Assembly: GCA_028283245.1 (NCBI GenBank)
Contig: JAPYNU010000006.1
Span: forward strand, 1,542 to 65,541
Source: Candidatus Aldehydirespirator catecholifindens
Lineage (GTDB): Bacteria > Actinomycetota > Acidimicrobiia > Acidimicrobiales > Aldehydirespiratoraceae
Length of the DNA stretch: 64,000 nt
Direction of reading: 5' to 3'
Shown here: piece by piece, positions 1-64,000 of the stretch
How positions within the stretch are numbered: the stretch's first letter is position 1
How the letters are laid out: every line of letters starts with the position of its first letter
The notes under the pieces: model-generated
Told to the model about the DNA's origin: nothing
Databases searched by the model: none
Seen by the model: the letters and a program-made list of their open reading frames with translations, nothing else
Made by a program: the position numbers and the translations under genes

Positions 1-415
1 CCGGTGACACCAGCACACCTATCAGCGCGGCAGCTATGCCAGCACCCGGCAACCAGATCCAGATCGGCAGAGCATGCCCCCAAGTAGTTTCGCCGCTGGT
101 GCCGCCCAGATAAACCGCAGCGCAGGCACCCACCCCCATGAAGAAGGCATGACCCAAAGACACCTGCCCGCCGATGCCGCTCAACAGGTTCAAGCCCAAA
201 GCAGCAATGGCGAACACCAGCATCCGCGACATGATCAACAGCCAGTCGCTGTCGCCCAAGAAACGCACAAAGGGAATGTGGCTAATCACCGGCAAATCAA
301 ACGGCAGCAAAAACAGCACGGCCACAAAAATCGCGAACACGACCTTTTGTGTCCAGGTTGGCAGCAGCTGGCTTTCTTGCTGATACGAGGTATAGAGGTT
401 GGGGCGGCCTAGCAC
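1..415 (-). CDS. Branched-chain amino acid ABC transporter permease (LivM-like), N-terminal part only; the gene runs off the left edge
   Basis: My own minus-strand translation below 415 gives ...LVFAIAALGLNLLSGIGGQVSLGHAFFMGVGA..., the LGLNL..G..G..SLGH signature of Liv permeases. It lies directly downstream of the LivH-like gene. The start (GTG at 415 or an upstream TTG) is uncertain. It is absent from the ORF track because it has no stop inside the window. Confidence 0.6.
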   Translation of the reverse strand, partial: MLGRPNLYTSYQQESQLLPTWTQKVVFAIFVAVLFLLPFDLPVISHIPFVRFLGDSDWLLIMSRMLVFAIAALGLNLLSGIGGQVSLGHAFFMGVGACAAVYLGGTSGETTWGHALPIWIWLPGAGIAAALIGVLVSP

Positions 416-422
416 TGCTGTT

Positions 423-1544
423 TCATACCCTTCGAATCTCGGGGGTGCCAAAGAAGCCGTAGGGACGCACCAGCAACCCGACCAGCATGACTATGTAGGG
501 CACGATCAGCGGGTAACCAGCACCGAGCCACGAGGTGTTGGCTGCGGCGTATTGGCCTGCATAGATCTCGGCCACGCCCACAAGCAGACCGCCGAGGAGA
601 GCGCCGGTCACCGAGTCAAGCCCACCGAGGATTACCGCTGGCAAAGCCCGGAAAGCAATATTGGCGGTTTCTTGATCTACCGAGAGAGTTTGATCAACTG
701 GAGGCTGGGTAGCGAAGATCCCACCGATCGCGGCGAGCACTGCGCCAGCAGCCCAGGCAATCGCAAACACGCGGCCCACATTGATGCCTTGAGCCATGGC
801 CGCTTCCTGATCGAAAGCAACCGCACGCATGGCGATACCAAGACGCGATCGGTAAAAGAAGTAGACCGCCACGAATGCTACGGCCGCGGTGATCATGGCC
901 GCAATGAAGCTCCAGTTGATTAGTTCATCACCCACTGTGAAGCCTTCAAGCCCCCAAGGTGCCTGCAACGACCGAAACTCAATCACCACGGCATCGTTGT
1001 TGAAGACACGAAACATGATTTCTAGGCCCAGAGTGATCACCGCCACCGAGAACAGCGGTTCTCCCACCATGGGACGAATCGCCAGTCGTTCAACAACCAA
1101 ACCGACCGCGGCGGCGAAAGCCAGCGCGATGAACACGCTTAGCACCCAGAAAAGCCAGTCGGGGCCACCAATGGCGTTCAGAGGATTGCTGAGATTGGTG
1201 AAAGGAATCTGTCCATAGCGTTCGGTCTGAATGCTGTCGGCAACGAAGACGCTGCGTTCTGCCACCAGAAACGAAACGAACAGTGCCCCGGTGGCTGCTA
1301 GCGCTCCTTGAGCGAAGTTGACGGTTTGAGTGGCTTTGAAGATCAGCACGAAACCCAGCGCAATCAGTGCGTAGACCGAACCGAGACCCATTGACTTCAT
1401 GAACGTCACAAAGAACAGGTCTGGATCGTTAGCCAACTGCACCAAACCGAAGACCAAAGCTGAGGCCAATGCTCCAAAAAGGAACCCCAGGGGCGCGCCG
1501 CGACGCAGGTCAACGCTTTTGAAATTGGCGGCGGCCGACGCCAT
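423..1544 (-). CDS. Branched-chain amino acid ABC transporter permease (LivH-like)
   Basis: A 373-aa polytopic membrane protein with the Liv-permease pattern (GLGSVYALIALGFVLIF..., TVNFAQGA). Confidence 0.8.
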   Translation of the reverse strand: MASAAANFKSVDLRRGAPLGFLFGALASALVFGLVQLANDPDLFFVTFMKSMGLGSVYALIALGFVLIFKATQTVNFAQGALAATGALFVSFLVAERSVFVADSIQTERYGQIPFTNLSNPLNAIGGPDWLFWVLSVFIALAFAAAVGLVVERLAIRPMVGEPLFSVAVITLGLEIMFRVFNNDAVVIEFRSLQAPWGLEGFTVGDELINWSFIAAMITAAVAFVAVYFFYRSRLGIAMRAVAFDQEAAMAQGINVGRVFAIAWAAGAVLAAIGGIFATQPPVDQTLSVDQETANIAFRALPAVILGGLDSVTGALLGGLLVGVAEIYAGQYAAANTSWLGAGYPLIVPYIVMLVGLLVRPYGFFGTPEIRRV

Positions 1545-3430
1545 CAGTACATCGACTCCACAAGATCGCCAAACATCTCTTCCATAGCGCTGCGCTTCAG
1601 CTTCTGGGTGGCTGTGAGTTCGCCGTCTTCATGATCAAGCTCTTTTGGCAGCATCTTGAATTTTTTGATCTGCTCCACTCGGGCGAACTTGGCGTTGGTC
1701 TCATCAACTACTTTGGAGATCAGATCGATCACTTCTTCTTTTTCTGACAAGTCGCGATAGGTGGTGTATGCGACGTTCTTGCGTTGGGCCCAGTTGCTGA
1801 CCGTTTCGAGTTCGATGCCTATCAGAGCGGTCACGTATTTGCGGCCGTCGCCGATGACCATGGCTTCCTTGACGTACGGCGAGGTCTTGAGGCTGTTTTC
1901 GATCTCTGAAGGCGAGATGTTCTTGCCTCCAGAGGTGATGATGATGTGCTTGATGCGATCAACGATCTTGACATGAGTGCCATCCACCCATTCCCCCACG
2001 TCACCGGTCATCAACCAACCGTCGGAGGTGAAAGTCTCGGCGGTTTGTTGCGGCTTGTTCCAGTAACCGGCGAACACGCCGGGATGCTTGGTCTGAATCT
2101 CACCGGTCGTCTCATCAATACGCAAGCCGATGTCGGCATAGGGCTCACCCACAGTGCCGAGCTTCATACGACCCGCAAAGTTGCATGTAGCCACAGCTGA
2201 ATTCTCGGTCATGCCGTAGAGTTCAAACACCGGCACGCCAATGCCAATGAAGAATTCGAGCACTTCGGGTGCTATAGCTGCTGCGCCCGAGCCTGCATGG
2301 CGACAGCGGCGCAGTCCGATGCGTTCTTTGATGGCACGAAACACCAGCGGCTCGCCGATGGCATTCAGCAGGCGCGTCGTTAGTGTGTGCTTGCCACCGT
2401 TAGCGGCTTTGCGCCTGCCGATGGAAGCCGCAAGCATCAGAGAGAATCGCAGGCAGATCCGCTTGAAGAAAGTGGCATCGTTGCCTCTGATGGTCACCAA
2501 GGCGTGTATTCGCTCCCAGATGCGCGGCACTGCGAAGAACAGCGTTGGCTGCACTTCGCGCAGATTCAAGGTGACCGTCTCAATGGACTCAGCAAAGTTC
2601 AGCGAGGGTCCTGCCCCCACCAACGTCCATGTGGAAAAGATTCGCTCGGCTACGTGACACAGTGGCAGATAAGTGACGATCAGGTCTTTGGGGCTGGGAA
2701 CGACACCGTCGGGAAAGCGCTCATTTTCATTGACGATCTTGTCAATGCAGTAGGCAGCGTTAGCGTTGGTGAGCATGGCTCCTTTGGGTGGCCCTGTGGT
2801 GCCTGAGGTGTAGACCAGCGTCATCACATCGGTGGACTCGGCGGCTTCCATGCGTTGCGTTACTGCTGTCGGGTGAGCTTCGCGATGACGGCGACCCATT
2901 TCAAGGAAGCTGTCCCAGAACAACAGCCGGGGATCGTCGTAGTCGCCGAAGCCACGGGGCTCGGTGAACAATATGCGATTGACTGAAACTGCTGTATCTG
3001 GCGGAACTTCAAGAATCTTGTCAGCTTGTTCTTGATCCTCGGCGAAGAACACCTTGGGGTTGCAGTCGCCTACCAAATACTCCACTTCAGACGTAGGGTT
3101 GGTGGGGTAGAGGCCCACGGTGATGCCCCGCACTGCCACGGTTGCCAGATCCAAAATCACCCATTCAAGGCGGTCTTCAGAATGGATCGCTACTACATCA
3201 CCAACATCAACGCCCAGTTCCAACAAGCCGTGGGCAGCACATTCAATCAGATCCCAAGTTTGCGCCCAAGTGTACTCCTGCCAAACACCGAAGTCCTTCT
3301 CACGCATAGCCACCTGATCAGGGCTGCGATGAGCCCAGTCGCGTGCGAGTGATGCCACCGTGACCACCCCCTGAGAGGCACTTTCAGGCGAGGGCAGTTC
3401 TGAAGCGGTTCGTTGCGCGGTGACTGTCAT
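1544..3430 (-). CDS. Long-chain acyl-CoA synthetase (AMP-forming, FadD15-like)
   Basis: AMP-binding motif LVYTSGTTGPPKGAML; the 628-aa length and the C-terminal TATQKLKR-type tail are typical of long-chain fatty-acid-CoA ligases. Confidence 0.85.
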   Translation of the reverse strand: MTVTAQRTASELPSPESASQGVVTVASLARDWAHRSPDQVAMREKDFGVWQEYTWAQTWDLIECAAHGLLELGVDVGDVVAIHSEDRLEWVILDLATVAVRGITVGLYPTNPTSEVEYLVGDCNPKVFFAEDQEQADKILEVPPDTAVSVNRILFTEPRGFGDYDDPRLLFWDSFLEMGRRHREAHPTAVTQRMEAAESTDVMTLVYTSGTTGPPKGAMLTNANAAYCIDKIVNENERFPDGVVPSPKDLIVTYLPLCHVAERIFSTWTLVGAGPSLNFAESIETVTLNLREVQPTLFFAVPRIWERIHALVTIRGNDATFFKRICLRFSLMLAASIGRRKAANGGKHTLTTRLLNAIGEPLVFRAIKERIGLRRCRHAGSGAAAIAPEVLEFFIGIGVPVFELYGMTENSAVATCNFAGRMKLGTVGEPYADIGLRIDETTGEIQTKHPGVFAGYWNKPQQTAETFTSDGWLMTGDVGEWVDGTHVKIVDRIKHIIITSGGKNISPSEIENSLKTSPYVKEAMVIGDGRKYVTALIGIELETVSNWAQRKNVAYTTYRDLSEKEEVIDLISKVVDETNAKFARVEQIKKFKMLPKELDHEDGELTATQKLKRSAMEEMFGDLVESMY

Positions 3431-3473
3431 GCGGCGCTCTCCTTGATTTTGTGCTTAATCACTTAGTCCACTT

Positions 3474-3495
3474 AATCCAAAGGCAATCCAAAGGC
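3474..3495. repeat. Perfect 11-bp tandem duplication AATCCAAAGGC x2 upstream of the acyl-CoA ligase start
   Basis: Read directly: aatccaaaggc aatccaaaggc, 44-65 nt upstream of the minus-strand start at 3430. Confidence 0.8.
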
Positions 3496-3614
3496 AACTA
3501 GACGAAGTGCGGCAACGTTAGCAAGCTTTTTAGCGCGGCGCGTAATCGCAACACGACTACCGAGCACGGCTACAGCAGTCAGCCGTTAGCAGCCAGCAGG
3601 GTCAACGGATGAGT

Positions 3615-4934
3615 TCAAGTTGAGTTCGTAGCCGCGAGTCGCTGGCGACGGGCGGCATCAGAGGGATCGCCGAGACCTTCGTGGGCGGCCAGTTCGGCTC
3701 GCCCCACCACGAACCAGTGGACTTCATCTGGGCCATCAGCCAGTCGCAACGTGCGCTGATTGGCATACATTCTCGCCAGTGGGGTCCATTGCGAAACCCC
3801 GGCGGCACCATGCATTTGGATCGCGGAGTCGATGATCTGACACACCCTCTCGGGGATCATGGCCTTGACAGCACTCACCCAGATCCGGGCTTCAGCGTTG
3901 CCGAGAGTGTCCATAGCTTTGGCGGCTCTCAGCACCATCAGCCTCATCGCTTCGATCTCAATACGAGCACGAGCGATGATCTCTACGTTGCCGCCGAGTT
4001 GTGCCAGTGGTCGTCCGAAGGCTTCGCGATGGAGGCCACGACGTACCATCAGTTCCAGAGCTTTTTCGGCTGCACCGATGGAACGCATACAATGATGAAT
4101 CCGGCCCGGGCCCAGCCTCATCTGCGAAATCTCGAAACCGCGCCCCTCGCCTAGCAGAACGTTCTTGACTGGCACACGCACATCTTTTAGCCGTATGTGC
4201 ATGTGCCCGTGAGGGGCGTCGTCCTCGCCGAAAACGTGCATCGGACCAAGGATTTCAACACCGGGAGTATCCATCGGCACCAATATCTGCGACTGACGGC
4301 GATGCGGAGGGCCCATTGGATTGGTCTGCACCATGCAGATCATGATCTTGCAGCGGGGATCGCCAGCACCTGAGATGTAAAACTTCTCGCCGTTGATGAC
4401 CCACTCGTCGCCATCAACCACAGCCCCTGCAGCGATGTTCTTGGCATCTGATGAAGCCAGTGTCGGTTCGGTCATGGCGAAACATGATCTGATCTCACCG
4501 GCTAACAGCGGCACCAGCCAGCGCTCCTTCTGATCGGGAGTACCAACACGTTCAAGCACTTCCATATTGCCCGTGTCGGGGGCGCTGCAGTTGAGGCACT
4601 CTGAAGCGATTGGGTTCTTGCCGAGTTCTGCGGCGATATAGGCGTAATCAAGATTGCTGAGACCCTCACCGGTCTCAGAGTCGGGCAAGAAAAAGTTCCA
4701 CAGCTTTGCTTGTCTAGCTTTGGCTTTAAGCTCGTCCAGCAGTTCTAGCTGGCCTTCGCCGTAGCTCCAGCGCTGCTCACGGCCTTCACCGAGGCGGAAG
4801 AACTCTTCGGTAACCGGGGCTATCTCAGAGTCCATGAACTTGATAACGCGGTCAAGCAAAGGTAGGGCTTGCGGCGACATCGCTAAATCAAGACTCGAAG
4901 GATCAAAGTTTCCCAGCAGAGCAGACCGAGACAT
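3615..4934 (-). CDS. Acyl-CoA dehydrogenase (ACAD10/11-like FadE)
   Basis: CFAMTEPTLASSDAKNI (the acyl-CoA dehydrogenase TEP..GSDA signature); 439 aa. Confidence 0.85.
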   Translation of the reverse strand: MSRSALLGNFDPSSLDLAMSPQALPLLDRVIKFMDSEIAPVTEEFFRLGEGREQRWSYGEGQLELLDELKAKARQAKLWNFFLPDSETGEGLSNLDYAYIAAELGKNPIASECLNCSAPDTGNMEVLERVGTPDQKERWLVPLLAGEIRSCFAMTEPTLASSDAKNIAAGAVVDGDEWVINGEKFYISGAGDPRCKIMICMVQTNPMGPPHRRQSQILVPMDTPGVEILGPMHVFGEDDAPHGHMHIRLKDVRVPVKNVLLGEGRGFEISQMRLGPGRIHHCMRSIGAAEKALELMVRRGLHREAFGRPLAQLGGNVEIIARARIEIEAMRLMVLRAAKAMDTLGNAEARIWVSAVKAMIPERVCQIIDSAIQMHGAAGVSQWTPLARMYANQRTLRLADGPDEVHWFVVGRAELAAHEGLGDPSDAARRQRLAATNST

Positions 4935-4974
4935 GATGATGACCCTTCGTGTTTCTATGTTGACTTACCGCTAA

Positions 4975-5184
4975 TCAAAGCGACAACAGCGATGCTAGAG
5001 CCCACAGCGCCGCCAGCAAACCGATAACGGCGTAGACGATGCTGCGCAGCAGCGGTGCTCGGTCTAAATCATCTGGGTCGCGACGCTGAGTTCGCGGTCG
5101 CAAAATTGCGGCGAGGTTGCCAGCGGCCATGGATGCTCCCAGAGCCAACACCAGCCACGCCAGCAGGTTTTGGCCTAGAAACAT
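4975..5184 (-). CDS. Small two-helix membrane protein, hypothetical
   Basis: A 69-aa ORF with two hydrophobic helices separated by a charged RPRTQRRDPDD loop. It fits the gap after dnaB on the same strand. No recognisable family. Confidence 0.4.
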   Translation of the reverse strand: MFLGQNLLAWLVLALGASMAAGNLAAILRPRTQRRDPDDLDRAPLLRSIVYAVIGLLAALWALASLLSL

Positions 5185-5193
5185 TGCCGCTGA

Positions 5194-6597
5194 TCAGGGG
5201 GTCGAATTGGAAAAGTTAGCGAACTTGGTGAACCGCGAAAGGAACGTGAGTTCGGTGGTGGCCGTGGGGCCGTTGCGGTTCTTGGCGACAATCACTTCGG
5301 CTATGCCCATTGTGGCCGTGTCATCAGGATTGTAGATCTCGTCACGGTAGATGAACATCACTACGTCGGCGTCTTGCTCAATAGCACCAGACTCTCGCAG
5401 ATCAGCAAGAATCGGGCGCTTGTTCTGGCGCATCTCTAGATTGCGTGACAGCTGCGACAACGCCACGACTGGGCATTGCAATTCACGCGCCAGGATTTTC
5501 AAGCCACGAGAGATTTCGGCCACTTCCACTTGACGGTTATCGGCGCTTTGCCGACCGGTCATCAGCTGAAGATAGTCAACTACCACCATCGCCAGATCCC
5601 CGACCTGGCTTTTAAGTCTGCGAGCGCGAGCACGGATTTCCATGACTGTGACGTTGGGATTGTCATCAATCCACATGGGTGCTTCAGCGAGCTGACCCAT
5701 AGCAGCAGTGATCGCGGTCCAGTCTTGGTCGCTGAGACTTCCGTCGCGCATCTTGCTTGAATCAATACGAGCTTCAGAGCAAAGCAGGCGCTGGGTTAGT
5801 TCCATATGGCCCATCTCAAGTGAGAACACCAGCACCGGCCGGCGCTCATGGATAGCGGCGTGCGCGGCCATGCCCAAAGCAAACGAGGTCTTGCCCATGG
5901 ACGGCCTAGCCCCGACCACATACAACGACGAGGCTTGCAAGCCTGACAGTAGTTTGTCGAGATCGGCGTAGCCGGTGGCGGTGCCTGTCAATGAATCGCC
6001 GCGCTCATACAACTCTTCAAGACGGTCAAGAGTGCTGTCAAGCAAATCCGAAAGCTGAGCCGTGTTATCGCCAACCTGGCCCTGAGCCACCTGATACATC
6101 AGGTTCTCAGCGGAGTCGACGGCTTTGGTGACATCGTCGGGACGGCTGTATCCAAGTTCTGCGATCTCCCCCGCCACCTCAATGAGACGACGCAGTGTGT
6201 GATGCTCTTGGACGATCCGGGCGTAGTAGACCGCGTTGGATGTAGCTGGGGTGTTCATCTGCAACCCCAGCAGACCGTCAAGGCCCCCGATCGTGTCAAG
6301 TTTGCCGTTGCGCTCGAGAGCCTCGGCCACGGTCACGGCATCGGCCGGTTCGCCGATGCTGTATAGCTGATGCACCGCTTCGAACACGTCGGCGTGCGTC
6401 CGACGGTAGAAGTGCTCTGCTTTGACTATTTCGAGCACGTCGGCAATGGCATCTCGAGACAGCAGCATCGCTCCCAGAAGGGATTCCTCGGCCGACAAGC
6501 TGTGCGGCGGGATGCGCTCAGTTGGGTGTTGCCGGGAGGAGGCGGCAGAACCGGTGGTGCCAGTGCCGTAACGCTCAGCGATGTCGGTGACGGTCAT
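5194..6597 (-). CDS. dnaB: Replicative DNA helicase DnaB
   Basis: PHSLSAEESLLGAMLL N-terminal motif, Walker A GARPSMGKTSFAL, and the C-terminal RNGPT motif; 467 aa, no intein. Confidence 0.95.
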   Translation of the reverse strand: MTVTDIAERYGTGTTGSAASSRQHPTERIPPHSLSAEESLLGAMLLSRDAIADVLEIVKAEHFYRRTHADVFEAVHQLYSIGEPADAVTVAEALERNGKLDTIGGLDGLLGLQMNTPATSNAVYYARIVQEHHTLRRLIEVAGEIAELGYSRPDDVTKAVDSAENLMYQVAQGQVGDNTAQLSDLLDSTLDRLEELYERGDSLTGTATGYADLDKLLSGLQASSLYVVGARPSMGKTSFALGMAAHAAIHERRPVLVFSLEMGHMELTQRLLCSEARIDSSKMRDGSLSDQDWTAITAAMGQLAEAPMWIDDNPNVTVMEIRARARRLKSQVGDLAMVVVDYLQLMTGRQSADNRQVEVAEISRGLKILARELQCPVVALSQLSRNLEMRQNKRPILADLRESGAIEQDADVVMFIYRDEIYNPDDTATMGIAEVIVAKNRNGPTATTELTFLSRFTKFANFSNSTP

Positions 6598-6872
6598 AAC
6601 TGCTGCTGCTGGATGAACTGCTGCTGCATGAGTCTGCTACCTACCTGCCAAGGCACTCGTGTGGGGCTCTGCGTTCAGCTCAAATCAACGAAGATGAAAG
6701 CTGGGCGCGGCAACACTAACTCACACCTATGACAATTATGGCTGCTTGCTGGGGAGAGCTTTGGGGAAATCCTCTGGACATACGGGGATTTCTTAGCAGC
6801 AGATGTGCAAACGCTGTGGGCAGTCCAAGCAAGGCCTTTATGGAGTGCCATTCGGACTTATGAGACGGTCGT

Positions 6873-7322
6873 TCAGGCTTGGGGTGTCACCTCAACGGTG
6901 ACCGGCACGACCACATCTTCATGCAAGCGCAACATCACGGTGTGCGCACCGACCTCGCGCAAGGGCGACTCAAGAGCCACCACTGAACTGTCAAGTCTGA
7001 CACCCACCTGCTCAGCGGCCGCAGCCACGACATCAGCAGGCCCAACCGATCCGTAAAGATGCCCCGAGTCAGCGGCGCGTGCCGACACCGTCAAAGTTGT
7101 CGGTGCCAAACGAACCCCGATCGCTTCAGCGTCTGCTCGGTCGGCTGCTCTTTGCATTGCAGCGCTGCGACGCATCGCCTCAGCTTGACGGATCACTCCT
7201 GGCGAAGCCTGCAGCGCAAAACCTTTAGGCACTAGATAGTTGCGGGCATAACCTGCGCTTACTTCACAGATATCACCTTTGCGACCCAAGCCTTCAAAGT
7301 CATCACGCAGCACTACCTTCAT
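6873..7322 (-). CDS. rplI: 50S ribosomal protein L9
   Basis: [36 protein letters not shown] is the canonical L9 N-terminus. ATGA overlap with rpsR. Confidence 0.9.
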
Positions 7323-7816
7323 GGGTGAACTCCTGCCGTGGAGTCTGCTGACTGTGAGTCGGACTCGTCGCTCACCGGCAGCTCTGCATCCGAAGGATCG
7401 TGTAATTCGACTGCCTCACTAGCTCCATTATCTGCGGAGCCCTCCGCTTGATCGAACTCGTCAAGGTCGCTGCCCGGCGGCAACGACGACGGCAGTGGTG
7501 CCGGGCCATCAGCGCGAGGGCGACCGTCTCGTTCCTTCATTTGGCGTTGCGTGGTGACTTTGGTGCCATAGGGAACCAGTGCCATTTCGCGAGCCAACTT
7601 GATGGCATCAGCAACGAGCTTCTGCTGTTGAGCACTGTTACCTGTGACGCGGCGCGCTCGGATTTTGGCTCGTTCAGACATGAACTTGCGCAACAGCTTT
7701 TCGTTCTTCCAGTCGACGTAGTCGATTCCTTCGGTGGTGAGAAAGCTGATCTTCTTTTTTACGCGACGCGTAACTTCACGAGTCTTGGCACGCGCTTTTT
7801 TCTTGCTCTTGGGCAC
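7319..7816 (-). CDS. rpsR: 30S ribosomal protein S18 with an ~80-aa acidic C-terminal extension
   Basis: S18 core [29 protein letters not shown]...REMALVPY in residues 1-84. The reading frame then continues to residue 165 (D/E/S-rich). Confidence 0.85.
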
Positions 7817-7843
7817 TGGCTTTTTGTCTCCTTGAGCTGATGC

Positions 7844-8305
7844 CTAAAAGGGCTCGTCGTCTCGATCGGCGCTGGCTGCGGGAGTGTTGGAACGTTGGGG
7901 GGGCGCAGACCTTGAACCTGAATCGTTGCGGCTGCCACCGAAGTCACCGCCTGAGGAGCGCTCGTTCCTGCTGATCTCGGCTGTGGCCCACTTGAGGCTG
8001 GGTGCCACATCGTCAGCGAGTATCTCCACTTTGGAGCGCCTGTCTCCGCCGTCGGTCTGCCAGCTGCGCTGTTGAAGGGTGCCGTAGATCACCACTCTTG
8101 AGCCTTTGCGAATTGACTCAGCAACATTCTCGGCGAGCTGGCGGAAGCAGGTCACGTCAAAGAACGAAACTTCGTCCTCTTGTTCTTGGCGCCTGCGATT
8201 CCAGGCCACTCCAAACTGGGCGATGGCCATGCCCGCCTGCGAAAAACGCAGCTCGGGGTCTCTTGTGACGTTGCCCACAACAGTCACCGTATTGTCAAAT
8301 CCCAT
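7844..8305 (-). CDS. ssb: Single-stranded DNA-binding protein
   Basis: OB-fold N-terminus NTVTVVGNVTRDPELRF, a Gly/Ser-rich linker, and an acidic C-terminal tip DDEPF. Confidence 0.9.
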   Translation of the reverse strand: MGFDNTVTVVGNVTRDPELRFSQAGMAIAQFGVAWNRRRQEQEDEVSFFDVTCFRQLAENVAESIRKGSRVVIYGTLQQRSWQTDGGDRRSKVEILADDVAPSLKWATAEISRNERSSGGDFGGSRNDSGSRSAPPQRSNTPAASADRDDEPF

Positions 8306-8323
8306 TTGGGGAACCTCCGAATC

Positions 8324-8668
8324 TCAGCTGGCATCAGCCAGCGTGGCTTGCCCGAGAAGTCCGCGGCGTTGAGCCTCGGCTTCGGGAAGCCTGAACAATT
8401 TATGGCGGACTATGTCGTCCGCGAGCCGGAGTCGCCGTTCCGTGTCAGGGAGACCTGCTGTTTCGGTCACGATTTCCCAGACCACATACGTGCCTTCGGT
8501 TTTGTGATTGATTTTGTAGGCGAACTTGCGTCGGCCCCAGTTGTCCGTGGAGGAAATCGTTCCCCCCTCATCGGTGATGAGGTCAGCAACTCGGTTAATC
8601 ACCGAATCAACGTCAGCCGTGCCGACATCAGAGTCAATGATGATCATTAGTTCGTAGGCCCTTTGCAT
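8324..8668 (-). CDS. rpsF: 30S ribosomal protein S6
   Basis: MQRAYELMIIIDSD... matches the S6 N-terminus. The start is moved to the internal ATG at 8668, which has a GAGAGG Shine-Dalgarno upstream. The track ORF (to 8752) carries 28 non-homologous residues. Confidence 0.85.
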   Translation of the reverse strand: MQRAYELMIIIDSDVGTADVDSVINRVADLITDEGGTISSTDNWGRRKFAYKINHKTEGTYVVWEIVTETAGLPDTERRLRLADDIVRHKLFRLPEAEAQRRGLLGQATLADAS

Positions 8669-8956
8669 GGGCGAGCACCTCTCTGTGGACCCAGCATTGA
8701 GCCGGGGCCCCTTGCGGGGCAGGTTCGGTGTGGTTACAACACGGATTGACATTCAAGCTGATCCGGCTATGAGTCAATTGGCGTTGTGCTGCGCAGGCTA
8801 CCGGTTAACCGATTGAACCCAACACCGAGGCAAGCTTTTCCCCAGTTCTCCCCAATAATCCACAACTCTGCCCACAGCCGTGAGCCGCCAATCCAAGGAC
8901 CGATCCGCTCGTTTAACTCGCTGAGCAACTCATTGAACCGCTCGTTTGCTCGACCT

Positions 8957-9802
8957 CTAGGGGTTGATCACGCCTAGTTCGGCTGCTTCTTCGGCTGGGA
9001 GTTGATAGGACTCCTGCTCTGAAGGGAAGACACCTGAGCGAACGTCTCCAGCGAAACGCTCAACCGCCTCCTTGGCACTATGGTGCAGTTGCGCGTAGCG
9101 GCGCACAAATTTCGGGTTCAGTTGCTGTTCAAAGCCGAGCAGATCATGAAAGACGAGCACTTGGCCATCACAGACAGGCCCGGCACCGATGCCGATGGTG
9201 GGGATTTCGATCGCTTCGGTCACCAGTTCGGCGACCTGCACCGGCACTCCCTCCAAAACAATCGCATAACAGCCTGCGTGAGTCAACGATTTAGCAGCTT
9301 GCACTAGACGACGGGCGGCTTCGGCGGTTCGGCCCTGCACCTTGAATCCGCCCATGACATGCGTGGACTGTGGCGTGAGGCCGATATGCCCCATCACTGG
9401 AATCTCAGCAGCGGTGATGCATTCGATCATCGGCAGGCGCTTGCGGCCGCCTTCTAGCTTCACCGACTGAGCACCGCAGCGAATCAGCCGAGCCGCATTA
9501 CGAACCGTTTCTGAAGGTGAAACGTGATAGCTCATCCAGGGCAGATCAGCCACGATGTGAGCCGTCGGCTTAGTCCTAGCCACAGCGGCGACGTGGTGAG
9601 CCATGTCATCAACGGTCACCTGCAAAGTGTTGTCGTAGCCGAGAACCGCCATGGCTACCGAATCTCCGACCAGGATGAGATCAACACCCGCCTCATCAAC
9701 GATTCGGGCGCTGGGCGCGTCGTAGGCCGTGACCATCACCAACCGGTCGGTGCCATTGCAGGCTTTGCGGGCACGTATTGCAGGCGCAGACAGATCAACC
9801 AT
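8957..9802 (-). CDS. panB: 3-methyl-2-oxobutanoate hydroxymethyltransferase
   Basis: LVMVTAYD, LVGDS and VKLEGG motifs. ATG at 9802 is preceded by AAGGAG. Confidence 0.9.
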   Translation of the reverse strand: MVDLSAPAIRARKACNGTDRLVMVTAYDAPSARIVDEAGVDLILVGDSVAMAVLGYDNTLQVTVDDMAHHVAAVARTKPTAHIVADLPWMSYHVSPSETVRNAARLIRCGAQSVKLEGGRKRLPMIECITAAEIPVMGHIGLTPQSTHVMGGFKVQGRTAEAARRLVQAAKSLTHAGCYAIVLEGVPVQVAELVTEAIEIPTIGIGAGPVCDGQVLVFHDLLGFEQQLNPKFVRRYAQLHHSAKEAVERFAGDVRSGVFPSEQESYQLPAEEAAELGVINP

Positions 9803-9938
9803 CTGTAACTCCTTTCCCGTCCAGCGCACAACGGCTGCCAGCGGTGCAGCCGATATTAACTTCTGGAACTGCCTCAGCGCAAGTTTCGCTCAATTGCTGT
9901 AACAGCCTCGCCGCAACAGCCTCAAAAGATTTTGAGGG

Positions 9939-10361
9939 TCACCCCGCCTTTGCGCCACCCATCGTGTAACGGCGAATCAGATGATTCCAACCGCATTCAA
10001 GACATACCTCAACCACATATCCAGTGGAAACACTGCGACGCTGCTGCAAACGCTGCATCTCCTTGCGAGTGGTGACACAACGGCCGTGCTTAGGCAAATA
10101 CGGGCCGAACACGTAGGTAACTTCGACAAGTCCCTCAACGGTGCAAACGGGGCAATCCCGGTCGGTTTCCGCGCCGCAGAACTCGGCGTTGCGGCGCAGT
10201 TCACGTTGCGCGTCACAAACTTCTAGACGGCCCAGTTGTTTGTCTTTCCATGCCTTCACTGTGGCATTGCGAGCTATTCGATAGTCAACGGGTGCAGCAG
10301 GCATGGAGTCAACCCGGCCAGAGCGCTTAACAGCAGCAAGATCGGAGCGCTGAGACTTCAC
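9939..10361 (-). CDS. Conserved actinobacterial Cys4 zinc-ribbon protein (DUF5318-like, family name from memory)
   Basis: CPVC...CLEC cysteine pairs; 140 aa. The GTG start overlaps the pcnA stop (GTGA), implying translational coupling. Confidence 0.55.
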   Translation of the reverse strand: MKSQRSDLAAVKRSGRVDSMPAAPVDYRIARNATVKAWKDKQLGRLEVCDAQRELRRNAEFCGAETDRDCPVCTVEGLVEVTYVFGPYLPKHGRCVTTRKEMQRLQQRRSVSTGYVVEVCLECGWNHLIRRYTMGGAKAG

Positions 10362-11701
10362 GACTTAAACCGTAGTTCGTGGGCAGACCAAAGTTCTAGT
10401 GCAGCCAGCGCTTCGGGCTTGCTAAGCGGTCCCTGTTCAAAGGTCTTGTTGCGCAAGAAGTCGAGAGCTCGACCGACTTCGGGTCCAGCTTCGATAGCTA
10501 GAGCTGCCATTATTTCGGTTCCGTCGAGGGGTAGAACCAGCATGTCTAAATCTTCGTTGGCTCGCAGTTCGACGAGGCTCTCGGCGAAGGCACCTAGCAA
10601 ATTGGTGCTTTGAGCGGTTTGGTCTGTGTCGCTGGCTTTCGCCACGGCCGAAGCGAAAGCCAGCACGTCGTCGATTGGCACAGAACAGCTGTGAACAAAA
10701 CGGCGCACGTTGGCACGGGTCGCTGGCGTTCCAATCAAATCAAGACGAGCTTGCAGCAATGCGCTGACGGAGGTGGTTAGTGATCTGGAGCAGCGCATCC
10801 TGCACAAGCTGAGCGAAGCTGTCTCAGGCGAATCGTTCACGAACAGCGCAGCCCAGCGCGACACAAGGTCAGCTGCTACAGCAGCCACGACATGGGCGGA
10901 CTCTTCAAGGCGAAGGCTGTTGAGTTCGGGAATCAATCGAGTAATCAAGCCGGTTGCAGCAAGAAACTGGAATCCTTCAATGGGATGACTTTGCAACAGC
11001 AGTTTTTGAAATTCGTCGCGTATGCGTTCGACTGCCACAATATCAATTCGGTCAGTCATGGATTGCACAGCGTTCACGAGATTTGGTTCGGGATTTAAGC
11101 TGTGGCTGGCTATGAACCGAGCGGCGCGCAGCATCCGCAGAGGGTCATCGGCAAATGACACGGTGGGATCAAGCGGTGTGCGCAGCACTTGCGCCTGCAG
11201 ATCTACATAGCCGCCGTAAGGATCGATCAAGATGCCGTCAGCGGTATCAACAGCCATGGCATTAACCGTGAAATCGCGGCGGGCCAGATCGGCGGCTACA
11301 TCATCGCCGAAAGTGACCAGCGGCTTGCGTGAGTCGCTCAAGTAATAGTCGGCTCGATGGGTAGTGATCTCATAGTCGCGATCACCAACGGTGCAGCCAA
11401 TGGTGCCGAAGCGTTCGCCCTGAGTCCACACAGCGGTAGCCAGAGAATCCAAAATGCGGCGTACTTCGTGTGGATGGGCGTCGGTGGTGCAGTCAAGATC
11501 GGTGAGAGCGTCGAACTTGCCAGCAACGGCTTCACGGACAACGCCGCCCACAAGATAAAGCCGGTAGCCGCCCTCTCTGAAGAGTTGAGCTAAAGCGTCA
11601 ACGGCTGACAGCGCATCTGCAACAGCTTTGCGAGCGGATGGTAGCACCGCGGCGAGCGTAGCTTGCCCCTTTGTTGTAGCGGACGGCTCACTGCGCTGCA
11701 T
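10358..11701 (-). CDS. CCA-adding tRNA nucleotidyltransferase / poly(A) polymerase family (PcnA-like)
   Basis: YLVGGVVRE...DLDCTTD nucleotidyltransferase motif plus a C-terminal HD-like region. The start is set to the internal ATG at 11701, because the longer track ORF would overlap the divergent degV gene. Confidence 0.85.
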   Translation of the reverse strand: MQRSEPSATTKGQATLAAVLPSARKAVADALSAVDALAQLFREGGYRLYLVGGVVREAVAGKFDALTDLDCTTDAHPHEVRRILDSLATAVWTQGERFGTIGCTVGDRDYEITTHRADYYLSDSRKPLVTFGDDVAADLARRDFTVNAMAVDTADGILIDPYGGYVDLQAQVLRTPLDPTVSFADDPLRMLRAARFIASHSLNPEPNLVNAVQSMTDRIDIVAVERIRDEFQKLLLQSHPIEGFQFLAATGLITRLIPELNSLRLEESAHVVAAVAADLVSRWAALFVNDSPETASLSLCRMRCSRSLTTSVSALLQARLDLIGTPATRANVRRFVHSCSVPIDDVLAFASAVAKASDTDQTAQSTNLLGAFAESLVELRANEDLDMLVLPLDGTEIMAALAIEAGPEVGRALDFLRNKTFEQGPLSKPEALAALELWSAHELRFKS

Positions 11702-11768
11702 AGTGCTACTGTCCACAACGTATGAAGTGGCAGCGAAAGCTGCCGATAAAAGCCGGAAGGAATCGACG

Positions 11769-12635
11769 ATGGCCGTTGGAATTGTTACTGACAGCTCGTG
11801 TGACTTGAGTAACGAAGAGCTTGAAGGCACCGGAATTGAGGTCGTTCCGCTCTATATTCGCTTCGGCACCGAAGAGTTCCTAGACCGTGAAGAGATCACG
11901 GTTGAGGACTTCTACTCAAAAATGGCTATGGCCCCAGAGTTGCCTCAGACGGCTGCGCCTTCCCCTGGCCGCTTCGAGCAGGCCTTTTTGCATCATCTTG
12001 AGAACGGTTGCGACTCGGTGGTATGCATCAACTTGTCGGCTGCCATTTCTGCAACGATGCAGTCAGCAGTGCAGGCTGCTGCTTCGCTGCGCGAGGCAGG
12101 CAAAGACGCCGATATTCGTATTTTGGACAGCCGCTCGGTCGCGGCTGGGCTCGGGACTCTGGTTCTGCAGGCACAAAAGCTGGCTGTAGGCGGTGCCAAT
12201 GCTGACGAGATTGAGTCTCATGTAGCAGCAGCTACCGAACGGACCCATGTTTTCGGCACCCTCAACACGCTGGAAAACCTGCGCAAAGGCGGACGCATCG
12301 GCGGCGCTCAAGCGTTGCTCGGTTCGATGCTGTCAATAAAACCGATAGTTGATATCTCCAGCGGTGAGGTAGCTGAAGCTGCCAAACAACGAACTCGGCG
12401 CAAGGCGCTTGACTGGCTGCGAAACACAGTGCAGGAAGCTTCACCGGTGGAGCATCTGGCTGTGATGCATGGCGAAGCCACCGATATGGAACAGTTCTGC
12501 GAGATGCTTGCTGAAGTGCATTCCGGCGATATTCGTGTTACCAAGATCGGCCCGGTCGTAGGAACCCACGCCGGGGCGGGTGTACTCGGAGTGGCCTACC
12601 AGGTTGCAGAACCTCATCAGCAGCCCCCGGCTTGA
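11769..12635 (+). CDS. DegV family fatty-acid-binding protein
   Basis: MAVGIVTDSSCDL... is the typical DegV N-terminus. ATG at 11769 follows GGAAGG. Confidence 0.85.
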   Translation: MAVGIVTDSSCDLSNEELEGTGIEVVPLYIRFGTEEFLDREEITVEDFYSKMAMAPELPQTAAPSPGRFEQAFLHHLENGCDSVVCINLSAAISATMQSAVQAAASLREAGKDADIRILDSRSVAAGLGTLVLQAQKLAVGGANADEIESHVAAATERTHVFGTLNTLENLRKGGRIGGAQALLGSMLSIKPIVDISSGEVAEAAKQRTRRKALDWLRNTVQEASPVEHLAVMHGEATDMEQFCEMLAEVHSGDIRVTKIGPVVGTHAGAGVLGVAYQVAEPHQQPPA

Positions 12636-12707
12636 TGAGCCGCTCACGAACAATCCGCCTGCCAGCGGTCAGTTGACATTGCAAGCAACGCTCTAGGCTG
12701 AATAGCT

Positions 12708-13139
12708 ATGCCTGATGCCGACGATGCCACGCGCCAGCGACCAGCTTTGAGCCTGGGAGGCAATGACTGGCCAGCAGCCGCAGCTGACAAGGTCGTCAAG
12801 GTAGTCGACCAAATACGAGCACAGACCACCGACAGGGCGATCTTTGCGCTTCGCGCGGCTGTATACAGCCTGCTGGCAGCAGTCGCCGCTGTTTCGGCGG
12901 TGACAATGCTTGCAATTGCTACAGTCCGGCTAGCCGATGCCTATCTTCCGATCGGTGACGGAGTCGGCTCGGCCACTTGGGCAGCCCACGGATTTGTCGG
13001 GCTGCTAATCGCTGTTATTGGTTTCGGAATGTGGGGTGCTCGCAACGGATCCTTCAAGTCTGTCTATGTTGCACTAATCGTGGACGCGGGCATTATCGTG
13101 GCCGTGATCTTCTACGGCGTGATTGCGGCGCTGGCTTAA
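12708..13139 (+). CDS. Hypothetical membrane protein
   Basis: 143 aa with about 3 predicted TM helices. It fills the gap upstream of trxB. No family recognised. Confidence 0.45.
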   Translation: MPDADDATRQRPALSLGGNDWPAAAADKVVKVVDQIRAQTTDRAIFALRAAVYSLLAAVAAVSAVTMLAIATVRLADAYLPIGDGVGSATWAAHGFVGLLIAVIGFGMWGARNGSFKSVYVALIVDAGIIVAVIFYGVIAALA

Positions 13140-13156
13140 GCACGGAACGCCAACCC

Positions 13157-14134
13157 ATGCCCCTTCTTGAAGGCGAAGGCCGCGAAGTAGATGTCGCCAT
13201 CATCGGCTCTGGGCCAGCTGGGCTCACTGCTGCGATCTACACAGCGAGGGCTGATCTCAAGCCCGTAGTGCTGGAAGGTGAGCCAAGCTCCACCAGCGAT
13301 CAACCAGGCGGCCAGTTGATGCTCACTACCGACGTTGAGAACTTTCCTGGATTTCCTGAGGGGGTCATGGGCCCAGAATTGATGCAGCGATTCCGTGACC
13401 AAGCAGAGCGTTTCGGGGCTGAGATTCACACAGTCAAGGCATCCCGGGTAGATCTGTCGCAACAGCCCTATGGCATCTGGGTGGGTAATGCGTCTGCTAA
13501 CGAGCCCGCGCTGCGAGCCAAGGCGCTAATCGTGTCAACTGGAGCGCAGTCGATCATGCTGGATCTCGATCGAGAAATCAACATGGTCGGACATGGACTT
13601 TCAACCTGTGCCACATGCGACGGTTTCTTTTTTCGAGATCAGCACATTGCAGTCGTCGGGGGTGGCGACTCTGCCATGGAAGAAGCCACCTTTTTGACTC
13701 GATTTGCATCCAAAGTGACTATTATTCATCGACGTGATAGTCTTAGAGCATCCAAGATCATGCAGCAGCGGGCCTTCAGCAACGAACGAATCCGCTTTAT
13801 GTGGAACAGCGTCGTGGAGGCATACTTAGGCGATTCTGCACTCAGTGGGCTAAGGATTCGCAATGTAAACACTAACGAAATATCGGTGCTAGACGTAACT
13901 GGATGCTTTATTGCCATAGGGCATCGACCCAATACCGGCCTTTTTGCTGGGCAGTTGCCAATGAAAGAGAGCGGTTATCTTCTCACCAAAGCCAACTCGG
14001 CTGCAACAGAGCTAGCTGGCGTGTTCGCTTGCGGCGACGTTCAGGACGATTTCTACCGTCAAGCCATCACCGCAGCTGGCACAGGATGCATGGCTGCAAT
14101 TGAAGCTGAGCGATATCTCGAAAGCTTGCACTAG
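13157..14134 (+). CDS. trxB: Thioredoxin-disulfide reductase
   Basis: IIGSGPAGLTAAIY FAD motif and the CATCDG redox centre. The start is set to ATG 13157; the track ORF from 12977 overlaps the previous gene. Confidence 0.92.
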   Translation: MPLLEGEGREVDVAIIGSGPAGLTAAIYTARADLKPVVLEGEPSSTSDQPGGQLMLTTDVENFPGFPEGVMGPELMQRFRDQAERFGAEIHTVKASRVDLSQQPYGIWVGNASANEPALRAKALIVSTGAQSIMLDLDREINMVGHGLSTCATCDGFFFRDQHIAVVGGGDSAMEEATFLTRFASKVTIIHRRDSLRASKIMQQRAFSNERIRFMWNSVVEAYLGDSALSGLRIRNVNTNEISVLDVTGCFIAIGHRPNTGLFAGQLPMKESGYLLTKANSAATELAGVFACGDVQDDFYRQAITAAGTGCMAAIEAERYLESLH

Positions 14135-14173
14135 CAACGAAACACCAACAGACAACCAACAAGGAGATGGATC

Positions 14174-14494
14174 GTGTCGACCACTACCCTGAGCAATGCA
14201 ACCTTTGACGAGGAGATCGGTGCTGCTTCTACACCCATCCTCGTGGACTTCTGGGCCGAATGGTGCGGGCCTTGCAAGCAGATTGCGCCTGTGCTTGAGG
14301 AGATCGCCCAAGAAAACGAGGGCAAACTAGCAGTTGCCAAACTTAACGTTGATGAAGCGCCTGACATAGCTCGCCGTTTCGGGGTTATGAGCATTCCCAC
14401 GCTGATCCTGTTCAACGGCGGAGAACCCGCCAAAAGAATTGTTGGTGCTAAGTCGAAAGCTGCTCTGCTCGAAGATCTTGGCGAGTATCTCTAG
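14174..14494 (+). CDS. trxA: Thioredoxin
   Basis: WAEWCGPCK active site; 106 aa. Confidence 0.92.
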   Translation: MSTTTLSNATFDEEIGAASTPILVDFWAEWCGPCKQIAPVLEEIAQENEGKLAVAKLNVDEAPDIARRFGVMSIPTLILFNGGEPAKRIVGAKSKAALLEDLGEYL

Positions 14495-14510
14495 GCATCT
14501 GCCACAGGGT

Positions 14511-15464
14511 TTGCCATTGCACCACGGAGACAGTGGTGCCCCTGTATATGACCTGCATCGTCGCCTAGCTCTGCTTGGCTACGACAGCGGCGACTCGCAG
14601 CACTTCAACGCCGATACTGAAACAGCATTGCGGAGCTTTCAGGGCGACCGCGGTTTGGTGGTGGACGGAATCTGCGGGCCCCAAACCTGGAATGCGCTCG
14701 TTGAGGCCGCTCATCGTCTCGGCGACCGGCTGTTGTATTACCGCATCCCCATGATGAGAGGCGATGATGTAGCGGATCTGCAGAGCAAGCTTGGACAACT
14801 TGGCTTTGACCCGCGTTGGGTGGACGGCATTCTGGGACCACACACACACGAAGCAATCCGGCAATTTCAAAAAAACTCGGGGCTCCACGACGATGGCCTT
14901 GTCGGTCGCTCCAGCATCACAGCGCTAAACCAGCTCGCTAGCAGGACTCGCAGTCAGGTAACGATTGCAGAGGTTCGCGAACATGAGCGGATCCGTCGTC
15001 AGCCAACACGAGTGCAAGGCAGACGGGTGGTTATTGGCGACACAGGAGAGCTTCCTGCGCTCAATCACGCTATTTCTCGCCAGTTGCGTCACGGTGGTGC
15101 TGATGTCTTGTCATTCAGCACACCTGATCTCGGACATCAGGCAAGCACAGCCAACGACTGGAACAGCGATATCTACTTAGGCGTAACGTTGGCGAACGAA
15201 AGTTTTGCGGTTTCTTATTTCGCCGTGAGCGGATTTGAGTCGGTTGGAGGCAAAGCGCTGGCACAACGCTGCTCAACCGCGTTGCAGCCCTATTTTGAAG
15301 TTGCTACCAAGGCCATGCGCCTGCCGATTCTTCGAGAAACACGAATGCCTGCTGTGTGGTGTCGGATTGGCCCTGGTGAATTCGTGGTGCCGTTGATACC
15401 GCAGCTCGCGCAAGCCTTAACCCAAGCGGTGAAGCAATGGTGCTTAGACCCAGGTTTGCACTGA
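14511..15464 (+). CDS. CwlM-like protein: two peptidoglycan-binding repeats plus a degenerate amidase_3-like domain
   Basis: Two PG_binding_1-type repeats (LLGYD...DGICGPQTWNAL and LGFDP..DGILGPHTHEAI). Same position after trxB-trxA as cwlM in mycobacteria. The start is uncertain (TTG 14511 or 14517; the track ORF from 14439 overlaps trxA). Confidence 0.7.
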   Translation: MPLHHGDSGAPVYDLHRRLALLGYDSGDSQHFNADTETALRSFQGDRGLVVDGICGPQTWNALVEAAHRLGDRLLYYRIPMMRGDDVADLQSKLGQLGFDPRWVDGILGPHTHEAIRQFQKNSGLHDDGLVGRSSITALNQLASRTRSQVTIAEVREHERIRRQPTRVQGRRVVIGDTGELPALNHAISRQLRHGGADVLSFSTPDLGHQASTANDWNSDIYLGVTLANESFAVSYFAVSGFESVGGKALAQRCSTALQPYFEVATKAMRLPILRETRMPAVWCRIGPGEFVVPLIPQLAQALTQAVKQWCLDPGLH

Positions 15465-15475
15465 AACACTGGGGG

Positions 15476-16366
15476 TCACACGATTATTTCGCAGATGCGT
15501 TCCAAATCCGAAAGTCCGCTGAAGCGAATCACGACCGTGCCCTCATCCCTGCTGGCTTTGACGGTCACTTGGGTGTCCAGCTTGGCAGCCAGCAGGCTCT
15601 CAAGTTCAAGTGCTGTGGCTTTGATCTCATTGGTAACGGATGCTTGTTCTTCGCTGTGCTCTGTGGTTTCTGACTTCTCAGCATCCGAGCGGATCTTTGC
15701 TGCTCGCTGCTCGGCCTGACGCACCGTCAGGCCTTCCTCGGCAATCTCTTCAGCCAAGACTTGCTGCATGTCAGCATCTTCGAGGCTCAACAGCGCCCGG
15801 CCGTGACCAGCCGAAATACCGCCTTCAACAATGAGGCGCTGCACCTTTGGAGTTAGATTCAACAGCCTGACCGAGTTCGCCACTGCAGAGCGCGACTTTG
15901 CGACCCTGGCAGCAACGACTTGCTGCGTTAATCCAAAATCATCCATTAACTGTTGATACGCGGCGGCTTCTTCCAAGGCGTTGAGGTCGTGTCGATGCAC
16001 GTTCTCAACGACAGCCGCTTCTAGGGCAGCCTTGTCGTCAGCTTCACGAATCAGTGCTGGCACGCTGCGCAATCCGGCACGCTGCGCCGCCCGCCAGCGG
16101 CGTTCGCCCGCAATGATCTCATATCCTTCAGAAGCTTTACGGACAATTACAGGTTGAATAACCCCAACTTGTGCAATTGATTCGGTCAGGCCCGCGAGCA
16201 TTTCTGGATCAAAGCGCTGTCTTGGCTGATAAGGGTTTGGCGATATCAGGCTGATGTCGATTTCTTGAAACGCCGAATCTGCTGCCTGCTTGGCTTGCTC
16301 ATTTGTGGCCGATTCGTCGGGTATCAACGCTCCCAGACCTTTACCGAGAGCACTACGCCGCGCCAT
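15476..16366 (-). CDS. parB: Chromosome partitioning protein ParB
   Basis: ParB box GERRWRAA, an HTH region, and a C-terminal dimerisation domain. Confidence 0.92.
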   Translation of the reverse strand: MARRSALGKGLGALIPDESATNEQAKQAADSAFQEIDISLISPNPYQPRQRFDPEMLAGLTESIAQVGVIQPVIVRKASEGYEIIAGERRWRAAQRAGLRSVPALIREADDKAALEAAVVENVHRHDLNALEEAAAYQQLMDDFGLTQQVVAARVAKSRSAVANSVRLLNLTPKVQRLIVEGGISAGHGRALLSLEDADMQQVLAEEIAEEGLTVRQAEQRAAKIRSDAEKSETTEHSEEQASVTNEIKATALELESLLAAKLDTQVTVKASRDEGTVVIRFSGLSDLERICEIIV

Positions 16367-17138
16367 AAAGGACCTCCTTTGCTAACGCGCGAAAGGCTTT
16401 CGCTCCCGTGGAAGACGAATCATAACGTATGATCGGCTGGCCGAAAGAGGGTGCCTCACTGAGTCGAACGTTGCGGGGCACGACTTGCCAGCAAACCTTG
16501 TCGCCGTAGTGCGCTCGTACTTCCTTGGCCACCTCACGCGACAACTTCGTTCGGGCGTCATACATTGACAAGATCACTTTGGTCAGCCTCAATTCAGGGT
16601 TTAGGCTTTTCTGCACTAGTCCAATGGTCTTGACTAGTTGAGCCAGTCCTTCAAGTGAGAAATACTCAGTTTGCACTGGCACGATCACTTCCTCGGCGGC
16701 GGTCAAGCCGTTCACCGTCAAAAGTCCCAGTGACGGAGGACAATCTATCAGAATAACATCATATTTGTCTTCAATGCTGGAAATAATCGATTGTAGACAT
16801 CGCTCTCGGTTGAATGTCGGGACTAGTTCAATCTCCGCACCTGCAAGATCAAGGTTGGAAGGCAGGATATGCAGACCCTCAACAGCTGTAGGCAGGATGA
16901 TTCCATCAAGATCGGTGTCGCGCAACAAGGCATCATAAATTGAGCCGTCTAGGGTTCGAGTGTCATATCCCAAGCTAGTGGTTGCGTTGGCTTGGGGATC
17001 AAGGTCAACTATGAGCGTCTTCAGTCTCTCCTCGGCTGCAAAACAGGCAGCAAGATTGACAGTTGCGGTTGTTTTGCCTACTCCACCTTTTTGATTTGCA
17101 ACTGCGAGCACCTTGGCGCATTTCGTATCGGGCGGCAT
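16353..17138 (-). CDS. parA: Chromosome partitioning ATPase ParA/Soj
   Basis: Deviant Walker A NQKGGVGKTT; 261 aa. Confidence 0.92.
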   Translation of the reverse strand: MPPDTKCAKVLAVANQKGGVGKTTATVNLAACFAAEERLKTLIVDLDPQANATTSLGYDTRTLDGSIYDALLRDTDLDGIILPTAVEGLHILPSNLDLAGAEIELVPTFNRERCLQSIISSIEDKYDVILIDCPPSLGLLTVNGLTAAEEVIVPVQTEYFSLEGLAQLVKTIGLVQKSLNPELRLTKVILSMYDARTKLSREVAKEVRAHYGDKVCWQVVPRNVRLSEAPSFGQPIIRYDSSSTGAKAFRALAKEVLYGAA

Positions 17139-17181
17139 AGCTGCAAGCTATCTCCCCGTCGGCCCTAGAGCTTGCGCCCTA

Positions 17182-17197
17182 TGTTTCATGTGAAACA
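17182..17197. promoter_or_regulatory. parS: parS site 1 (TGTTTCATGTGAAACA)
   Basis: A 16-mer with one mismatch to the tGTTTCACGTGAAACa parS consensus. It is an inverted repeat ATGTTTCA-TG-TGAAACAT, 44 bp upstream of the parA start. Confidence 0.8.
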
Positions 17198-17198
17198 T

Positions 17199-20100
17199 GC
17201 GGATTCAACTACGACTATTCTCAGGGTTGGACGGAAGGTTCATTTGCAAGTTCGCGCCGCAGTGCGTCAAGATCACGCACTGGGACTCCAAGCACAGCAC
17301 CCACCGCCTCATCAAGTTGAGCGCGAATCGGACACTGCTGAGCTTGGTGCAGCGGCAACAGCGGCTCCCCGGCGATTGTGTCTAACAGGGACGCTAGGGA
17401 CTTGCGGCTTTCCGGCTCGAGGTCGGGCACTGCAAGGCTGCGCATGGCCTGAAGGCTTAAATTGGGACGAGACAGAGTGTTGGGAGATGCAACTGCGAGC
17501 ATGGCAAGAACCCCGAGAGTCGAGTTCAGGAAGACGGTCATAGCTTTGCTCCACTCGGGATTGAGTTCGCCGTCGCAAGGCGCGGCCGGCACCCAGCCTG
17601 AGCCCACAGTCGGCTCTTCGCAGCAAACCGCCAGCACCTTCAGAGTATTTAGACGCGGTTTTGCTGCTATCAGCAGGTGGGTCGCCTTGCTGTAGTACTT
17701 GTCTGCGAGATGCCCTTTACCGCTCTTGGCGTGGATATAGCTATCGGCGGTTGTGGCGAGGCTGACGACGCGATCCGTTTCGTTGTGCCACAACGCTTTA
17801 CGGCCAGTGCTATCGGCGCGACTGTGTCTAGTGAAAGCATCACGGATTCGTTGACCAGCTGGACCGATATCTGCTCTGCGGCCTAGTTTCACGAACTTTG
17901 TGCCTTTCCAAACACCATCACGCAGACAGCCCGCGACATCGGCCAGATACGCCGACGCGATTGTGAGCGGAGCCCATTCTCCCCCCACCATCCGCTTAGC
18001 GGGCCAAGTGCTAATCTGGGCTATGCCGTTGGCGATATCAGTTCCGTCGGCGGGTGTCCATTCCATCAGTGATCGGGCGGTACCTGCGATGTCGGCGACG
18101 CTGCGCGTGTTGCGCCACAGCCTGACGAACTTGGTGGGCGGCCTTAAGGCTGGTTCCTGCGGTGAGCGACGACACACTATGAGCGCCTCAGAAATGCTGG
18201 TGTTCTCTGAGAAGTTGATCCTGTGCGGGTCAAAGGATGCCACAACCCAATCAATGTGAAACCATTCCGCTAGTAGTTTGCGGGCATCTCTATTGGACGG
18301 AGCAGCAACACCGGCGAGTGGGTATACGAACGCCAACACCCCAGAGCCCATGTCGGCAAGGTGCTCGCCAAGGTCGACAAACATGGATCCTGCCGAGGAA
18401 CCATGACCAGCCCGCTTGTGGGTGATGACCTTCTCGCGTGCTTTGAGTTCCTTCTCCTCGGCTTTCGAGAACTGGTCATGACGCAGCGAGTCGCGAGTAT
18501 AAGGCGGGTTCATAATCACCATATGAAAAGTGTTGGGCTGCAGGGTGAGCGCCCTTTTGGTTTCGACTTGCGTCCCGTAGCTTTCTTCGCCGAAACGGAA
18601 CTGCCCAGTAGCCGCGTTCTCCAAGAGTTCCAGCGACCCGATTCGTGCATAGCGCTTGCGGTTCTTGACTTCAACGCCGAGCGGCAGCCTCGCGACGTTC
18701 ATTCGATCAAACGCTGTAGACGGCGACAGCAGACCAAGCGTGGTAGCAGCCATGTGGCAGGCGGTGGCGTTCACGTCAAGACCCCACAGCACCTCCTCAA
18801 TCAGCACAGAAGGTTCGCCATCCTGGAGGGCAGAGCCGCGCAGTTCGCGGATGCGTTCGCCGACAGCCATCAACAGGGTTCCCGTCCCGCAGGCCGGGTC
18901 AATGACCCTGAAGTCAGCCAGCTCTTCGGGTAGAGTATCGGCGTTGGGAAGTCCCAGCATTGCTAACAGCGTCGCTGATGAAACCGATGTGTAATAACTA
19001 CCGTCGTAGCGGGCGGTATCAAGCAATCGATGAAAAATGCTTCCCAGAAGGTCGTGTCCGGCTGCTGCAGCCGATGTCGCAGCTGCTACTCCAGCACGAG
19101 CCACGATCCTCACAATTCTGTTCCATTGAGATGTCAGCACGGGGGCATACAACGCCTCGCGAGCCAACTGGAACACTGGTCGGTAGTCCTTGGCAAGTAT
19201 GAGGCTCCAAGCATCAAGAAGGTCGAGTACCGGGTTGTCGCCAGCAATGCATTTCGTAGCGCGTCTCGGCGGCCACGTTCCCTCGTAGCTCCGCCCATTC
19301 GAATGGCGGGCATCAACTATGGGGCAGGTAGAGAGGTCCGTGAAAGCGGTATCAAGGCGAGCGTGGAACATGGCAGCTGCTGCCACAACCAGAAGTCCTC
19401 GCTTTGCGGCCGCTTCGGACTTGTCTTTTCCGCGGACTGAGGTCGGCAGATCCAGCGCTTCGGCCAGCGCTCCGCGGTCGACGGCTTGAAGGTGACTTAT
19501 GGCTGTGTTGAGTGCTTGATTGAGCCTTGCAGCTTCGGCTTCAGGACTGCCCAAATCGCTGGACAGCAGCAACAAGTGCCTTGCTAGATCAGAGACGCGG
19601 CCTACATGGTCCTGCTCATCATGGTCAAGCGATCGTGGATACACCGTCCTCCAGCGAAGGTTGCGGCAGGCCGACAGTGCCTCGGCTCTAAGACTTACCG
19701 GGTAGGCAACCGCCACGACTGCGTCACCGACGATGGTTCCGTCGACGATCTGCTCAGCCCGGCGCAGAGCATCCTTGACAGCCCCAGCCAGGGTCGCGCC
19801 TTTCTCGGCTTCGCAGTAAATGACGCCTTGATCCGTCTTGATCTTCAAATCAGGCCGCAAGCCTCCTGCCCCACCCAACGGCTCGGGTTCGGCATCAAGC
19901 CCAATGTCACGGAGCGCGTCAGCGAGTGCGCCATTGATCAATTGTTCATGTGATGCCTTTTGTGATGTCACGTTCGGCAGTCCTTGTCATTAGAATGGGG
20001 CTACAGAATGGGTTACGATGCCCATAGCGAGCAGTAACTTGACCAACCTTCACTCTAAAGCAGACGTGGGACGCGGCGGTGAATGCCGAGACTCTCTCTT

Positions 20101-20199
20101 TAAGATCAGAAAGATCAATAACCTCACTTTGGAGAGGATATGTGCAGCCAGTGCAACCGTTGGACGACTCGTTTGTCGATGCAGCCATCAGAGGTTCTC
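17199..20199. other. About 3.0-kb inserted segment between parA and rsmG, bounded by identical 26-mers (17173-17198 and 20200-20225)
   Basis: TGCGCCCTATGTTTCATGTGAAACAT occurs twice in direct orientation, with identity stopping sharply on both sides. In the canonical actinobacterial ori layout parA and rsmG are adjacent. Confidence 0.5.
17221..19971 (-). CDS. Large gamma-class N6-adenine DNA methyltransferase with ~300-aa N-terminal and ~400-aa C-terminal extra domains (Type IIG/IIL-like architecture, or an orphan MTase)
   Basis: Motif X-like LLGSIFHRLL...GSYYTS, motif I VIDPACGTGTLL, motif IV MNPPYT. 916 aa, GTG start. No adjacent R or S gene. Confidence 0.8.
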   Translation of the reverse strand: MTSQKASHEQLINGALADALRDIGLDAEPEPLGGAGGLRPDLKIKTDQGVIYCEAEKGATLAGAVKDALRRAEQIVDGTIVGDAVVAVAYPVSLRAEALSACRNLRWRTVYPRSLDHDEQDHVGRVSDLARHLLLLSSDLGSPEAEAARLNQALNTAISHLQAVDRGALAEALDLPTSVRGKDKSEAAAKRGLLVVAAAAMFHARLDTAFTDLSTCPIVDARHSNGRSYEGTWPPRRATKCIAGDNPVLDLLDAWSLILAKDYRPVFQLAREALYAPVLTSQWNRIVRIVARAGVAAATSAAAAGHDLLGSIFHRLLDTARYDGSYYTSVSSATLLAMLGLPNADTLPEELADFRVIDPACGTGTLLMAVGERIRELRGSALQDGEPSVLIEEVLWGLDVNATACHMAATTLGLLSPSTAFDRMNVARLPLGVEVKNRKRYARIGSLELLENAATGQFRFGEESYGTQVETKRALTLQPNTFHMVIMNPPYTRDSLRHDQFSKAEEKELKAREKVITHKRAGHGSSAGSMFVDLGEHLADMGSGVLAFVYPLAGVAAPSNRDARKLLAEWFHIDWVVASFDPHRINFSENTSISEALIVCRRSPQEPALRPPTKFVRLWRNTRSVADIAGTARSLMEWTPADGTDIANGIAQISTWPAKRMVGGEWAPLTIASAYLADVAGCLRDGVWKGTKFVKLGRRADIGPAGQRIRDAFTRHSRADSTGRKALWHNETDRVVSLATTADSYIHAKSGKGHLADKYYSKATHLLIAAKPRLNTLKVLAVCCEEPTVGSGWVPAAPCDGELNPEWSKAMTVFLNSTLGVLAMLAVASPNTLSRPNLSLQAMRSLAVPDLEPESRKSLASLLDTIAGEPLLPLHQAQQCPIRAQLDEAVGAVLGVPVRDLDALRRELANEPSVQP

Positions 20200-20208
20200 T
20201 GCGCCCTA

Positions 20209-20224
20209 TGTTTCATGTGAAACA
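20209..20224. promoter_or_regulatory. parS: parS site 2 (TGTTTCATGTGAAACA)
   Basis: The same 16-mer as site 1. The rsmG stop codon (20213-20215) lies inside it. Confidence 0.8.
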
Positions 20225-20866
20225 TCGAGGCTGGCCTAACGGTGCGCGGCGGCGGGCCGGGTGCCTGCGTGGAAACTCATCGGGTGATGCCTCTATTCGC
20301 TTAATCGCAAGGTAACGACTTTGTGGCGTCGTCCAAGTGTCCGCTGCTTCGCAGCCCAGCCGTTGGAGCGGAAGCTCCCGCCACTGGGTCAAAGTTGCCT
20401 CCGATACGGACACAACAAGAGCGCTGCCGATCTTTATCAGCGGCAGCGCACACTCAGCCAGTTCAGCCGGAGGCCCAAACGAACGCGCCACGGCAGCGTC
20501 GAAGCTCTCTCGATGAGAACGAGCCGTCTCTTCGATTGTTTCTTGCTTGACGGTTACCCGATTGGTTAACCCCGCGGCTGCTACCGCTCGTCGTGCCAGA
20601 TCACAGCGGCGAGCTTGTGCATCAACCAGCCACCAATTCGACTCCGGCATCTCAAGTGCCAGCAACACCCCTGGTAGACCAGCACCAGTTCCGCAGTCCA
20701 CGACTCGGCTAGGGGCCTTAGTCCTCCACTCGGGTAAAATGTAGCCAGTTGCGTGTGCGTAAAAGAACTCAATCGAATCTTGCCCGAGAGCACCAGCGAG
20801 ACGTGCCGCGGCCCATGATTGATCAATGCTCTGCAGTGTCTCAGGATCATGACCTGCCAGAGACAT
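20213..20866 (-). CDS. rsmG: 16S rRNA (guanine527-N7)-methyltransferase
   Basis: SAM motif VVDCGTGAGLPGVLLA and the C-terminal FPRR...PLG tail typical of GidB. Position between jag and parA. Confidence 0.9.
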   Translation of the reverse strand: MSLAGHDPETLQSIDQSWAAARLAGALGQDSIEFFYAHATGYILPEWRTKAPSRVVDCGTGAGLPGVLLALEMPESNWWLVDAQARRCDLARRAVAAAGLTNRVTVKQETIEETARSHRESFDAAVARSFGPPAELAECALPLIKIGSALVVSVSEATLTQWRELPLQRLGCEAADTWTTPQSRYLAIKRIEASPDEFPRRHPARRRAPLGQPRCFT

Positions 20867-20874
20867 GGCTGGCG

Positions 20875-21741
20875 TTAGTCGAACAACGATGTAGCGGAGG
20901 GTGAAATGACGACACGACGATACGGATCGTCTCCTTCACTGCGGCTAGCAACACTTTCGAGGCCTGCAACAGTGTCGTGCACGGTCTTGCGATCCGCTCG
21001 GTCCATCGGTTCTAGTGCTATCTCTGAATCGGTCTCAACTGCTTCATCAGCCATCTTCTTAGTGAAAGCAGCCAATGCAGCAGTTCGCTTGGCGCGAATG
21101 CCTCCGATATCTATACGGATCTTGCCTTCTCTGATGGTGCCACCGGATCGTTTCAGCACTGTTCTGACCAGCTCATCAATTGCCTGAGCCGTGCTGCCAC
21201 GGTGTCCGATCAAGACTCCGATCCCGTCGCCGTCAGCCTCAATGCGCATGATGCCGTTTTCGAGATCATGTCGCTTGAACTTTAAGGCAATTCCAAGGTT
21301 TTCTGCTATCCCTTGCACAAAAGACTCGGCTAGATCTGCCTGTTCCGCAAGGGAAAGCCCTTCGCTTTGACCATCGAGGGTGTTGCTGTGGTTGTTTGTC
21401 ATGCTTTGGGCACCTCTTTTCTTGGGACGGCCAGCGCTTGATGAGTGGCTGCTGCGAGCAGGATTGTTTGGAGCTTCACTGTTGGGCCTTGAAGCATTGG
21501 GCTGCCTTGAAGATTTGGGGCGGCGGTTGCCTTGGCCACGGCTTCTAGCTTCTTTAGGGCGCACTGGCGTAGGAAGCACACGCGCCCGAACGCGAGCTTC
21601 TTGTTTGACACGGCCAAATAGGCCCGTCTTGGGTTCCGAGAGAACTTCGAACTCGGCGTCGCTTTCGTCAACGCCTAAGTGTTCTAGAGCTTGTTCCTTG
21701 GCGGTTTCAAGGCTTGATGCGCGTATTTCCAACCATTCCAT
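20875..21741 (-). CDS. jag: Jag/KhpB-like RNA-binding protein (Jag_N, KH and R3H) with a long basic disordered linker
   Basis: Jag N-domain MEWLEIRASSLETAKEQALEHLGV, KH-like IGHRGSTAQAIDELV, and a C-terminal R3H-like region. Conserved position after yidC. Confidence 0.85.
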   Translation of the reverse strand: MEWLEIRASSLETAKEQALEHLGVDESDAEFEVLSEPKTGLFGRVKQEARVRARVLPTPVRPKEARSRGQGNRRPKSSRQPNASRPNSEAPNNPARSSHSSSAGRPKKRGAQSMTNNHSNTLDGQSEGLSLAEQADLAESFVQGIAENLGIALKFKRHDLENGIMRIEADGDGIGVLIGHRGSTAQAIDELVRTVLKRSGGTIREGKIRIDIGGIRAKRTAALAAFTKKMADEAVETDSEIALEPMDRADRKTVHDTVAGLESVASRSEGDDPYRRVVISPSATSLFD

Positions 21742-21773
21742 TCTTGAAATCTCCTCAATTCGACATGAGCTGC

Positions 21774-22958
21774 TCAGCGCCGCTTCTTTTTGTTGCGGCT
21801 GCGATTCTGGCTGCTTGAACCAGGTGGTGTAACCCGGCCACCAGAGGCTGAAGGGCGACGAGCGGAATTGCTTCTAGAAGGCGCTTTACCAGTGCGGCTA
21901 ATTGGTCTAGCGGCATCTGAGGTTCGGCGAGAGGTGGCGTTCTTCGAGCTTTGATTGCGCTGTCGTGATGGTGCCTGTGGCCGTGGCTTGCTGGCATCAC
22001 GTTTAGGAGTGGCTACTCCTTTGCCTTCGGTGGTTGTCCGTGTAGGGCGAGTCTTCGCTGCTGAAGACTCAGGGGCGTTGGCAGCCTCAGCGCGTTGTTT
22101 GGCGACTTGAGCCCCAAGAGAATCTTCGCCTCGATAAAACGACCTCGTGATGTAGGCCTGCTGGGCAATTCGAACCAGGTTTTGCACAATGAAATAGGTG
22201 ACCACAGCAGCAGGCATGACAAAGGAGAAAAGCGGCAACATAAACGGGATGATCTTCATCATCATCTGCTGTTGAGGATTAACCGCTGCGGGACCTTGAC
22301 GGCCTTGGATCTGGCGTTGCTGGTAGAGGCTTGTGATCAGCACGATTATGAGCATCAGCAGATACGGCAGAGCCGAGATGATGTTGTCGGTAATCACCTC
22401 GTTGGCCCCTCGGGCTAGATCAACCCCGAACGAGACCATCTCAACGTCGGCACTCAGATCTGCATAAAGCTCGCTGTCGTGGTTGAGGTAGTCAGGATCA
22501 AAGGGCAGTTCTTTTCTGGCTAGAGGTGTTTGGAGGTATTCAGGCACTCCTGTTGATTCGGTGTCAGCAAAGCGGCGGGTTGTGAAGCCGAGTTGCGTGC
22601 CAATCTCGGTTGTCCGTCTGGTGAGACCGTCCACAACCCGATACATCACCAAGAAGATCGGGCCTTGCACCAGCATCGGTAACAAGCAGCCGACCGGGTT
22701 TAGTCCATGCTCTTTGTAGTAAGCCATGGTGGCTTCATTTAATGCCTGCCGGTCGCCTTTGAGTTCGCTTTGAATTTTCCGCAATCCAGGCATGTGATGC
22801 TGCATCTGCAGCATGCTGCGCGTCATTCTCAAGGTGAGCGGGGTGACTGCTACCACAGCCGTCAAGGTCAGAAGCCCGATTGCAACACCATACGAAGGTA
22901 GTAGACCATAGAACCAAGCTAAAATTGCTGTAACAACATCAAAAAGAGGATCAAACAT
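21774..22958 (-). CDS. yidC: Membrane protein insertase YidC with a basic C-terminal tail
   Basis: 60-kDa inner-membrane insertase pattern (KEHGLNPVGCLLPMLVQGPIF). Position between yidD and jag. Confidence 0.9.
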   Translation of the reverse strand: MFDPLFDVVTAILAWFYGLLPSYGVAIGLLTLTAVVAVTPLTLRMTRSMLQMQHHMPGLRKIQSELKGDRQALNEATMAYYKEHGLNPVGCLLPMLVQGPIFLVMYRVVDGLTRRTTEIGTQLGFTTRRFADTESTGVPEYLQTPLARKELPFDPDYLNHDSELYADLSADVEMVSFGVDLARGANEVITDNIISALPYLLMLIIVLITSLYQQRQIQGRQGPAAVNPQQQMMMKIIPFMLPLFSFVMPAAVVTYFIVQNLVRIAQQAYITRSFYRGEDSLGAQVAKQRAEAANAPESSAAKTRPTRTTTEGKGVATPKRDASKPRPQAPSRQRNQSSKNATSRRTSDAARPISRTGKAPSRSNSARRPSASGGRVTPPGSSSQNRSRNKKKRR

Positions 22959-22960
22959 TT

Positions 22961-23203
22961 TTAGTTGCTCTCCTGACAGTTGGTGTCAGGCACCGCATCC
23001 ACGCTTAGCGGTCTCCACGGATGACATCTCACAAGACGGGTCGCGGCCAGTCGCATGCCCTTGAACGCGCCGTGTCGTTGCACAGCTTCCAGTGCATAGT
23101 TCGAACAGGACGGAGCGAAGCGGCATGTCGGTGGGTGCCCAGCACGAGCCAGCTGATATTCCTGGATCAAGCGACAAAAAAGCCGCGTTGCACTTAATTT
23201 CAT
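22961..23203 (-). CDS. yidD: Membrane protein insertion efficiency factor YidD
   Basis: CRFAPSCSNYALEAVQRHGAFKG...RCHPW signature. ATGA overlap with rnpA. Confidence 0.9.
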   Translation of the reverse strand: MKLSATRLFCRLIQEYQLARAGHPPTCRFAPSCSNYALEAVQRHGAFKGMRLAATRLVRCHPWRPLSVDAVPDTNCQESN

Positions 23204-23508
23204 CGTCGGAGATCAGTCAACAGTTCAAGCATCATGGCCCGAAGTTCTTTTGGGGACACATTCGTCAAAGGTGCCAAGATGCTGATCCGATACTCGCCTT
23301 GTTCAAACATCACGGAATTGTCGCGTTGCAACTCTTGCAGCACGGCTCGCACGCGACGTCGTGCTCTGTTGCGCGTCACGGCGTTACCCAGCGATTTGGG
23401 CACCGCAAACATCATGCGCGACGATCCAAGCACTGGTCGATGCGACACTTTCAGAGGGCCGCGACGAAAACTGCGAGCTCGCAGATCACCAGCAGCAAGA
23501 CTGTTCAC
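23200..23508 (-). CDS. rnpA: Ribonuclease P protein component
   Basis: 102-aa basic protein containing [17 protein letters not shown] overlap with rpmH. Confidence 0.85.
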
Positions 23509-23639
23509 GCAGCTAAGCGATGTCGCCCTCTACGACGGCGAGCCTGTATCACAGTTCGGCCGCCGCGAGTGCTCATTCTGGCCCGAAATCCGTGTTTTTT
23601 GTGCCTTTTGCGGATGTTGGGTTGAAATGGACGCTTCAT
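23505..23639 (-). CDS. rpmH: 50S ribosomal protein L34
   Basis: [28 protein letters not shown].... ATG at 23639 follows AGGAGG. The longer track ORF is an upstream extension. Confidence 0.95.
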
Positions 23640-24088
23640 AGAATCCTCCTCTCCAGCTGAGGCTGAACCCAGTGCGCCCCTAGCTGCCCTCAAAACAGAT
23701 GCTGTGGATGAAATCTCTCGCTGTCCACGGTAGGGTCACAAATGCTGTGCTGCAACCTGATTTACGAAACTGCTGAATGAGACAACGGGCCGCATCAGAG
23801 CACCTTCGAGAACCGTGTCTAGTTAGCGCACCTGGTTTAAAGCGGTCGGCTACACACTTGAAATTCAACTTACATACATCGGATTAGATAGTCGCTTATC
23901 TACCCTGACCTTGTGCTTTTATCTATTGGTGCGCTCCGGCTTGCAAGGCTCCGCGATGGTGCTACCTTCCGCAAATCTAGCGCAAGTGACGACAGGGCAG
24001 AGAGCCCGACCCAGCAGCACTTCAAGATCAACAGCACACCTCTTGTCCACACCTGTGGAACAAGCTGTGGAGAAAGGAACCGAATCAG
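23640..24088. promoter_or_regulatory. rpmH-dnaA intergenic region: dnaA promoter with DnaA boxes and an AT-rich patch
   Basis: Perfect TTGTCCACA at 24043-24051, TGTTCCACA (reverse) at 24054-24062, TTCTCCACA (reverse) at 24066-24074, TCATCCACA (reverse) at 23703-23711, and CTGTCCACG at 23721-23729. The AT-rich stretch is around 23860-23925. Confidence 0.6.
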
Positions 24089-25465
24089 GTGAACACTGAC
24101 GCTGAAGCGGAGCGCATCTGGATCAATTGTGCCCAGAGCATCCGCAACCAGGTAAGCGATGCCGTGTGGCGAACTACCTTCAGCGATGTCCGCGCCACGG
24201 CGTTCAACGAAGGCTCGCTCACGGTCGTAGTGCCCACCAACCTTCAGAAAGCCCGAATTGAGCGGCGTTACATCAACCTGTTGACCGATGCACTCGACGA
24301 GGCTCAGCCAGACGCATTGGTTCGCATTGAGATCGATCCAGATTGGAATGCAAGCAGTCACCTTGAGCGGTCAGAGCCTGCACCCGTTGGCAATATCGGC
24401 CAAGACGGCCAAGACAACACAGCAAACTACGAGGCCGCTGACGCTCCCGCTGAAACACGCCTGACCTTCGAGCAATTCGTAACCGGTACTTCTAACAGAT
24501 TCTCCCACGCCGCAGCGCTGGCCGTGGCAGAAACCCCTGCAGGCCCCTACAACCCGTTGCTGATTCACGGCGATTCAGGCCTTGGCAAGACCCATCTACT
24601 ACGAGCCATCGCCCACTATGTCAACCACCACTATCCATCCTTCAAGGTTCGTTACGTCACTAGCGAAACCTTCTTGAACGAGTTCGTGCAAGCAATCCGC
24701 AACAGCACCCAACCAGAGTTCAAGCAGATGTACCGAAGTAACAATGTATTGCTTGTTGATGACATTCAATTCATGCAAGGCAAAGATGGCCTACAAGAAG
24801 AGTTCTTCCACACTTTCAACGACCTGTTACAAAACGGTGCACAGATCGTGCTGTCGTCGGATCGTTCCCCAGATGCAATGCCGACCTTAGAGGACCGTCT
24901 TCGCAGCCGGTTCAAGTCAGGCTTGATCACTGATATTCAGCCGCCTGATTTGGTGACGCGACTCGCCATCCTGGAAAAGAAGGCAGAGTCTGCAGCGATC
25001 AACATTCCCTCTGAGGTACTGGCCTTCATCGCTGAAAGCATCACCAACTCAATCCGTGAACTCGAAGGTGCCCTCATCAAGGTCACGGCTTATGCCAACA
25101 TCACCAAGCAGCAATGTTCAGTGGAGTTGGCGCGGCGAGTGCTAGCTGACTTGATCGACTCCAGCGCTAAACGGCCAGTAACTGTCGGCCGCATTCTTGA
25201 AGCAATCGCAGATCTGTCTGACTTCTCAATAGAACAAATCACCGGAGGCAGTCGGCGAAGGCCTCTGGTGGATGCTCGCCAGATCGCTATGTACGTTACT
25301 CGTAACATGACCGATCTCTCATACCCTGAGATCGGGCGTGCCTTCGGCAACAGAGACCATACGACCGTGATACACGCAGTTCACAAGATTGAAGGGTCCA
25401 TGACGGAGCGCAAAGAAATCTTTGACCAAGTACAAGATCTTCAAACACGAGTTGGCGAAAAATAA
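24089..25465 (+). CDS. dnaA: Chromosomal replication initiator DnaA
   Basis: Walker A IHGDSGLGKTHLL, the AAA+ core, and the C-terminal DNA-binding helix RDHTTVIHA. GTG start. Confidence 0.97.
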   Translation: MNTDAEAERIWINCAQSIRNQVSDAVWRTTFSDVRATAFNEGSLTVVVPTNLQKARIERRYINLLTDALDEAQPDALVRIEIDPDWNASSHLERSEPAPVGNIGQDGQDNTANYEAADAPAETRLTFEQFVTGTSNRFSHAAALAVAETPAGPYNPLLIHGDSGLGKTHLLRAIAHYVNHHYPSFKVRYVTSETFLNEFVQAIRNSTQPEFKQMYRSNNVLLVDDIQFMQGKDGLQEEFFHTFNDLLQNGAQIVLSSDRSPDAMPTLEDRLRSRFKSGLITDIQPPDLVTRLAILEKKAESAAINIPSEVLAFIAESITNSIRELEGALIKVTAYANITKQQCSVELARRVLADLIDSSAKRPVTVGRILEAIADLSDFSIEQITGGSRRRPLVDARQIAMYVTRNMTDLSYPEIGRAFGNRDHTTVIHAVHKIEGSMTERKEIFDQVQDLQTRVGEK

Positions 25466-25766
25466 TGAACTTCTACACCTGCAGCGCTGAAGCGCCACCG
25501 GCTGCCTTTAGCTACTTAGGCACAATGACCCCAGTGGAAGACCCCCGTGGAAACCCCTGGGGAACATCTACAAATGACTATGGACAAAGCACCCGCAAAT
25601 CCACCGCGGCCCGATCATGCGGTGAATTAGTGAGCCACCATCCTGAATGCATGGGCAAAGCTGGGCATAGTGACTCACTGTGATTGCAAGCGCCTAAGCC
25701 GAAAATCCACAATCCACAGACCTACAGAGACTACAACCTTTATTAATCACGCCCCGAGGAGAAGCA
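25466..25766. promoter_or_regulatory. oriC: Candidate oriC (dnaA-dnaN intergenic region)
   Basis: DnaA-box-like 9-mers: TTGTCCATA (reverse, 25579-25587), AAATCCACC (25597-25605), AAATCCACA (25703-25711) and CAATCCACA (25710-25718). Three GTGGAA/GGGGAA elements are spaced ~13 bp apart at 25530-25568. An AT-rich TTTATTAAT lies next to dnaN. This is the usual oriC position in actinobacteria. Confidence 0.55.
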
Positions 25767-26885
25767 ATGGGTTTGAAATTTCGATGTGAGCGAGATTCAC
25801 TACTGAACGCTCTTAACACCGCGGTGCGAGCTGCGGCGTCATCAACCGCGAGCCGGACTGCCTTGACGGGTGTCCATCTTGAACTGGCAGGCAATCATCT
25901 CACTGTCACAGGTAGCGATTTGGATCTGACCTTGTCAGTTACTACAGAGGTGTCAGGCGAATCTGATGGAGTGGCGGTCATCTCAGCGCGACTCGTGGCA
26001 GATCTAGTGCGCCTTGCACCCCCTGGTGCTGTGGACTGCTCTGTTGATGATGGCGAAGCCTCAATCGTTGCCGGATCGTGGCAGAACTCAATCCGGCTAA
26101 TCCCTCATGACGACTACCCGCAACTGCCGATCAGCGATGCCGACGATGAGGCATCTCCGTCAGTGGTGTTTACAGGCGCAGAATTCCGTGACGCTCTTAG
26201 CCAAGTGGTGAAATCGGCTTCTGGGGATGACTCTCGGCCGATTCTCACGGGTGTGCTTATGGCGACCGAAGGCGAAGGCAAATTGCGGCTTGTGTCAACG
26301 GACTCATACCGCCTGTCGGTTCGTGACATTGAAGGGTCGTCACTGGCTGGCGATTATCAAAAGGTTCTAGTTCCGAGCCGGGCACTGAGCGAACTCCAGA
26401 GGCTGATCTCGGAATCCAAGGAGGTGACCCTCAAACTGGCAGAGCAATACGCCCAGTTCAACGTTGGCGATGTGCGCCTGATCACACGCTTGATCCCGGG
26501 TGAGTTCCCCAACTACCAAGGGCTAATCCCTTCTGATCAACCTAACTGCTTGACAGCCAACCGTGAGCAACTCCTAGAGACTGTCAAGCGTGTAAGGCTG
26601 CTAGCGCAGGACTCAACACCTGTCCGCTTGGTTATGTGCGACGGCAACCTTGAAGTGATCGCCATCACCCATGATGTCGGAAAGTCACAAGAGTCGGTTG
26701 AGGCTGCCTACAAGGGCGAAGAACTGACAGTCGCGTTCAATCACACGTATTTGATTGATGGACTAGACGCTGTAGTAGGCGAAGAGGTCACTTTGGAGAC
26801 CACTGATGCAGTCAAACCAGCCGTGCTGCGATCTTTGGGTGACGACAGTTTCTTATATCTACTCATGCCAGTAAGGGTGAGCTAA
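25767..26885 (+). CDS. dnaN: DNA polymerase III beta sliding clamp
   Basis: 372 aa; N-terminus MGLKFRCERDSLLNALNTAVRA and C-terminal LLMPVRV, as in beta clamps. Confidence 0.95.
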   Translation: MGLKFRCERDSLLNALNTAVRAAASSTASRTALTGVHLELAGNHLTVTGSDLDLTLSVTTEVSGESDGVAVISARLVADLVRLAPPGAVDCSVDDGEASIVAGSWQNSIRLIPHDDYPQLPISDADDEASPSVVFTGAEFRDALSQVVKSASGDDSRPILTGVLMATEGEGKLRLVSTDSYRLSVRDIEGSSLAGDYQKVLVPSRALSELQRLISESKEVTLKLAEQYAQFNVGDVRLITRLIPGEFPNYQGLIPSDQPNCLTANREQLLETVKRVRLLAQDSTPVRLVMCDGNLEVIAITHDVGKSQESVEAAYKGEELTVAFNHTYLIDGLDAVVGEEVTLETTDAVKPAVLRSLGDDSFLYLLMPVRVS

Positions 26886-26919
26886 CTCCAAGTAACTACG
26901 CATAATCGAATTCATATTT

Positions 26920-28026
26920 GTGCAATTTAGACAGCTAGCTCTACAGAATTTTCGGTCGTATTCACACGCAGATATCGAATTCTCAGAGGGCTTGACTGTC
27001 ATTGTTGGTGCTAACGGCCACGGCAAAACGAATTTGCTCGAAGCGCTGGGACTCCTCGCCGGATTAGGCTCATTCAGGGGCGCCAGCGACGCAGTATTGA
27101 TCCGTGACGGATCCGAAAAAGCTGCACTTCGCTGTCACGGCGTGGGTGAGGCGAATCGCGAACTGGACATAGAACTAGAACTTGACCGCGCACGTTCCAA
27201 AAAGATTCGCCTTAACCAGCAAGTGGTTTCTCGCCGGCGTGAGCTGCTGGCTGTGGCCCCCGCAACAGTGCTGTCCCCCGATGATCTTGAATTGGTCAAA
27301 GGAGAACCAGAGCGTCGCCGGCGTTGGCTCGACGACGCTCTCGCCGCGGTGAGACCATCGCTTGCGACGCTGCGAAGCGAACTGGACCGAATCTTGCGAC
27401 AACGCAACACGCTGCTTCGCCAAGCCAGCGGACGCCTCGGAGATGACATAAAGGTGACGCTTGATGTATGGGATGAGAAGCTGTCAGATGTGGGTGATCA
27501 ACTGCGAGCGCACCGCCGAGAGTTGCTTGATGCGCTGACCCCGCAGATTCGGCAGCTTTACGGCTACATCTCGGGAGGATCAGACACCGCTGGTGCGCGT
27601 TATGTGTCCTGCTGGGGCGAAACTTCCTTGGCTGATGCTCTGTCTACAGCACGTAGCGACGACCTGCGTCGAGCTACCACAACCGTTGGGCCACATCGCG
27701 ACGACGTGCTGCTCGAAATCTCAGGCCTGCCAGCTAGAAGCCACTCTTCACAAGGCGAGAAACGCTCTCTAGCTTTGACACTGCGACTAGCCGTTGACGA
27801 CGAGATCCGTAGCCGCCTCCGAACTGCTCCGACACTGCTGCTTGATGACGTGTTTTCAGAACTTGACACGATTCGTGCTGCCGCATTGCTCGAAGCGCTG
27901 CCCCAGGGACAGCGAATCCTCACAACCCCGACATCACTACTACCTCAAGGGCTTCAGCCTGATCAACTCGTTGAGGTTACTGAAGGCACCGCCATGAGCT
28001 TGAGCAGCGACAAGATGCAGGCATGA
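26920..28026 (+). CDS. recF: DNA replication and repair protein RecF
   Basis: Walker A GANGHGKTNLLEA and the SMC-like signature SQGEKRSLAL. GTG start. Confidence 0.93.
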   Translation: MQFRQLALQNFRSYSHADIEFSEGLTVIVGANGHGKTNLLEALGLLAGLGSFRGASDAVLIRDGSEKAALRCHGVGEANRELDIELELDRARSKKIRLNQQVVSRRRELLAVAPATVLSPDDLELVKGEPERRRRWLDDALAAVRPSLATLRSELDRILRQRNTLLRQASGRLGDDIKVTLDVWDEKLSDVGDQLRAHRRELLDALTPQIRQLYGYISGGSDTAGARYVSCWGETSLADALSTARSDDLRRATTTVGPHRDDVLLEISGLPARSHSSQGEKRSLALTLRLAVDDEIRSRLRTAPTLLLDDVFSELDTIRAAALLEALPQGQRILTTPTSLLPQGLQPDQLVEVTEGTAMSLSSDKMQA

Positions 28027-28334
28027 CCGCGAAACCCGACCCGATTGCGTTATCGGAGTCCCTGGACCGGTTACTCAACGCGCTAGGGGCACCCCCAGCG
28101 GATCTGCTCTCGACAATTTTCGGCCAGTGGGAGAGCATTGTCGGCGCGGAGGTAGCCCTTCACTGCCGACCTGTAGCGCTTGACGGCGATCGCCTAGTGG
28201 TCGAAGCCGTGGACGCTGCCTGGGCCAGCGAGCTTAAATGGCTCTCTGAACAGCTGTTGCAACGCATAGCAGAAACCTCGTCAGGGGACCGTTTGACAGA
28301 AGTCACGGTAAAAGTTGCTCCGCTCAAGCAATAA
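28023..28334 (+). CDS. DUF721 / DciA-like protein
   Basis: A 103-aa protein overlapping the recF stop, in the same position as Rv0004 (DciA) in mycobacteria. It has the pattern W..IVG...A.H..P..L....L.V......WA.EL. Confidence 0.75.
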   Translation: MTAKPDPIALSESLDRLLNALGAPPADLLSTIFGQWESIVGAEVALHCRPVALDGDRLVVEAVDAAWASELKWLSEQLLQRIAETSSGDRLTEVTVKVAPLKQ

Positions 28335-28606
28335 CTAGGCTGACACTTCCACAATTTCTTGTGTGATCCGACGAAATCCGGCTTAATAAAGCATCTGAAA
28401 ACAACACGGCCCTGCTAAAATCAACAAGGTGATTGGCGGCTCGACGAAGGGCTCTGGCCCTGTTCGACTGCCAGGCCTCTCCGGCTCTCGTCTGCTGTGG
28501 CCGGGCTGGCCGAGCAGCGTGCCCTACACAGGGAACGCCACCCCGCCAGACCCTTTATCAGGCTTCGCTGTGGTTGGCGAGACCCTATGAGGAAGGCCGA
28601 TTCGGT

Positions 28607-30670
28607 GTGACATCAGAACTGACTGCAAGCGAAACCGCTGCCGCCCAATCCGACGCAGCTGAGGAGTCCTACGATGCGTCGCAAATCACCGTCCTAGAAG
28701 GCTTGGAGGCTGTACGCGAGCGGCCGAGCATGTACATCGGGTCTACCGGCCCGACGGGACTGCATCACCTCATCTGGGAAGTGGTGGACAACTCAATCGA
28801 CGAAGCCATGGCCGGATACTGCAGCCGGATCGACGTAACTCTCCACCAAGACGGCTCCTGCGAAGTGAGCGACAACGGCCGCGGCATCCCGACAGAGCCG
28901 CATCCCCAGCATGACCAAATTCCCGCCGTGGAACTGGTGTTGACGCTGCTGCACGCAGGAGGCAAGTTCGGCGGTGATGGCTACAAGATCAGCGGCGGCC
29001 TTCACGGCGTGGGCGTGTCAGTGGTGAACGCTCTATCGAAGCGCCTAGAGGTCGACATTTATCGCCAAGGTCTGCACCATCGCATGACCTTCCGAGACGG
29101 CGGCCAGATAGCGGACGCTTTGAAGGTGCTAGGCCCCGCTCCCGAACATAACGGCTCTGGAGCTACCGGCACCACCGTGAGGTTCTGGCCCGACGGTGCT
29201 GTCATGGAAGACCTGTCTTTCAGGTATCAGACCGTGGTGGAGCGCCTTGAAATGATGGCATTTTTGAATCGTGGCCTACAGATCCGCCTGCGGGATCTGC
29301 GAGCCAGCGCCGCTGAGGCCACCGAATGGACGTCCTTCCGCTATGACGGTGGGATTATCGACTATGTCAGCCACCTCAACCAGTCCAAGTCGCGGCTGTT
29401 TGATGAGGTCGGCTATTTCACTGACACCGAGAACATTGACAACAACCCGCATGAGGTGGAGGTGGCTTTCCAGTGGAACACTGGCTACAACAGCGACGGC
29501 CTTCACAGCTTTGCCAACGGTATTTCCACCATAGACGGAGGTACTCATGAGCAAGGATTCCGCTCGGCACTGACTCGCACCGTCAACGCATACGCCCGCG
29601 AGAAAGGCCTTCTCAAAGAAAAGGCTGACAACTTCCAAGGCGAAGACATACGCGAGGGTCTCACTGCCATTGTCAGCGTGCGCATCGGTCATCCCCAGTT
29701 CGAAGGTCAGACCAAAGCCAAACTCGGCAACACTTCAATGCGCTCGTTCCTTGAGCGCGTCACCAACCGCCAGCTCGCTGAATGGCTTGAAGAGCATCCC
29801 GTTGAAGCCAAAAAAGCGGTGCTCAAAGCTGTAGCAGCTTCAACCGCGCGCGAGGCCGCAGCAAAAGTACGTGCAGAAGTAAGGTCGAAGTCGCTGCTTG
29901 ATGGTGCTGGCATGCCCGACAAGCTCAAAGACTGCTCAACTGGAGACCCGACAGAGCGTGAACTGTTCATCGTGGAAGGCGATTCAGCGGGCGGCTCTGC
30001 GGTCAGGGCCCGCGACCCTAAAACTCAAGCCGTGCTGCCGATCAGAGGCAAAATTCTCAACGTTGAACGTGCTCGCGTTGACCGAATGCTCAAAAACAAT
30101 GAAATTCAGGCGATCATCGCTGCAATAGGCGCAGGCATTGGTGATACCAGTGTCGCAGAGCCCAGTGCTAATGGTGCCGAATCACTTCGCAGCCCGACCG
30201 AGCACGGCTGTGACATCAGCAAAGCCCGATATCACAAAGTGATCGTGCTGGCCGATGCCGATGTTGACGGCAGCCACATCCGCACACTGCTGCTTACGTT
30301 TTTCTACCGTCAGATGCGCCCGCTGGTGGAAGCCGGATATGTATATGTGGCTCAACCGCCGCTTTATTCCACCAAAGTTTCCAATTCGAAAACGGTTTAC
30401 CTGCTTGACGATGCCGCTAAAGCAGAGTTTCAAGCGGAACACCCCAATCACAAACGTGAGTTTCAGCGCCTCAAGGGCCTCGGCGAGATGGACTGGGACG
30501 AACTGCGGTCCACCACTATGGACCCGACATCTCGCAGCCTGCTGCAAGTTTCGGTGCAGGAGGCCGCAATCGCCGATCAGGCTATTTCGGTGCTAATGGG
30601 CGAAGACGTGGAACTACGCAAAAATTTCATTGTCACCAACGCCCGCGAAGTCCGAAACCTGGACTTCTGA
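28607..30670 (+). CDS. gyrB: DNA gyrase subunit B
   Basis: LEGLEAVRERPSMYIGS, the GHKL ATPase, and TOPRIM EGDSAGG / DADVDGSHI. The start is set to GTG 28607 after GAGGAAGG. The track ORF from 28433 adds an Arg/Cys-rich non-homologous leader. Confidence 0.95.
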   Translation: MTSELTASETAAAQSDAAEESYDASQITVLEGLEAVRERPSMYIGSTGPTGLHHLIWEVVDNSIDEAMAGYCSRIDVTLHQDGSCEVSDNGRGIPTEPHPQHDQIPAVELVLTLLHAGGKFGGDGYKISGGLHGVGVSVVNALSKRLEVDIYRQGLHHRMTFRDGGQIADALKVLGPAPEHNGSGATGTTVRFWPDGAVMEDLSFRYQTVVERLEMMAFLNRGLQIRLRDLRASAAEATEWTSFRYDGGIIDYVSHLNQSKSRLFDEVGYFTDTENIDNNPHEVEVAFQWNTGYNSDGLHSFANGISTIDGGTHEQGFRSALTRTVNAYAREKGLLKEKADNFQGEDIREGLTAIVSVRIGHPQFEGQTKAKLGNTSMRSFLERVTNRQLAEWLEEHPVEAKKAVLKAVAASTAREAAAKVRAEVRSKSLLDGAGMPDKLKDCSTGDPTERELFIVEGDSAGGSAVRARDPKTQAVLPIRGKILNVERARVDRMLKNNEIQAIIAAIGAGIGDTSVAEPSANGAESLRSPTEHGCDISKARYHKVIVLADADVDGSHIRTLLLTFFYRQMRPLVEAGYVYVAQPPLYSTKVSNSKTVYLLDDAAKAEFQAEHPNHKREFQRLKGLGEMDWDELRSTTMDPTSRSLLQVSVQEAAIADQAISVLMGEDVELRKNFIVTNAREVRNLDF

Positions 30671-30704
30671 ACAGTGAAACCCAAGCAGTGAAACCGATGT
30701 CATT

Positions 30705-33341
30705 ATGAGCAAAAACTCAGACAAAGCACCCGCAGCCAACCCAGAGGATTCGCTACCTCAACCCAGCGCAACCGGCGCTGCCGTCAGCAACGTCACTGTC
30801 GTGGAAATCCAAGAAGAGATGGAGAGCTCGTTTCTGGATTACGCCATGTCAGTGATCATCAGTCGAGCCTTGCCGGATGCCCGCGACGGCCTCAAGCCGG
30901 TGCATCGCCGCATCCTCTGGTCGATGCATGACCAGGGTTTCCGCCCCGAACGCAGCTTCGTGAAATGCGCTCGAGTCGTGGGTGATGTGATGGCGCGCTT
31001 TCACCCTCACGGCGACAGTGCTGTCTACGACGCTTTAGTCCGAATGGCGCAGCCTTTCTCGTTGCAGCATCCGCTGATCGATTTTCATGGCAACTACGGC
31101 TCGCCTGAAGACCCGCCCGCCGCTGCTCGCTACACCGAATGCCGACTGGATCCTTTGGCCGCTTCGATGTTGGCCGACATTGCCGAAGACACAGTCGATT
31201 TCGTTGACAACTATTCCGGCGATTTCACTGAGCCGTCGGTGTTGCCGTCGCGTTTGCCCAACCTGCTGGTCAACGGCAGCCAGGGCATCGCTGTGGGTAT
31301 GGCCACCAACATCCCGCCACACAACCTAAGCGAAGTAATCAACGCTGTAGCGGAACTGTTAGAGAACCCTGATGCCAGCATCGACGATCTGATGGCTCAT
31401 GTTCATGGGCCCGATTTCCCAACAGGCGGACAGATTTTGGGACGCAGCGGCTTCATATCGGCCTACCGCACCGGCCGCGGCTCGGTAAAGATGCGCGCCG
31501 AGGTGGCTTTAGAAGAAATCTCTGGACGCAACGCTTGGGTGGTTACCGCTTTGCCGTATCAAGTGTCAGCCGGTGCGGTGGCTCGAAAGATCGCTGACTT
31601 GGTTAACGCCCGCGAGCTAGAAGGCATCGCTGATGTCAACGACGAATCATCAGGTAACGCAACCCGTTTCGTAATCAAGCTCAAACGTGATGCCAATCCT
31701 GAAGTGGTGCTCAACAATCTCTGGAAGCACACTCCTTTGCAGTCCAGCTTTGGCATGAACATGGTGGCGCTCACCAACGGCGTACCCCGCACCCTCACTC
31801 TCGGTGATGCCTTGAGGGCCTATGTGGATCATCAGATCGAGGTGGTGACACGCCGCTCAGAGTTCCGGCTGGCAGCAGCTAAAGCGAGGCTGCACATCCT
31901 AGAGGGTCTGCTACGCGCTCTTGACATGATCGACGAGATCATCGCCGCAATTCGAGCCAGCCAAGACACTGCCGCGGCTCGGGCAACTCTGATGACTGAG
32001 CCGTTTGAGTTCTCTGAGGCACAAGCCAACCACATCCTCGAAATGGCTTTGTCGCGGCTTACTCGCTTGGGCCGTGAACAGCTCGAAACCGAAGCTGCCG
32101 AAAAGCGTGAATTGATTATTGAGCTAGAAGCGCTGCTGAGCGATGATCACAAACTACGAATGGTGATTCGGGATGAGCTTCAAGCGATCTCTGAGCGTTT
32201 CGGCGTGCCGCGCCGGTCAACGCTTGAGATAGATCCAGGCGAACTTGATATTGAAGACCTAATCGATGACGACGACCTGATTTTCTCAATGTCTGCGTCG
32301 GGTTATGTCAAAACTGTGCCCATTGAAGAGTTCCGTCCTCAGGGCCGCGGCGGCCGCGGGGTGAAAGGCACACGCCTCAAAGCAGACGACACGGTCATGC
32401 ATCTGATCCACACCACCGCACACTCCTATTTGCTGTTCTTCAGCAACCGTGGCAGGGTTTACCGGCTCAAAGCTCATGAGGTGCCGGTGGCTTCACGCAC
32501 TGCTCAAGGCACATCAATCGTGAACTTGCTGTCGCTGCAAGACGGCGAGCGAGTTCAGGCCGTGATTGACACTCGCGATTACGAAATGAACCGCTACCTG
32601 CTGTTCGCCACGGCTAAAGGCAGAGTAAAGCGCACCAAGTTCACGGCGTATGACTCCTCACGCAGCTCGGGGCTGATCGCTATAAGCCTTAAAGACGACG
32701 ATGAGCTGGTGGCTGTGATACCAACCGACGGAGAGCACGATGTCATGTTGTCGTCGCGGCTTGGACAAACGATCCGTTTCGCTCAGGATCAGGTACGCGA
32801 GACGGGACGCCCCGCAGCTGGCGTGCTCGGGTTGAAATTCAAGCATCAAGGCGACACGGTGGTGTCCTGCGCTATCGCTAAACCAGGCACTGCTCTGCTA
32901 TATGTCACTGCTAGCGGATACGGCAAGAGAACCTCGGTGGATGCCTTTAGCCGCAAAGGTCGCCGAGGTCAGGGAGTGACCGGCATCAAACTACTTAAGG
33001 ACAAAGGCACCATCGTCGGCACGCTAGTGGTGGCGCCCGACGACGAGGTTCTTGTTGTAACCGCTAACGGAGTGATGATCCGCATTCCAGTGAACGATGT
33101 TTCCGAACAGGGCCGCACCGCTTCAGGGGTGAAGATCATGACACCTGATCCAGGCGATGAGGTGGTAGCGGTTGCTCTTGTTGATGAAGAAGCCTCCGAC
33201 GAGTTCGACAACAACGACGAAGCCAACGATGCAGAAGCGTTGGACGCGAGCACCCAGTCCTCTGAGCCGCTCGAAGCAGATTCGCAGTCCCTAAATCCGT
33301 CAGCGCAGCAGGATAAACCTGACCCACCCAGACAGTCATGA
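30705..33341 (+). CDS. gyrA: DNA gyrase subunit A
   Basis: [23 protein letters not shown] and [18 protein letters not shown] (QRDR region), followed by C-terminal beta-pinwheel repeats. Confidence 0.95.
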
Positions 33342-33715
33342 GTGCAGTGTCTCAACCGCAGCAATCCGATGCGGGGCAGGCTGTGCCGTTGATGGTGCTG
33401 CTGCTGTTCACTGTGGCGCTGACGGCGGTTGCGATGGTTCAAATCGCTCGGATTTTGGATGCGGGTGCCCAGGCTCGTACTGCTGCTGATGCGGCAGCAC
33501 TAGCTGGTGCTGCGGCTGGCCGCAGTTCTGCAGCCGAGATCGCTGCAGCTAACGGCGGAGTTCTGCTTGACTACAACGAACAGATAACGACAGTCGATCA
33601 GCCGTCCGCCATCGAAGCTGATGACGTGGTGCTGGTCACCGTTGAGGTGCGTGTGGGTTCGGCCACCGAAACCGCTCGAGCCGAGAGGAGAGTCGATTGG
33701 ATTGCACCCTCATGA
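33338..33715 (+). CDS. Membrane-anchored TadE/G-like (PF13400-like) protein, hypothetical
   Basis: N-terminal TM helix followed by ARTAADAAALAGAAAG, the hallmark of putative Flp-pilus TadE/G-like proteins. ATGA overlap with the gyrA stop. Confidence 0.5.
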   Translation: MSAVSQPQQSDAGQAVPLMVLLLFTVALTAVAMVQIARILDAGAQARTAADAAALAGAAAGRSSAAEIAAANGGVLLDYNEQITTVDQPSAIEADDVVLVTVEVRVGSATETARAERRVDWIAPS

Positions 33716-33773
33716 CTAGGCACTCAGCAGCGACACTTGAACTTCAGGCTGCCCGCAACGTTTAGAGGCAGCA

Positions 33774-34472
33774 ATGAATCAGCAGTCGACCCCAAGCGCC
33801 GGTGATCAGCATTCGACCGAACCGAGCACAACCCAACCGACCGAATCGGCTGAAGCTGCTGAGTCTGACCGTGCCGTGGCCAGCGAGCCCAGAGCGTCTG
33901 CTGTTAGCTCGCCCATGCCGGATCAGCAGTCAGAGCCCGAACTGAGCCCAGACGCACTGCTAGAGCCTCGAAGAGCCCCACCGCCGCGCACCGCTGTAGG
34001 GAGAGCTCTGCGAACCCGGACTAATCAGCGACTTCGTGCTCGCCGGGTGCGTCGGCTGGTGCGACACATCGAACCGTGGTCAGTCCTCAAAGTGTCGCTG
34101 ATTCTTTATTTCTGTGTTTGGGTAATCATGCTGTTCGTAGGGGTGACTTTATGGAATCTGGCCGAGAGTTCTGGCTTAGTGTCAAACATCGAAAACTTTG
34201 TAGTGGAACTCTTCGCTCTGGAGTCTTTCACGATCAACGCTGACCAGATTTTTCGTATAGCCGCGGTCGGGGGGCTGGTGATGGTGGTGGCCGGCAGCGG
34301 ACTAACCGTTCTGGTTGCAGTGCTTTTTAATCTGATCAGCGATGTCACTGGCGGTGTGCGCTTGACGGTGGTTGAAGAAGAAACAGCCAGACCTCGGGCA
34401 CGGCGAGGCCGCCGCCGAGTGCTGGTGGCTGCCCCTCCTCCGAATTCCCCAGATCCCCGAACTCGCCGTTAA
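33774..34472 (+). CDS. DUF3566-type transmembrane protein (Rv0007-like)
   Basis: A disordered N-terminus, then RRVRRLVRHIEPWSVLKVSLILYFCVWVI.... Same position after gyrA as Rv0007. Confidence 0.7.
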   Translation: MNQQSTPSAGDQHSTEPSTTQPTESAEAAESDRAVASEPRASAVSSPMPDQQSEPELSPDALLEPRRAPPPRTAVGRALRTRTNQRLRARRVRRLVRHIEPWSVLKVSLILYFCVWVIMLFVGVTLWNLAESSGLVSNIENFVVELFALESFTINADQIFRIAAVGGLVMVVAGSGLTVLVAVLFNLISDVTGGVRLTVVEEETARPRARRGRRRVLVAAPPPNSPDPRTRR

Positions 34473-34533
34473 AGGCCGACAACAACAAAAAACAAGCACA
34501 GTCGCAGTTTCTGCGGCTAGCGTGTGACACGCT

Positions 34534-34607
<74 letters not shown>

Positions 34608-34774
34608 CAAATTCCGCCGTTTCGCTGTTTTGCCCAACAACTCCCGGAGGCTGCTTTGGCCGCAGGATTCGTCGCTTTGATTCGCCGCACGATCGTTGCT
34701 GTGGTTGTGGGAATGGCGGTAGCGGCGGTTTTACGAGTGCGGGGCCGTGGTGGTGTTCCGCCCCAGACAGGCGG

Positions 34775-35815
34775 ATGGCGCGAACTGCGAGACGACGAGT
34801 TCGAGTGACCCTTCTCAAGGCGAAGCCAGCAAACGTGGTCGTGTTCGGTGCTGGTGCTACAGGTGCTCGGATCGTGCGGATGCTCTCAGCGAGCCCAAAC
34901 GTGAATCATGTTGAGGTACGAGATCCTGATTCGACTCGGCTGCGCGAGATCATTAATTCTTGTGATGACTCTGTTACTGCTGGACGCGGTCTAAGAGTGC
35001 CCGAAACCACCGACGCGGCGGTGGTTGCCAGCCCGCCGGGTACCCAAGCCGCAGCTGCTCACGCAGCTATAAGCGCTGGCGCAGCAGTCGTGACCACAAG
35101 CAGCGATATTGGCGAAACCCGTGACTTGTTGGCAATGGATCAGTTTGCTATCAGAAAAAAAGTCGGACTAGTGGTCGGTGCCGGTTTCATGCCGGGGCTC
35201 ACTTGTTTGCTGGCGCGTGCCGGGTCAACAGAGCTTGATCTGGTTGACGAGATTCATGTTGCCAAAGCTGGCACGGGTGGCCCTGCTTGCGCGCGTCAGC
35301 ACCACCGTGCCCTAAGCAGCCTTTCTGTTGACTGGCGCGACGGCCGTTGGATGCGCCGCCCTGGAGGATCCGGCCGTGAATTGTGCTGGTTCCCAGAACC
35401 CGTAGCTGGACGCGACTGTTATCGGGGAGCATTATCGGACGCCCTTTTGTTGGTGCCAGCCTTTGCCGGTATCGAACGAGTGACGGCCCGCTTAGCAGCT
35501 ACACGCCGCGACCGGCTGACGGCACCGCTGCCGATGATGCGTCGACCGCACCCCGAAGGCGGCGTGGGGGCGATTCGTGTGGAGCTTCGTGGCCGGTGCG
35601 GCATCGAACGCCATGTCGTGGTTTTGGGTGCTCAGGCTCGGCCAGCGGAAGGTGCAGCCATCGTGGCAGCCGCAACAGCACTGCATCTCATCAACCGCGG
35701 ATTTGTGGAGGGCGCAAGCGGCTTGGCCTCAATTCGTGACTTTAAGGATTTGTTGAGCGATATCTCAGATCGCGGATTGCGCCCTTGCAGGTTCGAAGGC
35801 TTCATCGCATCATGA
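34775..35815 (+). CDS. Rossmann-fold NAD(P)-binding protein (saccharopine-dehydrogenase-like), function unknown
   Basis: VVVFGAGATGARIV dinucleotide-binding motif near the N-terminus. An alternative GTG start at 34805 is possible. Confidence 0.5.
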   Translation: MARTARRRVRVTLLKAKPANVVVFGAGATGARIVRMLSASPNVNHVEVRDPDSTRLREIINSCDDSVTAGRGLRVPETTDAAVVASPPGTQAAAAHAAISAGAAVVTTSSDIGETRDLLAMDQFAIRKKVGLVVGAGFMPGLTCLLARAGSTELDLVDEIHVAKAGTGGPACARQHHRALSSLSVDWRDGRWMRRPGGSGRELCWFPEPVAGRDCYRGALSDALLLVPAFAGIERVTARLAATRRDRLTAPLPMMRRPHPEGGVGAIRVELRGRCGIERHVVVLGAQARPAEGAAIVAAATALHLINRGFVEGASGLASIRDFKDLLSDISDRGLRPCRFEGFIAS

Positions 35816-35884
35816 GATATGTAGCCGTGAACTTCCAAGACTGACACCGCCGCGACGCGTCAAACTCACACCGATTCGCCTACT

Positions 35885-35953
35885 CGCTGGTTCGCCTGTT
35901 CGCTGGTTCGCCTGTTCGCTGGTTCGCCTGTTCGCTGGTTCGCCTGTTCGCCC
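35885..35953. repeat. 16-bp tandem repeat CGCTGGTTCGCCTGTT, four perfect copies plus a partial copy
   Basis: Read directly, in the gap between two convergent genes. Confidence 0.95.
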
Positions 35954-35974
35954 CCTTCTACGGTTCGTTACCTT

Positions 35975-36841
35975 CTACGGCCTGAAACACTGAAGTAGTT
36001 GCTCGTGCAGAATCTGGTTGCTGGCTAAGCCTGAACCGTTGCGCCAATCCGCTACGCCAGATGTGTCGGTGAATCGTCCGCCAGCCTCAGCGATGACGAC
36101 TGACATAGGGGCAATGTCCCAATCGCGGCATTCAGGGTCAATCATGGCATCGGCCCGGCCGGTGGCTACCAGCGCGTATCCGTAGGCATCTCCCCAGGTT
36201 CGCACCCGCGCCCCCGAAGCGCGGACACGCTCAAGAGAACGCTCCGGCCAATACGACAGACCACTAGTGCATACGTAGGATCCAGTGAGACTGTTGCGGC
36301 TGCTGACACCGCAGGCTTCCGCCGTGTCTGAAACCCTGCTGATATCACGACTCCAGTAGGTGCCACCACTTCGGGCAGCCCAAACGCACTCATTGAGCGC
36401 TGGCAGACAAATCACTCCTAAGGCCGGGCCGAGATCATCCACCAGCGCCAACAATGTGGCAAATAGCGGGACTCCTTGAGTGAACGCTTTGGTGCCGTCG
36501 ATCGGGTCGATCACCCAGCAGCGATCGGCCTCGCCAGCGACCCCACCGATGGTGCCCTCTTCTTCGCCGAGTATTGCGTCACCAGGGAAAGTTGCGATGA
36601 TCTCGGATCGCAAAAATCTTTCAACCGCATAGTCGGCTTCGGTAACCGGCGAGCCGTCCTGTTTGGTGGTCACTGCTAAGCCTCGTGACTGGAACCAGTT
36701 CAACGCAATCTGGCCAGCTTTGATCGCAGCCTCCACCGCAAAATTCACAAGCTCCTGATTGATCAAACCGTTTGGCGTGTCACCGGCGTTGCGGTCGCTG
36801 TCTGCGCGATCCTCAATTCCACTTTTGCTTGATTCGCTCAT
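35975..36841 (-). CDS. Inositol monophosphatase family protein (possible histidinol-phosphatase HisN)
   Basis: ILGEEEG and WVIDPIDGTKAF metal-binding motifs. Confidence 0.8.
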   Translation of the reverse strand: MSESSKSGIEDRADSDRNAGDTPNGLINQELVNFAVEAAIKAGQIALNWFQSRGLAVTTKQDGSPVTEADYAVERFLRSEIIATFPGDAILGEEEGTIGGVAGEADRCWVIDPIDGTKAFTQGVPLFATLLALVDDLGPALGVICLPALNECVWAARSGGTYWSRDISRVSDTAEACGVSSRNSLTGSYVCTSGLSYWPERSLERVRASGARVRTWGDAYGYALVATGRADAMIDPECRDWDIAPMSVVIAEAGGRFTDTSGVADWRNGSGLASNQILHEQLLQCFRP

Positions 36842-36917
36842 CTACCGTCAAGCACCTGCTAGCCGTCTTGAGATGAAGAATAGTGTATTTTTATTAGGTT
36901 CACGTATACTACAGTCT

Positions 36918-37295
36918 ATGTCAAACAGCAACTGGCTTTTTCGGCAGTCGCATCTCAAGATGCTCAGAGCCGATAGATGCCGCGAGGTTGCTGACATGCT
37001 TGATCATCGCGGTCAGGCACTGATCCAACGCCATGAACCCGTCATTGATTTACACCGTGTTGAAGTGTGGCGGGGAAGAGCCGCTAGCGCTAGCCGCAGC
37101 CAGCTTCGCCATGTCATCGGTACAGCACTTTATTCTCTCAAAGGCGATCTGGCGATAATTAGTCAAGCGCTACGCAGCGAAGCCACGCAACTCGAACAAC
37201 AAGCATCAGCACTGCGCCGTCAGGCATACCAGATCGAAGCCGCCGAGGCGGCAAGACGAGCACAGCAATCCGAGTTCTCAACAGGGCCGCGTTGA
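36918..37295 (+). CDS. Hypothetical helical protein (WXG-like hairpin?)
   Basis: 125 aa from ATG 36918, downstream of an AT-rich divergent promoter. It is predicted all-helical with a central VWRGRAA. No family recognised. Confidence 0.35.
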   Translation: MSNSNWLFRQSHLKMLRADRCREVADMLDHRGQALIQRHEPVIDLHRVEVWRGRAASASRSQLRHVIGTALYSLKGDLAIISQALRSEATQLEQQASALRRQAYQIEAAEAARRAQQSEFSTGPR

Positions 37296-37359
37296 TCGGG
37301 CGTTCTCGCTGTTTTCTCCAACGGTTGCAGCCACTTGAGCATGCTCTAGGGTCACGTTC

Positions 37360-38577
37360 GTGATCGTTGACACACTCAAGTCGGTCATGCGCTTCCGCCG
37401 CCCCGAACTCAACGCAGCTCATCGTCGTCTGCAGAAGGCTGCCAGCATCGAAGACTTGCGTGCCATAGCTCAGCGTCGCCTTCCTAGGGGCGTTTTTGAT
37501 TACATCGACGGCGGTGCTGAAGACGAAGTCGCTCTTGACCGCAACACACGAGCTTTTCGGGAGCTTGAGTTTGTGCCAAGAGTGCTGCGTGACATGGGCA
37601 GCATCGACACCAGCAGTCAGATCCTGGGCCGCGAAGTGCCTTTCCCATTGATTCTGGCACCGACAGGCTTCACCCGTATTGCGTGTCCTGATGGAGAGCT
37701 GGCCGTGGCTCGTGCTGCCCAGCGTGTCGGGTTGCCTTATTCGCTGTCCACGATGGGCACTCGCTCCGCGGCTGAAGTGGCAGCAGTTAGCGGCGGCTGG
37801 AAGTGGTTTCAGGTGTATGTGTGGCGCGACCGAGGACTACTGCAAGACATGATCGCGCGTGCCGCTGAGTCGGACTTTGACGTGCTATGTATCACTGTGG
37901 ACGTAGCCATGTTGGGCCGACGTGAGCGTGATGTGCGCCGCGGCTTTACGCTGCCACCCACAATGGGATTCGACATCATCTGGGAAGGCTTGCGCAGACC
38001 CGGCTGGAGTCTCAGATTCGCTTTTTCGGATCCGATCTCGTTCGCTAGCGTCGCTGCCAGCGCTGATACCCAGGGGTCAACAGCGGTCGACTTAGCGGAG
38101 TTCATGAATGCACAGTTCGATCCCTCGTTGTCTTGGGAAGACATCGACTGGCTGCGTTCGCTTTGGTCGGGGCCGGTGATCATTAAAGGCGTGCAAAGCG
38201 TCGCCGATGCAGTGATCGCACGCGACCAGGGCCTTGACGGGATCGTGCTGTCCAATCACGGCGGACGACAGCTTGATTCGGCCCCTGCGATCGCTGACCT
38301 GGTCGCACCGGTGGCCGACAAGGTTGGCGGTGATCTCGAAATCGTATGTGACGGCGGCATTCGTCGGGGCGGTGACATCGTCAAGGCGCTGGCTCTCGGC
38401 GCTACCTCATGCATGATCGGACGTCCGTATCTGTATGGGCTCGCGGCGGCGGGGGAGCCGGGCGTGGACTGGGTGATCGAGCATCTTCACGCCGGGATGA
38501 GACGCGACATGGCTTTGTGCGGCGCGGCGAGCGTTGCTGAGCTGACCGGTGAGCTAGTGGCTCGACGTAGTTCATGA
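37360..38577 (+). CDS. FMN-dependent alpha-hydroxy-acid dehydrogenase/oxidase (LldD/glycolate-oxidase family)
   Basis: FDYIDGGAEDE, VLSNHGGRQLD and DGGIRRGGDIVKALALGA motifs. GTG start. Confidence 0.85.
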   Translation: MIVDTLKSVMRFRRPELNAAHRRLQKAASIEDLRAIAQRRLPRGVFDYIDGGAEDEVALDRNTRAFRELEFVPRVLRDMGSIDTSSQILGREVPFPLILAPTGFTRIACPDGELAVARAAQRVGLPYSLSTMGTRSAAEVAAVSGGWKWFQVYVWRDRGLLQDMIARAAESDFDVLCITVDVAMLGRRERDVRRGFTLPPTMGFDIIWEGLRRPGWSLRFAFSDPISFASVAASADTQGSTAVDLAEFMNAQFDPSLSWEDIDWLRSLWSGPVIIKGVQSVADAVIARDQGLDGIVLSNHGGRQLDSAPAIADLVAPVADKVGGDLEIVCDGGIRRGGDIVKALALGATSCMIGRPYLYGLAAAGEPGVDWVIEHLHAGMRRDMALCGAASVAELTGELVARRSS

Positions 38578-40094
38578 CTCGTCTCGGGTTTCTTTTGGAT
38601 AGCAGCAGTTGCATCGGCTGTCATGCCTGCACGGTCGCCTGCAAAGCCGAGCACGATGTGGCACTCGGCGTGAACCGTACCTGGGTCAAATACATCGAGA
38701 CCGGCACATTCCCAGATGTCGAACGCAACTTTTCGGTGATGCGCTGCAATCACTGCGACAACGCTCCTTGCATAACCATCTGTCCTACAGGAGCGCTGTT
38801 TCGGGCTAGCAACGGCGTGGTTGATTTTGATGATCGCAGTTGCATTGGCTGCAAAGGCTGCATGAACGCCTGCCCTTATGACGCGATTTACATCAACCCG
38901 ACCACCAACACAGCCCACAAATGCAATTTTTGCAATCATCGGATCGAACAGAATCTCGAACCGAGCTGTGTGGTGGTGTGTCCCACACATGCCATCAAGG
39001 TGGCTGATCTTGATGACCCTGATGACGCGGTTACTCAGCTGATTGCTGCCAACGAAACGGCGGTCAGAGCGCCCGAGCAGCAAACCCTGCCGAAGGTTCA
39101 CTATCTGGGTGCCTCGGAGGAGTCGCTTGACCCGCTACGCAGCGCCATCGCTGCTGACGGCATGATCTGGGCCGATACAACGTCTCAGCATCCCACGCTG
39201 CCGTCCGACTCAGCAGGTGTGGAAGCTCGAACCACATACACCACGGCGCACGAGACGACCTGGAAAGGTCGAGTGTCAAGCTATTTGGTCACCAAAGCGG
39301 CCGCTGCTGGGGTGATGGCCGTGGCTGCGGTTCTGGTGCTTCTAGGTCACGGCGATGAGCGAGCCGCTGTAGCGGTAATGCCAGCGCTGGTGGCGGGAGT
39401 TCTGCTGGCAGTCACAGGGGCGCTGCTGATAGGAGATCTGAGACGACCGGAGCGTTTCTACTATCTGCTGACCCGACCCAACAAGCGTTCTTGGTTGGTG
39501 AAAGGTGCTTGGGTGCTTGGCGGTTTCGCAGCGGTTTGTGTGGCATGGCTAGCCGCAGCCGTTGTTGACAGCAGCGTTGCTTTGACAGTGTTGTCTGTGC
39601 CAGCCATCATTGGTGCAGCTGCTACCGCGGGTTACACAGCTTTTTTGTTCAACCAGTGCGAAGGGCGTGATTTGTGGCAGTCGAAGCTGCTCTTGCCGCT
39701 GCTGTTGGCTCAGGGTGCGGTTGCTGGAGCGGCGGTCTATCTGCTTGCTGATCCAGTGATGGACATCCCCGCAGTGGGTGTTGTGCGCTGGATGATGCTG
39801 GGCGGGTTGGCTGCTTGTGGTGTGCTGATAGCTGCTGAGTTTGTCGGCGGCAGCCATGCCAACAGTCATGTCAAAGCGGCTTTATCGAATCTGGCGCGTG
39901 GCCGTCAGGCGCGTCGTTTCTGGATTGGGGCGATCGGTTTGGGTTTAATCGTTCCTGCGATCATCATGGTGGTGACTGTTGCCACTAGCAGCAATCCTTC
40001 ACTGCCTGCGTTGGCTGCAATGGCCTCATTGGTAGGGATGTGGTTCTACGAGGACTGTTTCGTGCGTGCTGGCCAGTCGGTGCCACTGTCCTAG
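38574..40094 (+). CDS. Fusion of a 4x[4Fe-4S] ferredoxin subunit (DmsB/PsrB-like) to an NrfD/PsrC-like integral membrane quinol-interacting domain
   Basis: Four Cys clusters (CIGCHACTVAC, CNHCDNAPCITICP, CIGCKGCMNACP, CNFCNHR...CVVVCP) in residues 1-160, then about 8 hydrophobic helices. ATGA overlap with the lldD-like stop. Confidence 0.8.
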   Translation: MTRLGFLLDSSSCIGCHACTVACKAEHDVALGVNRTWVKYIETGTFPDVERNFSVMRCNHCDNAPCITICPTGALFRASNGVVDFDDRSCIGCKGCMNACPYDAIYINPTTNTAHKCNFCNHRIEQNLEPSCVVVCPTHAIKVADLDDPDDAVTQLIAANETAVRAPEQQTLPKVHYLGASEESLDPLRSAIAADGMIWADTTSQHPTLPSDSAGVEARTTYTTAHETTWKGRVSSYLVTKAAAAGVMAVAAVLVLLGHGDERAAVAVMPALVAGVLLAVTGALLIGDLRRPERFYYLLTRPNKRSWLVKGAWVLGGFAAVCVAWLAAAVVDSSVALTVLSVPAIIGAAATAGYTAFLFNQCEGRDLWQSKLLLPLLLAQGAVAGAAVYLLADPVMDIPAVGVVRWMMLGGLAACGVLIAAEFVGGSHANSHVKAALSNLARGRQARRFWIGAIGLGLIVPAIIMVVTVATSSNPSLPALAAMASLVGMWFYEDCFVRAGQSVPLS

Positions 40095-40146
40095 CAAGTC
40101 ATCGCTGCCATGACCTTTCAGCAAAGCCCATCCCCAGATAGATCAT

Positions 40147-40234
40147 CTTTGCACACTTCACTTTTGGATAGCTCGCTCTTACACACTGCACCCCTAGACA
40201 TTTCGCTTTTGCACGCTTCACTTTTGGATGGTTC
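40147..40234. repeat. Three degenerate 30-bp tandem repeats directly upstream of the molybdoenzyme gene
   Basis: ctttgcacacttcacttttggata (40147) and cttttgcacgcttcacttttggatg (40207), with a weaker middle copy ctcttacacactgcacccctagaca (40176). Period 30 bp; the block ends 4 bp before the GTG at 40238. Confidence 0.65.
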
Positions 40235-40237
40235 ACC

Positions 40238-43090
40238 GTGACCGATCAGCACAGTTCGTCTTTGGATAGTTATCCCCCGCATGAGTCTTGGCACGACGCA
40301 ATCACGCTTGATGCCGCAGCTTGGCCCCAAAAAGTTGAGCAGCATCACACGCTGGTGCCCACGACCTGTTTCAACTGCGAAGCCGCCTGCGGACTGCTGT
40401 GTCACGTCAACCACGAAACGCAGCGTATTGATCGCGTGGAAGGCAATCCGTTGCATCCTGCTAGTCGTGGACGTAACTGCGCCAAAGGCCCGGCCACACT
40501 TAACCAGATTGACGACCACGAACGCATCCTGCATCCGCTGCGCCGTATCGGCGAACGTGGCAGCGGCCAATGGCAGCAGGTCAGCTGGGAAGAAGCCCTT
40601 GACGACATCGCAGAGCGGATCCGTGAAGCTTTCAGCAGTGGCCGCCACAACGAGGTCATGTATCACGTTGGGCGGCCCGGCGAGGACGGTTTCGCTGAGA
40701 GGGTGTTGCAGTGCTGGGGCAGCGACGGCCACAACAGCCACACCAACGTGTGCAGCTCCAATGCCCGCATCGGCTATCAAAGCTGGATGGGCCATGACCG
40801 GCCCTCAGCGGACTTTGCTAATGCGGAAGTGATCTTTTTGATCTCGTCTCATTTGGAGACCGGTCACTATTTCAATCCTCACGCGCAACGCATCATGGAA
40901 GCCAAAAGCAATGGTGCCACCGTGATCTGTGTAGACCCGAGGCTGTCCAACACTGGCGCTAAAGCCGATTTCTGGTTGCCTGCCTGGCCTGGCACCGAAC
41001 CGTTTTTGTTGCTAGCAATCGCGCGTCTGTTGCTTGTTGCTGGCGCCTGGGAGCGCGATTTTGTGCGTCGCTGGACGAACTGGGAGACCTACCTGCGCGA
41101 ACGCCACCTGAATCGTGCAGTTGAGTTCGACTCGGTGGGTGCTGCGCTGCTTGAGGACTATGCCGCTTACACACCCGAAGAAGCTGAAAGGGTTTGCGGT
41201 GTGCCTGCTGCGCAGATAGAAGAGATCGCCAAGATCATTGGAGCGCATCCCACAAAATTCGCGTCACATAACTGGCGTGCTGCTGGGGCGGGCAATCTTG
41301 GCGGTTGGCAAACAGCGCGTTGCCTGTTCTTTTTGAATGTTCTGACAGGTTCGGTCGGCACGGTCGGTGGAACCACCGGAAACGGCTGGAACAAATACAA
41401 GGCACCGCATCCCCAGGCTGCGCCCCCGCCGAGGCAATGGAACGAACTCAACTGGCCGCGTGAATACCCGCTGGCTTATCACGAGATGTCCATCCTGCTG
41501 CCGCATTTTTTGCGGGAGGGTCGTGGCCGCCTTGAAGTGTATTTCAGCCGTGTTTATAACCCAGTGTGGACCAACCCCGACGGGTTCAGCTGGCTAGAAG
41601 CTTTGAAAGATACTGACAAGGTTGGTTGCCATGTGGCGTTGACGCCGACTTGGTCAGAGACAGCGTTCTTTGCTGACTATGTGCTGCCGATGGGTGTGGC
41701 GGCTGAACGCCATGATGTGGCCAGCTTCGAGACTCATGCAGGCCGGTGGCTGGGGTTTCGTCAGCCGGTGATGCGCCGCTTCGCCGAGCTTCAAGGCGAG
41801 GCTGTCACTCACGACTCGCGCACGCATCAGTTCAATCCCGGGGAAGTCTGGGAAGAAAACGAGTTTTGGATTGATCTGTCGTGGCGTATTGATCCCGACG
41901 GTGCTCTGGGTATCCGGCGCTGGTTTGAGAGCCCGTCACGTCCCGGCACGCCCATGTCGGTGGACGACTATTACTCGCAGATGTTCGAAGCCGTTCCTGG
42001 TTTGGCTGATGATGCTGCCGCGGTTGGCCAGACTCCGCTGGAGTTCGTGCGTGACCGTGGTGCTTACGCCCTTGAAGGCGACATGTATCTGCGGTATGAG
42101 CGTGAGGTTCCGTCAGCCGATCTGAGCGACTGCCGAAAGGACTCTCAGGGCGTGTTCAGACATCCGCACACACCTGGATCGTGGTCTGGAGATCGCGCAG
42201 AACTCAAAGACATGTCGCTGCCCGGCCTTGGTGACGGATCTCCGGCAGTGGAAATCGATGGAGTCGCCCGGGAAGGGTTCCCGACCCCGTCACGCAAGCT
42301 TGAGCTCTATTCTCAGACCTTGGCGGATTGGGGCTGGCCCGAATACGCCACCCCAACCTGGATCCCGTCGCATGTGCATTGGGAGGATCTAGAACTTTCT
42401 GAAAATGAGCGGATCCTGCTGCCGACTTTTCGGATTCCTACTTTGATACATACTCGCTCAGCTAACAGCAAATGGCTTTCTGAATTGAGTCATCGGCATC
42501 CGTTGTGGATCCACCCAGACGATGCCGAGGCGTTGGGGATCGCCGAGAGCGGTTTAGTGCGGGTAACCACTCGCATCGGCCATTTCGTGATCATTGCTTG
42601 GCGCACGCAAGGCATTCGTCCTGGTGTGGTGGCGGTTTCGCATCACATGGGCCGCTGGCGCTTAGACGCGTCCATTGGTGCCTCATGGACTGGCGGTGTT
42701 GCTGACATCAGCACCGAGGCCAGCGCCGATATGAGCAACGAAGGAACGTTGTGGCGCTTGCGTCGCCGTGGGGCCCCACAGGCGCACAGCAGCGCAGACC
42801 CCGACACTGAACGCATCTGGTGGGATGACACCGGAGTTCATCAGAACCTGACTTTTTGTGTGCAACCCGACCCGGTGTCTGGCATGCAGTGCTGGCATCA
42901 GCGAGTGCGTATCGGCCCTGCCAACCCCGACGATGTCTACGGCGATGTAGTGGTGGACACCGCAAAAGCCCGCGAGGCTTACCGGGAATGGCTAGCGATG
43001 ACACGCCCAGCGCCCGGCCCTAACGGCCTGCGCAGACCCCTGTGGTATGCCCGCCCGCTAAAACCCGCAGCCCCCGCCTACACCTTGTAG
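40238..43090 (+). CDS. Molybdopterin (bis-MGD) oxidoreductase catalytic subunit, DMSO-reductase superfamily, without a Tat signal
   Basis: N-terminal FS0 Cys motif CFNCEAACGLLC; 950 aa with the typical MopB layout. No RRxFLK twin-arginine leader. Confidence 0.85.
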   Translation: MTDQHSSSLDSYPPHESWHDAITLDAAAWPQKVEQHHTLVPTTCFNCEAACGLLCHVNHETQRIDRVEGNPLHPASRGRNCAKGPATLNQIDDHERILHPLRRIGERGSGQWQQVSWEEALDDIAERIREAFSSGRHNEVMYHVGRPGEDGFAERVLQCWGSDGHNSHTNVCSSNARIGYQSWMGHDRPSADFANAEVIFLISSHLETGHYFNPHAQRIMEAKSNGATVICVDPRLSNTGAKADFWLPAWPGTEPFLLLAIARLLLVAGAWERDFVRRWTNWETYLRERHLNRAVEFDSVGAALLEDYAAYTPEEAERVCGVPAAQIEEIAKIIGAHPTKFASHNWRAAGAGNLGGWQTARCLFFLNVLTGSVGTVGGTTGNGWNKYKAPHPQAAPPPRQWNELNWPREYPLAYHEMSILLPHFLREGRGRLEVYFSRVYNPVWTNPDGFSWLEALKDTDKVGCHVALTPTWSETAFFADYVLPMGVAAERHDVASFETHAGRWLGFRQPVMRRFAELQGEAVTHDSRTHQFNPGEVWEENEFWIDLSWRIDPDGALGIRRWFESPSRPGTPMSVDDYYSQMFEAVPGLADDAAAVGQTPLEFVRDRGAYALEGDMYLRYEREVPSADLSDCRKDSQGVFRHPHTPGSWSGDRAELKDMSLPGLGDGSPAVEIDGVAREGFPTPSRKLELYSQTLADWGWPEYATPTWIPSHVHWEDLELSENERILLPTFRIPTLIHTRSANSKWLSELSHRHPLWIHPDDAEALGIAESGLVRVTTRIGHFVIIAWRTQGIRPGVVAVSHHMGRWRLDASIGASWTGGVADISTEASADMSNEGTLWRLRRRGAPQAHSSADPDTERIWWDDTGVHQNLTFCVQPDPVSGMQCWHQRVRIGPANPDDVYGDVVVDTAKAREAYREWLAMTRPAPGPNGLRRPLWYARPLKPAAPAYTL

Positions 43091-43116
43091 CCATCGCGCG
43101 ACTAAGCGGCTTTGCC

Positions 43117-43140
43117 GGTATATTTTCTGGTATATTTTCT
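43117..43140. repeat. Perfect 12-bp tandem duplication GGTATATTTTCT x2 in the promoter region of the 209-aa/XRE-ImmA pair
   Basis: Read directly; AT-rich, 50-73 nt upstream of the GTG at 43190. Confidence 0.9.
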
Positions 43141-43189
43141 ATCTAAATCCCTGCGCCCGCGCGCTAGCCGATGAAACGGAGGCAAACAA

Positions 43190-43819
43190 GTGCAGTCCGA
43201 GGAGCTACAGACTCTCCGAAACAAGGCTCGAGTCCTTGATGAAATAGGCGAGAAAGTGCGGTGCGCTCTCGCGGACGTAGTTAATGCAGCCAGAAAAGAC
43301 CTCAACGAGTACCGAAAGACTTGTCGAGACTTTGCGACGCATTCGTCGCCTCGCGGGATGGCGAACTGGATCCATGATCGGATCTGGTACCACGCACGGC
43401 ACCTGCTGGATTCAATTGATGATGTTGTCTGCCACGAGAAGGGATCCACTAAAGAGATCATCGTGCGAGATCGGTATCGCATACGCCTGAAACGACATAG
43501 ACGGTTGGCTGATGTCGCTACATATCCAACGCAGGGCGCGCTCAACTTCATGGAGCAGCCCGAAGGCCAGCTTGTGTTAGCGGGCATGGAACAGCTTCGC
43601 TTGATCTGCGGTTACCAGTGGGATAATGACTCCGGCGAGATAGGGCCAGCCGTGCTATCCATGAGGGATGGAACCAAGAACGTAATATGGGTTCACGAGC
43701 TGAATGGCACCGAGCAGGCGGCGACACCATTGCCTGGCCGGGATGCTCCAAGTTCGGCTGTCGTGCGAGATCGACTTGATGGGATGTTTGAAGAGAGACA
43801 GCGCCGTCAGCAGTCATGA
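43190..43819 (+). CDS. Hypothetical protein, no recognisable domain
   Basis: 209 aa. The GTG start is preceded by GGAGG, and the stop overlaps the next start (ATGA). The amino-acid composition is protein-like, whereas the antisense ORF 43102-43587 is Arg/Ser/Cys-rich shadow. Confidence 0.55.
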   Translation: MQSEELQTLRNKARVLDEIGEKVRCALADVVNAARKDLNEYRKTCRDFATHSSPRGMANWIHDRIWYHARHLLDSIDDVVCHEKGSTKEIIVRDRYRIRLKRHRRLADVATYPTQGALNFMEQPEGQLVLAGMEQLRLICGYQWDNDSGEIGPAVLSMRDGTKNVIWVHELNGTEQAATPLPGRDAPSSAVVRDRLDGMFEERQRRQQS

Positions 43820-44865
43820 GCCTTGGTGAAGCCCTGGTAACGACCCGGCGCGCTCGGGCGATAACACAAGAAGAGTTGGCTGATTCGACTGGTATCACCC
43901 AGGCAGCGTTGTCTCGTTACGAGAACGATCTGAGAGAACCAAGCCAAGAAACCCTCAACACGCTGGCAGCGGCACTCGGCGTAACCCCCGATTTTCTACA
44001 GCTGGCCGATAGAGCGCAAGGGGCGTTTATGGTGGATGCTCACATGCGCCGCCGCCGCACGGCGAAGGCGACCGTCTGGCGTCGACTCGAAGCACGTCTG
44101 AACGTGTATCGCATGCATGTTCGGCTCTTGATTAGAGAAGTGGAGATTGGGCCGCAGCTGGCCTTGCCGCTGTTTGATCCGCTGGAGCACTCGCCTACCG
44201 ACGCGGCACGCTTCGTTCGGATGCAGTGGCGTATGCCGTCAGGCCCTGTGCGTGATCTCATCGGATGGCTGGAGGCGGCAGGCTGCGTGGTGATCGCCGA
44301 GGATTTCGGTTTGATGACCGGTGGCGGCAGGGTGGACGGGCTGTCTCAATGGGCTTCCGACTCGCCAGTAATGCTGGTCAACAGCCGTGCCCCGACGGAC
44401 CGATTGCGGCTCACCCTGGCGCATGAACTCGCTCATATATGTATGCACAACGATCAGCTCGGCGGTGATCCAGAGCAAGAAGCGAATGACTTTGCGGCGG
44501 AGTTTCTGATGCCAGCAGATTCGATTCGTCCCGAACTTCGCAACCTCAGCATCGGCAGGCTTCATGAACTCAAGCGCTATTGGGGAGTTTCAATGCAGGC
44601 ACTCATTGAGCGCGGTTATCGGCTCGGGACGCTTTCAGCTAGTCAGCGCACCAGCTTCTATAAGACTTTCAGCGCTCGTGGCTGGCGCGCCAACGAACCT
44701 CTCAGCAACGAACTCCCACTGGAGCGGCCACAGTTAGCTCAGCGACTTGGCCAGGTTCTGATGCAGCGAGGTCTCACTGCCAACGAGGTGATCGGCATTG
44801 CTGGCGCAGTGCCCGGTCACGACTATCCGTTCTTTTTGCCCAGACCACACCTCGCTGCTGTGTGA
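43816..44865 (+). CDS. Fused XRE-family HTH regulator and ImmA/IrrE (COG2856) zinc metalloprotease
   Basis: N-terminal HTH ITQEELADSTGITQAALSRYENDLREPS; the central domain has HEXXH (LAHELAHICMH) and the downstream EANDFAAEFLMP, typical of ImmA/IrrE. Confidence 0.8.
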   Translation: MSLGEALVTTRRARAITQEELADSTGITQAALSRYENDLREPSQETLNTLAAALGVTPDFLQLADRAQGAFMVDAHMRRRRTAKATVWRRLEARLNVYRMHVRLLIREVEIGPQLALPLFDPLEHSPTDAARFVRMQWRMPSGPVRDLIGWLEAAGCVVIAEDFGLMTGGGRVDGLSQWASDSPVMLVNSRAPTDRLRLTLAHELAHICMHNDQLGGDPEQEANDFAAEFLMPADSIRPELRNLSIGRLHELKRYWGVSMQALIERGYRLGTLSASQRTSFYKTFSARGWRANEPLSNELPLERPQLAQRLGQVLMQRGLTANEVIGIAGAVPGHDYPFFLPRPHLAAV

Positions 44866-44913
44866 GTCACTGCTTTGTGAATGGTGCCTGTTGAGTCGGG
44901 AGCGTCATGAGCG

Positions 44914-45363
44914 TTGTTGGGGCTAGAGTCCTCGTTTGTGACAGACACAGATTATGCGCCTAGCCCGCAGGCTTTTGTTGCTGATCATGTTGCGCGCTAT
45001 CTCGCTAGCAGCGGCGGAGACGGCTTTGAGTTCGAAGGTGCCCAGTGCGTGATCCTCACCACCGTCGGTCGCAAAACCGGCAGTCTGCGACGCACGCCGC
45101 TGATCCGTGTCACCGACGGAGATCGCTATCTGCTGGTGGCTTCAAGGGGCGGCGCTCCGACTCATCCCATGTGGTATCACAACTTGGTGGACAACCCTGA
45201 GGTCACGATCCAGGATCGCGACATGGTTCATAAGCTACGGGCACGCACCGCCACGCCCGACGAGAAGGCTGCATTGTGGCATTTGGCTGTGGAGCAATGG
45301 CCTGACTACGCCGAGTATCAGGCACGAACCGACCGCGACATACCTCTGGTGATTTGCGAATAA
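44914..45363 (+). CDS. Deazaflavin (F420)-dependent nitroreductase family protein (DUF385/Ddn-like)
   Basis: TVGRKTGSLRRTPL..., VASRGGAPTHPMWYHNLVDNPEVTIQ and WP.Y..YQ motifs. Start uncertain (TTG 44914 or GTG 44938). Confidence 0.78.
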   Translation: MLGLESSFVTDTDYAPSPQAFVADHVARYLASSGGDGFEFEGAQCVILTTVGRKTGSLRRTPLIRVTDGDRYLLVASRGGAPTHPMWYHNLVDNPEVTIQDRDMVHKLRARTATPDEKAALWHLAVEQWPDYAEYQARTDRDIPLVICE

Positions 45364-45492
45364 AGTTGGCAAGCCTCGACGGCACCCATGCTTGTGACAC
45401 CTTGTCACGATGCGCAGGCAGCCAAAACGCACCACAACGTCTATCCTCAGTGGAGTTGAAAGCTGTGCCTAATCGCTGTGTGGAGACACTAA

Positions 45493-46353
45493 GTGGCTGA
45501 AGTACCCGAGTATCTGCTTGCGCGTTCGAAGGAGCGCCGCGCCGAGCTGACCGGCGAAGGAGCCGACGACTCCGGCGGCACTAGCAGCACTGCAGCTGCC
45601 ACGCCTACCGATGGTGACACTTCAAGCGCTGCGCCTAGCGCACCCGCATCGACGACAACTCCCGCAACGCAGTCGTCTGCTGGCGCTGGGGCACCAGCCG
45701 AACGTGTGGCGGCACCGGTTGCAGCACCCGAGCCGGATCCTCCTTACGTGCAGGCCGCTCAGCAACGCAAGAGGATGCCTTACTGGGCGGCGTCGGTGAT
45801 GTTGATGCTGCCGATATGGGCGATCTTCTATGTGGGAATGCTTGAACCACCCGACTCCGATGAACTGGTGCTAGCTGAAAACGGTTCCGTTGTTTACAGC
45901 ACTTGTGCGTCGTGTCACGGCACCAACGGCGAAGGCGCAGCCACAGGCAGGCAACTCAACGAAGGCGAAGTTCTCCTGACTTTCGCGCCAGGGGCTACTG
46001 GTCTGGCTCAGCACATTTCATGGGTTTATTTGGGAACCGCAGGAAGTCAGCGCATAGGGCTGGACTTCTACGGCAATCCGGATCGCCCCGGTGGTCAACG
46101 CCAGACCAACAGCTACGCCAGCGGCATGAGCGGCTTCTCCAACCTAAGTCTGGAAGACCTAGTCTCGGTTGTCTATTACGAGCGGGTAGTTCACGGAGGC
46201 CTTGATGCCGAAACAGCCGCCCTCGAAGAGGAAATGTTGCTGGCGTTAGCAGCCGATGACCCAGCATTCGAAACGGCTTCGCCCGAAGAAATTGCAGCTC
46301 TGCTGGGGGAGTCCGCCGAGGGCCACGGCGTTGACATGGCCGCCGACAACTAA
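45493..46353 (+). CDS. Membrane-anchored mono-haem c-type cytochrome
   Basis: A single CASCHG haem-binding motif, one TM helix (WAASVMLMLPIWAIFYVGML), and an Ala/Pro/Thr-rich linker. Confidence 0.7.
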   Translation: MAEVPEYLLARSKERRAELTGEGADDSGGTSSTAAATPTDGDTSSAAPSAPASTTTPATQSSAGAGAPAERVAAPVAAPEPDPPYVQAAQQRKRMPYWAASVMLMLPIWAIFYVGMLEPPDSDELVLAENGSVVYSTCASCHGTNGEGAATGRQLNEGEVLLTFAPGATGLAQHISWVYLGTAGSQRIGLDFYGNPDRPGGQRQTNSYASGMSGFSNLSLEDLVSVVYYERVVHGGLDAETAALEEEMLLALAADDPAFETASPEEIAALLGESAEGHGVDMAADN

Positions 46354-46382
46354 ATCGACCGCAGGCCGCTACTGGCCGGTTC

Positions 46383-48050
46383 GTGGAGTGTTTGAGTCAA
46401 GTGTCTGACATCCACAGCGCAACAAGCGACATCACCTCCACGCCAGCTTGGGTTGCCCTCGGACGTCATGCACAAGAACTGCAAGCCGAGGGCGTCAATA
46501 TGGCGGACCTGTTTGAAGCTGACTCCGACCGCGCTGGTCGTTGCACAACGGCTGTAGGGGATTTGATAATCGACTGGTCACGACATTTAGTGACTGAAAC
46601 TACCGTGAAACTGCTCTTGGCTTTAGCTGCCGAAGCTGGTGTGGCGCAGCGGATCATCGACATGATGTCCGGCCATCCGGTCAACACCACCGAGAAGCGT
46701 GCTGTGCTGCACACCGCCTTGCGGTCTGATCCCAGCGCAGCGGTCACAGTCGACGGCAGCAACGTAATGCCAGCAATTGCTGCTGAGCATCAGCGCATGG
46801 CCGCTTTCGTGGATGCGTTGCATGCTTCTCAGCGGCTAGGTGCCACGGGGCAATCGATTCGCGCCGTGGTGAACATCGGCATTGGCGGCTCGCAGTTGGG
46901 GCCAGCCATGGCGCATGAGGCTCTAGCCGGATTCCGGCACAATGCTGTGGAATGCCGTTTCGTATCGAATGTTGATCCGGCGTCGCTGGCTGACGGGTTG
47001 GCTGGCTTAGAAGCGGAGTCGACGCTGTTTGTGGTGGTGTCGAAAGGTTTCTCTACCGCTGAAACGCTCGCCAACGCAAGATCTGCTCAAGCCTGGACTG
47101 CTGCCGGGCTGGGCGATGCCGACATCACGCAAGCGACTCGCCATCATTTCGTGGCGGTCACCGCAAACCGCAACAAAGCGCAAGCCTTCGGCATTGACCC
47201 GGCAAATATTTTCACCACTTGGGACTGGGTTGGTGGCCGTTTCTCGATGGGATCAGCAGCAGGACTGACCTTGATGGCGGCGATAGGCCCCGACAATTTC
47301 AAAGAAATGCTGGAAGGGATGGCGCTGATTGATGCACATGTCAGCACCAACCCTCAGACGCCCGTGCCAATGTTTCTCGGGTTGTTGTCGGTTTGGTATC
47401 GCAACTTCTGGGGATGCCAGACACGGGCGGTGGTGCCGTATTCGCATCGACTGAGACTCTTCGGTGTGTGGCTTCAGCAGATAATTATGGAGTCGAACGG
47501 CAAACGGGTTCGCTCCGACGGCAGTCCTTTGGGTTGTGATTCAGCAGAGATCGTCTGGGGTGGTGTTGGAACCGACAGTCAGCACTCCTTTCATCAACTG
47601 CTGCATCAAGGCACAACTGTCGTGCCAGCAGATTTCGTGGTGATGGCAAGCTGCGATACCGACGTGGGCTCTGTTGATGCGCAGGCGCGGCATAAAGCTC
47701 TTGTCGCCAATTGTTTTGCTCAAGCCGCCGCTTTAGCGTTCGGCACTTCTGATACCGCAGCTGACCCGCATCGTCAATTGCCTGGGAATCGTCCCTCAAC
47801 GGTGATCATGGCGCCACGTCTGACGCCGTCAGTGCTGGGGCAACTGGTTTCGCTTTATGAGCATCTGATCGTGGTGCAAGGCGCAATCTGGGGGATCAAC
47901 AGCTTCGACCAGTTCGGAGTAGAACTCGGAAAAACCCTTGCTGACAGCATTGTTGACGACCTGCTTGACGACACAGGCACCCAGCCAGCGGAGCATGATC
48001 CTTCAACCGCCAATCTGATCAGCCACTACCACCTCCTGCGCGACTCCTAA
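46383..48050 (+). CDS. pgi: Glucose-6-phosphate isomerase
   Basis: NIGIGGSQLGP, SKGFSTAETL and ESNGKRV motifs. Exact start uncertain (46383 or GTG 46401). Confidence 0.92.
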   Translation: MECLSQVSDIHSATSDITSTPAWVALGRHAQELQAEGVNMADLFEADSDRAGRCTTAVGDLIIDWSRHLVTETTVKLLLALAAEAGVAQRIIDMMSGHPVNTTEKRAVLHTALRSDPSAAVTVDGSNVMPAIAAEHQRMAAFVDALHASQRLGATGQSIRAVVNIGIGGSQLGPAMAHEALAGFRHNAVECRFVSNVDPASLADGLAGLEAESTLFVVVSKGFSTAETLANARSAQAWTAAGLGDADITQATRHHFVAVTANRNKAQAFGIDPANIFTTWDWVGGRFSMGSAAGLTLMAAIGPDNFKEMLEGMALIDAHVSTNPQTPVPMFLGLLSVWYRNFWGCQTRAVVPYSHRLRLFGVWLQQIIMESNGKRVRSDGSPLGCDSAEIVWGGVGTDSQHSFHQLLHQGTTVVPADFVVMASCDTDVGSVDAQARHKALVANCFAQAAALAFGTSDTAADPHRQLPGNRPSTVIMAPRLTPSVLGQLVSLYEHLIVVQGAIWGINSFDQFGVELGKTLADSIVDDLLDDTGTQPAEHDPSTANLISHYHLLRDS

Positions 48051-48130
48051 CTTATTGACCCGACACCTTTCTTTTTTTGTGTGTCGTGTTCGTCGCAGCT
48101 GTTGAAGCGACTTGTCTGAGCGTCTGACTT

Positions 48131-48754
48131 CTAGCGCCAAAACTGATCAGTTCGGAGAGCTTCGTGTAGATGCTCTATTGGCCAAACCTCAATGTTGTCG
48201 CCGGTTCTGAAGGCACGCTGCCCGCGATAGATGAGAATACGACGGTTCAGGCCATCAAGATCGGCTACAGCTCGCAGACCTTTGAGCATGGTGGTGTTGT
48301 ACCGTTGAGCTGCCTTGACTTCTAGGGCCAGATGCTGACGATCTCGGGTGAGCATGAAGTCAACTTCGACAGCGGCCTCGGCGGCAGACCAGTAGCCAAT
48401 GTCGTCATAGATGTGTTGATGCTCGTTATGGGCTCGAAGTTGCCCCAGAACCCAGCCCTCAAGCAGTGCTCCCCGCTCTTCAGCGACGATCGCCCCAAGC
48501 TGCCGCTTAATTGCGCGCACTAGGCCGGGATCAGCCCAGTACAGCTTGGGGCGGCGCCGCTCTCGTGACCGAAGCTTGGCCTCAAAGGCAGGCAGTTGTA
48601 CGGCCAGCAGATCAGCGAAAAGAGCTTCGTCAAGCAGGTCTAGGCGCAAAGCGTCGGGAAGAGCCTGTTTGGCCCAAGTGCTCTTGCCAACACCTCTTAT
48701 GCCAAGAAGGAAGAAACTCTGCTGCGGCACTTGAGCATGCCGCGTGTAAACCAC
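48131..48754 (-). pseudogene. DUF4143-type AAA ATPase, apparently internally truncated
   Basis: Walker A LGIRGVGKST at residues ~17-26 is followed almost immediately by the KLYW.DPGLV... DUF4143 portion. At 207 aa versus the usual ~400 aa, most of the AAA_14 domain seems to be missing. Confidence 0.45.
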
Positions 48755-48866
48755 CCCGTCAATAATAGCCGAAAAATGACGACAACATATTCAAAAAGCG
48801 ACACTCAGCCTCTGGGAGATGACAAATCAATCTGGAGTCGCAGCTAGCAGGGCGGGCAGCCTGATG

Positions 48867-49739
48867 TCAACGGGTGAAGAAGAGCTGGAACTCCATGATT
48901 CCCTGGTCTTCTACTGACACGACTATTGGGGCAGTCGGGGCGGTGACGCCGTAGTCGCTGAAGGTGACCTCGCTGCTGCCCACGGCGAGTATGCGGTCGC
49001 CTATGAGCTGAGCTTCGATGCTGAAAGAAGCACGATTGGTGATGCCTTTGATGGTCAAGTCACCCTCTGCGACTCCGCTAAACACTGCTCCGTCGTTTAG
49101 GCCGGAAGGCAACTGCACTGGAGAAGTCAACGCGAACGTGGCTGTCGGGAACTCGCTGGTGTTGAGAGCATCGTAGATCCTGCCGTCACGGAAACTGTTG
49201 TCGGTTCGCAAGGTGCCCATCGTCACTGTCACCTCGGCGGCGAGCAGTTCGGTGTCGCTCAACTCGATAGAGCCCGACACGTCAGCGGTGCGTCCAACCG
49301 CAGTGAACTCGCCGATGGTGCTTAGCACCTCATCCACTCGGAAGCCAGCGAAGCTGACCGTCGGTTGGTCTTGCAGATCTCCGGGATCATCCGCTGACTG
49401 CACCTGCCACACCCCGGTCAGATCACCACTCGCATTCGGAGATTCAGCCGCAGCAGCAACCGGTTGGTCTTCGTTGCTGGTTGCAGCAGCGGCTTGAGCT
49501 TGGAGAGAAGCCGTGCCGTCCGCACCCTCTGGCGTTGCCGCAGCCGCAGCGGCTTGAGCCGGGATAGTTGTGGTGCTGGTGAGACGCTCCACCGTGGCTT
49601 GCAGATCAACCGCCTCAGGGGCATCTTCACGAGTTATCAGATACCACGCCACGACGGCCACCAACGCCACAACCCCGACAGCTACAACCCAGAAAAGAAT
49701 CTTCAGTGGTCGTTTCATTTGTCTTGTAAGGCCTTTCAC
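48867..49739 (-). CDS. YceI-like domain protein with an N-terminal membrane anchor
   Basis: A TM helix, an Ala/Thr-rich linker, then a YceI-like barrel pattern (GDLTIKGITNRASF). Confidence 0.7.
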   Translation of the reverse strand: MKGLTRQMKRPLKILFWVVAVGVVALVAVVAWYLITREDAPEAVDLQATVERLTSTTTIPAQAAAAAATPEGADGTASLQAQAAAATSNEDQPVAAAAESPNASGDLTGVWQVQSADDPGDLQDQPTVSFAGFRVDEVLSTIGEFTAVGRTADVSGSIELSDTELLAAEVTVTMGTLRTDNSFRDGRIYDALNTSEFPTATFALTSPVQLPSGLNDGAVFSGVAEGDLTIKGITNRASFSIEAQLIGDRILAVGSSEVTFSDYGVTAPTAPIVVSVEDQGIMEFQLFFTR

Positions 49740-51061
49740 CTGATGGGCAGGCCGTCTGCGGCCATCTCGTGAGCGGTTTCGGTTGCGGCTTGCACAGTAG
49801 CCTCGATCTCGCCGTCGCCATGGGCTAGCGACACGAATATGGCTTCATAGGCACCCGGCGCGAAAGCCACCCCGCGACGCAGCATCCCGTGAAAAAATTT
49901 CGGGTAGAGCCCATTGTCAGCGGCAGCAGAAGCCGTGTCAAAGTCATGCGGCGTGTGCGCGGTGAAGAACAGTCCCAGCAACGGCCCCACCCGAGGCACC
50001 ACCGCCGGAACTCCCGCCGCGGCAAAAGCCTGTATCAAACCTTCTTGAAGTGATTTCACGCTGGATTCAAGGTGCTGGTAGGCATCATCGGTGAGCAACT
50101 CCAGCACGGCGAGCCCTGCCGCAGTCGCTAGCGGATTGCCTGAAAGCGTGCCAGCCTGATACACCCCCCCGAGCGGCGCCAGCCCTGACATGATGCTTGT
50201 TGAAGCTCCGAAAGCGCCCACCGGCAATCCGCCGCCGATGACCTTGCCGAAACACCAAACATCGGGCTGCACCCCAAACCACCGTGCCGCACCTCCCCGA
50301 CACAAGCGAAACCCGGTGATCACTTCATCAAAAAGCAGCATCGCACCAACCTCGTCGCAGGCACGCCGCAAACCCTGCAAAAATTCCGGCTCAGGGGCGA
50401 CCAGACCCATGTTGGCTGCTACGGGCTCAACGCAAACCACAGCTACTGACTCGTCAAGTTCTGGGATGACGTTGTATGGAGCTACAACAGTGTCGGCTAC
50501 AGCACCAGAGGTGACACCTTCGCTGCCTGCTAGTCCCTGCTGAGCTACTCCTGATCCACCAGCTACCAGCAGAGAGTCGCTGTGACCGTGATAGCAGCCC
50601 GCGAATTTCACTATCTTGTCGCGTCCGGTCACGCCGCGTGCTAGACGCACCGCTGACATCGCCGCTTCGGTGCCGCTGCTAGTGAGCCGCACCATCTCGA
50701 TGCCTTCCACGCGGGCGCGTATTTCTTCGGCGATCAGCACCTCGCCTCGGGTGGGGGCTCCGTAACTGGTGCCTCGCTGAGCCGCCTGCTGAATGGCGTC
50801 AATCACGGCAGGGTGAGCGTGCCCGGCGATCTGAGGGCCATAGCTCTGCACATAGTCGATGTAGCGACGTCCGTCGGCGTCATAGACGAACGGCCCCTCG
50901 GCTCGGTCCACGAAATAGGGCGTGCCCCCCACCGAACGAAAAGCCCGCACCGGGGAGTTCACCCCGCCGGGAAGGACCTTGGTGGCGCGCTCAAAAAGAG
51001 CTTTGCTTGCCGATGCCGACATGTCTGCGTCGCTGCTGTTGCCTTCGGGGTTCACTAGCAC
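49736..51061 (-). CDS. hemL: Glutamate-1-semialdehyde 2,1-aminomutase
   Basis: LPGGVNSPVRAF, and the class-III aminotransferase Lys region CFGKVIGGGLPVGAFG. An alternative start is ATG 51022. Confidence 0.93.
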   Translation of the reverse strand: MLVNPEGNSSDADMSASASKALFERATKVLPGGVNSPVRAFRSVGGTPYFVDRAEGPFVYDADGRRYIDYVQSYGPQIAGHAHPAVIDAIQQAAQRGTSYGAPTRGEVLIAEEIRARVEGIEMVRLTSSGTEAAMSAVRLARGVTGRDKIVKFAGCYHGHSDSLLVAGGSGVAQQGLAGSEGVTSGAVADTVVAPYNVIPELDESVAVVCVEPVAANMGLVAPEPEFLQGLRRACDEVGAMLLFDEVITGFRLCRGGAARWFGVQPDVWCFGKVIGGGLPVGAFGASTSIMSGLAPLGGVYQAGTLSGNPLATAAGLAVLELLTDDAYQHLESSVKSLQEGLIQAFAAAGVPAVVPRVGPLLGLFFTAHTPHDFDTASAAADNGLYPKFFHGMLRRGVAFAPGAYEAIFVSLAHGDGEIEATVQAATETAHEMAADGLPIR

Positions 51062-51121
51062 TCCAGCCGTGCCGTGAGGACTAACTGCACAGACCGCAGC
51101 GCTTTCATTGCGTGGCCGCTT

Positions 51122-52102
51122 TCATTGCATTGCCTCAGCTAGTCGTCGAGCAAAATAAGTCAGCACCAGATCAGCGCCAGCGCGTCGCACGGCCAGCACA
51201 TGCTCATGAGCCACTGCGTCCAGATCAAGCCAACCTCGCTCAGCTGCAGCGCACACCATCGAGTACTCACCCGAAACGTGGTAAGCGGCCAACGGAACGT
51301 CACAAAGCGGACGCGCCGCGGTGATCACATCCAGAAACGACAACGCTGGTTTCACCATCACCATGTCGGCACCCTCGGCTAAGTCAAGCCGGATTTCCGC
51401 CAAAGCTTCGCGTGTGCCAGACACGTCTTGTTGATAGGTGCGCCTGTCGCCACCTGAGGCGATAGTTACGTCTACTGCGTCGCGAAACGGCCCGTAGAGG
51501 GCTGTGGCGTATTTGGCTGCATACGCCAAGATCGCTGTCTGGTTGAAACCCGATCCGTCTAAGGCTTCGCGGATCGCTGCGACTTGACCGTCCATCATTC
51601 CCGACGGTGCCACAATGTCCGCACCTGCGCAAGCCTGCGCCACAGCGATGCGTGCGTAAACCTCCAAAGTGGCATCGTTGTCAACGTTGCCGTGGCCGTC
51701 GATCACACCGCAATGGCCGTGATCGGTGTATTCATCCATGCACAGATCAGCCATCAGCACCATCTCGTCGCCGAGATCATTACGCAGGTCTGCCAGCGCG
51801 AGCTGCACGATCCCCTCAGGGTTCCAGGCTTGCGAACCGATTGAGTCCTTTTGTTGAGGCACCCCAAAAAGCATCACAGCACCGATCCCACAAGCATGAA
51901 GTTCGGCCACCTCAACTCGCAGCGAGCCAAGCGTGTGTTGAAACTGCCCGGGCATTGACGCAATCGGCTGCGGCTCATCAATCCCTTCACGCACAAAAAG
52001 CGGCGCGATCAAATCGTTGGGATGCAGCCGATGCTCTGCCACCATCCGCCTCAGAGCCGAGGTGCGCCGCAACCGCCGCATACGCCGCTGAGGAAAACTC
52101 AC
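51122..52102 (-). CDS. hemB: Porphobilinogen synthase (delta-aminolevulinate dehydratase)
   Basis: RRMRRLRRT N-terminus, DLCMDEYTDHGHCG, and MVKPAL (the active-site Lys). Confidence 0.93.
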   Translation of the reverse strand: MSFPQRRMRRLRRTSALRRMVAEHRLHPNDLIAPLFVREGIDEPQPIASMPGQFQHTLGSLRVEVAELHACGIGAVMLFGVPQQKDSIGSQAWNPEGIVQLALADLRNDLGDEMVLMADLCMDEYTDHGHCGVIDGHGNVDNDATLEVYARIAVAQACAGADIVAPSGMMDGQVAAIREALDGSGFNQTAILAYAAKYATALYGPFRDAVDVTIASGGDRRTYQQDVSGTREALAEIRLDLAEGADMVMVKPALSFLDVITAARPLCDVPLAAYHVSGEYSMVCAAAERGWLDLDAVAHEHVLAVRRAGADLVLTYFARRLAEAMQ

Positions 52103-52111
52103 CCTGCGAGG

Positions 52112-52963
52112 CTACCCAGCACCACCGCCGCCTAGTTGAGCCGCTCTCAGCGAAGCCTTGACTCCGGTTGCGGTTTCGGGTTTGCTGCGGGCGTGTGCTT
52201 GTAATGCCGCGATCAATCCTTTGACAGTGTGCTGTGCGGCTTCAACCGTCACCGCAAGACCCAACTCTGTGGCGGTTGCTGAGGTGGCTGGCCCGATTGA
52301 AGCAACCAAAGGCGGAACCGCGTCCACGCCCACCTCAGCAACAAGGCGACTAACCGTGGAAGACGACGTGAACACCACCGCATCGCAAGCTTGCACCGCT
52401 TGACGCTGCGCTGCGTTGAGGCTCACCGCTACGTTCTGATAAGCGGCCACGTCAAGCACTTCCCATCCAGCTTTGCGCAGCTGATTGGGTAGCAGCGTTC
52501 GCGCCACCGCAGCGCGTGCCAACACTACTAAACCCCTGTGACCGTGTTGCGGGGCTGGGAACTCTGCTATCAACCCTTCAGCTATGGATCGTTCAGGCAC
52601 CAAATCCACTGTGATCCCGAGTCCTTGTGCTCGGTTCGCTGTTTCAGGCCCAATCGCAGCCACACGGACCCCTGCCGCTAATGCAGCGTATGCCGCGGCT
52701 CGCTCAGCGCCGTTGGGGCTAGTCACTACCAGCCAGTCGCCTTGCCCGAGTCGGGCTATCGCTTCGCGCAAGGCTGTTCCGCCGTCGTCAGGATCAGCAA
52801 TTGCAATCACTGGTGCCGCCACGACCTCCGCTCCGAGGGCTTCAAGGCCCTCTACCAAGCTTTGAGCCTGTTTCACTGGTCGACAAACCGCTATCCGCAA
52901 ACCTTCTAGCGATCTGGATTCTTTGTGGTCGGAGTGGTCGGAGTGGTTGGGGCGGTCAGTCAT
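52112..52963 (-). CDS. hemD: Uroporphyrinogen-III synthase
   Basis: HEM4-like two-domain pattern and position between hemC and hemB. The N-terminus carries HSDHSDH from a 9-bp tandem duplication. Confidence 0.8.
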   Translation of the reverse strand: MTDRPNHSDHSDHKESRSLEGLRIAVCRPVKQAQSLVEGLEALGAEVVAAPVIAIADPDDGGTALREAIARLGQGDWLVVTSPNGAERAAAYAALAAGVRVAAIGPETANRAQGLGITVDLVPERSIAEGLIAEFPAPQHGHRGLVVLARAAVARTLLPNQLRKAGWEVLDVAAYQNVAVSLNAAQRQAVQACDAVVFTSSSTVSRLVAEVGVDAVPPLVASIGPATSATATELGLAVTVEAAQHTVKGLIAALQAHARSKPETATGVKASLRAAQLGGGGAG

Positions 52964-52997
52964 TCATCTTCCAGCGGTGTCTGGGTGTCGCAGTCAT

Positions 52998-53975
52998 CTA
53001 GCGCTCGCTGGGCGGAATCATGCCGCTGCAACCACGAATCATGCCTTTGCGAGTGCGTTGTGGCTTCTGGCTATCGCAGTCATCTTCCAGCAATGCCCGC
53101 CCACCGCGGTCATCTAGCAGGCGGCGTGCTGTTTGATGCCCCAATGTGTCGGGTTGCGTGCCGCGCAGCGTCTCGCGTAGCAGGACGCTCCCGTCAAGTG
53201 CCGCCAGGAAGGCGGTCAGCTCCAAGCTTCCGTTGGCAACGGTGGCGTGAGCCCCAGCCGGCAGGTCGCAGCCGCCTCCCAGTTCCGCGAGGAAGGCTCG
53301 TTCTGCGTCTACGGCAAGCCGACTGGGTTGATGCTGCACAGCTTGCAGCAGCTCCAGTAGCTGATGGTCATCGGTCTGGCACTCCACTGCGATGGCACCC
53401 TGCCCAACCTGCGGCACAAAAACATCAGCTGCCAGCACATCAAGATCATCACGCTGGATATCCAAACGCTGCAACGCCACTGCGGCCATAAAGATGGCAT
53501 CAAAGTCGGCGGCTTTGGCCAAGCGGGTAGCGATATTGCCACGCAATTCCCTAAAACGTAGATCCGGTCGCATCCAAGCCAGCTGCGCTTTGCGTCTCAC
53601 CGATCCAGTGGCCACCGTGGCACCCTGAGGTAACTCTCTAAGCTTGCAACCCACCAGCGCGTCCTCAGGGGCACCGCGCTTAAGGATCGCCGCTAGCACT
53701 AGACCCTCAGGAGTGACCGAAGGCAGATCTTTGGCTGAATGCACCGCCAGATCAGCTCGACGGTTCAGCACGGCATCTTGAACTTCCTTCACGAACACGC
53801 CTTTGCCGCCCATTGCGTGAATCGCTGTTTCGGCTTGCCGGTCACCGCTGGTTGACACGATCAGCGGCTCGGATGCCGTTGCGGTTGCTTCTGTGAGCAG
53901 TCCGGCCACGATGCTGGCTTGGCAAAGCGCCAGCGGACTGTCGCGAGTGGCGACCTTCAGCACCGACGGACTCAT
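52998..53975 (-). CDS. hemC: Hydroxymethylbilane synthase (porphobilinogen deaminase)
   Basis: LKVATRDSPLALCQA, DLAVHSAKDLP and RGNIATRL motifs. Confidence 0.9.
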   Translation of the reverse strand: MSPSVLKVATRDSPLALCQASIVAGLLTEATATASEPLIVSTSGDRQAETAIHAMGGKGVFVKEVQDAVLNRRADLAVHSAKDLPSVTPEGLVLAAILKRGAPEDALVGCKLRELPQGATVATGSVRRKAQLAWMRPDLRFRELRGNIATRLAKAADFDAIFMAAVALQRLDIQRDDLDVLAADVFVPQVGQGAIAVECQTDDHQLLELLQAVQHQPSRLAVDAERAFLAELGGGCDLPAGAHATVANGSLELTAFLAALDGSVLLRETLRGTQPDTLGHQTARRLLDDRGGRALLEDDCDSQKPQRTRKGMIRGCSGMIPPSER

Positions 53976-54047
53976 TGCAGCGCCATCGCCATCAAAGCGC
54001 TAGACGGAGCCATTCGCCGCCAGCGCTCTTCAGTTCTCACTATGTGG

Positions 54048-55307
54048 CTAGAGATCAAAAAGGTCGCGCAGCGCCTCGGCGAGCCGGTCACCGCGGGCAT
54101 GGCCAGCAGCGGCTTTCAATCTGACCGTCGGCTCATGCAGCATCTTGTTGACCACCCCATGAACAAGTGATTCCACCGCCTCACGCTGCTGCGGAGAAAG
54201 ATCCCCTAGACGAGTTGTGTGACGCTGCAACTCTTTGCTGCTGACTTCTTCTGCGCGTGCTCGCAACGCTGCGATTAGCGGCACCACTTCGCGAGCCGAA
54301 ACCTCAAGCTGATACTGCTGCACCGCTTCGTCAATAATCGCCTGAGCCGAATCAATCTCCTGCTCTCGACCGGCACGCTGCTGTGCAACAAAGCTGGTCA
54401 GATCATCCATGTTGAGCAGAGTCACTCCATTGATCTCGTTCACGGAATTGTCAACATCTCGGGGCACAGCCAGATCTAGGATCAACAGTTCACTGGCATC
54501 ACGCTGGGACATGACCTGTGAGACGTGACCGTGTTCAAGCACCATCTCAGTGGCACCTGTGGTTGTGATCAACAGATCGGCCGTGGTCAGCGCTTCGTCA
54601 AGATCAGCCATAGTCAAAGCCCGGCCTCCGCACAGCTTTGCTGCAGCTTCAGTTCGCGGCGCAGTTCGGCTGATGATCGCAATATCGGCTGCGGCGCTGT
54701 TGGCGAGCGACTTGAGGGTGCCCGAAGCGACTTCTCCAGCGCCTAGCACCAGTATTCGTTGCCCGGTCAATCCTCCCAGACGCTTAGCTGCCAATGCCAC
54801 TGCAGCATGCGACAGTGAGGCAACACCACGAGAAATGCCGGTGCTGCTGCGGACTTTTTTGCCTGATTGCACTGCCAGGCGAAACAGCGGCTCCAGAACA
54901 GCACCGACAGTGCCTTCGTTGCGGGCAGTCTGCCAGGAGTCGCGTATCTGCCCGAGAATCTCATGCTCGCCAGTCACCGCCGAATCAAGGCCCGCAGCCA
55001 CTTTGAACAGATGCCGCACCGCTTCGCTGTCGTGATATGCGTAAAGCTCGTCGCCAACCTTTTCAGGCGGCAAACCCGAATGGCGTGACAGCATCTCACG
55101 GATCTCTCCGTAGCCGCCATGAAAACGCTCTGCGTAGGCGTAAACCTCAACGCGGTTGCAGGTTGATACAACAACCGACTCGCTGAGATGCTCGGCAGCA
55201 GAAAGCTCATGCAGAGCCTTCGGCAAATCCTCAGGCGCGACCGTCATCCGCTCAAGCAGGTCAAGCGACGCGGAACGGTGACTACAGCCCACCACCACAA
55301 GCGACAT
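54048..55307 (-). CDS. hemA: Glutamyl-tRNA reductase
   Basis: VSTCNRVEVY active-site Cys motif and the NADPH-binding VLGAGEV. Confidence 0.92.
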   Translation of the reverse strand: MSLVVVGCSHRSASLDLLERMTVAPEDLPKALHELSAAEHLSESVVVSTCNRVEVYAYAERFHGGYGEIREMLSRHSGLPPEKVGDELYAYHDSEAVRHLFKVAAGLDSAVTGEHEILGQIRDSWQTARNEGTVGAVLEPLFRLAVQSGKKVRSSTGISRGVASLSHAAVALAAKRLGGLTGQRILVLGAGEVASGTLKSLANSAAADIAIISRTAPRTEAAAKLCGGRALTMADLDEALTTADLLITTTGATEMVLEHGHVSQVMSQRDASELLILDLAVPRDVDNSVNEINGVTLLNMDDLTSFVAQQRAGREQEIDSAQAIIDEAVQQYQLEVSAREVVPLIAALRARAEEVSSKELQRHTTRLGDLSPQQREAVESLVHGVVNKMLHEPTVRLKAAAGHARGDRLAEALRDLFDL

Positions 55308-55546
55308 CAGCGTGAATGCTATCGCCGTTGATCGCGAGCAAACCCAAGCGAGACCGTGATGTCACCGACGATGTCAGCGAGCCAGCAGAAAGAGTTGCAA
55401 AAATCCTGCAGCAAGAATGACGGCGAGCAGCACACCAATGGCGATAGTGGTCCCAGGTCTCATGAGTTTGCTCCTATTCGTTTTGCGTCTTGTGCGTCTT
55501 TGTGTTGAGCAGCGTTGTGGGGCAAGGTTTGTTGTAGCGCGACTGC

Positions 55547-56473
55547 CTACTGCGATTCTGGGTTGTCGTCGCCGCGCGGCTTTAGCCTCACCGGGGTTGG
55601 CTGGCGAGCGCTGCTGCCGGTCGCGGCGCAGAGACGCAACTCGACACCTTCATGCAGACCAAGCTCGTCGGCGGCAGAGCGTTGCGGCAATGCCAGTGAC
55701 AACAACCCGCTTGAGTCGGTGATAAGTCCGACCCGACCGGGTGCCACATCGGCATATGCCCGAACAGTTTGTGCTGTGTGAAGCTCTTCACCGATAAGTA
55801 CCCGCAACGCGGAATCAGTTTCGTTAGCAGCGATTTCGGCGGTGTCGCTCATCGCAATGTTGAGCTGGCAGTTCCCGAAATGATCCACCCAGAGCACCTC
55901 AGCCACGAGATCATCACCTTCACGTCGGCTCACTGGCATCATGGCGGGAGTCAAAGTGGCGGGATCAATTTGTGGACCTAGCGCTTCTAGCGGAACTCCG
56001 CAGCAAAGATGAGCGGCTGCTGGCGCAAACACGTCGCGCCCGTCAAAAGTTGCTCCCAGTTCTGCTTGTGGATCAAGGCGGTATTCGTTGGCTGTCAGTT
56101 CTACTGCGCGGCCAGCCCCACCCACCAAAGCCACTGCCGGTGCCAGCAGCCCGTTGTCAGGCCCAACCAGCACCGAAACACCTCCACCGACCTCAACAGC
56201 CACAGCACGGCGCTTGGTGCCCACACCTGGGTCAACCACTGCAAGCACAACGCCTGACAGTAGATACTGAGCGGCTCTTGCTAGTGCTAGTCCTCCGGCT
56301 CGAACGTTGTGGCGGGTGATGCCGTGGGTCACATCTATCACTCGCACCGTTGGTGCAATGGCGGCAATCACTGAATGGACCACACCCACGAATTCGTCAT
56401 CGTGGCCGTAGTCAGACAAAAAAGACATCGTGTCGTAGCCGTCTGTCTGTCGGTTGGGGGACAGAGTGTTCAC
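55547..56473 (-). CDS. SAM hydroxide adenosyltransferase family protein (DUF62; chlorinase/fluorinase-like fold)
   Basis: FLSDYGHDDEFVGVVHSVI...VIDVTHGI...VVDPGVGT matches the DUF62 N-domain. The true start may be ATG 56428. Confidence 0.75.
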   Translation of the reverse strand: MNTLSPNRQTDGYDTMSFLSDYGHDDEFVGVVHSVIAAIAPTVRVIDVTHGITRHNVRAGGLALARAAQYLLSGVVLAVVDPGVGTKRRAVAVEVGGGVSVLVGPDNGLLAPAVALVGGAGRAVELTANEYRLDPQAELGATFDGRDVFAPAAAHLCCGVPLEALGPQIDPATLTPAMMPVSRREGDDLVAEVLWVDHFGNCQLNIAMSDTAEIAANETDSALRVLIGEELHTAQTVRAYADVAPGRVGLITDSSGLLSLALPQRSAADELGLHEGVELRLCAATGSSARQPTPVRLKPRGDDNPESQ

Positions 56474-57264
56474 CGGCCCAGTTCGCGGCTGCGTCGACTG
56501 GCGGTGTCGACCACCCGCTCTATCAGGCTCATGAAGTCGACCTCATCAAGCACAGCCAAACCGGCTGCGGTGGTGCCACCAGGTGTGGTCACGTTGTCAC
56601 GCAACTGGACCGGATCTTCACCAGTTGATGCCAGCAGTGTGGCGGCACCGAGCAGGGTTTGACGCACCAGAGTGTCGCTCACCTGCGGGTCTAAGCCGCC
56701 GACGACACCGGCATTGCGTAACGCTTCTGCCAACTCAAAAACGTAGGCCGGGCCGCTGCCGGACAATCCTGTCACCGTGTCAAGGTCAGCTTCGTCAACT
56801 TCCACTACCGTGCCGACCGCTTCCAGAATGCTGCGAGCCCATTGCAAGTCATCATGTCCTGCGGAGCTGCCCGAGGCGATGGCTGCCGCACCCAAACCAA
56901 CTAGAGCGGGCGTGTTGGGCATAGCCCGCACTACTGGCGTGCTGTCCGCCAGAGCCGCCTCAATGGTGTTGCAGCGAACTCCCGCAGCGATCGAAAGCAC
57001 TCGCGGCACGCCTGCGTCAGCAAGCATTGGAAGCATCTCAGTCGCCACATGAGGTTTCACTGCGATCACTGCGTCGCTGTTGATGATCTTGAGCGAAACC
57101 GACACGCCAGCGACACGCTGTTTGACGGTTTGCTGTCGTATAGGTTCGGGTTCAACCACATGCAGTTCGTTAGCTTCGGCCCAGCCCGAAGACACCAAAC
57201 CCTCTAGCAGGGCGACACCCATTTTGCCGCCGCCGATTATTTGCAACCGAGCCATGGGGTTCAT
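56470..57264 (-). CDS. proC: Pyrroline-5-carboxylate reductase
   Basis: IIGGGKMG Rossmann motif and the C-terminal VTTPGGTTAAGL signature. Confidence 0.9.
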   Translation of the reverse strand: MNPMARLQIIGGGKMGVALLEGLVSSGWAEANELHVVEPEPIRQQTVKQRVAGVSVSLKIINSDAVIAVKPHVATEMLPMLADAGVPRVLSIAAGVRCNTIEAALADSTPVVRAMPNTPALVGLGAAAIASGSSAGHDDLQWARSILEAVGTVVEVDEADLDTVTGLSGSGPAYVFELAEALRNAGVVGGLDPQVSDTLVRQTLLGAATLLASTGEDPVQLRDNVTTPGGTTAAGLAVLDEVDFMSLIERVVDTASRRSRELGR

Positions 57265-57291
57265 GCTAAAGCGACATCGTGAAGCCCGACT

Positions 57292-58245
57292 TCAGTTGTT
57301 GATGTTGCCATGTCGGGCAGTGATCTGCATATCGCGTTGCACTACGCCTGCCACCGCAGCAATCACGATCACCCCGCCGATCACTTGAGCGGTTCTGATG
57401 GGTTCATCCAAAAAGATCGCAGCCAAAACCATGGTCAGCGGAGGAGCCCCCAAAAGAGCCATCGACGAGACCGTTATTCGCACATGCTTGTGAGCCCAGT
57501 TCATCAGCAGATGACCAGATCCTGGAACCGCCACCAGGGCAGCCACCCACAACCAGGCCTCTAAGTCAGGGAAGGTCATCCCGCCGCCGGTTAGCAGCGC
57601 TGGTGGCGTGACCACAACCAGGGCGATTCCCCAGGCAACGGCTTGAAACTCGAAAGCCCCGATTTGCCGTCGAGCTTCTTTAGCGAAAGCCATTTGTGCC
57701 GAGAAGAACAGCATCGCTACCACCGCCAGAGCGTCACCACGCAGGCTCCATGTGGGAACCGCAGCCGACCCAAAAAGCACTAGCGCAGTTCCGCTGAGAG
57801 CGGCGGTCACCAACGCCAGAAGTTTCGGCGAGATAGGTTCACCGAAACGGCGCATCGCGGGCCAGATCAACACCACCGGCACCAGCGACACGATCATTGC
57901 CACATTGGTCACGGTCGTGGATTTGATGGCTTCATAGAACGCCACATACCAGCACCCGAGCATCACCGCGGACGGCAGGCAAGCCCGAAGCTGAGGCCAT
58001 GTGACTCTGCGTTTGCGGGCTGCGACTACTGCCGTGTAGATCAGTGTGCTAAGCACCAACCGCCAAAACGCAAGCTGGGCCGCCTCCAGTTCTGGTGGCC
58101 GAGCCAGAATGTTGCCTCCAGCCCAACACACCACCGCCACCCCGACAGCCACCAACCCCGCAGCGTTCCAGTCGCTATTGATAATCGACCTTCCAGCCGA
58201 TCGTCCAGCCTGCCGCGATGGCCCTGAGTGCCGCATCGGAGTCAT
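57292..58245 (-). CDS. EamA/DMT family transporter
   Basis: About 10 TM helices in two EamA-like halves. Confidence 0.8.
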   Translation of the reverse strand: MTPMRHSGPSRQAGRSAGRSIINSDWNAAGLVAVGVAVVCWAGGNILARPPELEAAQLAFWRLVLSTLIYTAVVAARKRRVTWPQLRACLPSAVMLGCWYVAFYEAIKSTTVTNVAMIVSLVPVVLIWPAMRRFGEPISPKLLALVTAALSGTALVLFGSAAVPTWSLRGDALAVVAMLFFSAQMAFAKEARRQIGAFEFQAVAWGIALVVVTPPALLTGGGMTFPDLEAWLWVAALVAVPGSGHLLMNWAHKHVRITVSSMALLGAPPLTMVLAAIFLDEPIRTAQVIGGVIVIAAVAGVVQRDMQITARHGNINN

Positions 58246-58504
58246 TGCAACGAGCTATAGAAGCTTTCGCTCATGTAGACGTCGCAGTCGGCCCATTCAC
58301 CAGCAAAGCTGTCAGCCCAAAGTCGCATCTCAACCGGATCACTCACCGCAGCCGACTGTATCGCTTTGCTGGATACCAAGAAGGTGCTGGCACGAATAGG
58401 ACAGGTGCTTGATACTTGTCCTAAACTGTCTCCACGAAAAGCTTGAGTGGTTGGCTCCGCCGACCTCTGAAAGCCCATCGACCCATGAATAGAAGAGGGA
58501 ATCG

Positions 58505-59635
58505 ATGACCGATGCCATGCCTGAAGCACCCGAGATGACGGGCCAATCGCATCCGGCATCTTGGCCTGCTGTTGCTGCCGAATGCCAGGCGGTGCGTGAG
58601 CGGGTGGCGCTGTTTGATCAGTCGGCATTCGCCAAGTTCATCGTGGAGGGGCCGGATTCTCTGGCACTTCTCGACGAGTTGAGCACCGCTCGGATTGATG
58701 TCCCATTGGGCAAGGTCGTCTACACGCCATGGTGCAACGATCGTGGCGGTATCGAAACCGATGTCACAGTGACTCGCGTTAGTTTGGACCAGTTCTTAGT
58801 GGTGGACACCCCCGAATCACACGAGCATGACCTAGACGGCCTCAAGCAAGCTGGCCACAACCTGGATGTGACGCTCTCTGACATCACCGACCATTGGGCT
58901 TGTATTGGGTTGAGCGGCCCCAAGTCGCGGTTTGTGCTGGCTTCGCTCACCGAGGCTGCGCTGTCGAATACGAGTTTCCCGTTCAGCACTTCTCAGCGTA
59001 TTGATGTGGCGGGTTTTGATGTGCTGGCTTTGCGTGAAAGTCGTGTGGGCGAACTCGGCTGGGAGCTGTATCTGCCTAACGAGCACGCCGAGGAACTTCG
59101 CGAAGCGCTTGAGGCTGCCGGGAAGGCGCACGGTCTAGTCTTGGCCGGGGATCAGGCCATGGAGGTGCTGAGGCTGGAGTCCGGCTACGTCCGGTGGGGA
59201 GTTGATGTCACTGCTGATGACACACCGCTAGAAGCTGGTCTTGAGTCCGCAGTTAGCTGGGACAAGCCGAACCCTTGGCATGGCCGAGCTGCGTTAGAGC
59301 ATCAAAGTGGCAAACCCCGTAACAAGGCTTTAGCTCGGATTCGTCTGGATCAACCCAAAACGTTATGCCATCGTGATGATCAGATCCTGTGTGATGGCGA
59401 GCCGGTGGGTTCTGTCACTTCTGCAACTTGGAGCTATGTGGAGGATCGTTGTCTAGCGATGGGCTACCTGCAGCGTCGCGGTTCAGTAGGCGTGAATCAA
59501 GATTGGCTCAGCACCGGCAAGTTTGAGGTTGTTGTTAGTGGCGAGCAGGACAGCGCTCGGATCCCGATAACTGTGTCGTTGCGCAGCTTCTACGATCCTG
59601 GCGACCGGCGGGTACACCTGGCTGACGGACCGTGA
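58505..59635 (+). CDS. Aminomethyltransferase-family folate-binding protein (GcvT-like; resembles the C-terminal half of sarcosine/dimethylglycine dehydrogenases)
   Basis: VRERVALFDQSAFAKFIVEGPD...YTPWCNDRGGIETDVTVTRV...GWELY pattern. Confidence 0.8.
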   Translation: MTDAMPEAPEMTGQSHPASWPAVAAECQAVRERVALFDQSAFAKFIVEGPDSLALLDELSTARIDVPLGKVVYTPWCNDRGGIETDVTVTRVSLDQFLVVDTPESHEHDLDGLKQAGHNLDVTLSDITDHWACIGLSGPKSRFVLASLTEAALSNTSFPFSTSQRIDVAGFDVLALRESRVGELGWELYLPNEHAEELREALEAAGKAHGLVLAGDQAMEVLRLESGYVRWGVDVTADDTPLEAGLESAVSWDKPNPWHGRAALEHQSGKPRNKALARIRLDQPKTLCHRDDQILCDGEPVGSVTSATWSYVEDRCLAMGYLQRRGSVGVNQDWLSTGKFEVVVSGEQDSARIPITVSLRSFYDPGDRRVHLADGP

Positions 59636-59705
59636 CACAAGCTCAAACGCAACACACGCTCAAAGCAGGCTTCATCGTCGACGGCCACTGCAACGAGGAG
59701 GCACG

Positions 59706-59903
59706 GTGAGAGTTCGTGTTGATCAACAAGCTTGTCAGGGGCATAACCGCTGCTACATGCTGGCACCAGAACTGTTTGACGTGGACGACGAAGGCACAGC
59801 TTCTGAGATCGGAGATGGTGAAGTGCCCGAAGGCTTAGAGGAGAAAGCCCGCTTGGCGTATGACAACTGCCCCGAGTATGCAGTTGAACTCATTGAAAGC
59901 TAA
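59706..59903 (+). CDS. Small single-cluster ferredoxin with a CxxHxxC...CP motif
   Basis: VRVDQQACQGHNRCYMLAPELF...YDNCPEYAV. 65 aa, with a GTG start after GAGGAGG. Confidence 0.8.
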   Translation: MRVRVDQQACQGHNRCYMLAPELFDVDDEGTASEIGDGEVPEGLEEKARLAYDNCPEYAVELIES

Positions 59904-59981
59904 TTGTTCGCGGCAGTGCTACGCACCGAGCGCAAAGCACCGGTGAACAGCTCTGGCAACCAGCACTGGAGGAAACTCAGC

Positions 59982-62027
59982 GTGTCGTCGAAATCCATAA
60001 GAAATGTTGCTCTAGTCGGGCACAACGGCAACGGCAAAACCACTCTGGCCGAGGCGATGCTCTACCGGGCTGGGGTGCTCAGCCGGATGGGCAGCACCGC
60101 AACGGGCACAGCCCACTGCGATTTTGACCCTGAGGAGAAGGCCCGTAATCAGAGCTTGGGCGTGTCCCTAGCATCGTTTGACTGGCGTGATCATCGCTTC
60201 AACATCATCGACACGCCCGGCTCCACCGACTTCGTGGCCGACGCTGTCAACGGCATGCACGCAGCCGAGCTCGCAGTGTTCGTGGTGGACGCAGTGTCGG
60301 GAGTGCAGGCACAAGATCAGGTGATGTGGCGACACGCCAGTCGCCTGCAACTGCCTTCGGTGGTGTTCGTCAACGGCCTTGACCGTGAACGATCCTCTTT
60401 TGACCGCACCCTTGCGGATTTGCAGACTCATTTTGGTTCTTCAGCAGGGCCGGTGGCGTTGCCGCTAGGCGCTGAAGCTGAGTTCCACGGTGTTGCCGAT
60501 CTGTTGAGTGACGGAGCTTTTGATTACAGCAGCGGCCAGTCCGCAGCCGCGTCAATCCCCGACGATGTGGCTTCAGCTGCTACCGAAGGCCACACGCAAC
60601 TCGTGGAAGGAGTGGTGGAAGCTGATGACGAGCTATTGGAGCAGTATTTAGAGGGGGTTGAGCCGACCCTAGAGCAGCTTCAAGACCTGCTGGGAGCTGC
60701 GATCACGCGCCGCAGCGTTTTCCCGGTGTTGTGCGGATCTGCCACCAAACCCATCGGGGTTGATCATCTGCTTGATTTCATAAGTCATTACGGCCCGGCA
60801 CCAGATGCTGTCGGCGGGGTTGAGGTGATGCAGGGCAGCGACTCATCAGAACTTGCGGTGGATGCTTCTGGAGTTCCGGTAGCGGTGGTTTTCAAGACTC
60901 GTATTGACGATTTTCTCGGACAGATTTCGTTCATCAAAGTGGTGTCGGGCACGATCCGCTCTAATGACACGCTCGTCAACGGACGCACCGGTGACAAAGA
61001 ACGAATCCACAACCTGATGTCGTTCACGGGCCCCGACCATCAAAGCCTTGATCATGTGGTAGCCGGTGACGTCGCCGCTGCGACCAAGCTCGGCGATGTG
61101 CGTACTAGCGACACGTTGTCGTCCGATGGCGCTATATCGGTGCCGATCACTCCGACACCAGTGCCGGTGTATGGAGTGGCAGTGCATGCTTCAGCACCAG
61201 CTCAAGAGGACAAGCTGGCTGCAGCTCTGCGTCGTTTCGCTACTGAGGATCCCAGTTTGGTGGTTCGCCAAGATCCCACCACTCGTCAGACGGTGCTGTC
61301 GGGTGCCGGTGAAGCGCACATACGGGTGGTGCGGTCACGACTAGAGCGCATGGGTATCGAATTCGAAGTTGAGGACATGCGTGTGGCTTATCTTGAGACG
61401 CTGGCCCGACCCGCAGACGTGGAGGCCAAACACAAGAAGCAAAGCGGTGGACACGGACAGTTTGCTGTGGCCATGGTGCGTTTTGAGCCGCTGCCGCGCG
61501 GGGCTGGATACCAGTTCGATACTGAAGTCACCGGTGGTGCGATTCCTCGTAACTTGATCCCTGCGGTGGGGGCAGGCATTGAGGAAGCCATGTCACACGG
61601 CGGGAAGTACGGGTTCCCGATGGTGGATCTGCGGGCGGTTTGCTACGACGGCAAGCATCATGCGGTTGACTCTTCGGAGATGAGCTTCAAGATCGCTGGG
61701 TCTGTGGCGCTCAAACAGGCTGTAGAGCAGGTGGGTTGTGCGGTGCTCGAACCGATCAGCGAGATCAGTGTTGAGGTGCCCGATAACTATCAGGGTGATG
61801 TGCTAGGCGATCTGAACTCGCGTCGAGGACAGGTGTTCGGCACCGAGCCGGGTTCGGCTGCTGGAACTAGCGTGATCCGTGCCCATGTGCCGACCTCAGA
61901 GATCCTCAGCTATGTGATCGATCTGCGCTCAATGACCGGCGGAACGGGCACGTTCAGCGCACAACATCACGACTATCAGCCGTTGCCTCACGCAATGATG
62001 TCAAAAGTGGTAGCCGCCAGCGAGTAG
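59982..62027 (+). CDS. Elongation factor G paralogue (EF-G2-like translational GTPase)
   Basis: G1 GHNGNGKTTL and G3 DTPG, with EF-G domains II-V. The start is set to GTG 59982 after GGAGGA. Confidence 0.85.
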   Translation: MSSKSIRNVALVGHNGNGKTTLAEAMLYRAGVLSRMGSTATGTAHCDFDPEEKARNQSLGVSLASFDWRDHRFNIIDTPGSTDFVADAVNGMHAAELAVFVVDAVSGVQAQDQVMWRHASRLQLPSVVFVNGLDRERSSFDRTLADLQTHFGSSAGPVALPLGAEAEFHGVADLLSDGAFDYSSGQSAAASIPDDVASAATEGHTQLVEGVVEADDELLEQYLEGVEPTLEQLQDLLGAAITRRSVFPVLCGSATKPIGVDHLLDFISHYGPAPDAVGGVEVMQGSDSSELAVDASGVPVAVVFKTRIDDFLGQISFIKVVSGTIRSNDTLVNGRTGDKERIHNLMSFTGPDHQSLDHVVAGDVAAATKLGDVRTSDTLSSDGAISVPITPTPVPVYGVAVHASAPAQEDKLAAALRRFATEDPSLVVRQDPTTRQTVLSGAGEAHIRVVRSRLERMGIEFEVEDMRVAYLETLARPADVEAKHKKQSGGHGQFAVAMVRFEPLPRGAGYQFDTEVTGGAIPRNLIPAVGAGIEEAMSHGGKYGFPMVDLRAVCYDGKHHAVDSSEMSFKIAGSVALKQAVEQVGCAVLEPISEISVEVPDNYQGDVLGDLNSRRGQVFGTEPGSAAGTSVIRAHVPTSEILSYVIDLRSMTGGTGTFSAQHHDYQPLPHAMMSKVVAASE

Positions 62028-62072
62028 CTCTTCTAGTTTTGATCAGGCCAATTTGATCAGGCCATGTGACAG

Positions 62073-62147
<75 letters not shown>

Positions 62148-62387
62148 TGGGTCAACTGCCATCATACGCCGCTAGGCAGCAACTGGCTAGTTGCCGCGCT
62201 CTGTTGACGCTACGACGTAGATGAAGCTCAAGGGACTGGTTGTGACAGTGGAGCGGCTGCGAGAGATGTCATAGGGGCTCTTTAGTGTTGTCCTCATGAC
62301 AAAAGAAGTTGAGAAACAGCAAGTGCAGCGGCTCCGAGGGGGTTGGCTCCGAGGGCAGGCACAGAAACCATCAACGGAGGTGCTGGA

Positions 62388-62594
62388 ATGTGCAAGCACC
62401 AGGTAGGAGACATCGTCAAGTTGATCGCTAGCGCTCCGTGGCGTGAGGCAGTGACATACCGGGATTCGTGGCCTCACGAGTGCGTCGTCGTCAAATCCGA
62501 CGGCCAAGAGGCACTGCTAGCAGCGTTTTGTGCTCGCATCGCGGTGGGTGAAGGAGTGGAGTGCCGTTTCTTCGAGCCGCTAACCACCCCCTAG
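62388..62594 (+). CDS. Small hypothetical protein, possibly the 5' part of a frameshifted gene
   Basis: ATG 62388 is preceded by GGAGGTG. A second frame (62561-62710) continues with protein-like sequence after the stop. Confidence 0.3.
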   Translation: MCKHQVGDIVKLIASAPWREAVTYRDSWPHECVVVKSDGQEALLAAFCARIAVGEGVECRFFEPLTTP

Positions 62595-62714
62595 CCGATC
62601 CCTGCTCTCGACTCATCTGGATCGATGATGAGATGAGCGTTATCCGGCGCAGATATGTCGGCAAACTCGCCCAGTTCACCCCAGCGGTGTGGCAGGAGAA
62701 CTTGCGGTGAGGGG

Positions 62715-64000
62715 CTATGGGATGGACTCTGCCTGCAATTGATGGCGCTTGTCTGTGAGTAGCCGCTGCCGCAACTCCGCCATGGTGAGGTGTCCGCCTT
62801 TGATGCGGTTGCAGGATGAACACAGCAGTTGCAGGTTCTCGTCGGCATCAATGCCACCCTTAGCGCGCGGAGTTATGTGGTCAAGGTCAAAGTCGTCGTA
62901 GTACTTGTTGCGACAACAACCCGGGCAGGGGCGACGCTCCCCTTCTCCCAGTTCAGCCCAGCGAATCTCTCGGATGCGAGGAGATCGCGTCGGGCGATCG
63001 GGATCAGTGCGTAGCGGCAGACTCGGTGGCAAATGCAGCGACGGCAAACCCCCGCGGAAACCCTCCAAATCGACATTGTGAACGGCGGCATCGGACTCTT
63101 CCTGCAGCCGCTTCTGGGTGATCCCGATAGCTACTTCGTCAATGTCGATACCAGCCCACTGGCGACCCAACCGTTCAGCGGCGACCATAGTGGTAGCGCA
63201 TCCGCAGAACGGGTCAAGCACTAGATCATCGGGGTTGGAAGACGCAGCAATGAAATGTTCGTATAGAGCGAGCGGCTTCTGGGTAGGCCAACCGGTGCGC
63301 TCCGAACCCGCCACCACAGGAATATGCGTAATTATGTCGCTAGCAGGGTTTCCCGGCTTGGTGGACAGATAGCTCTTGTGGCTCGGCACGCCGTTGCGAC
63401 TCCAATAAATCAACCCAGCAGCGTCAAGGGCTTCGCACTTAGCCAGCGCATCAAGTTGCTCGTAGTTCTCAGGAAGCCGTGCCGCCGCGGCGGCGGGAAA
63501 CTTGTCACGCTGTGGTGGAGCCCATGCTCTGTTTTTTGGTGGAAGGGCTCCTTTGAATGGAAGATATGCAGATGCGCCACCCGCCTTGCCACCTGACAAG
63601 TTGTCAACACGCCACGGCCCTAGGCCGTCGTTGTCGTCATGGCGGTAGTGCTTACGGACATAATCAGGATCGTGAGGCCGATACTGCTGATTCCAGACAA
63701 AGTCTCGGGGCGATTTTGTGTAGTAGAAAATTCTGTCGCTGTCACGGGCATAGCGCCGAGTTCCCAGCGACTTGGTGCTGGTGCGCTTCCACACGATCTC
63801 GTTGCGAAAACAGTTCGTTCCGAAGATGCAGTCACAAAGTTGCTTGAGATAATGCGACGCATGGGGGTCACAGTGCAGATAGAGGCTGCCGGTCGGCTTG
63901 AGCACTCGCCAGATTTCAACAAGGCGCAGCGTCATGAACACCAGATATGCCTGCATGGAGTCGCCCGCTGACAGGCTTGCTCCGATCACGGTGTGATACA
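62715..64000 (-). CDS. N4/N6 DNA methyltransferase (beta-class, PF01555-like) fused to a C-terminal HNH endonuclease; the N-terminus lies beyond the right edge
   Basis: Motif I region LVLDPFCGCATTMVAAERLGRQWAGIDI. The C-terminal HNH reads CPGCC...DLDHITPRAKGG...NLQLLCSSCNRIKG. The frame stays open to position 64000, and the expected (D/S)PPY motif has not yet appeared. Confidence 0.8.
   Translation of the reverse strand, partial: YHTVIGASLSAGDSMQAYLVFMTLRLVEIWRVLKPTGSLYLHCDPHASHYLKQLCDCIFGTNCFRNEIVWKRTSTKSLGTRRYARDSDRIFYYTKSPRDFVWNQQYRPHDPDYVRKHYRHDDNDGLGPWRVDNLSGGKAGGASAYLPFKGALPPKNRAWAPPQRDKFPAAAAARLPENYEQLDALAKCEALDAAGLIYWSRNGVPSHKSYLSTKPGNPASDIITHIPVVAGSERTGWPTQKPLALYEHFIAASSNPDDLVLDPFCGCATTMVAAERLGRQWAGIDIDEVAIGITQKRLQEESDAAVHNVDLEGFRGGLPSLHLPPSLPLRTDPDRPTRSPRIREIRWAELGEGERRPCPGCCRNKYYDDFDLDHITPRAKGGIDADENLQLLCSSCNRIKGGHLTMAELRQRLLTDKRHQLQAESIP

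Follow-up and report, generated by a model that had tools for sequence, protein, structure and literature searches.

The locus, read on the minus strand of the 64-kb window (the whole stretch of DNA analysed, to which all positions refer), comprises yidC, jag, rsmG, a first repeat copy, a short open reading frame (orf80), a gene for a 916-aa protein, a second repeat copy, parA and parB. The rsmG gene (20213-20866), which encodes a 16S rRNA m7G methyltransferase, was assigned by its Pfam GidB match and delimited by its ORF end; parA (16353-17138) was likewise assigned by Pfam, and parB (15476-16366) has matches to ParB_N, HTH_ParB and ParB_C. The two repeat copies enclose 3,001 bp (17199-20199, minus strand), hereafter the cargo, which has the same orientation as the yidC-jag-rsmG-parA-parB string. 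This agrees with a preliminary description of the sequence, in which parA and rsmG were separated by about 3 kb.

The repeat and its parS sites

The cargo is bracketed by a perfect direct repeat, an exact 26-mer (TGCGCCCTATGTTTCATGTGAAACAT) present in the whole 64-kb window at 17173-17198 and 20200-20225, on the same strand and 3,027 bp apart. Both an exact search and the junction sequences bear out the abrupt ends described earlier: identity breaks off at the first base on both sides of both copies. The search for further copies suggested at that time returned only these two in the 64-kb window, with no third at up to 3 mismatches (zero expected by chance), and, among 100 fetched loci, the rsmG-parA locus alone.

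Each repeat copy contains the 16-bp palindrome TGTTTCATGTGAAACA (17182-17197 and 20209-20224), a parS site with one mismatch to the consensus TGTTTCACGTGAAACA, as had been proposed; these are the only two parS sites of the window at up to 2 mismatches. The other 10 bases of the repeat, 1 + 9 around parS, are not conserved in relatives, the closest genome (L093) included. In the upstream, rsmG-proximal copy, which does not vary among the same-species contigs, the rsmG stop codon (20213-20215) falls within parS, and rsmG is intact despite the insertion, its last codons and stop codon being supplied by the repeat. The downstream, parA-proximal copy and the parA ATG are separated by 34 bp.

Pfam scans of the ORFs, together with Pfam annotation of up to 10 kb on each side in the identical contig L001, detected no integrase, transposase or phage gene in or beside the insert, in line with the earlier remark that integrase and transposase are missing. 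No tRNA or Rfam RNA gene was found at the locus, and the cargo ends show no terminal inverted repeats. The orf80 reading frame (19946-20188, minus strand) has 80 codons and overlaps the start of the large gene. It has no family match in Pfam, NCBIfam or PADLOC, it is frameshifted in contigs L002 and L003 by a 2-bp AG slip, its 5' half is missing from other copies of the cargo, and its exact product is seen only in this species and in this context. We conclude that orf80 is probably not a gene.

Both repeat copies are spanned, with the same junction sequences, by contigs L001/L095, L002 and L003, whose labels refer to two JGI samples and one NCBI MAG assembly; partial contigs bearing the labels of five more samples or assemblies cover one junction each. 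All same-species contigs extending beyond the repeat contain the cargo, with the exception of L094, in which an apparent breakpoint at parS is followed by an alphaproteobacterial-type mnmG; L094 is most likely a chimeric contig. Such a contig indicates that false joins at parS have probably arisen in this series of samples. Two further contigs (L096 and L097) break off with the final base of the cargo gene, immediately ahead of the downstream repeat copy. Both observations would suit a mis-joining at the parS palindrome during metagenome assembly. However, the spanning contigs cross both junctions with identical sequences, the composition of flanks and cargo matches, and strain-level variants exist inside the cargo, which makes an artefact scarcely conceivable. 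The structure formed by the insert and its repeats is not an assembly artefact.

Strain variants also affect the cargo gene itself. In L002 and L003, a 35-bp insertion flanked by an exact 36-bp target duplication frameshifts the gene; the duplicated segment (17572-17607, minus strand) is single-copy in the window, which shows the empty site. In L004, a 156-bp in-frame deletion takes out the NPPY motif of the methyltransferase domain. In its behaviour, the cargo gene resembles a dispensable defence or selfish gene, and some strains carry it in broken form.

Empty sites in relatives and origin of the cargo

In L093, the closest genome (ParA 78% and RsmG 64% identical), rsmG is followed by a parS overlapping its TGA stop codon, then by 42 bp and the parA ATG. 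Removing positions 17199-20199 and one repeat copy from the window restores this layout, with 43 bp instead of 42 between parS and the ATG. In eight other relatives (L007-L012, L016 and L017), rsmG also adjoins parA with a single parS, and the parS of L016 has the same CACATG variant as the window. The alignment of the parA-rsmG interval advocated in the preliminary description hence reveals the predicted empty site with one parS in nine relatives, rather than a cargo carried uniformly by the relatives, the outcome that it had named as contrary to an insertion. An empty site was encountered neither among members of the species nor in any relative closer than ~73% nucleotide identity. A real insertion has occurred in the conserved rsmG-parA junction, as first proposed, and it has duplicated a 26-bp host segment with the sole local parS. 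By comparison between species, in which the 10 non-parS bases are not conserved, the repeat is best read as a duplication of the single ancestral parS copy.

One may alternatively envisage that parS had already been duplicated locally and that the cargo dropped between the two copies without target duplication. Tandem parS pairs or triplets with a spacing of 35-47 bp are indeed observed in other lineages (L013, L015, L028, L043, L062 and L068), and ~90 bp by the upstream repeat copy, unshared with other cargo copies, could be old host spacer. However, the nine closest relatives all have a single parS at this position, and a tandem duplication would have copied the spacer too, whereas exactly 26 bp are identical here and the adjoining sequence is dissimilar. 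In addition, the conserved 3' end of the cargo runs directly into the downstream copy with no base between them, an improbable coincidence, and the rebuilt single-copy site gives the spacing of L093. We consider a prior duplication unlikely.

Comparisons with blastn and MAFFT delimit a shared core of mobile DNA (17199-20109, minus strand), which spans from ~130 bp upstream of the gene start to 22 bp past the stop codon and is 80-87% identical at the nucleotide level to L087, L088 and L089-L092. The copies of this core sit in three unrelated genomic contexts, none of them at parS. The homology common to L089 stops at 17199, the base abutting the downstream repeat, and at a distance of ~1 kb from the L089 copy there is a gene for a DDE transposase. 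The 5' part of the insert (~90 bp, 20110-20199, minus strand) occurs in no other cargo copy and is probably donor-context DNA; an (AG)n run with 2-bp variation in L002 is located near 20094-20101, just inside the core by the inner edge of this segment.

The cargo protein is 87% identical to P0002, encoded on the same 2.8-Mb contig as L093, ~1.1 Mb off, beside HNH and UvrD genes. At the nucleotide level, identity reaches 86.8% for the cargo versus 67-77% for syntenic core genes; two more cargo copies, 80-82% identical, are found in other contexts. Judged from these identities, the cargo is foreign and horizontally acquired, because its nearest copies lie in unrelated contexts and yet exceed the core genes in similarity. 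The comparison of composition that had been recommended as a check turned out to be uninformative, since the cargo is not compositionally distinct from its flanks, but the comparison of identities still shows horizontal transfer.

A type IIG-like protein encoded by the cargo

The large gene (17221-19971, minus strand) encodes a 916-aa type IIG-like restriction-modification candidate, which we characterized using Pfam, NCBIfam and PADLOC, a family alignment and an AlphaFold model (pLDDT 86.5). Residues ~300-600 correspond to a gamma-class N6-adenine methyltransferase with the motifs DPACGTG (358-364) and NPPY (488-491); DPACGTG and the NPP at 488-490 are invariant in 43 homologues. Pfam detects N6_Mtase in all 43 members of the family, MmeI_Mtase in 37 and Eco57I in 23, the matches to the latter two being weak. 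Residues ~600-916 form a target-recognition-type domain.

Whereas the preliminary description mentioned only one large DNA methyltransferase, and the methylase domain is indeed there, a conserved nuclease-like domain is also present at the N-terminus. Residues 1-125 form a PD-(D/E)XK-like domain in which D41, E54 and E56 are invariant in the family alignment, with an alpha-beta-beta-beta-alpha-beta topology in the AlphaFold model. The putative catalytic triad reads D-x12-E-x-E, the third position being an invariant E rather than K, a replacement also known from BamHI. Pfam, NCBIfam and PADLOC give no nuclease-family match for this domain. Taken alone, its model matches Hjc, RecU, SPARDA and HincII; all top PDB matches are nucleases of the PD-(D/E)XK superfamily, at marginal scores (best E 1.2e-3). 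Nuclease activity of the N-terminal domain is uncertain.

For the full-length model, the top PDB match is the type IIG enzyme BpuSI, and DrdV matches too. Like the single-chain type IIG/IIL enzymes BpuSI, MmeI and DrdV, the cargo protein has ~900 aa, and it shares their domain order: a PD-(D/E)XK-like domain, a helical connector, a gamma-class methylase and a C-terminal recognition domain. However, its identity to the solved type IIG/IIL enzymes is just 11-14%, and BREX PglX-type methylases obtain structural scores similar to those of type IIG enzymes. As modelled, the product has a type IIG-like architecture and is not a plain methylase, and we infer that this candidate enzyme would combine sequence-specific cleavage and methylation.

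Mode of insertion and consequences for the centromere

A long target duplication was reportedly described for restriction-modification gene insertion by Nobusato et al. in 2000 (Gene 259:99). Furuta, Abe and Kobayashi (2010, NAR 38:2428, PMC2853133) document restriction-modification genes inserted in an integrase-free manner with a long, variable target duplication. Type IIG genes and orphan methylases are among the published cases; a stop or start codon frequently falls within the repeats, and insertion into operons is also seen (PMC2853133). When 26 bp was earlier judged too long for a target-site duplication, this mode was left out of account (PMC2853133). Furuta et al. screened for repeats >20 bp and >30 bp (PMC2853133), and the present repeat lies above the first threshold and below the second. 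With its 3,001 bp and one predicted type IIG-like gene, the insert is also within the <20 kb range set for inserts holding a restriction-modification gene.

Several features are shared with this published mode. A restriction-modification-type gene of a few kb has been inserted with no integrase or transposase; the direct repeats around it correspond to a sequence found once where a related genome lacks the insert; because the repeat includes a stop codon, the target gene is left intact; the insertion lies within an operon-like gene string; and events differ in the length of the duplication (here 26, 36 and 213 bp). The longest duplication is that of L088, where the homologue lies between two direct copies, 213 bp long and 96% identical, of the 3' end of a DUF4143 gene; no flanking repeats were found at the L087 and L089 copies. 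The present case departs from those published in that its repeat is short, most others being ~46-47 bp or longer (Table 2, PMC2853133), and in that its host belongs to an uncultured Acidimicrobiia lineage known from metagenomes only. Furthermore, the duplicated target is a chromosomal centromere site, so that parS copy number has changed, and the empty site comes from another species (~73% nucleotide identity) rather than from a conspecific strain.

We consider it probable that the type IIG-like cargo was inserted in the rsmG-parA spacer without integrase or transposase, duplicating 26 bp with parS and the stop codon. The length of the repeat equals the top of the 19-26 bp range of target duplications of IS1630 (PMC2853133), and this upper limit, like the DDE transposase gene near the L089 copy, might suggest a non-autonomous transposon mobilised in trans and producing unusually long duplications. 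Yet the cargo has no terminal inverted repeats, and no transposase is present at the window locus. The ends of the insert differ, with 214 bp upstream and 21 bp downstream beyond the core in the window versus ~290 and 230 bp in L088, and the duplication lengths are too variable for one transposase. A transposon origin thus appears very unlikely.

The preliminary description had gone further and suggested that parS itself might have served as a homology, landing pad or att-like site. A circular element with parS or the 26-mer would then have integrated at the centromere, parS acting as recombination substrate or insertion hotspot. Both repeat copies do contain parS, and foreign DNA can share this near-universal site; we found no publication that describes insertion at parS, so that the idea would be new. 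Such integration would predict donor element ends with parS and TAGGGCGCA. However, neither parS nor the 26-mer is present at either end of other cargo copies, and the three closest of these lie at non-parS sites. The repeat also reaches past parS into lineage-specific sequence; incoming DNA appears unlikely to have carried those 10 bases, because no other cargo copy has them at its ends. No integrase is present, the 26-mer is confined to this locus among the fetched loci, with two copies in the window, and none of ~30 other rsmG-parA loci has a parS-flanked insertion. Two related events hit unrelated targets of 213 bp and 36 bp, and the sole apparent second breakpoint at parS is that of the probable chimera L094. 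Integration through parS is, in our opinion, quite unlikely. Foreign DNA bracketed at a conserved locus by direct repeats some tens of bp long is reminiscent of att-flanked integrase islands, but the present locus has neither an integrase nor a tRNA or tmRNA target, other cargo copies share no core sequence at their ends, and the target varies between events. The event is a new example of a known insertion mode and provides no evidence for parS as an attachment site; parS probably became part of the duplication because it occupies the 46-bp gap and includes the stop codon of rsmG.

Under integrase-independent insertion with target duplication, the history of the locus may be pictured as follows. 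After the split from the L093 lineage, an Acidimicrobiia ancestor would have taken up ~3 kb of DNA from a related bacterium, carrying a single-gene type IIG-like restriction-modification enzyme. This DNA would have been joined into the 46-bp rsmG-parA spacer, independently of integrase and transposase, with duplication of the 26-bp target stretch. As to the joining mechanism, the likely routes would be repair of a staggered double-strand break, or a replication template switch re-entering the host template upstream of its exit.

Both flanking functions would survive such an event because the duplicated segment holds the sole parS and the rsmG stop codon: parA keeps a parS at the ancestral spacing, and rsmG keeps its own end. 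Since the cargo is oriented like the operon and no terminator is predicted, parAB is probably read through the cargo. As in ParABS centromere clusters near oriC, the parS of the window lies just upstream of parAB, ~4-7 kb from dnaA, at a position orthologous to the single sites of nine relatives. Multi-parS clusters of other bacteria usually consist of dispersed sites or short tandem arrays, whereas the second copy is here a by-product of gene insertion, within an exact repeat. ParB would be expected to bind both copies, and the chromosome now has two predicted ParB loading sites 3 kb apart.

An insertion and a duplicated target in the rsmG-parA junction

An exact search of the whole window finds the 26-mer TGCGCCCTATGTTTCATGTGAAACAT twice on the same strand, at 17173-17198 and 20200-20225, which confirms the perfect two-copy direct repeat, with parS in each copy, reported in the preliminary description. 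No third copy with up to three mismatches occurs in the window, the chance expectation being none, and on both flanks identity ends at the first base beyond the 26-mer. Each copy contains the parS site TGTTTCATGTGAAACA, one mismatch away from the parS consensus, and these are the only two sites in the 64 kb within two mismatches of parS. Genes on the minus strand are ordered yidC, jag, rsmG, repeat, orf80, a gene for a 916-aa protein, repeat, parA and parB, with dnaA and dnaN a few kb away. The rsmG gene (20213-20866, minus strand) ends with a stop codon (20213-20215) located within the parS of the upstream repeat copy; the 916-aa gene (17221-19971) and parA (16353-17138) follow on the same strand. 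The 3,001-bp insert between the repeats (17199-20199), hereafter the cargo, contains neither an integrase or transposase gene nor terminal inverted repeats, and no tRNA or known RNA gene is found at the rsmG-parA locus.

The closest genome found, a 2.8-Mb contig (L093; ParA 78%, YidC 83%, Jag 76% and RsmG 64% identical; syntenic DNA 67-77% identical to the window), has parA directly after rsmG; there, the TGA stop of rsmG overlaps a consensus parS, from which 42 bp lead to the parA ATG. When 17199-20199 and one repeat copy are removed from the window, the same layout is obtained, with parS over the stop codon and 43 bp to the parA ATG. In eight further relatives (L007-L012, L016 and L017), rsmG and parA are likewise adjacent, with a single parS between them. 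The single parS and missing cargo in L093 and these eight relatives support the proposed insertion with a 26-bp duplication. A 3.7-kb rsmG-parA gap in an Acidobacteriota MAG (L045) was rejected as a parallel: it holds a 995-aa TonB-dependent-receptor-like gene on the opposite strand (2983-5970) and no parS duplication. In other phyla too, therefore, this junction can be interrupted.

Best named matches of ParA are to Acidimicrobiaceae MAGs and to "Candidatus Aldehydirespirator" (72-75% identity), and the window is placed in the Acidimicrobiia. Same-species contigs (98-100% nucleotide identity) bear eight different sample or assembly labels; the cargo is present in all those extending beyond the repeat, L094 excepted, and every repeat copy seen in them is identical. 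A scan of JGI metagenome contigs for the 26-mer, with R allowed at the parS centre, gave no match, in a collection from which these known contigs are evidently missing as well. Since L001/L095, L002 and L003 span both junctions, the insertion structure is not an assembly artefact. The exception, L094 (JGI 3300009878), matches window 26377-20208 at 97.9% nucleotide identity and then breaks inside parS into the 5' end of mnmG/gidA (6160-6891). We rejected a second rearrangement at parS as an explanation in view of a GC jump from 54% to 61%, a switch of parS variant, and the alphaproteobacterial type of the mnmG fragment, whose best matches are in Rhodobacteraceae and other Alphaproteobacteria (65-71% identity). 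We take L094 for a probable chimera, its two parts joined where they share the parS palindrome; it calls for caution with metagenome assemblies around parS.

The inserted gene and its origin

Sequence profiles detect in the 916-aa protein only a divergent gamma-class N6-adenine methylase (N6_Mtase, Eco57I and MmeI_Mtase; MTase_II and REase_MTase_IIG in PADLOC). Motif I (DPACGTG) and the NPP core of motif IV are invariant in the family, the window protein reading NPPY. A confident AlphaFold model based on 43 homologues (pLDDT 86.5, pTM 0.88) has as its best full-length PDB match BpuSI, a type IIG restriction enzyme, followed by CamA, PglX/BrxX and DrdV. Residues 1-125 are modelled as an alpha-beta-beta-beta-alpha-beta unit in which D41, E54 and E56 are family-invariant (D-x12-E-x-E). 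When this unit is modelled alone (pLDDT 88.5), its top PDB matches are all PD-(D/E)XK nucleases (Hjc, SPARDA, RecU/PrfA, the R2 endonuclease domain and HincII), with marginal E-values of at least 1e-3. We read the gene as a candidate single-chain type IIG-like restriction-modification gene. We also considered orf80 as a controller or partner gene and rejected it: it has no family match, is frameshifted by an AG slip in L002 and L003, and is not conserved in other copies of the cargo. It is probably not a gene. The (AG)n run involved (window ~20094-20101, L002 ~6966-6975) lies within the shared cargo core, close to its edge; strains differ there in a single AG unit, and the longer form frameshifts orf80.

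The 916-aa protein belongs to a family of ~915-aa proteins with more than 2,500 matches. An exact-product look-up returned no record for it, nor for P0020, and a scan of viral contigs gave no match to the cargo protein. The nearest three copies (87%, 82% and 82% amino acid identity) occupy three unrelated contexts: L087, with adjoining HNH and UvrD genes, on the same contig as L093 and ~1.1 Mb from its rsmG-parA locus; L088, between a PemK toxin gene and a DUF4143 gene fragment; and L089-L092, beside a thiolase gene with a transposase gene ~1 kb off. Copies are 80-87% identical in nucleotide sequence over a stretch that opens ~130 bp before the start codon (window ~20109) and extends 22 bp beyond the stop codon; in L089 this homology breaks off precisely at window 17199, the base adjoining the downstream repeat copy. 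The ~90 bp beside the upstream repeat (20110-20199) are common to no other cargo copy and are probably donor-context DNA.

Between the window and the L093 genome, the cargo is 86.8% identical in nucleotide sequence, whereas syntenic core genes are 67-77% identical, none being as similar as the cargo. This difference points to horizontal acquisition of the cargo after the two lineages split. Composition, which the preliminary description proposed to compare, does not set the cargo apart: its GC content is 58.5%, versus 57.3% for the window, GC3 is not distinct either, and its tetranucleotide distance is below the window median. Composition therefore cannot decide the origin of the cargo; it fits a donor from the same bacterial group.

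HNH or DUF222-HNH genes are observed near several family members (L087 5899-7680, L088 5180-6745, L099 6783-7988 and L100 4373-5587). In three of six non-window contexts, such a gene is no more than a few hundred bp away from the family member, and in two a UvrD-type helicase is nearby; neither type of gene is found in the window insert. This proximity could reflect a functional partnership or merely shared residence in defense islands.

Other targets and the position of parS

Two more duplications were found. The L088 copy, 82% identical, is bracketed by a 213-bp direct repeat (7483-7695 and 10979-11191, 96% identical) corresponding to the last ~70 codons, or 3' end, of the DUF4143 gene; the gene's upstream part runs on into the right copy, and unrelated DNA stands before the left copy. 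In L002, the cargo gene itself contains a 35-bp insertion, TTCCGGGCCGTCTACATCTATGATCCACTCTTCAA, between exact 36-bp duplicates (9461-9567; the same in L003), and window 17572-17607 is the corresponding single-copy empty site. The 35-mer is absent from the window and its 24-bp core from every other fetched locus. This event resembles the main one in miniature, with filled and empty alleles within one species. Including the one in the window, there are thus three events, each at a target unrelated to the others, with duplicated lengths of 26, 36 and 213 bp and no mobility genes. No flanking direct repeats were found around the copies in L087, L089, L098 and L099.

The 35-bp insertion frameshifts the cargo gene into 834-aa and 106-aa pieces. 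In L004 (~1096/1097; window 18366-18521), a 156-bp in-frame deletion removes residues 484-536 including the catalytic NPPY motif, and is an independent inactivation of the putative methylase in one strain. Together, these lesions indicate a cargo gene decaying in the population, as is typical of dispensable defense or selfish genes.

The preliminary description further proposed that parS served as a landing pad or att-like site. This proposal is unsupported: no parS-bracketed insertion occurs in the ~30 loci with rsmG upstream of parA, the 36- and 213-bp targets are unrelated to parS, and L094 is judged chimeric. Our literature searches retrieved no paper on parS as an insertion hotspot or linking parS to insertion. 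The rsmG-parA gap is only ~46 bp, of which parS takes 16 bp while holding the rsmG stop codon. We made a rough count of positions, assuming that a viable insertion retains both the rsmG stop and a parS before parA. Under these two constraints a 26-bp segment would have ~15 allowed positions, 11 of them with the whole parS; if a parS before parA is not required, the rough figure is ~11 of 59. A special affinity for parS is therefore unnecessary to explain its duplication. It is very improbable that a ParB clamp on parS, or the 16-bp palindrome, causes the break that captures foreign DNA; in such a scheme, the clamp or palindrome would stall replication or draw nicks on either side, producing a staggered break. 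Were this true, foreign DNA would enter repeatedly at parS sites without an integrase, with gene insertion as one means by which bacteria acquire extra parS copies. A related and likewise improbable idea is that a newly arrived restriction gene has its expression dampened by lying between two ParB loading sites, and is thereby helped to establish.

Tandem parS pairs or triplets with 35-47 bp spacing are seen in other lineages (L013 5146/5193/5240; L015 2005/2045; L028 5102/5138; L043 7902/7944; L062 7179/7215; L068 4731/4766). The number of parS sites near parAB therefore also rises by short local duplication, without cargo.

A known type of insertion at a centromere site

Following Nobusato et al. 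(2000), Furuta, Abe and Kobayashi described, for restriction-modification genes of types I-IV, an "insertion with long target duplication" in which no other mobile element takes part and the duplications are long and variable in length; type IIG genes and orphan methylases are among the cases (PMC2853133). In many of them, the repeat includes a start or stop codon, so that the target gene remains intact, and operon-like targets occur; double-strand breakage is proposed there as the common cause (PMC2853133). As far as it could be compared, our locus agrees with this event type throughout, with two qualifications: its repeat, at 26 bp, lies near the lower limit of the published lengths, and its empty site comes from a different species. 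It is a new, well-documented case of a known event type, unusual only in that the duplicated target is a centromere site.

The resulting chromosome would carry two ParB loading sites 3,027 bp apart, versus one in relatives. In a scan of both strands of 16900-20500, no promoter of sigma-70 type was predicted, nor any terminator from the cargo gene to parA; both results are weak negative evidence. As the cargo has the orientation of the operon and lacks a predicted terminator ahead of parA, parAB are probably read through the cargo. L007, L008, L012 and L017 have in common a promoter-like element, cTTGACTtgccgggggtcgTATGGGA, located 10-45 bp downstream of parS, and a spacing of ~85-105 bp from parS to the parA start. 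This element is missing in L093 and the window species, where the spacing is only 42-43 bp, which suggests that in this sub-lineage parAB are transcribed from upstream.

How genes insert with a long target duplication and no integrase has been asked since 2000 without a settled answer. The window locus offers a well-resolved natural example, in a phylum hardly examined for such insertions. With three events in one gene family (26, 36 and 213 bp), one of them present as filled and empty alleles in the same species, there is now material on the joining mechanism. It is no proof that parS is an attachment site; the locus provides a concrete route to an extra chromosomal parS, as a by-product of gene insertion, and shows that a 3-kb foreign gene can be accommodated in the ori-proximal rsmG-parAB operon.

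What the first reader, a model, noticed from the sequence alone, without database searches (positions are those of the whole stretch)
17221..19971. Solitary 916-aa N6-adenine methyltransferase with MmeI-like domain order, sitting inside the ParB nucleation zone
- MTase motifs: motif X-like LLGSIFHRLL..GSYYTS, motif I VIDPACGTGTLL and motif IV NPPYT occupy roughly residues 320-500.
- Extra domains: about 300 unassigned residues precede the motifs and about 400 follow them. That is the layout and size of single-chain Type IIG/IIL restriction-modification enzymes (nuclease, helical spacer, gamma-MTase, TRD).
- Possible nuclease: the N-terminus contains RPDLKIKTDQGVIYCEAEKG, which resembles a PD...(D/E)xK nuclease core but is not an exact ExK.
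- Alternatives: it may be an active self-contained RM/defence enzyme or a degenerate, orphan MTase.
- Position: an adenine MTase expressed from between two parS sites, 4-6 kb from the candidate oriC, could also affect origin or segregation biology.
Basis: partly seen in the sequence, partly recalled or inferred. Interest (0 to 1): 0.6.

Follow-up and report, generated by a model that had tools for sequence, protein, structure and literature searches.

The report
Mobile single-chain restriction-methylase inserted at parS
The 916-residue gene is an intact, horizontally acquired nuclease-plus-adenine-methylase fusion of a known general kind (Type IIG/IIL restriction-modification), and its 3-kb insertion duplicated what looks like the chromosome's only ParB-binding (parS) site.

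Summary
**Observation: confirmed.**
- An uninterrupted 916-aa ORF lies at 17221-19971 (-).
- It carries gamma-class N6-adenine methylase motifs and sits between rsmG and parA, about 5.5 kb from dnaA-dnaN.

**Interpretation: supported.**
- A confident AlphaFold model (pLDDT 86) matches the Type IIG enzyme BpuSI best, over its whole length.
- Residues 1-140, modelled alone, match PD-(D/E)XK nucleases (Hjc, RecU, HincII).
- The motif is E9...D41-x12-E54-x-E56. Across 67 family representatives the last position is K in 35 and E in 29. The family is therefore a genuine PD-(D/E)XK family, and this clade carries the BamHI-type ExE variant.
- All domains are under purifying selection (dN/dS 0.12-0.21).
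- The methylase-TRD module also occurs fused to Mrr nuclease plus helicase (Type ISP layout) in relatives.
- No neighbouring gene is conserved across family members.

**New here.**
- The gene is a 3,027-bp insertion bracketed by a perfect 26-bp direct repeat that contains parS.
- Most genus relatives searched have one parS; where located it lies at or beside rsmG-parA, and two relatives show no 3-kb insert there.
- These two copies are the only parS matches in this assembly.
- An ortholog elsewhere is flanked by a ~210-bp repeat.
- Two sister assemblies carry the same insertion with the gene broken by a 71-bp insert.

**Verdict.** A new member of a known kind. Enzymatic activity is untested.

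The parts
17221..19971 (-). 916-aa single-chain nuclease-methylase gene (P0001), GTG start
   Evidence: start codon aligned with ATG of the G010 ortholog; AF2 pLDDT 86.3, pTM 0.88
19552..19971 (-). N-terminal PD-(D/E)XK nuclease-fold domain (residues 1-140; alpha-beta-beta-beta-alpha-beta core; E9, D41, E54-A-E56)
   Evidence: secondary structure; Foldseek hits to Hjc, RecU, HincII and Cas4; conservation E9 58/62, D41 63/64, E54 66/67, position 56 K35/E29
19057..19551 (-). Helical linker (residues 141-305) with invariant AAKR, MFHxRLD and WPP motifs
   Evidence: corresponds to the helical spacer of BpuSI and MmeI
18157..19056 (-). Gamma-class N6-adenine methylase domain (residues 306-605): motif X 306-329, motif I DPACGTGTLLM 358-368 (nt 18868-18900), motif IV NPPYT 488-492 (nt 18496-18510)
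   Evidence: most conserved domain; lowest dN/dS, 0.08-0.12
17422..18156 (-). Target-recognition-like domain (residues 606-850)
   Evidence: fold matches covering methylase plus TRD of CamA and M.BseCI (TM 0.59-0.68 normalised to the target chain) and BpuSI; more variable than the methylase domain
17224..17421 (-). C-terminal helical bundle (residues 851-916)
   Evidence: helices 853-909 in the model; MmeI has an equivalent 826-919 bundle
17173..17198 (.). Left copy of the perfect 26-bp direct repeat TGCGCCCTATGTTTCATGTGAAACAT (holds parS 17182-17197), 35 bp upstream of the parA start
20200..20225 (.). Right copy of the 26-bp direct repeat (holds parS 20209-20224; overlaps the rsmG stop codon 20213-20215)
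17199..20199 (.). Inserted DNA between the repeats (3,001 bp; start-to-start spacing of the repeats 3,027 bp); GC 0.578
   Evidence: the rsmG-parA junction is contiguous, without the insert, in G010 and G008
19972..20100 (-). About 125-130 nt of upstream sequence conserved with the G010 and L023 orthologs (presumed promoter/5' leader travelling with the gene)
   Evidence: no sigma-70 consensus match
17572..17607 (-). 36-nt segment that is duplicated around a 35-nt filler (a 71-bp frameshifting insertion) in two sister assemblies

Best explanation
**What it is.** The gene encodes a self-contained, single-polypeptide restriction-modification enzyme of the Type IIG/IIL kind.

**Inferred mechanism (by analogy with BpuSI and MmeI).**
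- The C-terminal target-recognition domain and the gamma-class methylase domain clamp a specific DNA sequence.
- They flip an adenine and methylate it with SAM (NPPY catalytic loop).
- The N-terminal PD-(D/E)XK domain is tethered through a helical spacer. It cuts unmodified foreign DNA at a distance, using an E9/D41/E54/E56 metal-binding site of the BamHI type (ExE instead of ExK).

**How it got here.**
- It is a mobile accessory gene.
- A 3-kb unit (the gene plus about 130 nt of leader) inserted at the rsmG-parA junction.
- The insertion carried a 26-bp target duplication. That duplicated the parS centromere site, the only one detected in this assembly.

**Shown versus inferred.**
- Shown: architecture, fold, motif conservation, purifying selection, the insertion and its duplication.
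- Inferred: methylation, cleavage, recognition sequence and defence phenotype.
For: **Architecture and fold**
- Full-length AF2 model: pLDDT 86, pTM 0.88.
- Best PDB match is BpuSI, a Type IIG enzyme, at E 5e-17. DrdV (Type IIL), PglX, CamA and M.BseCI also match.
- The N-terminal domain alone matches PD-(D/E)XK nucleases, with the acidic residues on the canonical elements: E9 on helix 1, D41 at the start of strand 2, E54/E56 on strand 3.

**Catalytic residues across the family**
- Across 67 representatives (each stands for a 50%-identity cluster), E9, D41 and E54 are nearly invariant. Position 56 is K in 35 and E in 29.
- E-D-ExE is the active-site set of BamHI and OkrAI (PMC3025578).
- Methylase motifs are invariant.

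**Selection**
- dN/dS is 0.12-0.18 overall and 0.18-0.21 in the nuclease domain, against two orthologs.

**Modularity and context**
- Residues ~240-914 are 30-36% identical to the methylase-TRD part of 1,470-1,500-aa Mrr_cat_2 + ResIII + Helicase_C proteins (Type ISP layout). The module also occurs alone.
- No neighbour is conserved across nine loci; several lie in defence-type islands.

**Mobility**
- Close orthologs occur in 3 of 25 genus genomes.
- The gene is 87.7% identical in nucleotides to the G010 copy, against 68% for the flanking core genes.
- A 26-bp perfect direct repeat flanks the insert.
- The rsmG-parA junction is contiguous in G010, with a single parS, and in G008.
- The L023 ortholog is flanked by a ~210-bp, 96% identical direct repeat.
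- RM genes are known to insert with long target duplications (PMC2853133).
Against: - No enzymatic or methylome data exist.
- The last catalytic residue is E, not K. K-to-E or E-to-K swaps severely impair EcoRV, EcoRI and BamHI (PMC3025578), so the ExE clade could have reduced or no nuclease activity.
- Foldseek E-values for the isolated N-terminal domain are only ~1e-3.
- No Pfam nuclease model and no PDB sequence profile hits it.
- The C-terminal half is fairly conserved across the family (pairwise 43-44%). That is less variable than many TRDs.
- Two sister assemblies carry a disrupted copy, so the gene is dispensable.
- The 26-bp repeat is shorter than the >30-bp criterion of Furuta et al..
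Confidence: 0.68

Rival explanations
1. It is a solitary (orphan) N6-adenine DNA methylase. The N-terminal PD-(D/E)XK-fold domain has lost cleavage activity in the ExE clade. That domain now serves only DNA binding or regulation, and the gene acts epigenetically or as a decoy against other restriction systems.
For: - Methylase motifs are intact and are the most conserved part.
- K is replaced by E at the last catalytic position. Such swaps cripple EcoRV and EcoRI.
- The strongest fold matches after BpuSI are the orphan methylase CamA and M.BseCI.
- The methylase-TRD module exists without any N-terminal domain in 650-750-aa relatives.
Against: - E9, D41 and E54 are nearly invariant, and E56 is kept in at least 90% of the close clade.
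- Nuclease-domain dN/dS is 0.18-0.21. A dead domain would not keep four acidic residues.
- BamHI and OkrAI cut with exactly this residue set.
- The patchy, mobile, defence-island distribution is typical of restriction genes.
Confidence: 0.24
2. It is the methylase component of a multi-gene defence system (BREX PglX-like, DISARM DrmMI-like or MADS), separated from its partners.
For: Weak local hits to PglX, DrmMI and mad2 models over the SAM-binding motif. Fold similarity to PglX/BrxX.
Against: - Scores are far below the family cut-offs (15-22 bits against 400-900).
- No brx, pgl or drm genes, and no other recurrent partner, appear in nine contexts.
- The protein is about 300 residues shorter than PglX and carries its own nuclease domain.
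Confidence: 0.03
3. The gene has been recruited to origin or segregation biology, for example methylation-dependent control of oriC, DnaA or ParB loading.
For: - It lies between two parS copies, 5.5 kb from the dnaA-dnaN gap.
- It is co-oriented with rsmG and parAB.
- One distant family member (L025) also lies about 4.5 kb from dnaA.
Against: - It is absent from 22 of 25 genus genomes.
- Its orthologs sit at unrelated loci.
- It is disrupted by a 71-bp insertion in two sister assemblies with the same locus.
- The second parS is explained by the target duplication.
Confidence: 0.03

Closest known systems
RM.BpuSI (Type IIG/IIS, PDB 3S1S; PMC3185434)
   Same: - Best structural match over the whole chain (E 5e-17).
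- Same order: N-terminal PD-(D/E)XK nuclease, helical bundle, M.TaqI-like gamma N6A methylase, TRD.
- Similar size (BpuSI 878 aa by the literature; 870 residues in the PDB chain).
   Different: - Only 13% identity, and the domains are arranged differently (TM 0.36).
- BpuSI has PD-x15-ExK; here the motif is D-x12-ExE.
- BpuSI was cloned together with two separate methylase genes, M1 and M2 (section heading). This gene has none.
MmeI / DrdV family (Type IIL; PMC4833311, PDB 7LO5)
   Same: - Solitary single-chain enzyme of ~920 aa.
- Five domains with almost the same limits.
- DrdV is matched structurally at E ~1e-11.
   Different: - Pfam MmeI_N, MmeI_hel, MmeI_TRD and MmeI_C models do not hit.
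- MmeI_Mtase scores 18.1 bits against a cut-off of 27.
- The catalytic motif of MmeI is D70-x9-E80-x-K82.
Type ISP-like enzymes (Mrr nuclease + SF2 helicase + methylase + TRD; LlaGI/LlaBIII architecture)
   Same: Closest by sequence. Residues ~240-914 are 30-36% identical to the methylase-TRD half of 1,470-1,500-aa proteins with Mrr_cat_2, ResIII and Helicase_C. Two such paralogs occur in this genome.
   Different: No helicase and no Mrr domain. A different, 140-residue PD-(D/E)XK domain plus a helical linker takes their place.
BamHI / OkrAI active site
   Same: Four acidic catalytic residues, E...D...E-x-E (BamHI E77/D94/E111/E113; here E9/D41/E54/E56). This configuration is rare among restriction enzymes (PMC3025578).
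   Different: No sequence or domain relationship beyond the common fold. BamHI is a Type IIP homodimer without a methylase.
RM gene insertion with long target duplication (Furuta et al. 2010, PMC2853133)
   Same: - An RM-type gene with no integrase or transposase.
- It is flanked by direct repeats whose sequence aligns with a single copy in the empty site of a relative.
- Repeat lengths vary: 26 bp here, ~210 bp in L023.
   Different: - The 26-bp repeat is below their 30-bp cut-off.
- The target is the chromosomal parS palindrome.
- The phylum (Acidimicrobiia) is not among their cases.

Membership tests
Type IIG/IIC single-chain RM enzymes (architectural class) | Endonuclease domain and methylase domain in one polypeptide | tested here: met
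   PD-(D/E)XK fold at residues 1-140 and N6_Mtase motifs at 306-605. Whole-chain match to BpuSI.
Type IIG/IIC single-chain RM enzymes (architectural class) | Complete catalytic residues in the nuclease domain | tested here: inconclusive
   E9, D41 and E54 are present and nearly invariant. The last residue is E56 rather than K: a BamHI-type variant found in 29 of 67 family representatives. Activity cannot be read from sequence.
Type IIG/IIC single-chain RM enzymes (architectural class) | Gamma-class N6-adenine methylase with TRD C-terminal to it | tested here: met
   Motif order is X-I-IV with NPPY. Methylase plus TRD fold matches to CamA (TM 0.62-0.68 normalised to the target chain; cognate-DNA complexes of M.BseCI 0.59-0.61).
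Type IIG/IIC single-chain RM enzymes (architectural class) | SAM-stimulated site-specific cleavage and methylation | not testable with these tools
MmeI family (Type IIL; Pfam MmeI_N/hel/Mtase/TRD/C) | Matches to the MmeI domain models above Pfam thresholds | tested here: not met
   Only MmeI_Mtase hits, at 18.1 bits against a cut-off of 27. No N, hel, TRD or C hits even at E<=1.
Eco57I-type methylase (PF07669) | Score above the gathering threshold | tested here: not met
   21.6 bits against 25.3. A few close homologs carry a precomputed PF07669 hit, so the family is peripheral to it.
N6_Mtase (PF02384) | Score above the gathering threshold | tested here: met
   24.3 bits against 20.4, residues 307-411.
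BREX PglX / DISARM DrmMI / MADS2 | Family-level score and the partner genes of the system | tested here: not met
   11-22 bits against cut-offs of 400-900. No partner genes in the window or in eight other loci.
Type ISP | Mrr-type nuclease plus SF2 helicase N-terminal to the methylase-TRD | tested here: not met
   No helicase or Mrr hit in P0001. These are present in its 1,470-1,709-aa relatives.
Insertion with long target duplication (Furuta et al. 2010) | Direct repeats flank the RM insert and align to one copy in an empty site; no mobility gene; repeat >30 bp | tested here: inconclusive
   The repeats and the empty site are shown, and no integrase or transposase lies in the 3-kb insert. The repeat is 26 bp, below their cut-off. 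The L023 ortholog's repeat is ~210 bp.

The most novel reading that the evidence does not exclude
**Proposal.** This enzyme family promotes its own gene's movement, and does so with long, variable target duplications.

**Three events of the same unusual kind are linked to the gene:**
- the 26-bp duplication at parS here;
- the ~210-bp duplication around the L023 ortholog;
- a 36-bp duplication around a 35-nt filler inside the gene in sister assemblies.

All three occur in genomes of this group, and the one genome tested (this one) has no Ku homolog. Distant, staggered cleavage by the enzyme itself could create the gapped targets.

**Side effect.** The detected centromere site was doubled. ParB would now load on both sides of a restriction gene.
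Probability: 0.1. Interest if true: 0.7.

Novelty: new member of a known kind. Interest (0 to 1): 0.4.

Why it matters
**A large unnamed enzyme family.** The family has at least 2,291 50%-identity clusters at E<=0.001. It is annotated only as 'N-6 DNA methylase' or 'hypothetical protein', and no library model recognises its nuclease domain.
- Recognising it as a Type IIG-like family would improve defence-island annotation in Acidimicrobiia and in other phyla.
- Its members are candidate new restriction specificities.
- The K/E split at the last catalytic position within one homologous family is a natural experiment. It bears on how PD-(D/E)XK sites tolerate that change.

**A clear insertion example.** The insertion shows an RM-type gene landing with a target duplication on what looks like the chromosome's only parS. 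It explains the 'two parS' pattern without invoking any segregation function.

**A natural knockout.** The sister assemblies with a broken copy could be used to assign the methylation motif.

Tried and rejected
**Searches that found nothing**
- Sequence search of PDB with the whole protein gave only marginal PglX/BrxX hits over motif I.
- A profile of the N-terminal 215 residues found nothing in PDB at E<=10.
- Pfam, NCBIfam and PADLOC give no nuclease domain.
- The promoter and terminator scan found no sigma-70-like site and no terminator around the gene.
- No direct repeats of at least 16 nt flank the G010 copy (L008), the G020 copy (L009) or the L024 copy.
- The 35-nt filler of the sister-assembly insertion has no source in this genome.

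**Ideas rejected**
- The 80-aa ORF 19946-20188 (-), upstream of and overlapping the start, was considered as a controller protein. It was rejected because the region carries indels not divisible by three in the orthologous loci (2, 1 and 12 nt against G010), and it has no Pfam hit.
- An NHEJ origin of the duplications was considered. No Ku homolog is present in the assembly.
- Membership of a multi-gene system was rejected after nine contexts showed no recurrent neighbour.

I could not test expression, population polymorphism of the insertion, or methylation from reads.
Full report
**1. The observation**

The ORF at 17221-19971 on the minus strand is real: 916 codons, a GTG start and no internal stop.
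- The start is supported by the ortholog in genome G010, which has ATG at the same codon and the same first residues.
  - motif X, HDLLGSIFHRLL...DGSYYTS (306-329);
  - motif I, DPACGTGTLLM (358-368);
  - motif IV, NPPYT (488-492).
- The order X-I-IV defines a gamma-class amino-methylase.
- Library support is modest but consistent. Pfam N6_Mtase scores 24.3 bits against a cut-off of 20.4. PADLOC Type II methylase gives 2.5e-16. PglX, Eco57I and MmeI_Mtase models give only weak local hits.
- The neighbours are housekeeping genes of the origin region: dnaA, yidC, jag and rsmG on one side, parA and parB on the other.
- With V1 as residue 1, the N-terminal motif is D41...E54-A55-E56-K57.

**2. What the protein is**

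*Family size and conservation.*
- The protein belongs to a large, unnamed family of ~900-930-aa proteins that align over their whole length.
  - More than 2,500 hits appeared among the first 8,000 candidates of the 90% clusters.
  - There are 2,291 clusters at 50% identity with E<=0.001, and 524 with E<=1e-30.
- Conservation covers the whole chain. The methylase domain is the most conserved. The N-terminal and C-terminal regions are more variable.

*Whole-chain structure.*
- An AlphaFold2 model built on 35 homologs is confident: pLDDT 86.3, pTM 0.88.
- Against the PDB, its best match is the Type IIG enzyme RM.BpuSI (3S1S, E 5e-17, alignment across the whole chain).
- The next matches are the methylase-TRD proteins CamA and M.BseCI, then PglX/BrxX, then the MmeI-family Type IIL enzyme DrdV.
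- BpuSI is described as an N-terminal PD-x15-ExK nuclease, a helical bundle, an M.TaqI-like methylase and a TRD (PMC3185434).
- MmeI's domain limits are 1-155, 156-300, 301-620, 621-825 and 826-919 (PMC4833311).
- Approximate limits here, which I drew from the model's secondary structure and these matches, are 1-140, 141-305, 306-605, 606-850 and 851-916. The 'MmeI-like domain order and size' is therefore correct.

**3. The nuclease question**

- The model's first 140 residues form helix-strand-strand-strand-helix-strand. E9 lies on the first helix, D41 at the start of strand 2, and E54 and E56 on strand 3.
- Modelled alone, residues 1-215 give pLDDT 85.5. The top PDB matches are all PD-(D/E)XK nucleases:
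  - archaeal Hjc resolvases (E 1e-3 to 7e-3, TM 0.51-0.57 normalised to the target chain);
  - RecU/PrfA;
  - HincII;
  - Cas4-like proteins, the R2 element's endonuclease and viral cap-snatching endonucleases.
- The E-values are weak, and neither Pfam nor a PDB sequence profile detects the domain.
- Conservation settles what the motif is. In 67 representatives, E9 is kept in 58 of 62, D41 in 63 of 64 and E54 in 66 of 67. The last position is K in 35, E in 29 and another residue in 3.
- The family thus has the canonical E...D-x12-E-x-K signature. A large clade, including this protein, has ExE.
- ExE with a fourth upstream glutamate is the active-site set of BamHI (E77/D94/E111/E113) and OkrAI. 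That paper describes it as rare among restriction enzymes (PMC3025578).
- The same paper notes that experimental K/E swaps cripple EcoRV, EcoRI and BamHI. Activity of the ExE clade is therefore plausible but not certain.
- Evidence against decay:
  - E56 is kept in at least 90% of the close clade.
  - The nuclease domain's dN/dS against two orthologs is 0.18-0.21, close to the 0.12-0.18 of the whole gene.

**4. Modularity and context**

- Residues ~240-914 (end of the linker, methylase, TRD and C-terminal bundle) recur at 30-36% identity in other proteins:
  - 1,470-1,500-aa proteins whose N-terminal ~780 residues carry Mrr_cat_2, ResIII/DEAD and Helicase_C, which is the Type ISP layout;
  - ~1,130-1,190-aa proteins with helicase remnants;
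  - 650-800-aa proteins without a recognised N-terminal domain.
- This genome itself has two such long paralogs:
  - one intact gene of 1,709 aa on contig C80;
  - one on C67 that appears split into 1,352 and 198 aa.
- The same methylase-TRD module therefore pairs with different nuclease 'heads', as expected of restriction enzymes.
- Nine gene neighbourhoods of family members share no partner gene.
  - Some members sit among housekeeping genes.
  - Others sit beside HNH, PemK, Abi_2, AIPR, CHAT-TPR, FRG or other methylase genes.
- This fits a self-contained unit. It argues against a BREX, DISARM or MADS component, whose models score far below threshold.

**5. How the gene came to lie between two parS sites**

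*The repeat and the empty site.*
- A perfect 26-nt direct repeat, TGCGCCCTATGTTTCATGTGAAACAT, lies at 17173-17198 and 20200-20225. The sequences on either side of each copy are unrelated.
- Each copy contains the parS-like palindrome. The right copy also holds the rsmG stop codon.
- Joining the outer flanks in silico gives a sequence that matches G010, a genome of the same genus, contiguously at 68% identity.
  - There, rsmG, one parS and parA follow each other without the 3-kb insert.
  - G008 is likewise contiguous.

*parS counts.*
- In the whole 2.59-Mb assembly (93% complete), these two copies are the only matches to parS with up to two mismatches. They are also the only matches to the 26-mer with up to three mismatches.
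- Among the 15 same-genus genomes searched, nine have exactly one parS (up to one mismatch), one has two, and five have none. In seven of these (G005, G007, G008, G010, G012, G013, G015) the site lies within a few hundred bases of the parA/rsmG DNA match.
- The simplest reading is a 3,001-bp insertion at the single centromere site, with a 26-bp target duplication.

*Evidence for horizontal acquisition.*
- Close orthologs occur in only 3 of 25 genus genomes, and at different loci.
- The gene is 87.7% identical in nucleotides to the G010 copy, while the flanking core genes are 68% identical.
- Its GC3 is 0.61, against 0.50-0.56 for its neighbours.

*What travels with the gene, and the precedent.*
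- Homology among the three orthologous loci runs from about 130 nt upstream of the start to about 22 nt past the stop. That is the unit that moves.
- The ortholog in L023 is itself flanked by a ~210-nt direct repeat, 96% identical and with sharp ends.
[quoted passage not shown] The present 26 bp is just under that study's 30-bp cut-off.

**6. Population variation**

- Two other assemblies of the same or a very close population carry the same insertion at the rsmG-parA junction: GCA_028283225.1 and JGI metagenome 3300009883.
- For GCA_028283225.1, the DNA alignment shows no difference from the window across either repeat position.
- In them the gene is called as 834 plus 106 aa.
- Aligned to the window, the GCA_028283225.1 copy differs by six substitutions within the gene and a 71-bp insertion at about 17608 (residue ~798).
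- That insertion consists of a 35-nt filler of unknown origin plus a direct duplication of the preceding 36 nt.
- It shifts the frame before the conserved end of the TRD and the C-terminal bundle.
- Because recognition is shared by both activities in this architecture, such a lesion should remove cutting and methylation together (inference).
- It shows that the gene is dispensable, and it provides a natural knockout for methylome comparison.

**7. Verdict**

This is a Type IIG/IIL-like single-chain nuclease-methylase with an intact, selected, BamHI-type variant nuclease site.
- It is not a sequence member of the MmeI family, and it is peripheral to the Eco57I family. By sequence its methylase-TRD half is closest to uncharacterised Type ISP-like enzymes.
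- The idea that its position serves origin or segregation biology is not supported. The position and the second parS are consequences of the insertion.
- I rate it a new member of a known kind, with moderate interest. The interest comes from three things:
  - the unannotated nuclease domain;
  - the K/E dimorphism within one family;
  - the clean example of target duplication at a sole centromere site.

Noticed in passing
window 17572-17607; L031 6001-8822; L032 6001-8822: Two sister assemblies (GCA_028283225.1; JGI 3300009883) have the same parS-flanked insertion. In them the gene is frameshifted by a 71-bp insertion: a 35-nt filler plus a 36-nt direct duplication. The filler has no match in this genome.
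   Followed up: yes
L023 6483-6695 and 9979-10191: The 82%-identical ortholog in another genome is flanked by a ~210-nt direct repeat (96% identical, sharp ends). The right copy lies in a truncated DUF4143 gene. [quoted passage not shown]
   Followed up: partly
own genome G000:C80:28996-34125 (L028 497-5626) and G000:C67 (L029 25-4083, 4091-4687): Two Type ISP-like paralogs (Mrr_cat_2 + ResIII helicase + the same methylase-TRD module). One is intact at 1,709 aa. The other appears split into 1,352 + 198 aa, possibly by a frameshift.
   Followed up: partly
whole assembly G000; genus relatives G003-G015: The genus appears to use a single chromosomal parS at or beside the rsmG-parA junction: nine of the 15 same-genus genomes searched have exactly one match (G013 has two, 54 bp apart; five have none at one mismatch or fewer). 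In this genome the parS overlaps the rsmG stop codon.
   Followed up: partly
window 20305-20366 (inside rsmG): Nine substitutions relative to the sister assembly L031 cluster within 62 nt of rsmG, while the neighbouring 3 kb differ at only ~6 positions. This may be a short recombination tract.
   Followed up: no
L001 4706-5902; L023 9973-10329; L029 4754-6088: AAA_14/DUF4143 ATPase genes recur next to these methylase-family genes in three unrelated loci. In L023 one was the insertion target.
   Followed up: no
L025 1097-2521 and 7001-9802: A distant family member (41% identical to P0001 in alignment A1) in another genome also lies about 4.5 kb from dnaA. It sits next to an N6_N4_Mtase-Mrr_cat fusion and an FRG-domain gene.
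   Followed up: no
window 19946-20188 (-): An 80-aa ORF upstream of, and overlapping, the methylase start. It has no Pfam hit, and its frame is not conserved in the orthologous loci. Probably not a gene.
   Followed up: yes
L030 (Sulfuricystis multivorans plasmid pSTJ1, NZ_AP018719.1 29277-32192): A full-length family member (28% identity) sits on a mobilizable plasmid and is annotated 'hypothetical protein'. It follows a PRTRC gene cluster and a small N-6 DNA methylase gene.
   Followed up: no

Follow-up and report, generated by a model that had tools for sequence, protein, structure and literature searches.

A two-gene locus in Acidimicrobiales pairing a candidate toxin family with a fused HTH-ImmA regulator

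The 64-kb stretch of DNA analysed here, called the window, carries two adjoining open reading frames on its forward strand. The first, gene A (43190..43819), starts with GTG rather than ATG and encodes a protein of 209 amino acids beginning with MQSEELQTLRNKARVLDEIGEK; the second, gene B (43816..44865), encodes 349 amino acids. The stop codon of A and the start codon of B share an ATGA at positions 43816-43819, which confirms the translational coupling put forward by an earlier, sequence-only reading of this DNA. Gene A is preceded by a 5' leader (43141..43189, forward strand) including a GGAGG Shine-Dalgarno sequence at 43178-43182, 7 nt before the GTG, and GGAGGnAAACnA-GTG is also kept in the relative L001. 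The neighbours, previously described as a molybdoenzyme gene and a Ddn-like gene, are identified by Pfam as encoding a molybdopterin oxidoreductase on the 5' side and an F420H2_quin_red (Ddn-like) protein on the 3' side. No defence island or mobile gene surrounds the pair within the window, and no second copy of A or B is present in it. A search for flanking direct or inverted repeats as insertion scars returned none that was convincing, and no Rfam RNA was detected in the region. A minus-strand ORF (43102-43587) overlapping A was set aside because conservation and dN/dS fit the frame of A. Both genes had also been described, by eye, as richer in five codons than the neighbouring core genes. 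This holds for A, which contains 5.3 ATA, AGA, AGG, TTA and CTA codons per 100 versus 2.0 in five neighbouring genes (Fisher p=0.005), but not for B, where the difference is not significant (2.9 per 100, p=0.31); GC3 hardly differs between the pair and the neighbouring genes.

A tandem repeat of 12 nt, GGTATATTTTCT in two copies (43117..43140, forward strand), lies directly upstream of the leader and is a probable promoter/operator; only these two copies are found in the whole window. It contains TATATT boxes at 43119-43124 and 43131-43136, the second of which is preceded by a TG (43128-43129) and thus forms an extended -10 box. A scan with the sigma-70 consensus returned no -35/-10 promoter in the region; the promoter proposed for A and B is an extended -10 without a -35 box. 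A hairpin at 43113-43132, terminator-like in the promoter scan, corresponds to the repeat itself and was rejected. Across the family, the element TGGTATATTTTCYGGTATGAATTCG, with two GGTAT boxes 12 nt apart (GGTAT-N7-GGTAT), occurs at 29/29 non-redundant A-B loci, those of phages and plasmids included. Its information content is near-maximal over about 18 nt, and the flanks are unconserved. Most other lineages have no leader because the ATG of A falls within the second repeat unit, so that TGGTATATTTTCYGGTATGAATTCG probably serves at once as extended -10 box, as operator and, usually without a leader, as start codon. An exact-motif scan of IMG/VR gave seven matches, three of which are chance matches in AT-rich unrelated phages and therefore provide no evidence for this promoter driving other toxins. 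In a remote pair from Roseicitreum, both the upstream repeat and the recognition helix of B differ.

Gene B combines in a single ORF an HTH_3 domain (residues 11-61, E 6.6e-16) and a Peptidase_M78 domain (residues 153-266, E 6.6e-19; 44272..44613), both assigned by Pfam, in agreement with the fusion of an XRE-type HTH to a COG2856 protease already recognized from the sequence. The two are fused in 28/28 homologues of B that were aligned. Within the HTH region (residues 1-65; 43816..44010), the recognition helix (V/I)TQAALSRYEN is near-invariant across the subfamily, and the nearest solved HTHs are those of ICEBs1 ImmR and P22 C2. A highly conserved linker follows (residues 69-100; 44020..44115; GA..VDAHMRR..TAK..W..LEA.LN..R), which might be cut by B itself or touch the toxin, and residues 66-150 include 18 invariant positions. 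The HELAH motif occupies residues 203-207 (44422-44436); HEXXH is present in 28/28 homologues, and the downstream E..A..FA.E.LMP signature is at least 95% conserved. The dN/dS of B is about 0.1.

B matches 14/14 PADLOC RmrA models over its full length (residues about 4-325), with E values from 1.9e-53 to 1.4e-24, whereas the capP and capH models match single domains only (E 9e-17 and 4e-10 versus 1e-53 for RmrA). It also matches phrog_2439 (E 7.7e-79). Against the NCBIfam spr1629 antitoxin it scores 118 bits, under the 335-bit cutoff, so that B represents a separate subfamily. From these matches, B is predicted to be an RmrA-like antitoxin/repressor. The sequence-only reading had missed that a fused HTH-ImmA architecture is an already named antitoxin class, RmrA of RosmerTA. 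Owing to this match the kind of system is already known, which lowers its novelty.

Gene A is a real gene under purifying selection and not a chance ORF. Indeed, at E<=1e-3 its matches number at least 231 clusters formed at 50% identity, and at E<=1e-10 there are 149; its dN/dS is about 0.3 (0.31 versus L001, 0.27 versus L036), which excludes the non-coding alternative that had been considered for it. The protein was first described as having no assignable motif, and nothing significant emerged from Pfam, PADLOC, NCBIfam, PHROGs or PDB sequences; its profile gave 0 matches to PDB sequences at E<=10. Searching 72 members of the family against Pfam and PADLOC returned scattered noise only, the most frequent match being Rv0078B (4 members, E 0.007). 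PADLOC RmrT models were matched neither by A, nor by these 72 members, nor by the phage, plasmid and remote homologues.

With no transmembrane segment and a pI of 7.7, A appears soluble. Its structure was taken from an MSA-based AF2 model (pLDDT 88.9), as single-sequence AF2 gave only pLDDT 45. In this model, a helical N-domain is accompanied by a helix (residues 54-73), three strands (79-84, 87-92 and 96-103), a helix (115-121) and a further strand (136-145). The top-conserved motif, R99-x-K101-R102-H103 (43484..43498, forward strand), falls on predicted strand beta3. According to column statistics on 151 sequences, K101 is found in 151/151, R99 in 149/151 and H103 in 146/151, and a set of Arg, His, Thr, Tyr and Trp residues is near-invariant besides the invariant Lys. 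E89, on beta2, is conserved in about 83% of members, replaced in about 15% and absent from the remote Roseicitreum homologue. A short linear motif lies near the C-terminus (43748..43765, forward strand), where the window has P187-S-S-A-V-V and the family consensus is G-P-x-x-P-x-[IV]-[DE]-L. The tail is otherwise variable, with P187 in 136/151 and P190 in 116/151 sequences, and its blocks are modelled with low confidence (pLDDT 61-77). That this motif serves as a docking or cleavage site is speculation.

The fold check proposed with the sequence-only reading yielded this model of A, but no significant structural match. Foldseek against PDB and BFVD reached at best an E value of 0.03, with a TM score of at most 0.31, and the top non-significant matches in both libraries were repeatedly PD-(D/E)XK-type nucleases. 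The alpha-beta-beta-beta-alpha-beta order of these enzymes (EcoRV, ThaI, RecE, Cas4-like) is also predicted in A, which likewise places an acidic D63 on a helix, E89 on beta2 and the invariant K101 on beta3. However, the (D/E) of (D/E)xK is Arg99 in A: beta3 reads R99-x-K101, and the catalytic D...(D/E)-x-K signature is absent. With E values of at least 0.03 and TM scores of at most 0.31, A was not assigned to the PD-(D/E)XK nucleases, and the similarity of its model to them is a weak resemblance, a lead and not membership.

At all loci examined, every intact A with downstream DNA is directly followed by B on the same strand. The only cases of A without B are truncated remnants, in L025 and, beside an IS, in L027. 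The eight phage records with A are the eight best B records, and the five plasmid records with A are the five best B records, beyond which the identity of B falls from 49% to at most 39.5%. The A-B module is mobile. It is found in Actinomycetota chromosomes, in Gordonia and Mycobacterium phages and in Rhodococcus plasmids, in the latter near the ends of linear molecules. In two loci (L032, L034) it lies between hsdR and hsdS/M of a type I R-M system, in L035 it adjoins AbiEii/Mrr/helicase genes, and in L028 it stands beside RepSA, an AICE replication gene. It also occurs in the integrase/immunity region of Gordonia phage Howe and in the prophage prophiGD44-1. No conserved third gene accompanies the pair, whose neighbours change in every lineage, and neither a separate XRE gene nor a conserved downstream regulon was seen beside it at the loci examined. 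A related-locus search with a smaller alignment of A returned loci from metagenomes but nothing from IMG/VR. None of the phage and plasmid accessions that carry A or B is named in the supplements of Ernits 2023. The A family is strictly tied to one RmrA subfamily and to one GGTAT-repeat promoter/operator. The neighbourhood check proposed earlier did not refute the sequence-only reading: at the loci examined, homologues of A lacked the XRE-ImmA fusion only where they were truncated remnants, R-M/Abi islands, phages, plasmids and a prophage are among their sites, and none bears a housekeeping annotation.

Within Acidimicrobiales, the pair did not insert recently. At least four related genomes of the order carry it at one and the same chromosomal site. 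This long-standing position had escaped the sequence-only reading. In this order dS is above 1 for B and the neighbouring genes and 0.6-0.9 for A. The pair is vertically stable there at one housekeeping locus, which suggests domestication more than selfish behaviour. Of the two genes, A changes faster, with identities between lineages of 35-50% for A versus 50-66% for B. A also decays preferentially while B is retained: in two loci syntenic with the window, B is intact and A carries a frameshift and an in-frame TAG (L002) or a frameshift that may be an assembly error (L043). In classical type II toxin-antitoxin (TA) systems, the toxin is usually the better-conserved partner. The faster evolution of A and the vertical stability in Acidimicrobiales therefore count against a TA module, whereas the asymmetric decay, in which A is lost, B is kept and lone copies of A are truncated, is as expected of a toxin.

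Taken together, A and B are best read as an autorepressed Rosmer-type TA/abortive-defence module with a new toxin family, to which we assign a probability of about 0.6. The full-length RmrA likeness of B, the ATGA overlap, the strict A-B pairing, the asymmetric decay, the putative operator present at 29/29 loci with a near-invariant recognition helix, and the phage, plasmid and R-M/Abi contexts all count for this reading. The earlier proposal that the pair is TA-like or defensive, and that its 209-aa protein is an effector not yet described, is likewise supported, and A is considered a putative RmrT-like toxin/effector. Weighing against the reading are the lack of a significant fold match for A, the variability of its putative catalytic residue E89 and the Arg in place of the (D/E) of (D/E)xK. 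We infer toxicity of A, its neutralisation by B, operator binding, a trigger and a target, which would be linked as follows. Transcription would start from the extended -10 box within the GGTAT repeats, so that in most relatives the mRNA would lack a leader and open with the ATG of the second repeat, and in the window lineage it would have about 46 nt of leader, Shine-Dalgarno sequence included. The ATGA overlap would lead to joint translation of A and B. The XRE HTH of B, sitting on the two GGTAT boxes over the -10/start site, would repress the operon, and B would hold A harmless by binding it, by means of its M78 protease domain, or both. Phage infection, stress or the element's loss would inactivate or titrate B, whereupon A would be freed and cause growth arrest. 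It would most likely act on nucleic acid or a nucleotide via the basic strand R99-x-K101-R-H together with the acidic D63/E89.

A more elaborate version can be advanced only tentatively. A would found a new enzymatic toxin family, its invariant Lys on the R-x-K-R-H strand and its fold either a divergent form of PD-(D/E)XK or another one directed at nucleic acids. It would act as effector in a module dedicated to abortive infection and spread through Actinomycetota, their phages and their plasmids; remote relatives would occur in Proteobacteria. In B, repressor, protease and antitoxin would be united in one chain that switches by cutting itself at the invariant AHMRR linker, and the operator it binds would be of an unusual type, direct repeats merged with a leaderless start codon.

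The linker lends itself to another, rather unlikely explanation, in which B is a fused ImmR/ImmA- or LexA-like stress-sensing, self-cleaving repressor and A a non-toxic effector, such as a repair or anti-phage nuclease, made upon derepression. The invariant HEXXH and the conserved post-HTH linker (AHMRR...), a possible self-cleavage site, would suit such a regulator, as would an operator overlapping the promoter and the stable inheritance in a housekeeping context in Acidimicrobiales; ImmR/ImmA, DdrO/IrrE and CapH/CapP provide precedents of derepression by a protease (PMC2701414, PMC6868357). However, with A and B on one transcript and their translation coupled, B too would rise upon derepression, and the operator has no copy elsewhere in the window. 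Truncation of every lone A and the repeated loss of A with B kept are predicted by a toxic A and are not needed for a harmless cargo.

It is improbable that A is instead a sensor or co-factor of B, binding a phage or stress cue and switching a protease/repressor that in fact acts on targets in other parts of the genome or mobile element. A has no recognisable catalytic signature, its N-domain is helical, and its Pro-rich tail motif might dock on B. It is also more variable than B, as is often the case for sensors facing phage proteins, and three-component circuits around COG2856-Xre fusions have been predicted (Makarova et al. 2009). Yet no conserved third gene is present among neighbours that vary by lineage, the operator motif in the window is confined to the pair's own promoter, and the invariant Lys with near-invariant Arg, His, Thr, Tyr and Trp resembles an active or binding site more than a variable sensor surface. 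It is very improbable that the pair in the window genome is merely what is left of an old insertion, in decay and without function: A is broken in syntenic L002 and L043 and no defence island or mobile gene surrounds the pair in the window, but both ORFs are intact there, dN/dS is about 0.3 for A and 0.1 for B, and the promoter repeats and Shine-Dalgarno sequence are preserved.

For the window organism, the pair is a minor accessory module and not a metabolic feature. Its wider interest comes from the definition of Rosmer-type systems by their antitoxin, the toxins being mixed and mostly of unknown mechanism; one more candidate toxin family, missed by PADLOC and Pfam, is now marked out. The sharply defined cis element makes its regulation directly testable. 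Members occur in culturable, tractable systems, i.e., Gordonia phage Howe (gp35/gp34), M. abscessus prophiGD44-1 (gp28/gp29) and Rhodococcus plasmids, in which prophage-mediated defence in actinophages could be studied, as could the way ImmA-type antitoxins work.

Classical type II TAs are small, mobile, patchily distributed bicistronic operons autoregulated by a DNA-binding antitoxin. The pair is bicistronic and mobile and has a conserved repeat, operator-like in form, across its promoter, through which B may regulate the operon; B (349 aa) is larger than A and A is less conserved, both of which are atypical. Its architecture and operon logic are those of Xre-COG2856 fusions next to PIN/RelE toxins (Makarova, Wolf & Koonin 2009; PIN-like DUF4411 pairs, Matelska 2017), which are abundant in prophages as A-B is; however, A is neither PIN nor RelE and belongs to no Pfam family. 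In ImmR/ImmA of ICEBs1, DdrO/IrrE of Deinococcus and CapH/CapP of CBASS, an XRE repressor is likewise associated with a COG2856/M78 metalloprotease, and the HTH of B resembles that of ImmR and of phage repressors. A signal-triggered proteolytic switch is plausible here too. Repressor and protease are separate proteins in those systems, and cleavage of the first by the second derepresses a neighbouring element or a regulon, whereas B holds both activities in one polypeptide. The pair is attached to no ICE, DNA-repair regulon or CBASS operon, and A, co-transcribed upstream, is the sole evident regulated gene.

RosmerTA (Millman et al. 2022; Ernits et al. 2023) is a two-gene operon, as is the pair described here. 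Its antitoxin RmrA, experimentally supported as such since a delta-rmrA construct was not transformable (bioRxiv 10.1101/2022.05.11.491447), is a Zn-peptidase of the ImmA/M78 type, usually preceded by an XRE HTH at the N-terminus, and the same organisation is found in B. In RipAB, the RosmerTA system of S. pneumoniae, RipA/Spr1630 is neutralised by RipB/Spr1629 (bioRxiv 10.1101/2025.09.02.673660). The ImmA node D25 of NetFlax is a hub antitoxin with many unrelated toxin partners, 58% of them toxin-first (PMC10440598). In RosmerTA as here, the first gene of the operon encodes the partner, a small protein without an assigned function; A is adjacent to and co-oriented with B in all loci. A is unrelated to any PADLOC RmrT model, and these models therefore give no support for the Rosmer label; RmrT-D5 of Gordonia phage Kita is membrane-depolarising (PMC10440598), whereas A is predicted to be soluble. 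RmrT families are nevertheless heterogeneous by definition (PMC10440598), so that the missing match bars an automatic PADLOC call but not the functional class. RosmerTA confers resistance to phages, and a similar role of A-B is suggested by its context in R-M/Abi islands and prophage immunity regions. RosmerTA is present in phages, plasmids and defence islands, and the A-B module is found in the same settings.

A and B are two ORFs on the forward strand, both read from the ORF listing and the raw sequence: A (43190-43819, GTG start, N-terminus MQSEELQTLRNKARVLDEIGEK) encodes 209 aa and B (43816-44865, ATG start) encodes 349 aa. A GGAGG Shine-Dalgarno sequence stands 7 nt upstream of the GTG of A in the raw sequence, and the translational overlap described in the sequence-only reading is indeed present, as the TGA of A and the ATG of B share ATGA. 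The same reading had seen B as an XRE-HTH/M78 fusion lying between a molybdoenzyme gene and a Ddn-like gene. Pfam supports both points, with HTH_3 at residues 11-61 and Peptidase_M78 at residues 153-266 of B (HELAH at 203-207); it identifies the upstream neighbour as a molybdopterin oxidoreductase and the downstream one as an F420H2-dependent quinone reductase (Ddn-like). The rare-codon excess claimed for the pair stands for A only: ATA, AGA, AGG, TTA and CTA amount to 5.3 per 100 codons in A versus 2.0 in five neighbours (p=0.005), whereas B uses them as its neighbours do (p=0.31). GC3 is nearly equal between the pair and the neighbouring genes. Within the 64-kb window, the pair occurs once, among housekeeping genes only.

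A 161-aa ORF antisense to A (43102-43587, minus strand) was treated as spurious because conservation and dN/dS match the frame of A. The start region of B (43813-43828, GTCATGAGCCTTGGTG) recurs at 88% identity ahead of the Ddn-like ORF (44904-44919, GTCATGAGCGTTGTTG), probably by chance since the ATG of GTCATGAGCGTTGTTG does not share the frame of that ORF. Elsewhere in the window (33774-34608), tRNA-Ile(GAT) comes after a DUF3566 membrane protein gene, and two large ORFs of 745 and 878 aa lie immediately upstream; the arrangement may correspond to the gyrB-gyrA-DUF3566-tRNA-Ile order found close to replication origins in actinobacteria. A 206-aa ORF (48131-48754, minus strand) carries a DUF4143 domain alone and may be a truncated gene, because DUF4143 is normally C-terminal to an AAA_14 ATPase domain.

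B matches all 14 PADLOC models of RmrA, the antitoxin of RosmerTA systems, end to end (E 1.9e-53 to 1.4e-24), whereas the PADLOC capP and capH models match it domain-wise only and much more weakly. It is also matched by phrog_2439 (E 7.7e-79), and by the NCBIfam "spr1629 family repressor/antitoxin" model at 118 bits, under the 335-bit cutoff of this model. An alignment of 28 B homologues shows HEXXH and E..A..FA.E.LMP to be invariant or almost so, and the recognition helix (V/I)TQAALSRYEN to be almost invariant. The linker between HTH and protease (GA..VDAHMRR..TAK..W..LEA.LN..R, residues 69-100, 44020-44115), covered by no Pfam model, is as conserved as the catalytic core in these homologues and is a candidate self-cleavage or toxin-contact region.

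Neither A by itself nor a 72-member set or profile of its family gave a significant hit to Pfam, PADLOC, NCBIfam, PHROGs or PDB sequences. Despite this, A represents a genuine family, because it is matched by 231 clusters at 50% identity (E<=1e-3; 149 at E<=1e-10), mostly of 200-210 aa, and because its dN/dS is 0.31 and 0.27 (about 0.10 for B, 0.06 for the molybdoenzyme). The only name among the 47 matching clusters at 90% identity is "hypothetical protein", and none of the 47 carries a Pfam domain. A is predicted from sequence to be soluble and devoid of transmembrane segments. In a confident AF2 model from a 72-sequence alignment (pLDDT 88.9, pTM 0.78), helices span residues 2-73, residues 79-103 form three strands, a helix occupies 115-121 and a second set of three strands covers 136-170; the tail, modelled with lower confidence, bears the short motif G-P-x-x-P-x-[IV]-[DE]-L. 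K101, within R99-x-K101-R-H103 on beta3, is invariant (151/151); R55, N59, H62 and D63 (helix), R88 and E89 (beta2), T114, Y142, W144 and W167 are also conserved. Foldseek with this model returned nothing significant from PDB and BFVD (best E 0.03, TM at most 0.31), the non-significant top hits in both being repeatedly PD-(D/E)XK nucleases (EcoRV, ThaI, RecE, Cas4-like, VRR-NUC). The order of predicted elements fits the core of these nucleases, but the (D/E)xK position reads RxK in A and E89 is not invariant, so the resemblance serves as a lead only.

The co-occurrence of A homologues with XRE-ImmA fusions, proposed as a neighbourhood check, is borne out: wherever a locus includes DNA beyond A, a B homologue comes directly next on the same strand. 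This sample covers 2 genome loci, 25 metagenome loci (19 with DNA downstream of A), 8 encoding contigs, 8 phage records and 5 Rhodococcus plasmids. In phages and plasmids, the A-bearing records are exactly the top B records, after which B identity drops from 49% to at most 39.5%; this B subfamily is therefore dedicated to A. Only two A matches lack B: L025, which is a truncated fragment, and L027, a fragment of 49 residues adjoining an IS. In two genomes syntenic with the window, A has been inactivated independently and B kept. In L002 (6001-6640), A is broken by a +1 frameshift in an A-run and by an in-frame TAG at Q127; in L043 (4727-5357), it carries a +1 frameshift about 12 nt from that of L002, which could be an artefact of assembly. 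B remains intact in L002 and L043, and both frameshifts fall at the helical/beta domain junction (residue ~84).

The neighbours of the pair vary between lineages. It separates hsdR from hsdS/hsdM in the type I R-M systems of L032 (1894-14350) and L034 (4578-13923), adjoins AbiEii, Mrr and a large helicase in L035 and RepSA of an AICE in L028, and occupies a DoxX-PEPcase housekeeping site in L030 and L037. It is also found in the integrase/immunity region of Gordonia phage Howe (gp35/gp34, L039), in the M. abscessus prophage prophiGD44-1 (gp28/gp29, L038) and, with adjoining IS elements, close to the end of Rhodococcus linear plasmids (L040). The two R-M loci also contain an AAA_15/AAA_21 ATPase, an NTase/NTase_sub_bind pair or Nmad2 gene and a nearby SocA_Panacea gene; this makes a compact defence island in an uncultured actinobacterium. 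Four Acidimicrobiales loci (L001, L002, L036, L043) share one position of the pair, ahead of the Ddn-like gene, and in three of them the pair is also downstream of the molybdoenzyme gene; it is therefore old in that lineage rather than recently inserted. A remote homologue of the whole pair lies on plasmid pRA04 of the alphaproteobacterium Roseicitreum antarcticum (L041, 1884-3544), with a 196-aa upstream protein homologous to A (hhalign 97.5%, E 6e-12) and a B-like protein of 39.5% identity matched by RmrA models at 2e-62.

Upstream of A lie two exact 12-nt units GGTATATTTTCT (43117-43140), the only copies in the window, which the sequence-only reading did not mention. Aligning the upstream regions of 29 non-redundant loci yields TGGTATATTTTCYGGTATGAATTCG, with near-maximal information content over ~18 nt and unconserved flanks; L032 differs from it by one mismatch. 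The element is far better conserved than protein A, which is 32-50% identical over the same loci. Unit 1 can be read as an extended -10 box (TGnTATATT), and translation of A begins, in most loci, at an ATG inside unit 2, 7 nt downstream; leaderless mRNAs occur in actinobacteria, and from both points we infer a leaderless A transcript in these loci. Four others (L013, L015, L019, L024) have two full units, then an ATG 7-8 nt after unit 2. A 14-codon uORF, as read out for L004 and L032 (for example MNSLDNATVSASSR), begins at the motif ATG in place of A in the subgroup nearest to the window lineage, namely L004 (~2223-2275), L032 (7961-8005) and L034 (upstream of 8001); the stop of this uORF overlaps the start of A as ATGA or GTGA. 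In the window, L001, L002 and L036, this ATG is lost and a ~46-nt leader with a Shine-Dalgarno sequence is found instead; the uORF arrangement looks like an intermediate between leaderless and Shine-Dalgarno-led forms. The conservation of GGTAT and TTC in unit 2 exceeds coding needs and the recognition helix of B is near-invariant, so the simplest reading is a putative two-site direct-repeat operator overlapping the promoter. The Roseicitreum pair has an inverted repeat (TTGTCGTT...AACGACAA) rather than GGTAT direct repeats, and its recognition helix also differs; this single case is consistent with co-variation.

The reading we favour, at a probability of roughly 0.6, is that the pair forms an autorepressed TA or abortive-defence module of the Rosmer type; we infer all four functional steps. 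B would repress the promoter via the GGTAT boxes and neutralise A through binding or its protease; loss or inactivation of B would free A, which would then arrest growth, probably through a nucleic acid or nucleotide substrate. A derepression switch carrying A as a non-toxic cargo is a distinctly less probable reading of the same operon, and a role of A as sensor or co-factor of B is more doubtful still. That the pair is merely a decaying remnant is very improbable.

Among known systems, two-protein switches of the ImmR/ImmA, DdrO/IrrE or CapH/CapP type were rejected for the pair because both domains are fused in B and no regulon is attached. The ImmA node D25 is a hub antitoxin: the toxins it pairs with are many and unrelated, 58% being toxin-first, and a system of Gordonia phage Kita was validated in the same study (Ernits et al., PMC10440598). 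In the Rosmer TA Spr1630/Spr1629 (RipAB), the target of the toxin is DnaN (10.1101/2025.09.02.673660). The module resembles RosmerTA in its antitoxin, B, and in its A-B operon, but differs in that A matches no PADLOC model of RmrT, the toxin. By analogy, it would work as RosmerTA does, with putative toxicity and defence. It will not surprise a specialist, and it is useful and open to testing in tractable actinophage systems. The kind of system is already known; what is new is the A family, the way in which it is strictly partnered with a single RmrA subfamily, and the conserved, putatively leaderless promoter/operator.
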